Origin: Campylobacterota bacterium
GTDB taxonomy: Bacteria; Campylobacterota; Campylobacteria; Campylobacterales; Sulfurimonadaceae
Reading direction: 5' to 3'
Assembly (NCBI GenBank): GCA_034717975.1
Contig: JAYEMF010000120.1
Coordinates: forward strand, 1-32,987
Length of the DNA: 32,987 nucleotides
The position numbers and the translations under genes are program-made. Shown piece by piece: positions 1 through 32,987 of the stretch (position 1 is the first letter of the stretch; each line of letters begins with the position of its first letter). The notes below the pieces were generated by a model. That model had not been told where the DNA came from. It saw only the letters and a program-made list of their open reading frames with translations, and searched no databases.

Positions 1-773
1 TCCCAATATGTATGTTGCAGAGCTATATTCCCCCAATCATCCTTGTATCCAATAGCAAGAAGTGCAGAGGTGTTGTCAAAGTTCGTATATGGCAGTTCAC
101 CTGAAAAACGTGGTTTATCTCCAGCCGGATCCCCAGGCTCCCAAGTATCAGCATCTGGCGTTTTAAAATTATCTGCTTTTCTTTTTACAACTGCTGCGTT
201 TACACCAAGACTTCCCTGTGCCGCTTTGACCTTTACGCCGCCCATCTTTTCACTGTTATTCGTATGGTATTCACCTACTACTTCTCCCTCTACTCTGCTC
301 TCTCCCTCTTTTGCGTAGACAAATTCAGGGGAGAGAACATTTACAATTCCTCCAAGTGCATCTGAACCATAAAGCACTCCTTGTGCTCCACGAACCACCT
401 CGATTCTATCAGCGATAAAAGGGTCTGTATTGAGTATATGACGTATTCCATATGTTTGTGAGTCTGTAGCGACACCATTTGAGAGAACTTTTACACGTTC
501 ACCACTCATACCACGTACAACAGGTTTTCCCGCTTGTGGTCCTGTTTCGATATTATTGACACCTGAAAACTCTTCAAGAACTGCACCAAGTGATGCAGTC
601 GCCTTAAGAGTTTTGTCGTTTTTTTCAAGAATATCAACTTGATTTGGGCTCTCAAATACATCATATTGATTAATAGGAGAAGCCGAGATGCTGATTGCAT
701 CTACCTGATAGTGTGTTGTATCATTAGCCACTAGCATTGTTGCAGCCAGTGAAGATAGTAATAGTTTTTGCAT
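1..773 (-). CDS. TonB-dependent outer-membrane receptor, 5' part (signal peptide, plug, start of barrel); runs off the window
   Basis: Translated by hand; absent from the track. ATG at 773 with AGGA upstream, frame open to position 1. MQKLLLSSLAATMLVA...GPQAGKPVVRGMSGERVKVLSNG...DRIEVVRGAQGVLYGSDALGGIVNV is a classic TBDR plug motif. Confidence 0.93.
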   Translation of the reverse strand, partial: MQKLLLSSLAATMLVANDTTHYQVDAISISASPINQYDVFESPNQVDILEKNDKTLKATASLGAVLEEFSGVNNIETGPQAGKPVVRGMSGERVKVLSNGVATDSQTYGIRHILNTDPFIADRIEVVRGAQGVLYGSDALGGIVNVLSPEFVYAKEGESRVEGEVVGEYHTNNSEKMGGVKVKAAQGSLGVNAAVVKRKADNFKTPDADTWEPGDPAGDKPRFSGELPYTNFDNTSALLAIGYKDDWGNIALQHTYW

Positions 774-833
774 TAATATATCCTAGTTTTTTGTAATTTT
801 ATAGTGAGCTTAAATAATTAAAAAAGAGTAGGT

Positions 834-1115
834 TTATGGTGGTGAGCGGTTCTTAAGAGATATATGTACTAAGTGATACAGAGTATTAGAAGATGCATCA
901 AAAGCTTCAAAGTGGCTCTCTGTAAATGTGAGTGACAATATCTCACTCAATACCCCTGGAATATGTGCTACAAGACATACTTCACATGTATCATCATGGC
1001 AGTGCTCATGACTCAACTCATGTGCTACCCCCAAAAATATAGAAAGGATAAACAGTAATGTAAAGAATTTTCTTACTACATATACTCTTTTTTTCTGTTG
1101 CACTTTTCTATACAC
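834..1115 (-). CDS. DUF2946/CruR-like His-rich CxxC leader protein with C-terminal RSPP (putative regulatory uORF)
   Basis: Basic N-terminus, hydrophobic helix, then HELSHEHCHDDTCEVC, ending KNRSPP-stop. Lies 60 nt upstream of the TBDR on the same strand. The start could be GTG 1115 or GTG 1103. Confidence 0.75.
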   Translation of the reverse strand: MYRKVQQKKRVYVVRKFFTLLFILSIFLGVAHELSHEHCHDDTCEVCLVAHIPGVLSEILSLTFTESHFEAFDASSNTLYHLVHISLKNRSPP

Positions 1116-1154
1116 CTATAATCTATTCAAATAGTTTTTATAATAAATAAAAGA

Positions 1155-1169
1155 ATTTTATCAACTTAA
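1155..1169 (-). promoter_or_regulatory. Putative sigma70 extended -10 promoter for uORF-TBDR
   Basis: Minus strand TTAAGTTGATAAAAT (TGnTAAAAT with TTAAG upstream), the typical Campylobacterota form. Confidence 0.55.
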
Positions 1170-1211
1170 CTCTTTAAAAAATCTTATATAAACGCAATAC
1201 AATAATCAGAT

Positions 1212-1229
1212 CAAAGGGGTCAGGTGACC
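1212..1229 (+). repeat. GGGGTCAG-containing motif/palindrome upstream of the RAYT gene
   Basis: CAAAGGGGTCAGGTGACC contains the palindrome GGTCA-GG-TGACC. 1212-1224 is a perfect inverted repeat of 2219-2231. Confidence 0.45.
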
Positions 1230-1240
1230 AATATTAATTC

Positions 1241-1249
1241 TGATATAAT
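1241..1249 (+). promoter_or_regulatory. Extended -10 promoter for the RAYT gene
   Basis: TGATATAAT about 30 nt before ATG 1279. Confidence 0.55.
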
Positions 1250-1278
1250 TCTAGGTAGTTTAAGCAGAGGGACAGAAG

Positions 1279-2052
1279 ATGGCCAGATCGCCACGTATCG
1301 ACCTTGCCGGTTATCATCATGTTGTCAATCGTGGTGTAGAAAAACGTAAAATCTACATAGATAGGGAAGATTATGAAACGTTTCTTGAGCTGTTGTGTAG
1401 CGTATCGTTTCAGTTTGATGTGACATTGCATAGTTATTGCTTAATGAGCAATCATTACCATCTATTGATAGAAACGCATCAGGAAAACCTTTCTAAAGCG
1501 ATGCGTGCTGTTAATGCCGGGTATGCCGCTTATTTTAATCGAAAATATAAACGGGTGGGCCATCTCTGGCAAGGAAGGTTCAAATCATGGTTTGTCACAG
1601 ATGAAGCCTACCTTTATACACTCATCAAATATATAGAGTTTAATCCGGTTAAGGCCAAAATCGTTAAAAATCTTGATGATTATGCTTACAGTTCTTATGC
1701 TGCATTCTCAGAAACCACTGAACCCATAGCCTGTTTGCATGACTCCATTATGTTTACACAGTTTTCAATGCTCAAAGACAGAGTCGGGTTTTTTGAGAAC
1801 TGGTATGATGAAGATGTTTTGAAAGAGATCAGGAAATCGTCAAGACTGGTAGTCAGCTCTGTGAAAACTCAAAAACTTTCTCTCAAACCATTGCGTACGT
1901 TATTTAAAGATTATGTCGACAAAAACGAAAGAAACAGGAAGATTGTAAAGGCAGTTGAGCTTGGCTACTCTCAACATATGATTGCAAACGTGCTTGGTAT
2001 GACACAGGGGAGTGTTAGCCATGTTATGAAAAAGCATAAACGAACAGAGTGA
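1279..2052 (+). CDS. REP-associated tyrosine transposase (RAYT / Y1_Tnp HUH nuclease) with C-terminal HTH
   Basis: MARSPR..YHHVVNRG, YCLMSNHYHLL (HUH), GHLWQGRFKS, YIEFNPV (catalytic Tyr), YSSY; C-terminal HTH GYSQHMIANVLGMTQGSVSH. Confidence 0.88.
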   Translation: MARSPRIDLAGYHHVVNRGVEKRKIYIDREDYETFLELLCSVSFQFDVTLHSYCLMSNHYHLLIETHQENLSKAMRAVNAGYAAYFNRKYKRVGHLWQGRFKSWFVTDEAYLYTLIKYIEFNPVKAKIVKNLDDYAYSSYAAFSETTEPIACLHDSIMFTQFSMLKDRVGFFENWYDEDVLKEIRKSSRLVVSSVKTQKLSLKPLRTLFKDYVDKNERNRKIVKAVELGYSQHMIANVLGMTQGSVSHVMKKHKRTE

Positions 2053-2128
2053 AATTTGCTTATGTGATCCTGGTTTCTCTTTAGGGCACCTTTGGTGCTA
2101 TCTGGCAATTGCCGTACGACTATGGTTT

Positions 2129-2347
2129 TTATCGGTTAAGTTTGTACCCTTCTCCTTTTTTCTCTTCCATAACCGTAAGGGAATGAAGCAAAGCTTCACG
2201 TTTCGTATCAAAATACTCCCTGACCCCTTTGCGTATACAGGTACGCTTGCCGCACTGATAGATCAGGAAAAAGTCATCAAACAGTGTTGGGTAGATGGTG
2301 ATGGAGTAGTAGTCGGTTCGTTGATTCCGTTCTCGGATGAGGGTCAT
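2129..2347 (-). CDS. Small WGR-domain-like protein (degenerate motif)
   Basis: YYSITIYPTLFDDFFLIYQCGK...EALL...KKGEGY follows the WGR pattern with WGR replaced by CGK. ATG 2347 preferred over TTG 2383. Confidence 0.6.
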   Translation of the reverse strand: MTLIRERNQRTDYYSITIYPTLFDDFFLIYQCGKRTCIRKGVREYFDTKREALLHSLTVMEEKKGEGYKLNR

Positions 2348-2408
2348 GCTCACTCTTTTATCTTGATGACAATTTTCCAGCAAGAACTATTCCGCTAAAA
2401 TAATCGTT

Positions 2409-3077
2409 ATGAAAAAGGCAAAACTGCTTCTTCTTGAAGATGATATCAACCTTAGTGAAACCGTTGAAGAGTACCTTGCCGATGAAGGATATGATGTCGT
2501 TTGTGCTTACGATGGTGAGTCGGCAGAGGAGAAGATCTACGAAGAGTCTTTCGACCTGTTGCTGCTTGATGTCAACGTACCCGGACCGAATGGATTTACC
2601 CTGCTCAAAGAGGCAAGAGAGCAGAAGGTCGAGATACCCGCTATTTTTATCACCTCGCGTAATGCCATGAAAGATGTAGAAGCCGGTTTTGAGAGCGGGG
2701 CGGATGATTATATCCGTAAACCCTATGAGCTAAAAGAGCTCTTGCTTCGCATACAGACTATTTTACGCCGCAATTTTTTCCATCATCCCAATGAACAGCT
2801 GGAGATCGCCGAGGAGATGAGTTATGATGTCGATAACGGTGAATTGACGATAAGCGGAAAATGTATCAGACTGCAGGATAAAGAGGCCAGGCTGCTGAAA
2901 CTTTTTTTACAGCGCAGGGGTGAACTGATCACTCATGAAATGATCACGGCGTACCTATGGAGTTTTGATGAGACACCAAGCGACTCGGCGCTGCGGACCT
3001 ACATTAAAAACCTTAGAAAACTGATAGGAAAGGATCGCATTGTCAGTCATAAACGACTCGGGTATCAGTTTAGCTGA
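2409..3077 (+). CDS. OmpR-family response regulator (DccR/CrdR-like)
   Basis: LLLLEDD, LLLLDVNVP (phospho-Asp), GADDYIRKP, winged helix LRTYIKNLRK...LGYQF. Confidence 0.93.
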   Translation: MKKAKLLLLEDDINLSETVEEYLADEGYDVVCAYDGESAEEKIYEESFDLLLLDVNVPGPNGFTLLKEAREQKVEIPAIFITSRNAMKDVEAGFESGADDYIRKPYELKELLLRIQTILRRNFFHHPNEQLEIAEEMSYDVDNGELTISGKCIRLQDKEARLLKLFLQRRGELITHEMITAYLWSFDETPSDSALRTYIKNLRKLIGKDRIVSHKRLGYQFS

Positions 3078-4224
3078 AAACCGTACATTCAGGGCCTTTA
3101 TTTTACTTTACATCCTGATGTCTGTCCTGATCTTACTGCTGCTTGGAAGTATCTATTATCTATATAAAAAAGAGCAGATGCTCTCAAATCACCGTCTTGC
3201 GATGCAGCTGCAGGGGGAGACATACATTCCGCGGCTCAAACGTTGGATGCAGGGGGATGATGTTGCATTTCCCATTGACCTTGCCTATCGGACAGCACTC
3301 TATGATGAGCATTACGACGTGATTCATTCAACGTTGAGTGAATCAAAAATCAGCTGGAAAGCGTCGATCGCACGGGATGGCAATGTCATTCATTTTGTCG
3401 TGCCCCTGGCATCGTATGAGCTTGGCACCCATTTTCTTGTTTTTGAGACAACGGATGATCGGCTCTGGCTGAAAGAGACATGGATGGTAGCGGGTGGTTT
3501 CGGCATGTTATTGATGGGGTTGCTGCTGATTGTCGGTTGGATGCTCGCCAGACTCTTCTTACGTCCGATGAAAGAGGCAATCACCCTTTTGGATAATTTT
3601 ATCAAAGATACGACGCATGAGCTCAATACGCCGGTCTCAGCCATTTTAAACAATGTGGAACTGCTTGACTCCAGAAATCTGGATGATAAAAGTGCTAAAA
3701 AAATTGGGCGTATCGCGATTGCAGCACGTACGATCTCGACCATCTATGATGATCTGACCTATCTTGTCCTTAACCATGCAGTAGTCATACGCAATGAGGC
3801 CATTGATATGTCACAGTTGGTGCTGGAACGCCTTGATTATTTTGAGACGCGCTATGTGCAGAAAAAATTGAGGGTTGAGACTCAGCTCACAGCAGACTCT
3901 GAAGTGGTAATGGATCGGACCAAAGCGACACGCCTTATTGATAACCTGCTCTCCAATGCGATCAAATACAATAAAATCGGTGGTACGATTGATGTGGTTT
4001 TGACACAGGAGTATCTGCAGATCGTCGATACGGGCAGAGGGATTCCGAAAGAGAAACTTGATCAGGTGTTTGAACGTTATCATCGTGCGGATGAGAGTGT
4101 CGGTGGTTTTGGAATCGGGTTGAACATTGTGGCGATGATTGCCAAAGAGTATGATATCCGTATTGAGGTTGATTCAAAAGAGGATGAGGGGACGGCGATC
4201 ACCTTGAAGTGGCCGTCCCAATAG
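3040..4224 (+). CDS. Sensor histidine kinase (DccS/CrdS-like)
   Basis: Two TM helices, H-box FIKDTTHELNTP, N-box NLLSNAIKY, G boxes DTGRGI and GFGIGL. Overlaps the end of the response regulator; start uncertain. Confidence 0.92.
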   Translation: MSVINDSGISLAENRTFRAFILLYILMSVLILLLLGSIYYLYKKEQMLSNHRLAMQLQGETYIPRLKRWMQGDDVAFPIDLAYRTALYDEHYDVIHSTLSESKISWKASIARDGNVIHFVVPLASYELGTHFLVFETTDDRLWLKETWMVAGGFGMLLMGLLLIVGWMLARLFLRPMKEAITLLDNFIKDTTHELNTPVSAILNNVELLDSRNLDDKSAKKIGRIAIAARTISTIYDDLTYLVLNHAVVIRNEAIDMSQLVLERLDYFETRYVQKKLRVETQLTADSEVVMDRTKATRLIDNLLSNAIKYNKIGGTIDVVLTQEYLQIVDTGRGIPKEKLDQVFERYHRADESVGGFGIGLNIVAMIAKEYDIRIEVDSKEDEGTAITLKWPSQ

Positions 4225-4229
4225 CGGTT

Positions 4230-4523
4230 TTATTTAAGACCGGCGATATAAGCAGATACTGCTTCGATGTCAGCGTCAGAGTAAGAGGCCATCTGACCTT
4301 TCATCAAGGCACCCATGCCTTTTTTGTTGGTAGTACCGGCTTTGTAACCTTTAAGGTCAGCAGCGATAGCAGCTGCATCAACACCACCGATAACGGCAGA
4401 TTTGCCAAGTGCAGGCTTTTCACCCTGTGCGCCATGACAAGCCGCACATTTTTTATATAAAGCAGCGCCGTCAGCTGCACCTAAGATTGCCGTGATTCCC
4501 AAGATCATTAGTAAAGTTTTCAT
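4230..4523 (-). CDS. Monoheme cytochrome c553
   Basis: True start ATG 4523 with AGGA. Signal peptide MKTLLMILGITAILGA, CAACH, distal Met in GMGALMKGQ. Confidence 0.92.
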   Translation of the reverse strand: MKTLLMILGITAILGAADGAALYKKCAACHGAQGEKPALGKSAVIGGVDAAAIAADLKGYKAGTTNKKGMGALMKGQMASYSDADIEAVSAYIAGLK

Positions 4524-4563
4524 TGTCTGTCCTTTTATTTTCAATTGTTTTGACTGGTGTGTT

Positions 4564-4896
4564 TTAGCACGATGGTACGTTGCCGCTGTCACTTCCGTAT
4601 TGATGGAAGAAGTCATACAGGTGAGGCAGATACTTCTCTTTGACCCCTTTGACCTTTGGGCACTGTTTTTGAATCTCTTCCAAAAGTCTACCTTCGTCAC
4701 GGATCTCTTCCCACTCATCTTGGGTATGTGTACCAGCCATTTTGGCACCGGAAACTCCACACGCTTTTTTCAACTTTTTACTATATAGCTTCTGTCCTTT
4801 ACCTGCATCGGCATAAGCGAAACTGGATGTAAGTACCGAAGCAACTACTATTGTTGCGACCATTTTTATTAGATTGGATGTTTCTCGTTTCATCAT
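4564..4896 (-). CDS. Periplasmic cytochrome-c-like protein lacking CxxCH (three Cys, C-terminal DSGNVPSC)
   Basis: AGGAGG RBS, signal peptide ending AYA, cytochrome-like N-helix DAGKGQKLY, HTQDEW; no CxxCH. Confidence 0.75.
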   Translation of the reverse strand: MMKRETSNLIKMVATIVVASVLTSSFAYADAGKGQKLYSKKLKKACGVSGAKMAGTHTQDEWEEIRDEGRLLEEIQKQCPKVKGVKEKYLPHLYDFFHQYGSDSGNVPSC

Positions 4897-4921
4897 AACC
4901 TCCTGAAGTTTTGATATTCAC

Positions 4922-4953
4922 ATGGTAGGAAGTAATTGTGTAGTGATTGTGAA
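4922..4953 (-). promoter_or_regulatory. Promoter with DccR-box-like direct repeats
   Basis: Minus strand TTCAC-N6-TACAC-N6-TTCCT (11-bp period) abutting a -10-like TACCAT, 25 nt before ATG 4896. Confidence 0.55.
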
Positions 4954-5024
4954 GTATCATAAATTAGGGGTTCTTCTGTTTGGAAAGTGGAAACTCGATA
5001 AATTTGTTCTCAGTTTTAGCACTT

Positions 5025-5047
5025 TTAAGCTTTGCAAAGGGTATAAT
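5025..5047 (+). promoter_or_regulatory. pckA sigma70 promoter
   Basis: TTTAAG-like element upstream and a perfect TATAAT at 5042-5047. Confidence 0.55.
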
Positions 5048-5130
5048 TTTTATATGCAAAAAGCAGAGGTTCTGTAAGCTACCTGACAGAGGTTAAAGCA
5101 GAACAAATTTGAAGAAAGAAGTGAAATATT

Positions 5131-6714
5131 ATGAATCAAGTAGATTTTGCAGATCTTGGTATCGAAAACGTTGGTGCGCTCTATCACAATCTAAGTTATG
5201 ATGAACTGATTGATCATGAATTGAAAAATGGTGAGTGTAAACTGGCCAGCAATGGTGCGACAGCTGTCGATACCGGTATCTTTACGGGTAGAAGCCCGAA
5301 AGATAAATATTTTGTGAACCAGGGTCCTTCAAATAACTATATTGCCTGGGGTGATATCAATCAGAAGATCGATAAAGCTCTCTTTGATGAACTGCTGGAT
5401 GTTGCACGCAAGCAGCTTTCAGACAGTGATCTATATGTAACCGATCTTTTCTGCGGTGCCAGTGAAGCAAGTAAACGTTCGGTACGTTTTGTTTCTCAGA
5501 TCGCATGGCAGTCTCACTTTGTCAAAAATATGTTTATTCGTCCGACATCAACGGAGCTTCAAACATTTAAACCTGAGTTTACAGTCTTGAACGCATGTAA
5601 GGCAGTGAACGATAAGTGGAAAGAACACGGACTTAACTCAGAAGTGTTTGTCCTCTTTAATGTAGAAGAGAATATCGCGATCATTGGCGGTACCTGGTAT
5701 GGTGGAGAGATGAAAAAAGGTATCTTCTCCATGATGAACTACTGGTTGCCGTTGGAAAACAAACTCGCTATGCACTGTTCGGCCAATGTCGGATGTGATG
5801 GTGATACTGCACTTTTCTTTGGTCTGAGCGGAACAGGTAAGACGACACTCTCTACAGATCCTAATCGCCGTTTGATTGGTGATGATGAGCATGGTTGGGA
5901 TGATGAGGGTGTCTTTAACTTTGAGGGCGGTTGTTACGCCAAAGTCATCAACCTCGATCCAAAAAGCGAACCAGAGATCTATGGTGCGATCAAGCGTAAT
6001 GCTCTTTTGGAAAATGTTGTGATGGATCAAGACGGCAATATTGATTACGAAGATGGAGGTAAGACAGAAAATACACGTGTCTCCTACCCGATTGAGCATA
6101 TTGTCAATCATGAGCCATCCCTTCATGCAGGACACCCAAAAAACATCATCTTCCTCTCAGCAGATGCCTTTGGTGTTTTGCCTCCGGTCAGTAAACTTAC
6201 TAGAGAGCAGGCAATGTATTATTTTTTAAGTGGTTACACGGCCAAAGTTGCGGGTACAGAGCGCGGAGTCACTGAACCGGTCGCGACATTCAGTGCATGC
6301 TTCGGAGAGGCATTTTTGCCACTGCATCCGACAGTCTATGCCAAACTGCTTGGAGAGAAGATCGATGAGTATGGCGTAAATGTTTATTTGGTAAACACTG
6401 GTTGGACTGGTGGTGCTTACGGGGTCGGTAAACGTATGAGCATTAAAGATACCCGTGCCTGCATCAATGCGATTCTTGATGGTTCGATCAATGAGAGTGA
6501 GTTTAGAACGACAAAAACATTTCATTTGAGTGTTCCAAATACGTTGGGAGATCTTGATCCTCATGTACTCTTCCCGCGCGAAGCCTGGGACGACAAAGAA
6601 GCGTTCGATGAAGCACGCGATAAACTGGGACAGATGTTTATTGACAACTTCAAAAAGTATCAGACGGAAGAGAACGAATTCGACTACTCTGAAGCTGGTC
6701 CGAAACTTCCATAA
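5131..6714 (+). CDS. pckA: Phosphoenolpyruvate carboxykinase (ATP)
   Basis: [48 protein letters not shown]. Confidence 0.98.
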
Positions 6715-6738
6715 TAAGCTAGATTATTCACTTTTAAA

Positions 6739-6765
6739 ATCCTGTCGACTTTTTGTCGGCAGGAT
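6739..6765 (+). terminator. Hairpin downstream of pckA (possible terminator)
   Basis: ATCCTGTCGAC-TTTTT-GTCGGCAGGAT stem; weak U-tract. Confidence 0.55.
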
Positions 6766-6959
6766 ATCTTCCATAAAAAAATATCACTGCTTCTTCTACA
6801 ATCTGATTGTTCACTCACTTACAGATAGATAATGATGTAAGGCCGCGGTCAGAAGTTCAGAAAAATAAAATATAAGAAAAATAGGGCAAGTCACTGGAGG
6901 CTACAGTTTGAGGATGAACAGCACCCATCCCGAACTTGTGTTGTAAAAGAGAGGAGGGG

Positions 6960-8291
6960 CTATTTTAAGATCTTAGCCTTCAACTCATCCTCTTCTATCT
7001 TCTCTTTTTTATATTTAACAGCAACCACCGCTTCGGTCTCATTAATATACCACTCTGCAATGTGCTCATGTTCAAAATTATTGAGTTTATCCTGATCGAC
7101 ATCATCAAGCGGCACAAAAAGGTGAGCATAACGTTCGGGATTGGAGAGTTTAAATGTCCAGACCAGCCATATCCCGCCAACGATGGCTAAAATCAATCCT
7201 AGTGTCTGACGGTCTGAGATGTCAAGCGCGAGTCCGGCAAGCGTTCCGCCGATAAAAGTCATAAAGTAGGCCGCCGAGTTACCAATACCAAGGGCTGCCC
7301 CTTTTTGGTGTACTTTGGCAAACTTGGAGATCATCGACTGTACGAGCGGTTCCATCATATTGAAACCGATAAAGAAGCTGACTACACCGACGATAAAGAC
7401 GATTGGAGATGTCGCGTATCCCATCAAGACAAAGGCCGTAATAAAGAGAACAATCGAGAGTAAAAAGATTTCACGAGGTTTGTTATGCTTTTCACCAAAA
7501 ACAGCTGCCGGTCCCATGGCGATCAGTCCCATAACCATTGCAGGAAGGTAGACCATCCATAGTTCTGACTTATCCCATCCAAAACCGTTTTCATTGATAG
7601 CTGACGTCATAATGATCGGGATCAAAACAAAAGCGATGGTCATCAGGCCTTTTTGCATCCCGTTGATAATGATCATACTTAACAGGTTCGGATCCTTCAG
7701 GATATCACCTGTCGTAGCCGTATTGTGGTAGATATGATGAATCTTAGGGGGTGTCGGTACTTTGGTAAAGAGTAGTACCATTGCTGCAACTGAAAGTCCG
7801 GCTGTGATCCAAAAGAGGGTGTCGACACCATAAGCAGCACCAAGAACCGGACCAAGTCCCATTGCCAACGCAAAACTCATGGCAATGGAGGCACCCATGA
7901 TCGCCATCGCTTTGGCGCGAACCTCTTCGGCAACAAGGTCACTGATCATGGCGGTAATGACAGAACCGATGGCTCCGGCACCTTGCAAGAATCGTCCGAG
8001 CATCAAGGTATAGATATCGGTACTGACAGCACAGATAACCGAACCGATCAAAAAGATGATCAGGCCGATCAGCAGTGTCAGCTTGCGTCCGATTTTGTCA
8101 CTCATCGTTCCAAAAGGAACCTGCAGGAGTGCCTGGGTCAGGGCATATCCTCCCACAATCACACCAACGAGCAGCGGTGTAGCTCCTTCCATACTGAGGG
8201 CATAAATAGAAAGAACAGGAAGAACCAGAAAAAGGCCTAAAAAGCGCATCGATAAAATGGCTGAAAGGGGCATTACTTTTTTAAACATCAT
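6960..8291 (-). CDS. MFS transporter (YajR-like)
   Basis: About 12 TM segments, motif A GTMSDKIGRK, GRFLQGAGAIGS, soluble C-terminal extension. Confidence 0.9.
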   Translation of the reverse strand: MMFKKVMPLSAILSMRFLGLFLVLPVLSIYALSMEGATPLLVGVIVGGYALTQALLQVPFGTMSDKIGRKLTLLIGLIIFLIGSVICAVSTDIYTLMLGRFLQGAGAIGSVITAMISDLVAEEVRAKAMAIMGASIAMSFALAMGLGPVLGAAYGVDTLFWITAGLSVAAMVLLFTKVPTPPKIHHIYHNTATTGDILKDPNLLSMIIINGMQKGLMTIAFVLIPIIMTSAINENGFGWDKSELWMVYLPAMVMGLIAMGPAAVFGEKHNKPREIFLLSIVLFITAFVLMGYATSPIVFIVGVVSFFIGFNMMEPLVQSMISKFAKVHQKGAALGIGNSAAYFMTFIGGTLAGLALDISDRQTLGLILAIVGGIWLVWTFKLSNPERYAHLFVPLDDVDQDKLNNFEHEHIAEWYINETEAVVAVKYKKEKIEEDELKAKILK

Positions 8292-8406
8292 TCACCTTGA
8301 GGCAGGACTTAGGCGCCCTGCGATAAAATTCCGCCATTATAGTACTCCATAATATAGTTAGATATTAAGTGCCTTGATCATGAAATGAGTAAAGGTATCA
8401 ATAAGG

Positions 8407-9018
8407 ATGAAGATGAAATTAGTGCTTGCAACCTCCAATAAAGGCAAAGTCCGTGAAATCAAGGCGCTATGCAGTCTGTTTGAAGTGATTCCCTACAGTG
8501 ATCTGATCGAACCGTTTGAGATCATTGAAGATGCCGATACGTTCAAAGGCAATGCCCTGATCAAGGCAAAAACAGTCTATAATGCATTAGGTGATGATGA
8601 CGTCATAGTGATCTCAGATGACAGCGGTATCAGTGTCGATGCTTTGAATGGTGAACCGGGTATCTACAGTGCGCGCTATGCCGGTGAAGATGCAAGTGAC
8701 AAAGATAATCTCTATGCTCTGATCGATGCACTGAAGGAAAAAGGTGTTACCGAATCACCGGCGCACTATACGGCAGCGATCGCGATTGTCTCTAAAGAAG
8801 CTTCACAAACAGTGCATGGCTGGATGTATGGTACAGCCATCACTGAAACTCGCGGCGATAAAGGGTTTGGATACGATCCGATGTTTATTCCCGAAGGGTA
8901 TGAGAAGACACTTGGTGAGCTTGATGATGAGATAAAATCAAAACTGTCGCATCGCTCGAAAGCATTGGGTTTGGCAAAAGTTGTTTTGGAAACGATTAAA
9001 AAACAGCGGGAAGTTTAA
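8407..9018 (+). CDS. rdgB: Non-canonical purine NTP pyrophosphatase (RdgB/HAM1)
   Basis: [36 protein letters not shown]. Confidence 0.96.
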
Positions 9019-9083
9019 AAAAGTTTTCTACTGACGCGTTATAAAGCTTCTTCAAAACAGAAGCAAAAATTCTTTCTTATTGA

Positions 9084-9857
9084 CTACTCCAGATTGATGC
9101 CAAATAACCCAAAAAGCAGGCCTGATGCAATCAAATAAATCCCAAACGGTGTAAAACTATAGCGTGAAACGATTGCCAGAAATCCTTTGACAGCAATCCA
9201 TCCGACGACAAATGAGACGATAAAACCGATAGCAAGAAGTTCAAAATGTTCAAAGGAGAGCGCATGAAACTCTTTGAGAAGGACATAGCCAGACGCTGCA
9301 CCCATCGTTGGAATGGCAAGCAGAAATGAAAAACTCATGGCTATATCACGTTTAAGCCCAACAAGCATGGCTCCAAGAATGGTTGTTCCGGAGCGTGAAA
9401 TACCCGGAACCAGAGCAAGCGTCTGAAAAAAACCGATGTATAGCGCTTGTTTGATAGAGACATTATCCAAATCGCCAATATGATGTTCACGCTCTTTATA
9501 AAAGAATTCGATGGCCAAAAAAGCGATACCGGTGAGGACCATCAGGGCGACAGTCGAATTGGCAGAGAACATCGCTTCGATCTGCTTATGGAACAGAAAA
9601 CCGACAGCACCGGTAGGGATAAAGGCGATGATGAGTTTCATCCAGAGAGATTTGCTCTGCAGCAGACGCTCCCGGTAGATCAGCATGACTGAAAAGATCG
9701 GGGCAATCTGGATGATGATCTCATAAGCTGTCATAAATTCGGTCTGTTCGAGTCCCAACATCTTACCGGTGAGAAAAAGATGGGCCGTTGAAGAGACCGG
9801 AAGATATTCCGTGATTCCTTCGACAATGCCTAAAATAATGGAGTCAAATATAGTCAT
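9084..9857 (-). CDS. uppP: Undecaprenyl-diphosphate phosphatase
   Basis: GIVEGITEYLPVSSTAH, PGISRSG, FSFLLAIP; start ATG 9857. Confidence 0.96.
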   Translation of the reverse strand: MTIFDSIILGIVEGITEYLPVSSTAHLFLTGKMLGLEQTEFMTAYEIIIQIAPIFSVMLIYRERLLQSKSLWMKLIIAFIPTGAVGFLFHKQIEAMFSANSTVALMVLTGIAFLAIEFFYKEREHHIGDLDNVSIKQALYIGFFQTLALVPGISRSGTTILGAMLVGLKRDIAMSFSFLLAIPTMGAASGYVLLKEFHALSFEHFELLAIGFIVSFVVGWIAVKGFLAIVSRYSFTPFGIYLIASGLLFGLFGINLE

Positions 9858-10048
9858 GAACAGATACTTTTTAAAGTTTTTCGGCATTTTACCATAGGTG
9901 CACAATCTCATTTGATTTAAGCGGTGCCCTTAATGCATTATAAACTTCTGCTTCGATATAATACGCAGTTTGTAAAGAAATGGGTATTTCCAAAAAACCT
10001 ATCTGATTTTCATAGATTTTTTAGAGATACTTAACTCAAGGAATATTG

Positions 10049-11179
10049 ATGTTGCTTTTTACTCCCGGACCGACTCCGGTTCCAGAAAATATCCGTAAAG
10101 CGATGGCTGATGTGACGATCCATCACCGTACACCGGAATTTGAAGCTATTTTTGAACGTACGCGTGAACTGCTTTTTAACCTTTTTGCTACCGATGAAGT
10201 CGTGATGCTGAGTTCATCAGGAACCGGTGCGATGGAAGCTGCTGTAACCAATCTGACGGCGAAAAAACTGCTTTCGGTCAATGCCGGAAAATTTGGCGAG
10301 CGTTTCGGAAAGATCGCCGTAGCTCACGGGATTGAGAATGTTGAGCTGAAGTATGAATGGAATACGCCGGCAACGGTTGAAGATATTACAGCTGCACTTG
10401 AAGCGGATGCCAATATCGATGCGATCGCCATTCAGGTCTCCGAATCTGCCGGCGGCCTGCGTCACCCGGTTGAAGAGATCGCAGCGGCAGCCAAAGCGAT
10501 CCGACCGGAGATCATGATCATTGCTGATGGTATTACAGCTGTTGGTGTCGAGCGTATTGATGTGGCCAACATCGACTGTCTGATCGCCGGAAGTCAAAAG
10601 GCACTTATGCTGCCTCCTGGTCTGGCTATCCTCGGGCTTAGCAATGCAGCTATTGAAAAGATTGGAACGGGGAAGGGTTACTATCTCAACCTTGCTTCAG
10701 AGATCAAACAGCAGCGAAAAAACACGACGGCCTATACGGCAGCGACAACTTTGATCATCGGCCTTTTGGAAGTGCTTGAAACGATTGAAGAGCGCGGAGG
10801 TATCGGAATGCTCTACTGCCATACGGCGCGTCGTGCCAAGGCGGTACGTTTTGCCCTTGAAGCGATCGGACTGCACTCCTATCCGACTGCTCCGGCAAAG
10901 TCGATGACAACGATCGATGATGCTGATGCTGCAGAGATTAGAAACCTGCTCAAAAGTGATTTCGGGGTGAATGTCGCCGGCGGGCAGGATCATCTTAAGG
11001 GGAAGATATTCCGTATCAACCAGATGGGACTGATCGATCCAAACGAGATAACCTGGGTTGTCAACAGTATCGAGCTCTGTCTGCACAAGATGGGTCGAAG
11101 AACCTATGATGGCACAGCGAACAAAATCTACAACGAAACATTCTTTAAAACGATGCTTTCCGCAAAAGAGAGTAAATGA
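10049..11179 (+). CDS. Class V PLP aminotransferase (alanine-glyoxylate/serine aminotransferase family)
   Basis: LLFTPGPTPVP, SSGTGAMEAA, GSQKALMLPPG (PLP Lys), GGQDHLKGKIFRI. Confidence 0.92.
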   Translation: MLLFTPGPTPVPENIRKAMADVTIHHRTPEFEAIFERTRELLFNLFATDEVVMLSSSGTGAMEAAVTNLTAKKLLSVNAGKFGERFGKIAVAHGIENVELKYEWNTPATVEDITAALEADANIDAIAIQVSESAGGLRHPVEEIAAAAKAIRPEIMIIADGITAVGVERIDVANIDCLIAGSQKALMLPPGLAILGLSNAAIEKIGTGKGYYLNLASEIKQQRKNTTAYTAATTLIIGLLEVLETIEERGGIGMLYCHTARRAKAVRFALEAIGLHSYPTAPAKSMTTIDDADAAEIRNLLKSDFGVNVAGGQDHLKGKIFRINQMGLIDPNEITWVVNSIELCLHKMGRRTYDGTANKIYNETFFKTMLSAKESK

Positions 11180-12021
11180 TTTTCGAACACGAGATCCCAA
11201 CGGGCAGCAAACTCTATTTTGGAGATGCCGCCAAGCAAAAACGGATGATCGAACAGGTAGCCAGCGATGTACTCTATGAGAGCGGTTTTGAAGAGATCGT
11301 CACACCGGTTTTTTCGTATCACCAGCACCACAGTATCTCTGATGAGCGTGAACTGATCCGTGTGAACGATACGGAGAACCATCATATGAGCCTGCGTGCC
11401 GATTCGACTATTGACGTGGTGCGTATTACCGATAAGCGTTTAGGACGAAATACCGAGCATAAGAAGTGGTTCTATATTCAGCCGGTCTACCGTTACCCAT
11501 CGATAGAGCAGTACCAGGTCGGTGCCGAATTTATCGGGGAGCCAAATCTGGCCAGTGTGCTCAACCAGGCTGTAGAGATCATGCAGGAGCTTGAACTTCA
11601 GCCGCTGCTTCAGATCAGCAACATCAATATTCCGAAGATCCTTGCCGAAACACTGGACCTTGAACTGGATGATTTTCGCCATATCAATATCCAGAAATTC
11701 CTGTCATTGGATATTGAGTGGTTGAACAAACTGGTCTATCTGCATCGTATCGATCAGATCGATGAAGTAATGGCGATAGTTCCTGAATCGATCCGCAGTG
11801 AACTGCAAAAGGTCAAAGAGCTGGCGGCACAGCTGTCGTATGCCAATATTGCTATAGCACCGCTCTATTATGCGCAGATGCTCTATTATGATGAGCTCTT
11901 CTTCCGTATGATCGAAGGGAATGAGGTCTATGCACGCGGCGGACGCTATAAGAACGAAGCGATCTCATCGGTCGGTTTTGCCATCTATACAGATACATTG
12001 ATTGAAACATTAGGGAAATAA
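11176..12021 (+). CDS. hisZ: ATP phosphoribosyltransferase regulatory subunit (short HisZ)
   Basis: HisRS-like motifs [28 protein letters not shown]; immediately upstream of purA. Confidence 0.85.
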
Positions 12022-12022
12022 A

Positions 12023-13273
12023 ATGATTAAAGCAGATTTGATTGTCGGCGTTCAATGGGGCGACGAAGGAAAAGGGAAGATCGTTGATAAGCTTGCGCAA
12101 GAGTATGACATGGTCTGTCGTTCACAAGGCGGCCACAATGCGGGCCATACGATCTGGGTCGATGGTGTTCGTTATGCGCTACACCTGATTCCGTCTGGTG
12201 TTCTGAATCCTAAAGCGATCAATGTGATCGGGAATGGTGTAGTGCTCTCTCCGGAATCCATCATCAAAGAGATGAGTCAGTTTGATAACCTTGAAGGACG
12301 CCTCTTTATCTCGGACAAGGCGCATCTGAACCTTCCTTATCATGCTTTGATCGATCAGGCAAAAGAGCGTCTTAAAGGTGATAAGGCGATCGGTACGACA
12401 GGTAAGGGAATCGGGCCGGCTTATTCGGACAAGATCAACCGTGTCGGCGTACGTGTAGGTGAACTGCTAAACCCTGAAAAACTGTGCAGTTCCGTTTTGG
12501 ACTATTTTGAACAGAACAGAGCGATCTTTGATGTGTTGGAGATCGAGACACCCAATGAGAGCGAACTGCGGGCTCTTTTAAAAGAGTACAAAGATAAAAT
12601 CGGCTCTTTTATTACCAATACGACGAACATGGTATGGGATGCGCTGGACAGCGATCAGAAAATTCTGCTTGAGGGTGCGCAGGGAACGATGCTCGATATC
12701 GATCATGGTACTTACCCCTATGTAACATCCTCTTCAACGGTCAGTGCAGGTGCCTGTACCGGCCTTGGTATCAACCCGAAAGATATCGGTAAAGTGACAG
12801 GGATTGTCAAAGCCTACTGTACCCGTGTCGGTAACGGACCGTTTCCAAGTGAAGATCTTGGTGAAGATGGCGCACGCCTTGGAAAACAGGGACATGAGTT
12901 TGGTACGACGACCGGCCGTGCACGCCGCTGTGGCTGGTTCGATGCTGTAGCATGCCGCTATGCAAGCCGTCTGAACGGCTGTGATGAACTGGCATTGATG
13001 AAGCTTGATGTACTTGATGGTTTTGATGAGATCAAAGTGTGTGTCGCTTATGAGGTGAATGGCGAAGAGATCGATTATCTGCCGTCAGATCTTGACAGTG
13101 TCAAACCAGTCTACAAAACGTTTAAAGGGTGGGAGAAATCTGAAGGTGCACGCACCTTCGATGCGCTTCCGACTGAAGCACAGGATTATGTCAAAGCGAT
13201 AGAAGCGATGACAAAAACAAAAGTGGGGATCATCTCGACATCTCCTGAGAGAAACGATACAATAGTGTTGTAA
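12023..13273 (+). CDS. purA: Adenylosuccinate synthetase
   Basis: [44 protein letters not shown]. Confidence 0.99.
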
Positions 13274-13276
13274 TAT

Positions 13277-13380
13277 AGAGTGAAGAGGAAAGAGGATGAA
13301 ATTGATATATTTTGAATTGGCTTTATTCTCATTTCTCTTTCCCCTTTCCCCTTCCCCCTTCCCGGTGGCGATAGCCACTG
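13277..13380. repeat. Facing purine/pyrimidine heptamer repeats plus a GC hairpin
   Basis: AGAGTGA AGAGGAA AGAGGAT ... TTCTCAT TTCTCTT TCCCCTT TCCCCTT CCCCCTT, then CGGTGGC-GATA-GCCACTG. Confidence 0.6.
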
Positions 13381-13396
13381 CATCCAAAGGATGCTC

Positions 13397-13822
13397 ATGA
13401 AAACACGCTTTACCCCTCTCATCAAGGTCAAAAAAGAGATGATGGACCGGTGTGAGCGTGATCTGCAAAAAGCCAATCAGGCTGTTCATAATGCGCAGAG
13501 TGCACTCGATGATGCTTACCGTGAACTGGACAATGCACAAACCCCTGAATCCGGATCTATGACCCAATTTAAAAACTCACGCATGCTTATCACTGCTCAG
13601 CGTGAGATTATTAAAGAGAAGCAGGAGTGGCTGGCTTTTGCATTGAAACAGGTCGAGAGTGCCAAGCAAGCCCTGAAAACTGCCATGATCGATTACGAAA
13701 AATTTAAATATCTGGAAGCAGAACAGATTAAAAAGGTCTTACTGGAACAGCGTCGTAAAGAGCAGCGAGAACTCGATGAGATCGCTGTTCTGACGTTTGA
13801 TAATGTGAAAGGAAGCGCATGA
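13397..13822 (+). CDS. fliJ: Flagellar export FliJ-like coiled-coil protein
   Basis: Coiled-coil with EKFKYLE and QRELDEIA; purA-fliJ-motE order as in Campylobacterota. AAGGA spacing favours ATG 13397 over 13391. Confidence 0.75.
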   Translation: MKTRFTPLIKVKKEMMDRCERDLQKANQAVHNAQSALDDAYRELDNAQTPESGSMTQFKNSRMLITAQREIIKEKQEWLAFALKQVESAKQALKTAMIDYEKFKYLEAEQIKKVLLEQRRKEQRELDEIAVLTFDNVKGSA

Positions 13823-14337
13823 GAATTTTTTGGATTCTTCTGATGGGCATACTTCCCCTCTCAGCACTGCAGACCAGCGAAAAACTTTTTGAGTGTACCA
13901 AGATCTTTGAAGAGCGTAAAAGTGAACTGCTTCTGGAACTTGAACGCATTGATGAACAGAAACAGGCTCTCGATGCACTTAAATCGGCAACAGATGAACT
14001 GATCAAAAAACGTGAAGCGGTTTTAAGTGAACAAGAGGCTCAAAACGATGCCAAGCTGAAAACTATCGAAGCTAAAGAGAAAAAGATTGAAGCGATGCTT
14101 CAGGAGAACAAACAACTGCTTGAGGAGATCAAAACACTGAAGATGGATAAGGTCACACGTACCTTTTCCAAGATGAAACCGGCTGCATCGGCCAAGATCA
14201 TGGGTGACATGACAAATCAAGAGGCAGCCAAGATCCTTTCAACACTAAAGCCGGCGACAGCAGGTAAAATTCTCTCCAAAATGGACTCCAAAAAAGCCTC
14301 AGAGGTCACGCTTCTGTTGACAGCAGAAGCAAAGTAA
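13819..14337 (+). CDS. MotE/MgtE_N-like periplasmic flagellar-associated protein
   Basis: Signal peptide, coiled-coil, repeats FSKMKPAASAKI / LKPATAGKILSKMD. Confidence 0.75.
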   Translation: MRIFWILLMGILPLSALQTSEKLFECTKIFEERKSELLLELERIDEQKQALDALKSATDELIKKREAVLSEQEAQNDAKLKTIEAKEKKIEAMLQENKQLLEEIKTLKMDKVTRTFSKMKPAASAKIMGDMTNQEAAKILSTLKPATAGKILSKMDSKKASEVTLLLTAEAK

Positions 14338-14414
14338 TCTATTTACTTTTTCTAATCAGATATTTACCTTAAATTGGTTAAAATTGCCAAAATTTTCTAT
14401 ATAGGCATGTTCCA

Positions 14415-14966
14415 ATGAAAGTCTCTCTCTCACACGTAAAACATATTGCAAATAAAATCGCTGTTGACTTGAACCGAAGCAGTGTCATTACCATGACACG
14501 CGGATTGGACGCTGTAGCCGAAGAGGCAGAAAAACATCTTATTGAAAATGTAAAAAAAGAGATGGCGCTGGAAGAGAAAGTGTATGAGATCGTGGATGAG
14601 AATGAAGAGCAGATCGACTTTTACCTGGCGGATGAGCGCCAGCTCTTCTTCATGATCAAAAAGAAACTGGCTGAGGAGTTTGGCGTTATCCTCAATTATG
14701 AAGAGCGCTTCTCTGACCTGGCACATACCATCCTGGATAACCTCTATGAAGAGGATCTGATTCACTACGATGTGAATGAAAACCGTATCAAAAATATCAT
14801 CTATGATGCCATTACAGGTTTTGTAGCCGATACCAACGAGATAGAATCGGCGGTTATTGAGAGACTGCGTTCTTATACACGTAAATTGATCCCTGGTACA
14901 GATGAATATGAGATTCTTTACGAGAAACATTATCAGGAAGAACTTCAAAAAAGAGGAATGGCATAA
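14415..14966 (+). CDS. DUF507 family protein
   Basis: LFFMIKKKLAEE..., RKLIPGTDEYEILYEKHYQEEL; conserved position upstream of carA. Confidence 0.8.
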   Translation: MKVSLSHVKHIANKIAVDLNRSSVITMTRGLDAVAEEAEKHLIENVKKEMALEEKVYEIVDENEEQIDFYLADERQLFFMIKKKLAEEFGVILNYEERFSDLAHTILDNLYEEDLIHYDVNENRIKNIIYDAITGFVADTNEIESAVIERLRSYTRKLIPGTDEYEILYEKHYQEELQKRGMA

Positions 14967-16093
14967 TGCAAAAAGCGTGGATATACCTTGAAAACGGGAC
15001 ATTTCTGGAAGCTTCATCTTTTGGTGCAGAAACTACACTGGTCGGTGAAATAGTTTTCAATACCTCGATGAGCGGGTATCAGGAGATTATGTCTGACCCT
15101 TCGTATGCCGGACAATTTGTGACATTTACCATGCCTGAGATCGGCAATGTCGGTGTCAATGATGAAGATATGGAGAGTAAAGGGGCCCACGCAAAGGGAA
15201 TGATCGTTCGTAAATACCAGGAACGTTACTCCAATTTTCGCGCAGAAGGTTCACTCTCTGATTTCTTGGACACACATGGTGTAATGGGTATTTGTGATAT
15301 CGATACCCGTTATCTGACCAAAATGCTTCGCAGTGAAGGCTCTATGATGATGATCGCCTCAACTGAGATCAGTGATAAAGATGAGCTCAGGAAAATGCTT
15401 GAGAGTTCACCGCGCATCGAAGAGGTAAACTACATCGAGCAGGTGAGTACCAAAGAGGCATATACACATACTGACGGTACTTATGATGCTCAGGAGTTCT
15501 GCTACAACAGTGCTCCGGAAGTCAAAGCAAAAATTGCGGCTATTGACTTTGGCGTCAAGCGAAATATCTTAAATGAGCTGACGCAGGCCGGTCTCGAAGT
15601 CGAAGTCTTGCCAAACAGTTTTGATGCAGACAACCTGATTGCACGCTATAAGAACAGAGAGATTGACGGTGTCTTTTTGTCAAATGGTCCCGGTGATCCA
15701 CTGGTACTTAAAGCGGAGCAGGAGCAGATTAAAAAGCTGATCGCGGCGAAAGTCCCGATGTTCGGTATCTGTCTTGGACATCAGCTGCTCTCTATCTCGC
15801 ACGGTTATGATACCTTTAAACTGAAATTCGGTCATCATGGCGGTAATCACCCGGTTAAAAACCAAAAGAGCGGAATGGTAGAGATCACCGCGCAAAACCA
15901 TAACTACAATGTTCCGGACAGTATCACGGACATCGCAGAGGTAACCCATACCAATCTTTTCGATAATACGATCGAGGGGCTCAAATACAACGATGCTCCG
16001 ATCTTCTCTGTTCAGCATCACCCTGAGTCAAGTCCGGGCCCGAAAGAGAGTCGCTATATCTTTGGTGAATTTCTTTCACTGATCAAGCGATAA
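14966..16093 (+). CDS. carA: Carbamoyl-phosphate synthase small subunit
   Basis: GEIVFNTSMSGYQE, LSNGPGDP, GICLGHQ, QHHPE. Confidence 0.98.
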   Translation: MQKAWIYLENGTFLEASSFGAETTLVGEIVFNTSMSGYQEIMSDPSYAGQFVTFTMPEIGNVGVNDEDMESKGAHAKGMIVRKYQERYSNFRAEGSLSDFLDTHGVMGICDIDTRYLTKMLRSEGSMMMIASTEISDKDELRKMLESSPRIEEVNYIEQVSTKEAYTHTDGTYDAQEFCYNSAPEVKAKIAAIDFGVKRNILNELTQAGLEVEVLPNSFDADNLIARYKNREIDGVFLSNGPGDPLVLKAEQEQIKKLIAAKVPMFGICLGHQLLSISHGYDTFKLKFGHHGGNHPVKNQKSGMVEITAQNHNYNVPDSITDIAEVTHTNLFDNTIEGLKYNDAPIFSVQHHPESSPGPKESRYIFGEFLSLIKR

Positions 16094-16109
16094 GAGTTAA
16101 GAAACAGCT

Positions 16110-16138
16110 CTCAATACTTCCTCAATACTTCCTCAATA
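16110..16138. repeat. 11-bp tandem repeat (CTCAATACTTC x2.6)
   Basis: Seen directly; flanked by inverted AGCTCT / AGAGCT. Confidence 0.8.
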
Positions 16139-16280
16139 GAGCTTTCCGAGAAGAATTCTTAAGTACTTTTAAGAATCCTTTTCACTTCCGTTTTCCCTGT
16201 TCATGGCAAACATTACGCTTTTTGCAGACAAGAAACTATAATGCTCCTTTTCTTCTCATAATAGTTTGAATTAATAAGCT

Positions 16281-16358
16281 TTTGACAATATTTGACAAAG
16301 ATTTAACAAATTATTTAGTTTAACTTATGTAGAGTTACACTGTTTAATAGCCTAGAAT
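16281..16358 (+). promoter_or_regulatory. ccoN promoter region with TTTGACAA direct repeats
   Basis: TTTGACAA at 16281 and 16291, TTTAACAA at 16302; candidate -10 TAGAAT at 16353-16358. Confidence 0.45.
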
Positions 16359-16415
16359 TGTTACATATGTATTAATTTCTGGGCTTTTAGCTTTGAATCT
16401 TAAAGGAGGCTATTA

Positions 16416-17891
16416 ATGGAAAATCGTCCATTAGAGTATGACTATACAGTTGCCAAATGGTTTATGGTAGCGACTGTATTGCTTGGTGTCGTCGGTATGC
16501 TTATCGGCGTTATCCTTGCATGGCAACTGGCATTTCCAAGTGTGAACTTGATGCTGGGAGAGGGTCTGGCTGAGTACACTAACTTCTCTAGACTACGTCC
16601 ACTGCACACAGATAGTGTTGCATACGGGTTTACAGTAAGTGGTATTTTCGCTACATGGTATTATGTTGGTCAGCGTGTTTTGAAAGTATCTATGGCGGAA
16701 TCACCGTTCATGATGTTTATCGGAAAGCTGCATTTTGTTCTCTATATTCTTGTTGTAGTAGCAGTCGTCGTTACACTGCTTATGGGATATACGACTTCAA
16801 AAGAGTATGCGGAATTTGAATGGCCGGTAGATATCGGTGTTGTTGTGATCTGGGTACTTTGGGGTGTAAGTATTTTTGGTTTGATCGGTATGCGCCGTGA
16901 AAAAGCACTATACATCTCTGTTTGGTATTATATTGCTGCATTCCTGGCAGTTGCAATGCTTTACCTGTTTAACAACATGGAGGTTCCGACTTACTTCATT
17001 GCTGGTGAAGGTTCGATCATGCACTCTGTTTCTATGTATGCCGGTACGAATGATGCACTGGTCCAGTGGTGGTTCGGTCACAATGCGGTTGCGTTTGTCT
17101 TTACAACACCGATCGTTGCAATGATCTACTACTTCCTTCCAAAAGAGTCTGGTCAGGCAGTTTATTCTTACAAATTGTCACTTCTCTCTTTCTGGGGTCT
17201 GATGTTCGTTTACCTTTGGGCAGGTGGTCACCACCTTCTTTTCTCGACGGTTCCTGACTGGATGCAGACAATGGGTTCTGTCTTCTCAGTAGTACTGATC
17301 CTTCCTTCTTGGGGTTCTGCGATCAATATGCTTCTTACTATGAAGGGTGAGTGGCAACAGGTTGCTTCCAATCCATTGATCAAGTTTATGGTTCTTGCTT
17401 CTACTTTCTACATGTTCTCTACATTGGAAGGTCCGATCCAGGCGATTAAATCAGTTAATGCACTGGCACACTTTACAGACTGGATTGTCGGTCACGTGCA
17501 TGATGGTGTTCTTGGTTGGGTTGCATTCATGATCTTTGCTGCACTCTTCCATATGGCTCCACGTGTATTTAAACGTGAGATCTACTCTAAGTCATTGATG
17601 AATACACAGTTCTGGATCCAGACACTGGGTGTTGTTCTTTACTTTACCTCTATGTGGATCGCCGGTATTACACAAGGTATGATGTGGCGTGCAAATGATG
17701 AGTTCGGTAACCTTGCTTACTCATTCATCGATACGGTTACGGTACTTCACCCTTACTACACTATCCGTGCGGTTGGTGGTACACTTTATCTTATTGGTGT
17801 TTTCATGTTCGCTTACAACATGTACAAAACAATGTCAGCTCGTCCGGTTGAGGAATCTGAGCTTCAAAATGCAACGCCTATGGCTGCGTAA
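16416..17891 (+). CDS. ccoN: cbb3-type cytochrome c oxidase subunit I
   Basis: RLRPLHT, QWWFGHNAVAF, WAGGHHL, HVHDGVLGW. Confidence 0.99.
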   Translation: MENRPLEYDYTVAKWFMVATVLLGVVGMLIGVILAWQLAFPSVNLMLGEGLAEYTNFSRLRPLHTDSVAYGFTVSGIFATWYYVGQRVLKVSMAESPFMMFIGKLHFVLYILVVVAVVVTLLMGYTTSKEYAEFEWPVDIGVVVIWVLWGVSIFGLIGMRREKALYISVWYYIAAFLAVAMLYLFNNMEVPTYFIAGEGSIMHSVSMYAGTNDALVQWWFGHNAVAFVFTTPIVAMIYYFLPKESGQAVYSYKLSLLSFWGLMFVYLWAGGHHLLFSTVPDWMQTMGSVFSVVLILPSWGSAINMLLTMKGEWQQVASNPLIKFMVLASTFYMFSTLEGPIQAIKSVNALAHFTDWIVGHVHDGVLGWVAFMIFAALFHMAPRVFKREIYSKSLMNTQFWIQTLGVVLYFTSMWIAGITQGMMWRANDEFGNLAYSFIDTVTVLHPYYTIRAVGGTLYLIGVFMFAYNMYKTMSARPVEESELQNATPMAA

Positions 17892-17906
17892 AGGAAGGGG
17901 ATTAAA

Positions 17907-18599
17907 ATGTTTCATTGGTTAGAAAAACGTCCGTTCTTTTTTTCAGTAGCGGTATTTGTTGTAGTAGCATTTGCAGGTCTGGTAGAGATTCTTCCAAACT
18001 TTGCAAAGCAGTCACAACCGACAATCGGTACGACTCCATACTCAACGTTGGAGCTTGCAGGTCGTCATGTCTATATTAAAAACAGCTGTAATGCTTGTCA
18101 TTCACAGCTTATTCGTCCATTTAAAGCAGAAACTGACCGTTATGGTCACTACTCTATAAGTGGTGAGTATGCTTATGACCGTCCATTCCTTTGGGGTTCA
18201 AAACGTACCGGTCCAGACTTGATGCGTGTAGGTAACTACCGTACGACTGACTGGCATGAAAACCATATGTGGGAACCACAAGCGGTTGTCCCTGGCTCAA
18301 TTATGCCGGCATACAAATGGATGTTCACCAACCTGGCAGACATCGATACAGCATATGCTGAGATGGTAACGGTTGAAGCGGTATTCAATACCCCTTATAA
18401 CAAGCCGATTCCTATGAAAGATGGGTCAACGCATACTGTCAAACTTGCTGGTAATGTTGCTGAGGCAAATGCAGATGCACTTGAAGAAGCAAAACTTGTT
18501 GCGGCAGATATGAAAGACCAGAATGTTAAAGATATGGTTGCTAATGGTCAGATTCCAGAGATTGTTGCCATTATCGCATATATGAACAGTCTGAAGTAG
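17907..18599 (+). CDS. ccoO: cbb3 oxidase subunit II
   Basis: CNACHSQLIRP, WGSKRTGPDL, SIMPAY. Confidence 0.98.
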   Translation: MFHWLEKRPFFFSVAVFVVVAFAGLVEILPNFAKQSQPTIGTTPYSTLELAGRHVYIKNSCNACHSQLIRPFKAETDRYGHYSISGEYAYDRPFLWGSKRTGPDLMRVGNYRTTDWHENHMWEPQAVVPGSIMPAYKWMFTNLADIDTAYAEMVTVEAVFNTPYNKPIPMKDGSTHTVKLAGNVAEANADALEEAKLVAADMKDQNVKDMVANGQIPEIVAIIAYMNSLK

Positions 18600-18609
18600 G
18601 TAGGTAAGA

Positions 18610-18822
18610 GTGGATATTGCAGAACTTCAGGCATATGGTTTTTTTATTCTTACCGCCTTCTTGGTATTTGTACTTTATGGGTACATCTACCACCTATACA
18701 GTAGCGAGAAGAAGGGAGAACGCGATTATGAGAAATACGGCAATATTGCGCTCAATGATGAAATTACCGATAAACCGGTAGAAAAAGTCTCTAAAAAAGA
18801 GACCGAAAAAAAGGAGGCATAA
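18610..18822 (+). CDS. ccoQ: cbb3 oxidase subunit CcoQ
   Basis: Single TM, YIYHLY...RDYEKYG..ALND, between ccoO and ccoP. Confidence 0.9.
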   Translation: MDIAELQAYGFFILTAFLVFVLYGYIYHLYSSEKKGERDYEKYGNIALNDEITDKPVEKVSKKETEKKEA

Positions 18823-19725
18823 ATGAATAAGTTGATGCTATGGGGGATTATTGTCACCGTTGTGATGCTTGCTGCAACTTGGATGGCCGTTGGCGGTTCA
18901 AAAGGCGGCATGGGTGAAGATATTGTAAATCAACTTGCAGTTGCGGGTGCAGTTGCACTGGTAATCATTACAGTATTTGTAGTGATCAAGTATGTTCGTC
19001 AGATGCAAAATGACACCGCTTCAGGTGTATTGGCAGATGAGAACTGGGATGGAATTGGCGAATATAAAAATGAGCTTCCGTTTGGTTGGGCGATCATTTT
19101 TCTTGGCTCGATCATCTGGGCATTTTGGTATTTTATCGCTGGTTATCCAGTCAATGCATACTCTCAGATCGGTGAGTATAATGAAGATGTAGCTGCGGCT
19201 AATGCAAAGTTCGCACAGGCACATGAGAATATGAGTCCGGAAGATCAAGTAGATATGGGTCAGTCTGTCTTTATTGTACAGTGTGCGCCATGTCATGGTC
19301 TCTCTGCTGACGGTATCGATGGTAAAGCTGCAGATCTTCGTGAGCGTATCTCAAAAGAGGCCGTTGTCTATGCCATTAAAAATGGTGGAAACAACATGAA
19401 AACAGATTTCCCTGGCGGTATGCCGCCAATGATGTTAAGCGATGACGCGCAGATCAATGCTGTTGCTGATTATATCGCTGCAGGTATGCCTGCTGGTCAT
19501 AAAGGTGCTGAAGCCTATATGATGGGCGGTTGTACCGGTTGTCATGGCGATAACGGCGAAGGTATGCCTATGGTTGGACCTAAACTGAATGGGTATGATG
19601 TAGCTACTGTGGCTTCAGTGCTTAAAGATGGTAAAAAAGGTTTTATCGGTGCAATGCCGGCATTTACTAATTTAACAGAACCACAAATCAATGCACTTGG
19701 CGCTTATGTGTCAAGCTTGAAGTAA
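18823..19725 (+). CDS. ccoP: cbb3 oxidase subunit III (diheme)
   Basis: WDGIGEYKNELP, CAPCH and CTGCH. Confidence 0.96.
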   Translation: MNKLMLWGIIVTVVMLAATWMAVGGSKGGMGEDIVNQLAVAGAVALVIITVFVVIKYVRQMQNDTASGVLADENWDGIGEYKNELPFGWAIIFLGSIIWAFWYFIAGYPVNAYSQIGEYNEDVAAANAKFAQAHENMSPEDQVDMGQSVFIVQCAPCHGLSADGIDGKAADLRERISKEAVVYAIKNGGNNMKTDFPGGMPPMMLSDDAQINAVADYIAAGMPAGHKGAEAYMMGGCTGCHGDNGEGMPMVGPKLNGYDVATVASVLKDGKKGFIGAMPAFTNLTEPQINALGAYVSSLK

Positions 19726-19735
19726 GGAGGACGTA

Positions 19736-19966
19736 ATGGCAGAAAACGAAAACAGAAGTCCATTCGCATTTCACGGTATCCCTGGCTTTTTAATTGCAGT
19801 GGTTCTGCTACTTAGTATCCTTGCTGGTTTATCAGTATGGGGTGTTGGTGTTCAGCAGGCAAATGCAACAAAGTTCTATGAGATTAGAGATGAAAAATCT
19901 ATTCCGATGATCAGTACGAATCCTCAAGAGACGGCTGATCGCTGGGAAATCAAGAAGGAGCTCTAG
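19736..19966 (+). CDS. DUF4006 family small membrane protein (cco accessory)
   Basis: NENRSPFAFHGIPGFLIAVVLLLSILAGL; AGGAGG RBS; directly after ccoP. Confidence 0.85.
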   Translation: MAENENRSPFAFHGIPGFLIAVVLLLSILAGLSVWGVGVQQANATKFYEIRDEKSIPMISTNPQETADRWEIKKEL

Positions 19967-20068
19967 ATGAATGCAATCATGGATAAAGTTCTTGCATGGG
20001 CTCTAGTAGCCTCTGCACTCTATACGCTTTGGGCGGTATTTACACCGAACCACCTTTTCATCGGTTAA
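19967..20068 (+). CDS. 33-aa single-TM small protein in the cco operon (not in the ORF track)
   Basis: MNAIMDKVLAWALVASALYTLWAVFTPNHLFIG*. AAGGAG RBS; ATG abuts the previous stop and the ORF fills the gap exactly. Confidence 0.8.
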   Translation: MNAIMDKVLAWALVASALYTLWAVFTPNHLFIG

Positions 20069-20078
20069 GGAACCTTAA

Positions 20079-20705
20079 TTGATGATCTCACGAGGGCTTG
20101 CGGCCCTCATACTTACCTTTATTTTTTCTTCCACACTTTTTGCAGAATATTTATACAAAGATGAAGTGATCTTTCTCGAACATATTTCTGATGAAATTGA
20201 CACGATAGGTAAAGAACTGCGTGAAAAGACCGGTATCGGCCTTTATGCAGTAGTCATTAAAGAGCTAAAAAACAATCAGACCATTGTTGAGTATGAGAAA
20301 TCACTAGTTGAAGAGTTACAGGAACCATTTGTACTATTGGCTGTTGCAGAGTTTGATAAACAGATCGATATTTTGGCACGTCCGACAGATTTGTATAAGC
20401 ATTTTGACAAAGAACAGGTACTGAGTCCCATGCCAAACAGCGGGACCATCGTACCTATTTTAACGATGAAGGCAAAAAAAGCCCCGACTAGTGAACGATA
20501 TGCAGCGGCGGTTCTTAATGGATATACTGACCTTGCTGAGCAGATTTCAAAGGCTAAAGGCGTTGAACTTGAAAGTGCGCCCGGCAGTCCAAACAAAATG
20601 GTCTTCAATGTATTGCGTATTTTCTTCTATGGTATGATCCTTTACGCATTATATCTCTGGTTGAAGCGCAAATTATTAACAAGAAAGAGTAAGACAGATG
20701 AGTAA
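20079..20705 (+). CDS. TPM-domain-like membrane-anchored protein (cco accessory region)
   Basis: Signal peptide, ELREKTGIGLY, AAVLNGYTDLAEQI, C-terminal TM. Confidence 0.7.
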   Translation: MMISRGLAALILTFIFSSTLFAEYLYKDEVIFLEHISDEIDTIGKELREKTGIGLYAVVIKELKNNQTIVEYEKSLVEELQEPFVLLAVAEFDKQIDILARPTDLYKHFDKEQVLSPMPNSGTIVPILTMKAKKAPTSERYAAAVLNGYTDLAEQISKAKGVELESAPGSPNKMVFNVLRIFFYGMILYALYLWLKRKLLTRKSKTDE

Positions 20706-21207
20706 ACCAGATAGAGCTATGCGCTGGCCGTATGGTATTGCGCTTTCATTTGTGCTGATCATAGTTTTGATTATTGGAACTATTGTGGTGGCAAGTAATA
20801 ACGCGGTTGAGCCAAGCGATCTTTATATGCAGGATTATCATGTTATTGATGAAAATAAAAATGATATTATCCGGGCTGAAATTGCTTTTAAGAAGCGCTA
20901 CACGATCGAGTACACAACGAAAATGCTCGATATGAAAGATGCAGTCATTAGCTATGCATTACGTGACAAAGCGGGCCATCCGGTCAATGATGCCAAGATC
21001 AAAGTTGTCCTCACACGTCCCAATACACATGACCATGATATGACACTTGAAAATCCTTCAGAAAGAGATGGCCAATACACTTTCAGTTCGGTTGTATTAC
21101 CTAAAGAGGGAAGATGGGATATTATGGCACATGTGGTCATAGGTGAGCATCAGCGCTACTATAACCTTAAAGCAGATACACGCTACCCTAATACTTTCGA
21201 ATACTGA
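20698..21207 (+). CDS. ccoH: FixH/CcoH family cbb3 assembly protein
   Basis: RWPYGI plus TM, YMQDY, Ig-like VLTRP...LPKEGRWDI. Confidence 0.8.
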   Translation: MSKPDRAMRWPYGIALSFVLIIVLIIGTIVVASNNAVEPSDLYMQDYHVIDENKNDIIRAEIAFKKRYTIEYTTKMLDMKDAVISYALRDKAGHPVNDAKIKVVLTRPNTHDHDMTLENPSERDGQYTFSSVVLPKEGRWDIMAHVVIGEHQRYYNLKADTRYPNTFEY

Positions 21208-21231
21208 TTTAATCTTTTATAAGGAGGCAGT

Positions 21232-23577
21232 GTGGGAGATATGACAACCATTCTGCCTACTTCCCGCGCTATCCGTGCCGAGATCCTTCGTGAACGTGAA
21301 CATAACACTTTTCTTCCACGCTACATAAGCATCGGTGAATTTTTACAGCGTGCCGTGATCGTTGAAGGGCACCGTCGCATTGATGATGACACCCGAACAC
21401 TGCTCTTGCTGGAAGCGACAGATTTCAAACGCTTTGGGAACCTTCAGATCGAACGCAATTTTTTTACCTTCACCCAAAATGCTACTTACCTATTCCGCTT
21501 CTTTGAGGAGCTGTCCGGTGAACTGGTAGATATTTCAGCCTTGGAACTGGCAGACACCTACGGTGATTATGAAGAACATATTTTGATTTTAGGGGAGCTT
21601 TTTAATCGGTATAAAGCGCTGTGTGAAGAGAAGAAGATCTTGGACCCGATTTTCTTGCCACAATACTACACGCTCAATCAGGCCTACATCAAAAATCTCG
21701 GTGCCATAAAACTGATCGCCGAAGGTTATTTGACAAACTTCGAAATGAAGTTGCTGCAAGAGATATCAGCATTGACTCCGGTGAAGATTATATTTTATGC
21801 CAATAACTACAACCAGAAAATGCAAAGTAAATTCTGTGAACTTGGGATCCCGGTAGAGAATGAAATGATGCAGACCATTGATCTTTCAAATCGTCTGCTA
21901 GTGGAGAGGGCCTCTTTTGATACAGAGGCACAGATCAGGTGTGAGTCATTCAGTGAACGTCTACTGCAGGTAGCCTTCATCAAGCAGAAGGTATTTGAAT
22001 TTATAGAGATGGGGATAGCTCCCGAGAAGATCGCCGTTGTTCTGCCAGATGAGAGCTTTGCCGAGCATCTCAGGTATTTTGACAGCGAGAACAATTTTAA
22101 CTTTGCCATGGGGCTCTCTGTGGCCAAAAGTTCCTTTGTAGAAAAGATCGAGGCCGTAATGGCCTACCTCGATCACCAGAGTGTGGAGAATCAGGCCCGA
22201 CTCAATCGTGTCGGTCCGGATCTTCTGCAAATTATCTCGCCGCGCTATAAAGTTGAAATAGGAGAGTGTGATTTTCTTGCCATAATGCAGGATCTGCTCA
22301 AGGATGAACCGAGCAGTGAAATTAAGAAGATCGTTGACGAGGAACTTTACCTTTTTGAAAAAATCCTGCCTGTTCTGTCCGGATCGACACTCAAATCAGC
22401 TCTCTACCTTTTTGTCAATCGTCTAAAAAACAAATCGATCGATGATGTGCGCGGCGGGAAGGTCACGGTGATGGGTGTACTCGAAACACGTTCGGTCACC
22501 TATGACGGGGTGATTGTTGTGGATTTCAATGAAGATATCGTCCCGCGCAGAAGCGAAAAGGATCTCTTTTTAAATTCCGCTACACGTATCAAAGCGGGGT
22601 TGCCGGGTGCAGAAGATCGTGAATCACTTCAAAAACTCTATTATCACAACCTCTTCATGCGTGCTTCGCAGGTCGCTATATCATATGTAGAAGCTGCCGA
22701 TGCCGTGCCATCACGTTTTTTGACACAGCTCGGTATCACTGCTCGTAAAGTGTATGATGACAATCAATGGGCCTCTGTACTTTTCAGGAAGCAAGGGCGT
22801 CAGAAACTACCCTCTGCTCCGGTCATAGCCGACTATGATTTTACCTTGCGGCCACTTTCAGCGACAGGACTCAAAATATTTTTAAGCTGTAAGCGCCGTT
22901 TCTATCACCGCTATGTCGAGGGGCTGAAGTCCCATGAGATCGCCAAAGATATGCCCCAAGAGCATGAGATTGGAACAGCGCTGCATAATGCGCTTCGCGA
23001 TGTCTATCAGGCAGAGTCACGTTTCACAGAGAAAGAGGAGCTTAAAGAAGCTATCTTTAGCGCACTTCAATCCCATAACGGATCGACACCGCTGGATGCA
23101 TTTTTACATAAACTGTGGATGCGCCGTCTGGACCCGTTTGTCGAGCATGAGATCGAACGTTTTAAAAGTGCTGAAGTGCTTGAATGCGAAGTGAGTCTGA
23201 AGTGCCAGATAGACGGGATGACACTGGCCGGACAGATCGACCGGATTGACCGGACATCGGATGGACTGGAAGTATTGGACTATAAGAGTGGAAAGTATCC
23301 AGTCTATAGTGCGAAAACGGTTGAAAAGGCGACAGATTTTCAGCTTGAGTTCTACTACCTGCTGGCTCAGAAAAAGGGTGAAGTAGATCGATGCGGCTAC
23401 TACGATCTTAAAAGCGGAAAGATCGTCTACGAAGAGCTGTTGGAGATGAAACTGCAGCTTTTGAAAGAGCACCTCAATACGCTGCAGAGCACAAAGCGCT
23501 TTGATTTTGAACAGACAGAAGATTATGCGGCTTGTCGTTTTTGCGATTATGTACACCTATGCCAGAGGGAACTGTGA
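21232..23577 (+). CDS. addB: AddB-like PD-(D/E)XK nuclease subunit
   Basis: LPTSRAIR, GVLETR, GQIDRID...LDYKSG; Fe-S staple cysteines (LSCKR and CRFCDYVHLC). Confidence 0.9.
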   Translation: MGDMTTILPTSRAIRAEILREREHNTFLPRYISIGEFLQRAVIVEGHRRIDDDTRTLLLLEATDFKRFGNLQIERNFFTFTQNATYLFRFFEELSGELVDISALELADTYGDYEEHILILGELFNRYKALCEEKKILDPIFLPQYYTLNQAYIKNLGAIKLIAEGYLTNFEMKLLQEISALTPVKIIFYANNYNQKMQSKFCELGIPVENEMMQTIDLSNRLLVERASFDTEAQIRCESFSERLLQVAFIKQKVFEFIEMGIAPEKIAVVLPDESFAEHLRYFDSENNFNFAMGLSVAKSSFVEKIEAVMAYLDHQSVENQARLNRVGPDLLQIISPRYKVEIGECDFLAIMQDLLKDEPSSEIKKIVDEELYLFEKILPVLSGSTLKSALYLFVNRLKNKSIDDVRGGKVTVMGVLETRSVTYDGVIVVDFNEDIVPRRSEKDLFLNSATRIKAGLPGAEDRESLQKLYYHNLFMRASQVAISYVEAADAVPSRFLTQLGITARKVYDDNQWASVLFRKQGRQKLPSAPVIADYDFTLRPLSATGLKIFLSCKRRFYHRYVEGLKSHEIAKDMPQEHEIGTALHNALRDVYQAESRFTEKEELKEAIFSALQSHNGSTPLDAFLHKLWMRRLDPFVEHEIERFKSAEVLECEVSLKCQIDGMTLAGQIDRIDRTSDGLEVLDYKSGKYPVYSAKTVEKATDFQLEFYYLLAQKKGEVDRCGYYDLKSGKIVYEELLEMKLQLLKEHLNTLQSTKRFDFEQTEDYAACRFCDYVHLCQREL

Positions 23578-26288
23578 TGTTTGTCCCTTTTCATGCCTAT
23601 GAGGCGAGTGCAGGCAGCGGTAAGACATTCAGCCTGGTGGTCCGCTATCTGAGCCTGCTCTTTATGGGTGAGGATGCCGACAGGATCCTGGCCCTGACCT
23701 TTACAAACAAAGCGGCCAACGAGATGCAGGAGCGGATTATTGAAACGCTGAAGAGCCTGAATGAGCGCGGAGAGCTGGCTGTGATCGCCGAGGTGACTGG
23801 AATGGGTGCCGAAGAGATCCTCGTACGACGCAAAGAGGTGTTGAGCCGTTTTCTGAATGCCGATACCAAAGTGATGACGATTGACAAGTTCTTTGCCAAG
23901 ATCTTGCGCAAGTTTTCGCTGCATGCAGGATTGATGCCGAACTTTACCACCTTCGAATCCCAGCATGAACTCAAAGTGATGGCACGTTTTCTGGCGTTGG
24001 TCGATGTAGAGGGGAAAGAGGATACCCTGATCAATCTTGCATTGATGGCCTCCAAGCGACTGAGTGATATCTTTACACTTCTTGACGAGCTCTACAGTAA
24101 AAGCAAGGAGCTCGATTATAAAGCGTTTTCATCTGTTCCCTATGCACTGCATGCCGATGCGGCAATGAAAGAGCTTCGTGAACTGCAGGCCTATGTCAAT
24201 GGCCATCCCGATGCTTCGAAAACAGCCAGGAGCGGTGTAGAGGCAGATGACATTGATACGCTGACAAAAAAGAGCTGGCTGGAACGGGATACTTTTGATT
24301 ATCGTACCTTCTCAAAGATTTACGATCCCAAAATGGATATTTCGCTTCGTAGTATCAAAGCGCATATCTATGACTATATGCAGGCCAGAGAACAGCATTT
24401 TATGCATGGACTTTTTTCCCTTCTGGCTACCTATGAAGAGGCTAAACGGCGTGTGGCCAAAGAGGATGGTGAGCTCAGTTTCGATGATATTACGGCACTG
24501 GTTTATTACCTGCTCAAAGAGCGTATTGACAGCGAGTTCCTCTATTTCAGGCTCGACAGCCGCATTTCGCATATGCTGCTCGATGAGTTTCAGGATACCT
24601 CGATCATCCAGTTCGAGATACTCCGTCCACTGATCGAAGAGATGCGTTCGGGTGAAGGAGCTAAAGAGAAGAGCTCGCTCTTTCTGGTTGGGGATGTGAA
24701 GCAGTCCATCTACCGTTTTCGCGGTGGCACCAAAGCACTATTTCATGCGGTTACCGATGCTTATGAACTGCAGGTCGATCAACTGAGTACAAACTATCGC
24801 AGCCATCGTCATGTGGTCGAGTTTGTCAATGATGTGTTTATCGATAAGATTGAGCGTTATGAACCACAGCTTGTCAAAGAGGGTGCTGGCGAAGGTTACA
24901 TTGAAGTGCTCAATGATGACGATATCCTTGAAGCGATGAAGCACAAAGTCAAATCTCTGCTGGAGCAGGGTGTGCAAGCTGATGACATCGCCGTCCTGAC
25001 AGCCACCAATGCCGATGGTTCGGCGGTTGAAGAGCTGCTCCGCGAAGAGAGTATTGAAGTGGTGACGGAGACAACCTCAAAACTGATCAACCAGAAAGTG
25101 GTACGTGCTCTGATCGAGTATCTGAAGTACAGCTATTTTGGTGAGACTATCTATGCGCGCAACTTCTTTGCATTGATCGAAATACCGACAGAACGGCTGG
25201 AACGGTGTGACATTCATACCAGTGACCTTGCAGGTGAAGTGAAAAAGGTGATTGAACGCTATGCTCTCTATGATGGCGATATGAATCTGCTCCGTTTTAT
25301 GGAGCTGCTTTCACACTACCGTGACCTGGAGCAGTTCCTTTTTGAATATGAACGCATTGATGCGAAAGCGGCGCAGATGGATCTCAATGGCGTACGGGTA
25401 TTGACCGTTCATAAATCAAAAGGGCTGGAATATGATCAAGTGATTGTTCTTGACAGACTCGGACGAGGTGCCCCCAATACAGACCCGATCATCTATGAAT
25501 ATGATGGGATCTATCTGCAAAATATCTTTCTCCGTATGAAAAACAGGGACCTGCTCGATCCGGCTTATGCCCTGGCACTGGAGAAAGAGAAGCGACTCTC
25601 TGACGAGGATGCCCTCAATGCCCTCTACGTTGCCTTTACCCGGGCCAGAGTCTCCCTTTTTGTTATCCAGAAGTCAAAAGGCTCCAAGTTTGAGATGCTG
25701 GGGCTCGAACCGCAGCATAGAGGTGTGTTAGAGGTACAAAGTACTCCTGAAAAAGTTGAAGAGGAGCGGAGGGTACTGTCATATACAGCACTGACTTATG
25801 GGACACAATCTGATGTAGTGCATGATGCTGAAGAAGATGATGAGTATGATCATCAGGCGGTCACATTCGGACTGGCACTGCACTACACCCTTGAGCTGAT
25901 GGCAGGTTTTACACGAGATGCATTGAGTGAAGCACTGCAGGCCACCTGGAACCGTTTCGGAGCACAGCTGGATGAACTGCAGCTGAAAAGTATCGAACGT
26001 CGTATAGTCAGGTTGTTGGAAGATGAGCAGTTCACTCTACTCACGCAGGGTAAGATACATAAAGAGCAGCCGATCAGTTATGATGGTCAACTGCGCTATC
26101 TTGACCTGCTGATCGAACATGATCAGGGCTGGACAGTGATTGATTATAAGAGTGCACTAAGCCATAGCGAATCACACCTGATCCAGGTAGGGTTCTATAA
26201 AAAAGCACTGCGTGCCATAACACAGGCACCAGTCAAAGGGTATTTATGTTATCTGCTGGAAGAGGGCACAAAGCTTGTCGAAGTATAA
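23577..26288 (+). CDS. addA: AddA/RecB-like helicase-nuclease
   Basis: ASAGSGKT, LTFTNKAA, LLDEFQDT, VGDVKQSIYRFRG, TVHKSKGLE, LYVAFTRA, IDYKS; TGATG coupling with addB. Confidence 0.94.
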   Translation: MFVPFHAYEASAGSGKTFSLVVRYLSLLFMGEDADRILALTFTNKAANEMQERIIETLKSLNERGELAVIAEVTGMGAEEILVRRKEVLSRFLNADTKVMTIDKFFAKILRKFSLHAGLMPNFTTFESQHELKVMARFLALVDVEGKEDTLINLALMASKRLSDIFTLLDELYSKSKELDYKAFSSVPYALHADAAMKELRELQAYVNGHPDASKTARSGVEADDIDTLTKKSWLERDTFDYRTFSKIYDPKMDISLRSIKAHIYDYMQAREQHFMHGLFSLLATYEEAKRRVAKEDGELSFDDITALVYYLLKERIDSEFLYFRLDSRISHMLLDEFQDTSIIQFEILRPLIEEMRSGEGAKEKSSLFLVGDVKQSIYRFRGGTKALFHAVTDAYELQVDQLSTNYRSHRHVVEFVNDVFIDKIERYEPQLVKEGAGEGYIEVLNDDDILEAMKHKVKSLLEQGVQADDIAVLTATNADGSAVEELLREESIEVVTETTSKLINQKVVRALIEYLKYSYFGETIYARNFFALIEIPTERLERCDIHTSDLAGEVKKVIERYALYDGDMNLLRFMELLSHYRDLEQFLFEYERIDAKAAQMDLNGVRVLTVHKSKGLEYDQVIVLDRLGRGAPNTDPIIYEYDGIYLQNIFLRMKNRDLLDPAYALALEKEKRLSDEDALNALYVAFTRARVSLFVIQKSKGSKFEMLGLEPQHRGVLEVQSTPEKVEEERRVLSYTALTYGTQSDVVHDAEEDDEYDHQAVTFGLALHYTLELMAGFTRDALSEALQATWNRFGAQLDELQLKSIERRIVRLLEDEQFTLLTQGKIHKEQPISYDGQLRYLDLLIEHDQGWTVIDYKSALSHSESHLIQVGFYKKALRAITQAPVKGYLCYLLEEGTKLVEV

Positions 26289-26382
26289 TCCTTATATTTA
26301 ACTTAATTTAAGCTATATATAAGAAAATGCCAGTATACTTCCACCACTTTTAATTAAGAAATTTAAAACAGGATTGTATCAG

Positions 26383-26805
26383 ATGAAGTTTACAAAAATA
26401 GCTACACCTGAACAGATCGAACAAAAATGGATTCTCATCGATGCCGAGGGAAAAACATTTGGTCGTTTGATCACAGAAGTCGCTACGCGCCTTCGCGGTA
26501 AAGATAAACCATATTTTACACCAAACGTTGACTGTGGTGATTACGTTGTAATCATTAACGCTTCAAAAGTTGTATTTAAGGGTGCGGGCAAGATCGCTAA
26601 CAAAGAGTATCACGAGCACACCGGTTACTTCGGTGGTGTAAAAAGTGTCAAGATGACAGACCTTCTGGAAAACAACCCGGAAAAACTGTTCAAACTGGCA
26701 ACACGCGGTATGCTTCCGAAGACAAAACTCGGTAAGGCAATGCTCAAAAAACTAAAAATTTATGCAGGCAGTGAGCACCCTCACTCTGCACAAATTGCCA
26801 AGTAA
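26383..26805 (+). CDS. rplM: 50S ribosomal protein L13
   Basis: LRGKDKPYFTPNVDCGDYVVIINA, RGMLPK; ATG 26383. Confidence 0.98.
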   Translation: MKFTKIATPEQIEQKWILIDAEGKTFGRLITEVATRLRGKDKPYFTPNVDCGDYVVIINASKVVFKGAGKIANKEYHEHTGYFGGVKSVKMTDLLENNPEKLFKLATRGMLPKTKLGKAMLKKLKIYAGSEHPHSAQIAK

Positions 26806-26815
26806 GGATTGACTG

Positions 26816-27205
26816 ATGGCAAAAACATATGCAACAGGACGTCGTAAAGCGTCTATCGCAAAAGTATGGTTGACTCCAGGTAGCGGTAAAATTACTGTTA
26901 ACGGTCTTTCACTAGACGCATGGCTTGGTGGTCTTGAAGCGAAGAAACTTCGTGTCAAGCAGCCTTTGGCATTGACTAAGCAAGACACTTCAGTTGATAT
27001 CGTAGCTACTACACTTGGTGGTGGTTTCGGTGGTCAGGCTGACGCACTTCGCCACGGTATCTCTCGCGCACTTGTCAAATATGATGAGTCATTCCGTGCG
27101 ATTTTGAAACCAGAGGGTATGATGACTCGTGATTCACGTGTTGTTGAACGTAAGAAACCAGGTAAGCGTAAAGCGCGCCGTTCACCTCAATTCTCTAAAC
27201 GTTAA
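26816..27205 (+). CDS. rpsI: 30S ribosomal protein S9
   Basis: [38 protein letters not shown]. Confidence 0.99.
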
Positions 27206-27214
27206 TCGTTTTTT

Positions 27215-27246
27215 TACAGTGCTTCGGCACTGTACCTCCTTTTTTT
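27215..27246 (+). terminator. Intrinsic terminator after rpsI
   Basis: TACAGTGC-TTCG-GCACTGTA followed by a T-rich tract. Confidence 0.8.
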
Positions 27247-27273
27247 CACTTTTCTTATTTTTCACTTTTCTTA
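27242..27273. repeat. 16-bp tandem duplication TTTTTCACTTTTCTTA x2
   Basis: Seen directly. Confidence 0.7.
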
Positions 27274-27447
27274 TTTTTTAGACGAATTACTTTATTTTAA
27301 ATAGTTAAATTGTTATTTTCAGTAATGCTTGTATGGACTTTAGTGGGTACACAGCTTCGTTTGTCACTATGTTCCAAATCTCGCAACTGTCCCGCGTTTA
27401 GATGCCGTTGTCCTTTTTCGTTATAATCTCGAAAAAAAGAGTGTTTA

Positions 27448-28962
27448 GTGCCTCAATTGCTTCTTATTTTACTTTTTTGTTTTTCACTTAGTGCATCGAC
27501 ACTTCATCTGGCGACATCGGCCAATCCTTCACGTATCAATCCTATTTTAGCGACCGATTCAAGCAGTTCAGAGATCGCCGGTTTTATCTTTAACGGCCTT
27601 GTAAAATACGATAAAGATGCGAACGAGATCATTGGTGACCTGGCAGAGTCCTATCGTTTTGAAAATAACACGACACTGATCTTTGAACTTCGGGACAATG
27701 TACGATGGCAGGATGGCAGGCCTTTTACAGCCGATGATGTCGTATTTACCTACAACATTATAAATTCTCCTAAAGTGGTCTCCCCATATACATCAACGTT
27801 TCGGATGGTCGAATCCGTTGTAGCAGTGGACCCGCTAAGTGTAAAAGTAGTTTACAAAGAGCCGTACTTCAAGGCGCTTGAAACCTGGATGATGGGAATT
27901 TTGCCGAAGCATCTGCTTGAAAATGAAAAAGATATGATGAGTGCAGGGTTCAATACCGCTCCGGTCGGTACTGGCCCGTACAGACTCTCCAAGTTAGAGT
28001 TTTCAAAAAATATAGAACTCGTTGCCAATGATGATTATTTTGAACATCGTCCCTATATAGACAAAATCTCCTTTCATGTGATTGCCGATCCGATGACCCG
28101 TTTTTTGATGCTTAAATCCGGGGAACTTGATATCGGTTCACTTGAAGCGATGCAGATGGAACGCCAGCTGGACAGTGCTTTTTTTAAACGTTTTGATGTG
28201 ATTGAAGATATTTCTCACTCCTACACCTATCTTGGCTTCAACCTGCGTCTTGAAAAGTTTAAAGATTCTCGCGTGCGTAAGGCATTGTCACTTGCAGTGA
28301 ACCGGGAGGAGCTTGTCGACATTCTTTTTCTTAAGCATGGTCGCGAGTGCAGTGGACCATTTCTGCCTGGCGGTCCTTCATTCAATGAAGATGTTAAAGT
28401 TCCCAAGCAGAATATCGAGCGGGCAAAAGAGCTGCTGAAAGAGGCCGGATACAGTAGTGAACAGCCGTTGACCTTTGAAATAGCCACCTCTAACTCAAGT
28501 TCTATACGCCCCTACGCAGCGCAGATCGTTCAACATCAGCTGGCCAAGATCGGTGTCGAGGTGACACTTCGTGTGATGGAGTGGCAGGCTTTCTTGAATA
28601 TGGTGGTTTTCCCAAGAAAATTTGAAACAGTTCTATTGGGTTGGTCGCTGTCGTTAAGCCCGGATCCCTATCTGCTATGGCATTCGGATAACGACAAACC
28701 CGGAGCTTTTAACTTCATTGGATATAACAATATATCAGTCGATAGGTTGATAGAGAAGATGCAGTATACGGTCGATCGAAACAGACTCTCTGAAATTCAG
28801 CAAAAGATTTTTGCCGATATTGTTGTGGATGACCCCTATCTATTTCTATATATCCCCAATTCTATTACCGTAGTGAACCGTTCCATCAAAAATGTCGAAC
28901 CGAGCCTCAATGGCATCTGGCATAATTTTATTGATTGGAAAAAAGAGGAACCTGTGGAATGA
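27448..28962 (+). CDS. Peptide/nickel ABC transporter substrate-binding protein (family 5, AppA/OppA-like)
   Basis: Signal peptide, GDLAESY, WQDGRPFTADDVVFT, PVGTGPY, VRKALSLAVNRE; TATAAT at 27422-27427. Confidence 0.92.
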   Translation: MPQLLLILLFCFSLSASTLHLATSANPSRINPILATDSSSSEIAGFIFNGLVKYDKDANEIIGDLAESYRFENNTTLIFELRDNVRWQDGRPFTADDVVFTYNIINSPKVVSPYTSTFRMVESVVAVDPLSVKVVYKEPYFKALETWMMGILPKHLLENEKDMMSAGFNTAPVGTGPYRLSKLEFSKNIELVANDDYFEHRPYIDKISFHVIADPMTRFLMLKSGELDIGSLEAMQMERQLDSAFFKRFDVIEDISHSYTYLGFNLRLEKFKDSRVRKALSLAVNREELVDILFLKHGRECSGPFLPGGPSFNEDVKVPKQNIERAKELLKEAGYSSEQPLTFEIATSNSSSIRPYAAQIVQHQLAKIGVEVTLRVMEWQAFLNMVVFPRKFETVLLGWSLSLSPDPYLLWHSDNDKPGAFNFIGYNNISVDRLIEKMQYTVDRNRLSEIQQKIFADIVVDDPYLFLYIPNSITVVNRSIKNVEPSLNGIWHNFIDWKKEEPVE

Positions 28963-29606
28963 CTATTTTATTTGATCTTGATGGCACGTTGATCGACTCG
29001 ACGGAAGCAATTCTGGAAAGTTTTCATAACTCCTATAGAGTACATGAACGGCCTTCGCCGGATAATGAGGCGATCAAAGCCCTGATCGGCCATCCGCTTG
29101 ATGTGATGTACCGTGAACTTGGCATAGAAGAGGCAATGGTCTGGACTTTTGTCGATACCTACAAAGCACATTACCGTAAGATCTCCTGTGAAAAAACAGT
29201 TTTGCTGGAGTGTGCCAGAGATGCGATTGAAGAGGCATCAAAGTTTGCCAGACTGGGGATCGTTACTACCAAAACAGGTAAATATTCACGTGAACTGCTT
29301 GAGCATTTTGGTGTGATGCACTATTTTGAAGTATTGATCGGTCGTGAAGATGTGGAAAATCCGAAACCTCATCCCGAACCGATCCATAAAGCACTCGAAA
29401 TGATGGCCTGTGACAAAAAACATTGCTGGATGATCGGTGATACCAGATTGGATGTTGAAGCGGCTCAAAATGCATCGATAGAGTGTGTCGCAGTAAGCAG
29501 CGGATATGATAATGTGGAAGAATTATCAAAATTAATTGATATTATTGAAAAAGATGCTCTGAAAGCGGTCCGTTTTATTGCTGACAAGGGCAAAAATAAC
29601 ACATGA
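28959..29606 (+). CDS. HAD-family hydrolase (phosphoglycolate phosphatase-like)
   Basis: ILFDLDGTLIDS, VTTK, PKPHPEP, MIGDT; ATGA overlap with the upstream stop. Confidence 0.9.
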   Translation: MTILFDLDGTLIDSTEAILESFHNSYRVHERPSPDNEAIKALIGHPLDVMYRELGIEEAMVWTFVDTYKAHYRKISCEKTVLLECARDAIEEASKFARLGIVTTKTGKYSRELLEHFGVMHYFEVLIGREDVENPKPHPEPIHKALEMMACDKKHCWMIGDTRLDVEAAQNASIECVAVSSGYDNVEELSKLIDIIEKDALKAVRFIADKGKNNT

Positions 29607-29723
29607 TAAAAAGCATTATTTAGAAGGTTTTAAAGACAAGCTACATTTAAGAGCAACTTGCTTAAAATTGTGTAACATTTAGAATTGAGTTAAGTTCAAT
29701 TTGAAATAAATGAAGGAGTATTC

Positions 29724-30281
29724 ATGCTAGAAATTAGATGGCATAGCCGTGCCGGACAGGGTGCCGTTACCGGTGCTAAAGGTTTGGCTGATGTTATATC
29801 GACTACCGGTAAGGAAGTTCAGGCATTTGCATTTTACGGATCTGCTAAACGTGGAGCGGCAATGACTGCCTACAACCGTGTCGACGATCAACCGATCATG
29901 AATCATGAAAAATACATGAATCCTGATTATGTCTTTGTTATTGATCCTGCTTTAACTTATACGGCAGATATTACTGCGAATGATACAGAAAATACTGTTT
30001 ATATCATTACGACCCATTTGAGCAGAACGGAGCTGATCAAGTCTCAGCCGAAACTTGAAGGTAAAAAAGTACATGCTGTTGACTGCATCAAAATTGCGCA
30101 GGAGACTATTGGACGTCCTATTCCAAATACACCTATGCTAGGTGCTTTTATGAAGATTTCAGGGATGTATGAGATTGACTTTTTTAAAGAGAGTATGGTT
30201 CGTGTGCTTTCCAAACTACCCCAAAAAATTGTTGACGCTAATATGGACGCAATCCAGCGTGCATATGATGAAGTAGATTAA
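29724..30281 (+). CDS. porC: Pyruvate:ferredoxin/flavodoxin oxidoreductase gamma subunit
   Basis: EIRWHSRAGQGAVT, YGSAKRGA, PNTPMLGA. Confidence 0.95.
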   Translation: MLEIRWHSRAGQGAVTGAKGLADVISTTGKEVQAFAFYGSAKRGAAMTAYNRVDDQPIMNHEKYMNPDYVFVIDPALTYTADITANDTENTVYIITTHLSRTELIKSQPKLEGKKVHAVDCIKIAQETIGRPIPNTPMLGAFMKISGMYEIDFFKESMVRVLSKLPQKIVDANMDAIQRAYDEVD

Positions 30282-30288
30282 GGAGTTC

Positions 30289-30687
30289 ATGATGGAAAAT
30301 AACGGATGGAATGATTTTGAAATCGGTGCGATGCTTCGCTCGTTTGAAGGTCCTGCTAGTAACATTGCTACAACACTTCAAGAAGATCGTAACTACTCTA
30401 ACTCCAACTCGTTTACTGCTTCGGTAGCGGATTGGCGTATTGAAAAACCACTTTTCAACAAAGATTACTGTATTGACTGCCAGTTCTGCTGGCTCTATTG
30501 TCCGGATATGTCAATCATCGCACGTGATAAAAAGATGATCGGTGTAGATATGGATCACTGTAAAGGGTGTGGTATCTGTGTTGAGGTATGCCCTACAAAC
30601 CCTAAATCACTATTGATGTTCCCTGAACAAAAAGATGATGAAGAAGCGCTCGCTGAGTGGCCAGAGAAAGAGGAAAAGGAAAAATAA
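30289..30687 (+). CDS. porD: POR delta subunit (2x[4Fe-4S])
   Basis: CIDCQFCWLYCP and CKGCGICVEVCP. Confidence 0.95.
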   Translation: MMENNGWNDFEIGAMLRSFEGPASNIATTLQEDRNYSNSNSFTASVADWRIEKPLFNKDYCIDCQFCWLYCPDMSIIARDKKMIGVDMDHCKGCGICVEVCPTNPKSLLMFPEQKDDEEALAEWPEKEEKEK

Positions 30688-31910
30688 TGGCATTTGACAA
30701 AATGGAATTACGTGACATTGAAGTTTGGGATGGTAACTTTGCTGCTGCCCAGGCACTTCGTCAATCACAGGTCGATGTAGTTGCGGCGTATCCTATTACA
30801 CCTTCAACGCCGATCGTTGAAGGCTATGCCAAGTTTTTGGCAGATGGTTATGTTGAAGGCGAGTTTGTTATGGTTGAGTCCGAACATGCTGCGATGTCAG
30901 GGTGTATTGGTGCAGCAGCTGCCGGTGGGCGTGTTGCAACGGCTACCTCTTCTCAGGGTTTTGCCTTGATGGCAGAGACGCTTTACCAGGCATCCGGTAT
31001 GCGTTTACCAATTATTCTAAATGTTGTTAACCGTGCGTTGGCATCACCATTGAACGTAAATGGTGACCACTCAGATATGTATCTTGGACGCGACTCTGGC
31101 TGGATTCAGTTTGATTCTTACTCTCCGCAGGAAGCGTATGACTTGAACTTTATAGCTTTCAAAGTATCGGAAGATCATGATATTCGCCTTCCGGCAATGG
31201 TACACCAAGATGGTTTCATGACGTCACATACGGCACAAGGTGTTAAGACATTGACGGACGATCAGGGTTATGGTTTTGTCGGTGAATATCAGCCAATGAA
31301 TGATATGCTTGATCTTGACCACCCGGTAACCCATGGTGTTCAGACTGAAGAAGATTGGCACTTTGAGCATAAGGCACGTCAACACAATGACCTTATGACA
31401 AAAGTTATGCCGAAGATCCAAGAGGCGTTTGATGCGTTTGAAAAGCTCTCTGGTCGTAAATACAATATCGTAGAAAACTATGATATGGATGATGCTGACG
31501 TAGCGGTAGTCTGTATGGGTACTTCGGTTGAAACAGCTCGTGAAGTGGCCAAAGAGATGCGCGCAGAAGGTATTAAAGCCGGTGTTGTCGGCATCCGTGT
31601 CTTCCGTCCATTCCCATTTGCTGAGATCATCGAGTCGTTGAAAGATATCAAAGCAATCGCTGCTCTGGACCGCTCTTCACCAAATGGTGCTCCTGGTGCA
31701 CTTTTCAATGAACTTGCCGGTGCCCTGTTTAACACTGAGAGCAAAGCACTGCTTTCCGGTTATGTTTATGGTTTGGGTGGACGTGACTTGACGAAAGCAC
31801 ATCTGGTAGATCTATATAAAGAGTTACAAGCCAATGCAGATGCAGGTAAAGTTTTAACTCCACTACAACAGTTTATCGGCGTACGCGGTCCGAAACTGGC
31901 TTACTTATAA
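30687..31910 (+). CDS. porA: POR alpha subunit
   Basis: YPITPST, ESEHAAMS, TATSSQG, YGLGGRD; ATG 30687 overlaps the porD stop. Confidence 0.96.
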   Translation: MAFDKMELRDIEVWDGNFAAAQALRQSQVDVVAAYPITPSTPIVEGYAKFLADGYVEGEFVMVESEHAAMSGCIGAAAAGGRVATATSSQGFALMAETLYQASGMRLPIILNVVNRALASPLNVNGDHSDMYLGRDSGWIQFDSYSPQEAYDLNFIAFKVSEDHDIRLPAMVHQDGFMTSHTAQGVKTLTDDQGYGFVGEYQPMNDMLDLDHPVTHGVQTEEDWHFEHKARQHNDLMTKVMPKIQEAFDAFEKLSGRKYNIVENYDMDDADVAVVCMGTSVETAREVAKEMRAEGIKAGVVGIRVFRPFPFAEIIESLKDIKAIAALDRSSPNGAPGALFNELAGALFNTESKALLSGYVYGLGGRDLTKAHLVDLYKELQANADAGKVLTPLQQFIGVRGPKLAYL

Positions 31911-31920
31911 GGAGAACAGA

Positions 31921-32874
31921 ATGAGTGAAATTAAAAAAATTAAAAACTTAAAAGAGTTCTCAACATCAGCGGACCGTTTTGAAGGTGCAAACCTCCTATG
32001 TCCAGGGTGTGCGCACTCGATTATTGTACGTGAGATCCTGAATGCTACGAATGACGATCTTATCCTTTCGTCATCAACAGGTTGTCTTGAAGTATGTACA
32101 GCAGTTTATCCATACACTTCTTGGGATGCTTCATGGATTCATATCGGGTTTGAAAACAGCTCAACAGCAGTTGCCGGTGCTGAAGCTATGCATAAAGCGT
32201 TGAAAAACAAAGGGCGTCTAAAACAAGATCGTGATCCGAAATTTGTATCGTTCTCAGGTGATGGTGCCGCTTACGATATCGGTTTCCAGTGGATCTCCGG
32301 CTGTTTCGAGCGTGGTCACAACATCATGCAGGTTGTTTTGGATAATGAGGTCTACGCCAACACCGGCGGACAGCGTTCATCTTCGACTCCGATCGGTTCA
32401 AGTGCGACGACATCTCCTGCCGGTCGTATTAGCTATGGTGAAAAGCAGAACAAAAAAGATATGCTCTCCATTATGGCAGCACATGGTGCTCCATATGTAG
32501 CACAGGTTGCTCCAAACAAATGGAAAGATATGATCAAGAAAATTCAACACGGTTTTGCTGTTGAAGGTCCTGTTTTCATCAATGCTATGTCTGCATGTAC
32601 GACTGAGTGGAAATTTGATCCGGCTGATACAATTGCCGTTTCTGACCTGGCTACAGATTCACTGGTCTTCCCACTTTACGAGATCATTGATGGTAAAAAA
32701 CTGAACATCACTTACCGTCCTAAAAATGTTGTTCCGGTAGAAGAGTACCTTGCAGCACAGGGACGTTTTAAGCACCTCTTTAAAGATGAGTACAAATACC
32801 TCATTAAAGAGTGGCAAGAGCGTATTGACGGTAACTGGGAATATCTCCAGCGCCGCGAAGAAGCTGGTGTCTAA
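31921..32874 (+). CDS. porB: POR beta subunit (TPP-binding)
   Basis: LCPGCAH, GCLEV, GDGAAYDIG, DNEVYANTGGQRS. Confidence 0.96.
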   Translation: MSEIKKIKNLKEFSTSADRFEGANLLCPGCAHSIIVREILNATNDDLILSSSTGCLEVCTAVYPYTSWDASWIHIGFENSSTAVAGAEAMHKALKNKGRLKQDRDPKFVSFSGDGAAYDIGFQWISGCFERGHNIMQVVLDNEVYANTGGQRSSSTPIGSSATTSPAGRISYGEKQNKKDMLSIMAAHGAPYVAQVAPNKWKDMIKKIQHGFAVEGPVFINAMSACTTEWKFDPADTIAVSDLATDSLVFPLYEIIDGKKLNITYRPKNVVPVEEYLAAQGRFKHLFKDEYKYLIKEWQERIDGNWEYLQRREEAGV

Positions 32875-32890
32875 AAGAAGACATCTCCCT

Positions 32891-32917
32891 TCGTTATTCC
32901 CGCGCAGGCGGGAATCT
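32891..32917. repeat. dRS3/REP-like palindrome ATTCCC-N8-GGGAAT (may double as the por terminator)
   Basis: TCGTTATTCCCGCGCAGGCGGGAATCT; ATTCCCGC-GCAG-GCGGGAAT stem at 32896-32915. Confidence 0.65.
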
Positions 32918-32987
32918 TAACTTATATTCCCACAATTTTCTTCTTTCTTCTAAACTATACATCAACTCTTTGTTAAAATAGTGTTTC

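Follow-up and report, generated by a model that had tools for sequence, protein, structure and literature searches.

In the literature considered here, the metal-sensing arrest peptides that have been tested, CruR and CutF, were tested for copper only (PMC9426467, bioRxiv 2022.11.11.516240). CruR (BP2923, a DUF2946 protein of Bordetella pertussis) is the first gene before the TonB-dependent receptor (TBDR) BfrG and has an export signal, together with a CxxC motif placed 45 ± 1–2 residues ahead of a C-terminal RAPP, a spacing that matters (PMC9426467); arrest at RAPP has been demonstrated in vitro for CruR, and RSPP proved partially arrest-permissive in mutants of ApdA and ApdP (PMC12992588). 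CutF, which precedes CutO in Rhodobacter capsulatus, is an exported nascent sensor with a CxxxC motif and a Pro-rich stall, and it works through a stem-loop that shields a ribosome-binding site (RBS) and is melted by the stalled ribosome, so that stalling when copper is present induces a detoxifying oxidase (PMC9973294; bioRxiv 2025.02.05.636593). His-rich variants have also been noted, with non-copper metals suggested for them (bioRxiv 2022.11.11.516240). More generally, leaders ending in RAPP or RGPP, i.e. small secreted proteins encoded upstream of TBDRs, occur across Gram-negative bacteria (PMC12992588); for that class neither a link to zinc nor an RBS stem was found in the accessible portions of the survey. 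According to the CruR paper (PMC9426467), no riboswitch for Zn or Cu is known.

The locus considered here lies at one end of a 32,987-nt contig from a Campylobacterota bacterium (JAYEMF010000120.1; this whole stretch is referred to as the window), and its features are collected in Table 1. An initial annotation made from the DNA alone had described an open reading frame of about 90 codons with a basic N-terminus, a transmembrane segment, a His/CxxC cluster and RSPP directly before the stop, lying 60 nt from a TBDR gene; all of these elements are present, and the distance is exact, with the addition that everything is on the minus strand, which had been left unstated. Of the two possible starts, GTG 1103 has AGGTG 9 nt upstream and fits the starts of aligned homologues better than does GTG 1115. 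The export signal or membrane segment, a basic N-region followed by a 15-residue hydrophobic stretch, is conserved, on the evidence of sequence and hydropathy. Some 160 nt upstream of the leader an IS200-like transposase gene begins, on the opposite strand.

Table 1 Features of the leader–receptor locus (window coordinates).
Feature	Position	Strand	Remarks
TGATAAAAT, candidate extended −10 for leader–receptor transcript	1155..1163	minus	fits TGnTAnAAT
Longer leader reading	834..1115	minus	93 aa with start GTG 1115
Leader ORF (uORF)	834..1103	minus	89 aa from GTG 1103; TAA at 836-834
Hydrophobic export/TM segment FFTLLFILSIFLGVA	1023..1067	minus	follows basic N-region; from sequence; F/L/S/F columns conserved
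His/Cys cluster HELSHEHCHDDTCEVC, putative metal site	963..1022	minus	
CxxC of His/Cys cluster	975-986	minus	from sequence
Second possible anti-RBS arm AUAUAUC, in uORF	859..865	minus	pairs with GAUAUAU at receptor RBS; pair probability 0.69 at 37 °C
RSPP, putative arrest motif	837..848	minus	42 residues past CxxC; TAA adjoins
CCUA, anti-Shine-Dalgarno arm just past stop	829..832	minus	weak here; longer in L001 and L002
Leader–receptor spacer	774..833	minus	60 nt; 9 C, 3 G
TAAAAT, possible internal −10 (rival reading)	796..801	minus	no TG extension; chance level 0.34
Receptor Shine-Dalgarno UAGGA	781..785	minus	from sequence
TBDR 5' part (signal peptide, plug, barrel start), ZnuD-like	3..773	minus	ATG 773; gene cut by window edge

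The resemblance to CruR thus extends to gene order, the export signal, a CxxC at a fixed distance ahead of a C-terminal RxPP, and the expectation that metal would turn uptake off (PMC9426467). There are also clear differences: the window leader is shorter (89 vs 145 residues), ends in RSPP rather than RAPP, has a CxxC-to-motif spacing of 42 rather than 45 and a spacer of 60 rather than 162 nt, contains a His cluster, scores below the cut-off of the DUF2946 family PF11162 and precedes a ZnuD-like rather than a copper-related receptor, and many of its relatives have a predicted anti-RBS stem rather than the demonstrated rut site of CruR. The predicted stem, together with the proposed export of the nascent chain and stall at a Pro-rich motif, is what recalls CutF; however, the motif here is CxxC/His rather than CxxxC, and the predicted sign of the response is opposite to that of CutF, because the target here is an importer. 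Given the published RAPP/RGPP leaders (PMC12992588) and the His-rich variants of the CutF paper, the general kind to which this leader belongs is already known.

A search with the window leader alone returned no homologue, but a profile built from three sequences (the leader and its orthologues at two other Campylobacterota loci, L001 and L002) recovered 25 database homologues of 82–126 residues, most of them of 85. In the resulting 27-row alignment S, F, H28, C40, C43, H47, R86, P88 and P89 are invariant, R-x-P-P is present in all rows (RSPP in 26, RAPP in one), and the distance from CxxC to the Arg is 42 residues in 26 rows and 41 in the remaining one, even though the linker between them varies freely; the His/Cys stretch holds 4–6 His and nearly no Met. 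The leader is therefore a real conserved gene with fixed geometry, RSPP is the usual motif of this Campylobacterota subfamily, and the initial comparison with CruR and CutF is upheld by the export segment, the Cys/His site and the RxPP at its constant 42-residue spacing. A profile search of 50% representatives added 51 wider relatives, and among 73 distinct database relatives the motif is RSPP in 37, RAPP in 27, RDPP in five, RGPP in one and RYPP in one, with none scored in two (P0162 and P0174). Seven of the 25 homologues lie on contigs shorter than 2.5 kb, seven come from contigs equal in length to one that carries a receptor match, and one of the 25 is the L002 leader.

Membership of DUF2946, on the other hand, which the initial annotation had suggested could be examined with an HMM search, is not borne out: the window protein gives no match to PF11162 (gathering cut-off 23.7), nor does any family in Pfam or NCBIfam match it, and the L001 and L002 leaders reach 17 bits against PF11162, below that cut-off. 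At E ≤ 1 the family nevertheless picks up 19 of the 27 aligned members (best E 0.0016), and one distant protein among the 51 wider relatives, P0186, scores above the cut-off (27.3). The spacing of the RSPP subfamily, 42 residues, lies outside the 45 ± 1–2 of CruR, and the wider set covers 41–47.

How regularly such leaders accompany this type of receptor was assessed by scanning genomes with an alignment of 33 receptor sequences; the best 80 of 604 stretches, corresponding to 77 loci with three from Campylobacterota among them, were considered. Among these matches a leader is found directly upstream of the related receptor at 56 of the 77 loci (a script gave 55; inspection removed one spurious case, L011, and added L042 and L060). 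R[AGS]PP is present in 55 of these leaders and LPPP in one, two being cut by contig ends; at two further loci (L025 and L050) the leader is one or two genes further upstream and heads the operon, and 19 have none. CxxC occurs in 37 of the listed leaders, always at a spacing of 41–47, most of the others having a single Cys amid His. In control reading frames of 60–200 residues a C-terminal R[AGS]PP was seen in 14 of 2888, several of the 14 being such leaders themselves. The leader architecture (56/77 related loci against 14/2888 control frames) spans many phyla, and among the matches listed it is found in Bacteroidota, Gemmatimonadota, Rhodothermota, Spirochaetota, Elusimicrobiota and others, as well as in Thiomicrospira-like Gammaproteobacteria; many of the 77 loci come from related Flavobacteriaceae and are hence non-independent. 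Outside Campylobacterota the leaders are often richer in His.

The recurrence of CxxC and R[AGS]PP upstream of related receptors, which the initial annotation had proposed as a check, is thus confirmed, but its restriction of the leader to Campylobacterota is not, since the same architecture stands before receptors of many phyla among the matches listed and the class is already in print (PMC12992588). Many of the Bacteroidota relatives with RGPP or RAPP probably fall within the published RAPP/RGPP leader lists, whereas members with RSPP would be missed by that survey because RAPP and RGPP alone were used (PMC12992588). Of the three Campylobacterota loci among the matches listed, L001 and L002 have clear leader orthologues, and the third (L007, from Sulfurovum) has a receptor in the window's Campylobacterota clade and no leader. 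A tblastn search of plasmids with a leader homologue gave no match, and a distant plasmid receptor (L079), which lies beside a gene for a transcriptional repressor, has no evident leader.

A mechanism consistent with these features can be drawn up by analogy with CruR, CutF and the leaders of PMC12992588. When metal is scarce the ribosome would stall at RSPP, and its footprint would keep the anti-RBS arm from pairing, perhaps also obstructing Rho, so that the receptor is translated; when metal is plentiful it would bind the His/CxxC site, which, at some 45 residues from the stall point, would have just emerged from the tunnel or have reached the translocon, and folding or pulling would then free the stall, allowing the stem to hide the RBS and so turn uptake off, possibly with Rho termination to follow. 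Zn(II) would be the likeliest signal. The part of this that has been computed comprises the fixed geometry and the finding that in most tested relatives the mRNA covered by an RxPP-stalled ribosome can pair with the receptor RBS. On this analysis the protein is very probably an arrest-type regulatory leader, and repression of an uptake receptor that is brought about by metal releasing the arrest is probable, while the complete reading, namely a co-translationally exported, cis-acting arrest peptide that controls the receptor and is released by metal, with Zn(II) the likeliest, is one we somewhat favour.

The window contains 257 residues of the receptor, with a Pfam Plug match at E 6.7e-19 (close relatives have about 705 residues); its named close matches are from Campylobacterota, and it groups with the Campylobacterota loci with a FastTree support of 99 in an alignment where its row fills 35% of the columns. 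The suggestion made from the plug segment, that this is a ZnuD-type receptor, is supported by sequence and fold alike. ZnuD is the top PDB sequence match (profile E 2e-47 vs 3e-32 for the next; a single-sequence search likewise), and for the AlphaFold model (pLDDT 86.6) of a full-length relative 81% identical to the window receptor (P0001) it is also the top fold (Z 39.4, rmsd 2.2, 589 residues aligned), ahead of ChuA (36.9) and OprC (35.4). Against NF038289, the NCBIfam model for ZnuD, the same relative scores 149 bits where the cut-off is 950. In ZnuD of Neisseria meningitidis (PDB 4RDR/4RDT), to which identity is about 20%, zinc is bound by Asp99, His100, Glu340 and His499 (PMC4557270). Both His positions are kept here, His100 and His499 aligning with receptor H111 and H474, which are invariant in all 33 rows of the receptor alignment; of the 77 listed loci 71 retain the plug His, and in 53 the residue before it is Asp or Glu. 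The position of Asp99 is Arg in the subclade of the window receptor (18 of the 77 listed loci), and the region of Glu340 aligns poorly, with no clear conservation of the residue.

The principal alternative is that the leader is an arrest-peptide sensor, but that its signal and the cargo of the receptor are something other than zinc, i.e. haem or iron, nickel or cobalt, a metal chelate, or copper, and we regard this as rather unlikely, though the points in its favour are several. The best NCBIfam score of P0001 is in fact to a haem receptor family (TIGR01785, 173 bits, which like the ZnuD score is far below cut-off), Arg replaces Asp99 as just described, and the barrel has a FRAP...H...NPxL pattern that we take to be a haem-receptor signature. 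Genes for cydAB lie directly upstream at L001 and 2.5 kb downstream at L002, and ccmE/F are near L024, whose leader resembles the family of Leptospira LIC10965 (NF047702; 82 bits, below cut-off); LIC10964, the adjacent gene number, has been given the annotation haemin receptor (PMC3953431). His-only CutF-like proteins are found ahead of Ni/Co HupE/UreJ genes (bioRxiv 2022.11.11.516240), and both of the tested models, CruR and CutF, sense copper. Against this, ZnuD itself also resembles haem receptors (PMC4557270), the leader site is His-rich and Met-poor, the copper receptor model TIGR01778 gives 54 bits only, no copper-handling gene was present among 117 neighbour proteins surveyed at selected loci, and the relatives repeatedly have genes for zinc uptake, or Zur-type boxes, in their vicinity.

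These neighbours deserve a brief description. At L036, whose receptor stands apart on a long branch, leader and receptor come after a fur-family remnant, znuA, a gene for an ABC ATPase and znuB; on a Salinibacter plasmid (L078) an unannotated leader and the receptor are followed by a zinc transporter gene; cobW/COG0523 adjoins the receptor locus of L011, and folE is a neighbour at L007. Two loci without a leader, L061 and L066, have divergent Fur-family genes. The sequence TGCAAC-N3-GTTGCA, the predicted Zur box of Desulfovibrio (PMC545781), has 12 occurrences in the 1.22 Mb scanned when up to one mismatch is allowed, eight in receptor-operon promoter regions (L007, L036, L057, two at L061 and three at L066) and four elsewhere, with none in the window. 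Its assignment to Zur at these loci is a prediction carried over from another phylum, and the accessible portions of PMC3878776 and PMC8000910 lend it no support in Bacteroidota or Campylobacterota. Near the leader and spacer of the window the box is absent (the best site has five mismatches), and the tendency of box and leader to exclude each other falls short of significance (3/19 vs 2/53, Fisher p=0.11). The initial annotation had offered Zn, Ni or Co in preference to Cu; a non-copper metal is the favoured and independently supported choice, and within it the ZnuD match, the zinc-gene neighbours and the Zur-type boxes make Zn the most likely, with the chances that zinc is the main signal being, in our analysis, about even.

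Turning to the RNA, a search of positions 600–2500 against Rfam matched no RNA family, and hence no known riboswitch. To estimate the effect of a stalled ribosome, the energy cost of opening the receptor RBS (−15 to +3) was calculated twice, once for the free mRNA and once with a 32-nt footprint placed at the presumed stall, and the gain was compared with that of sequences in which the upstream part had been dinucleotide-shuffled (40 or 20 per locus). This was applied to 42 of the 56 loci; L042 and L060 were left out, as were L036 on account of its length and 11 loci whose start was unclear or whose frame was shifted. At 25 of the 42 the gain exceeded that of every shuffle (median gain 3.7 kcal/mol) and at 17 it did not; many of the passing loci are from related Flavobacteriaceae, but eight of 14 outside Bacteroidota also pass, as do both Campylobacterota loci with a leader among the matches listed. 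Among the passing loci are L001 (9.6 kcal/mol), L002 (5.5) and L013 (5.3), in which the end of the leader, its final codons and stop, forms a long stem with the Shine-Dalgarno sequence. In the window the gain is weak (1.5 kcal/mol, p=0.27; 2.0–2.8 at 25–15 °C), a 4-bp CCUA/UAGG pairing at the homologous place (probability 0.39) competing with the upstream 7-bp arm, which lies on the 5' margin of the footprint assumed for the stall. Over four sequences the 4-bp anti-Shine-Dalgarno helix showed no significant covariation (28 of 500 shuffles); the 'compensatory' cells may be an artefact of a misaligned L013. Occlusion of the RBS is, on balance, the probable main output in the leader family, and less probably so for the window copy.

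It could instead be that the same metal-released arrest peptide acts through Rho-dependent termination in the C-rich region, as is the mode of action of CruR (PMC9426467), the hairpin being secondary. The initial annotation had noted the excess of C over G in the spacer, and although the count itself holds, it is weak when taken alone (binomial p=0.073). The surroundings of the stop speak more strongly: with the RSPP codons masked, C minus G over the 60 nt on each side of them is +11, where the ends of 28 other window genes reach at most +9, C exceeds G around the leader stop at 48 of 52 loci, the window included, and in the window the region is nearly unstructured (MFE −3.5 kcal/mol). The C-rich signal is thus real but open to other explanations, as it is also to be expected from Pro and Ser codons and from the anti-Shine-Dalgarno arm, and it lies in the top 5% of the receptor-gene background at only 26 of the 52 loci. 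Moreover, termination by Rho has no need of long, position-fixed anti-RBS stems such as those of L001, L002, L013, L028 and others, and the Campylobacterota spacers, at 45–70 nt, are far below the 162 nt of CruR. Since the anti-RBS stem stands out at 25 of the 42 loci, translational control of the CutF or SecM type is no less likely than termination by Rho, and we consider Rho as the main output unlikely.

A further question is whether the window copy, as opposed to its family, still functions, for it might be decaying, with the receptor roughly constitutive and possibly transcribed from within the spacer. The window leader is alone in having its stop right after PP, the 71 RxPP-bearing database relatives all possessing a tail of 2–8 residues beyond RxPP; aligned at the DNA level, what seems to have been the ancestral stop now reads TAC, and an earlier codon TAA. 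In addition there is a six-residue insertion in the N-region relative to aligned homologues, the anti-RBS stem is weak, a transposase gene of IS200-like type is nearby, and the spacer promoter candidate of the initial annotation is present insofar as TAAAAT stands at 801-796, 22 nt before the receptor ATG, as it also does in L001. However, TAnAAT turns up in 34% of spacer shuffles, so that this hexamer is at chance level, and in L001 it forms part of the 3' arm of the stem. A generic sigma-70 scan found four sites where 3.8 were expected, and no terminator; the extended −10 candidate of Table 1 is the sole occurrence of TGnTAnAAT on the minus strand between 700 and 1400. The frame is open, the spacing is exact, all nine invariant residues and 22 of the 26 well-conserved columns are retained, and mean identity to the family is 43%, fifth lowest of the 27 but within the family range of 37–52%. 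A stop directly after PP would presumably preserve the P-site/A-site stall. Decay is accordingly an improbable explanation, and because all the invariant residues are kept the copy would appear to be intact, if possibly retuned.

That the product is a small metal chaperone of the periplasm, acting in trans, for which its export signal, its His/Cys site and the name 'zinc chaperone' of an ESM Atlas cluster could be cited, is very improbable, given the invariant RxPP near the C-terminus, the fixed CxxC distance with a freely varying linker, the position always directly upstream on the same strand, the avoidance of RxPP motifs by proteomes (PMC12992588) and the precedent of CutF, which was also first taken for a chaperone (PMC9426467, discussion).

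In the open-access literature, with incomplete supplements, no RSPP subfamily of Campylobacterota, no zinc-sensing leader and no class-wide anti-RBS stem was found. It may tentatively be proposed that zinc-sensing His/Cys–RxPP leaders control ZnuD-like importers across Gram-negative phyla, the stall unmasking the RBS, as an alternative or second layer to Zur; the Campylobacterota subfamily would then be a natural RSPP arrest peptide. Were the leaders zinc-responsive, bacterial zinc homeostasis would gain an extra post-transcriptional layer, and, if the proposal is true, many unannotated genes for proteins of 85–130 residues would acquire a function. The uniformity of the subfamily (about 85 residues, spacing 42) also makes it a clean substrate for asking how a metal outside the tunnel frees an RxPP stall.

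Lastly, look-alikes of the leader in the ESM Atlas, a single source, include DUF2607 (0.92), DUF2946 and a cluster (0.93) that bears the name 'ABC-type zinc uptake system zinc chaperone'. DUF2607 is ZrgD of the Zur-repressed zinc-uptake operon (zrg) of Vibrio (PMC9817125). Like LIC10965 it is a small protein of unknown function encoded beside uptake genes, and 'hypothetical' proteins of these two types may be further members; the likeness is at the level of features, with weak HMM cross-hits, so that homology is to be taken as a lead only, and neither is described as an arrest peptide in the accessible portions of PMC9817125 and PMC3953431. LIC10965 and LIC10964 are both induced in a host-mimicking condition (PMC3953431).

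Upstream of some receptors that are related to the window's ZnuD-like TonB-dependent receptor and lack a leader (the putative arrest-peptide metal sensor), other candidate control elements can be seen. The Sulfurovum receptor of L007, which has no leader and belongs to the same clade as the window receptor, is preceded by a palindrome of the type predicted, in another phylum, as the Zur box of Desulfovibrio (PMC545781); this palindrome overlaps a second inverted repeat, and folE lies directly downstream of the receptor. The palindromes lying between receptor and Fur-family gene in L061 and L066 are likely to be the Zur-type operator of Bacteroidota. The distant receptor of L054, also without a leader, lies among cobalamin genes and has a candidate riboswitch.

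In L001 the small membrane protein gene overlaps the leader start, so that the leader may be co-transcribed with the cytochrome bd genes. The second leader-like ORF of L020 sits elsewhere in the locus and not before the searched receptor, and downstream in L078 are DsrE and a zinc transporter. Among ESM Atlas matches for the window leader (837-1103), DUF2607 (Vibrio ZrgD, of unknown function) and likewise proteins of the LIC10965 family resemble these leaders, and both may be unrecognised arrest peptides.

Features at the receptor loci and in the window
Locus	Position	Strand	Feature
L007	5884-5915		TGCAAC-N3-GTTGCA-type palindrome, ~50 nt before receptor start
L061	9309-9760		Fur-family gene divergent from receptor; two such palindromes between
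L066	9335-9880		Same arrangement; three palindromes
L054	~9690-9800		Candidate cobalamin riboswitch upstream of receptor (judged by eye)
L001	2806-5873		cydA-cydB-small membrane protein run, leading directly into leader
L020	~3849 on reverse complement (script position)	-	Second CxxC...RAPP leader-like ORF
L078 (Salinibacter ruber plasmid pSR116)	5924-6379		Unannotated 151-aa CxxC...RGPP leader before receptor
Window	1279-2052	+	IS200-like (Y1_Tnp) transposase with C-terminal HTH
Window	2129-2383	-	WGR-domain ORF, next after transposase
Window	5131-32874		Core genes of an ordinary kind: PEP carboxykinase, MFS, Ham1, BacA, hisZ-like, purA, fliJ, carA, cbb3 oxidase cluster, PD-(D/E)XK nuclease and UvrD-like helicase pair, rplM/rpsI, por operon

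In the window itself, the transposase gene is divergent from the leader and lies ~160 nt away.
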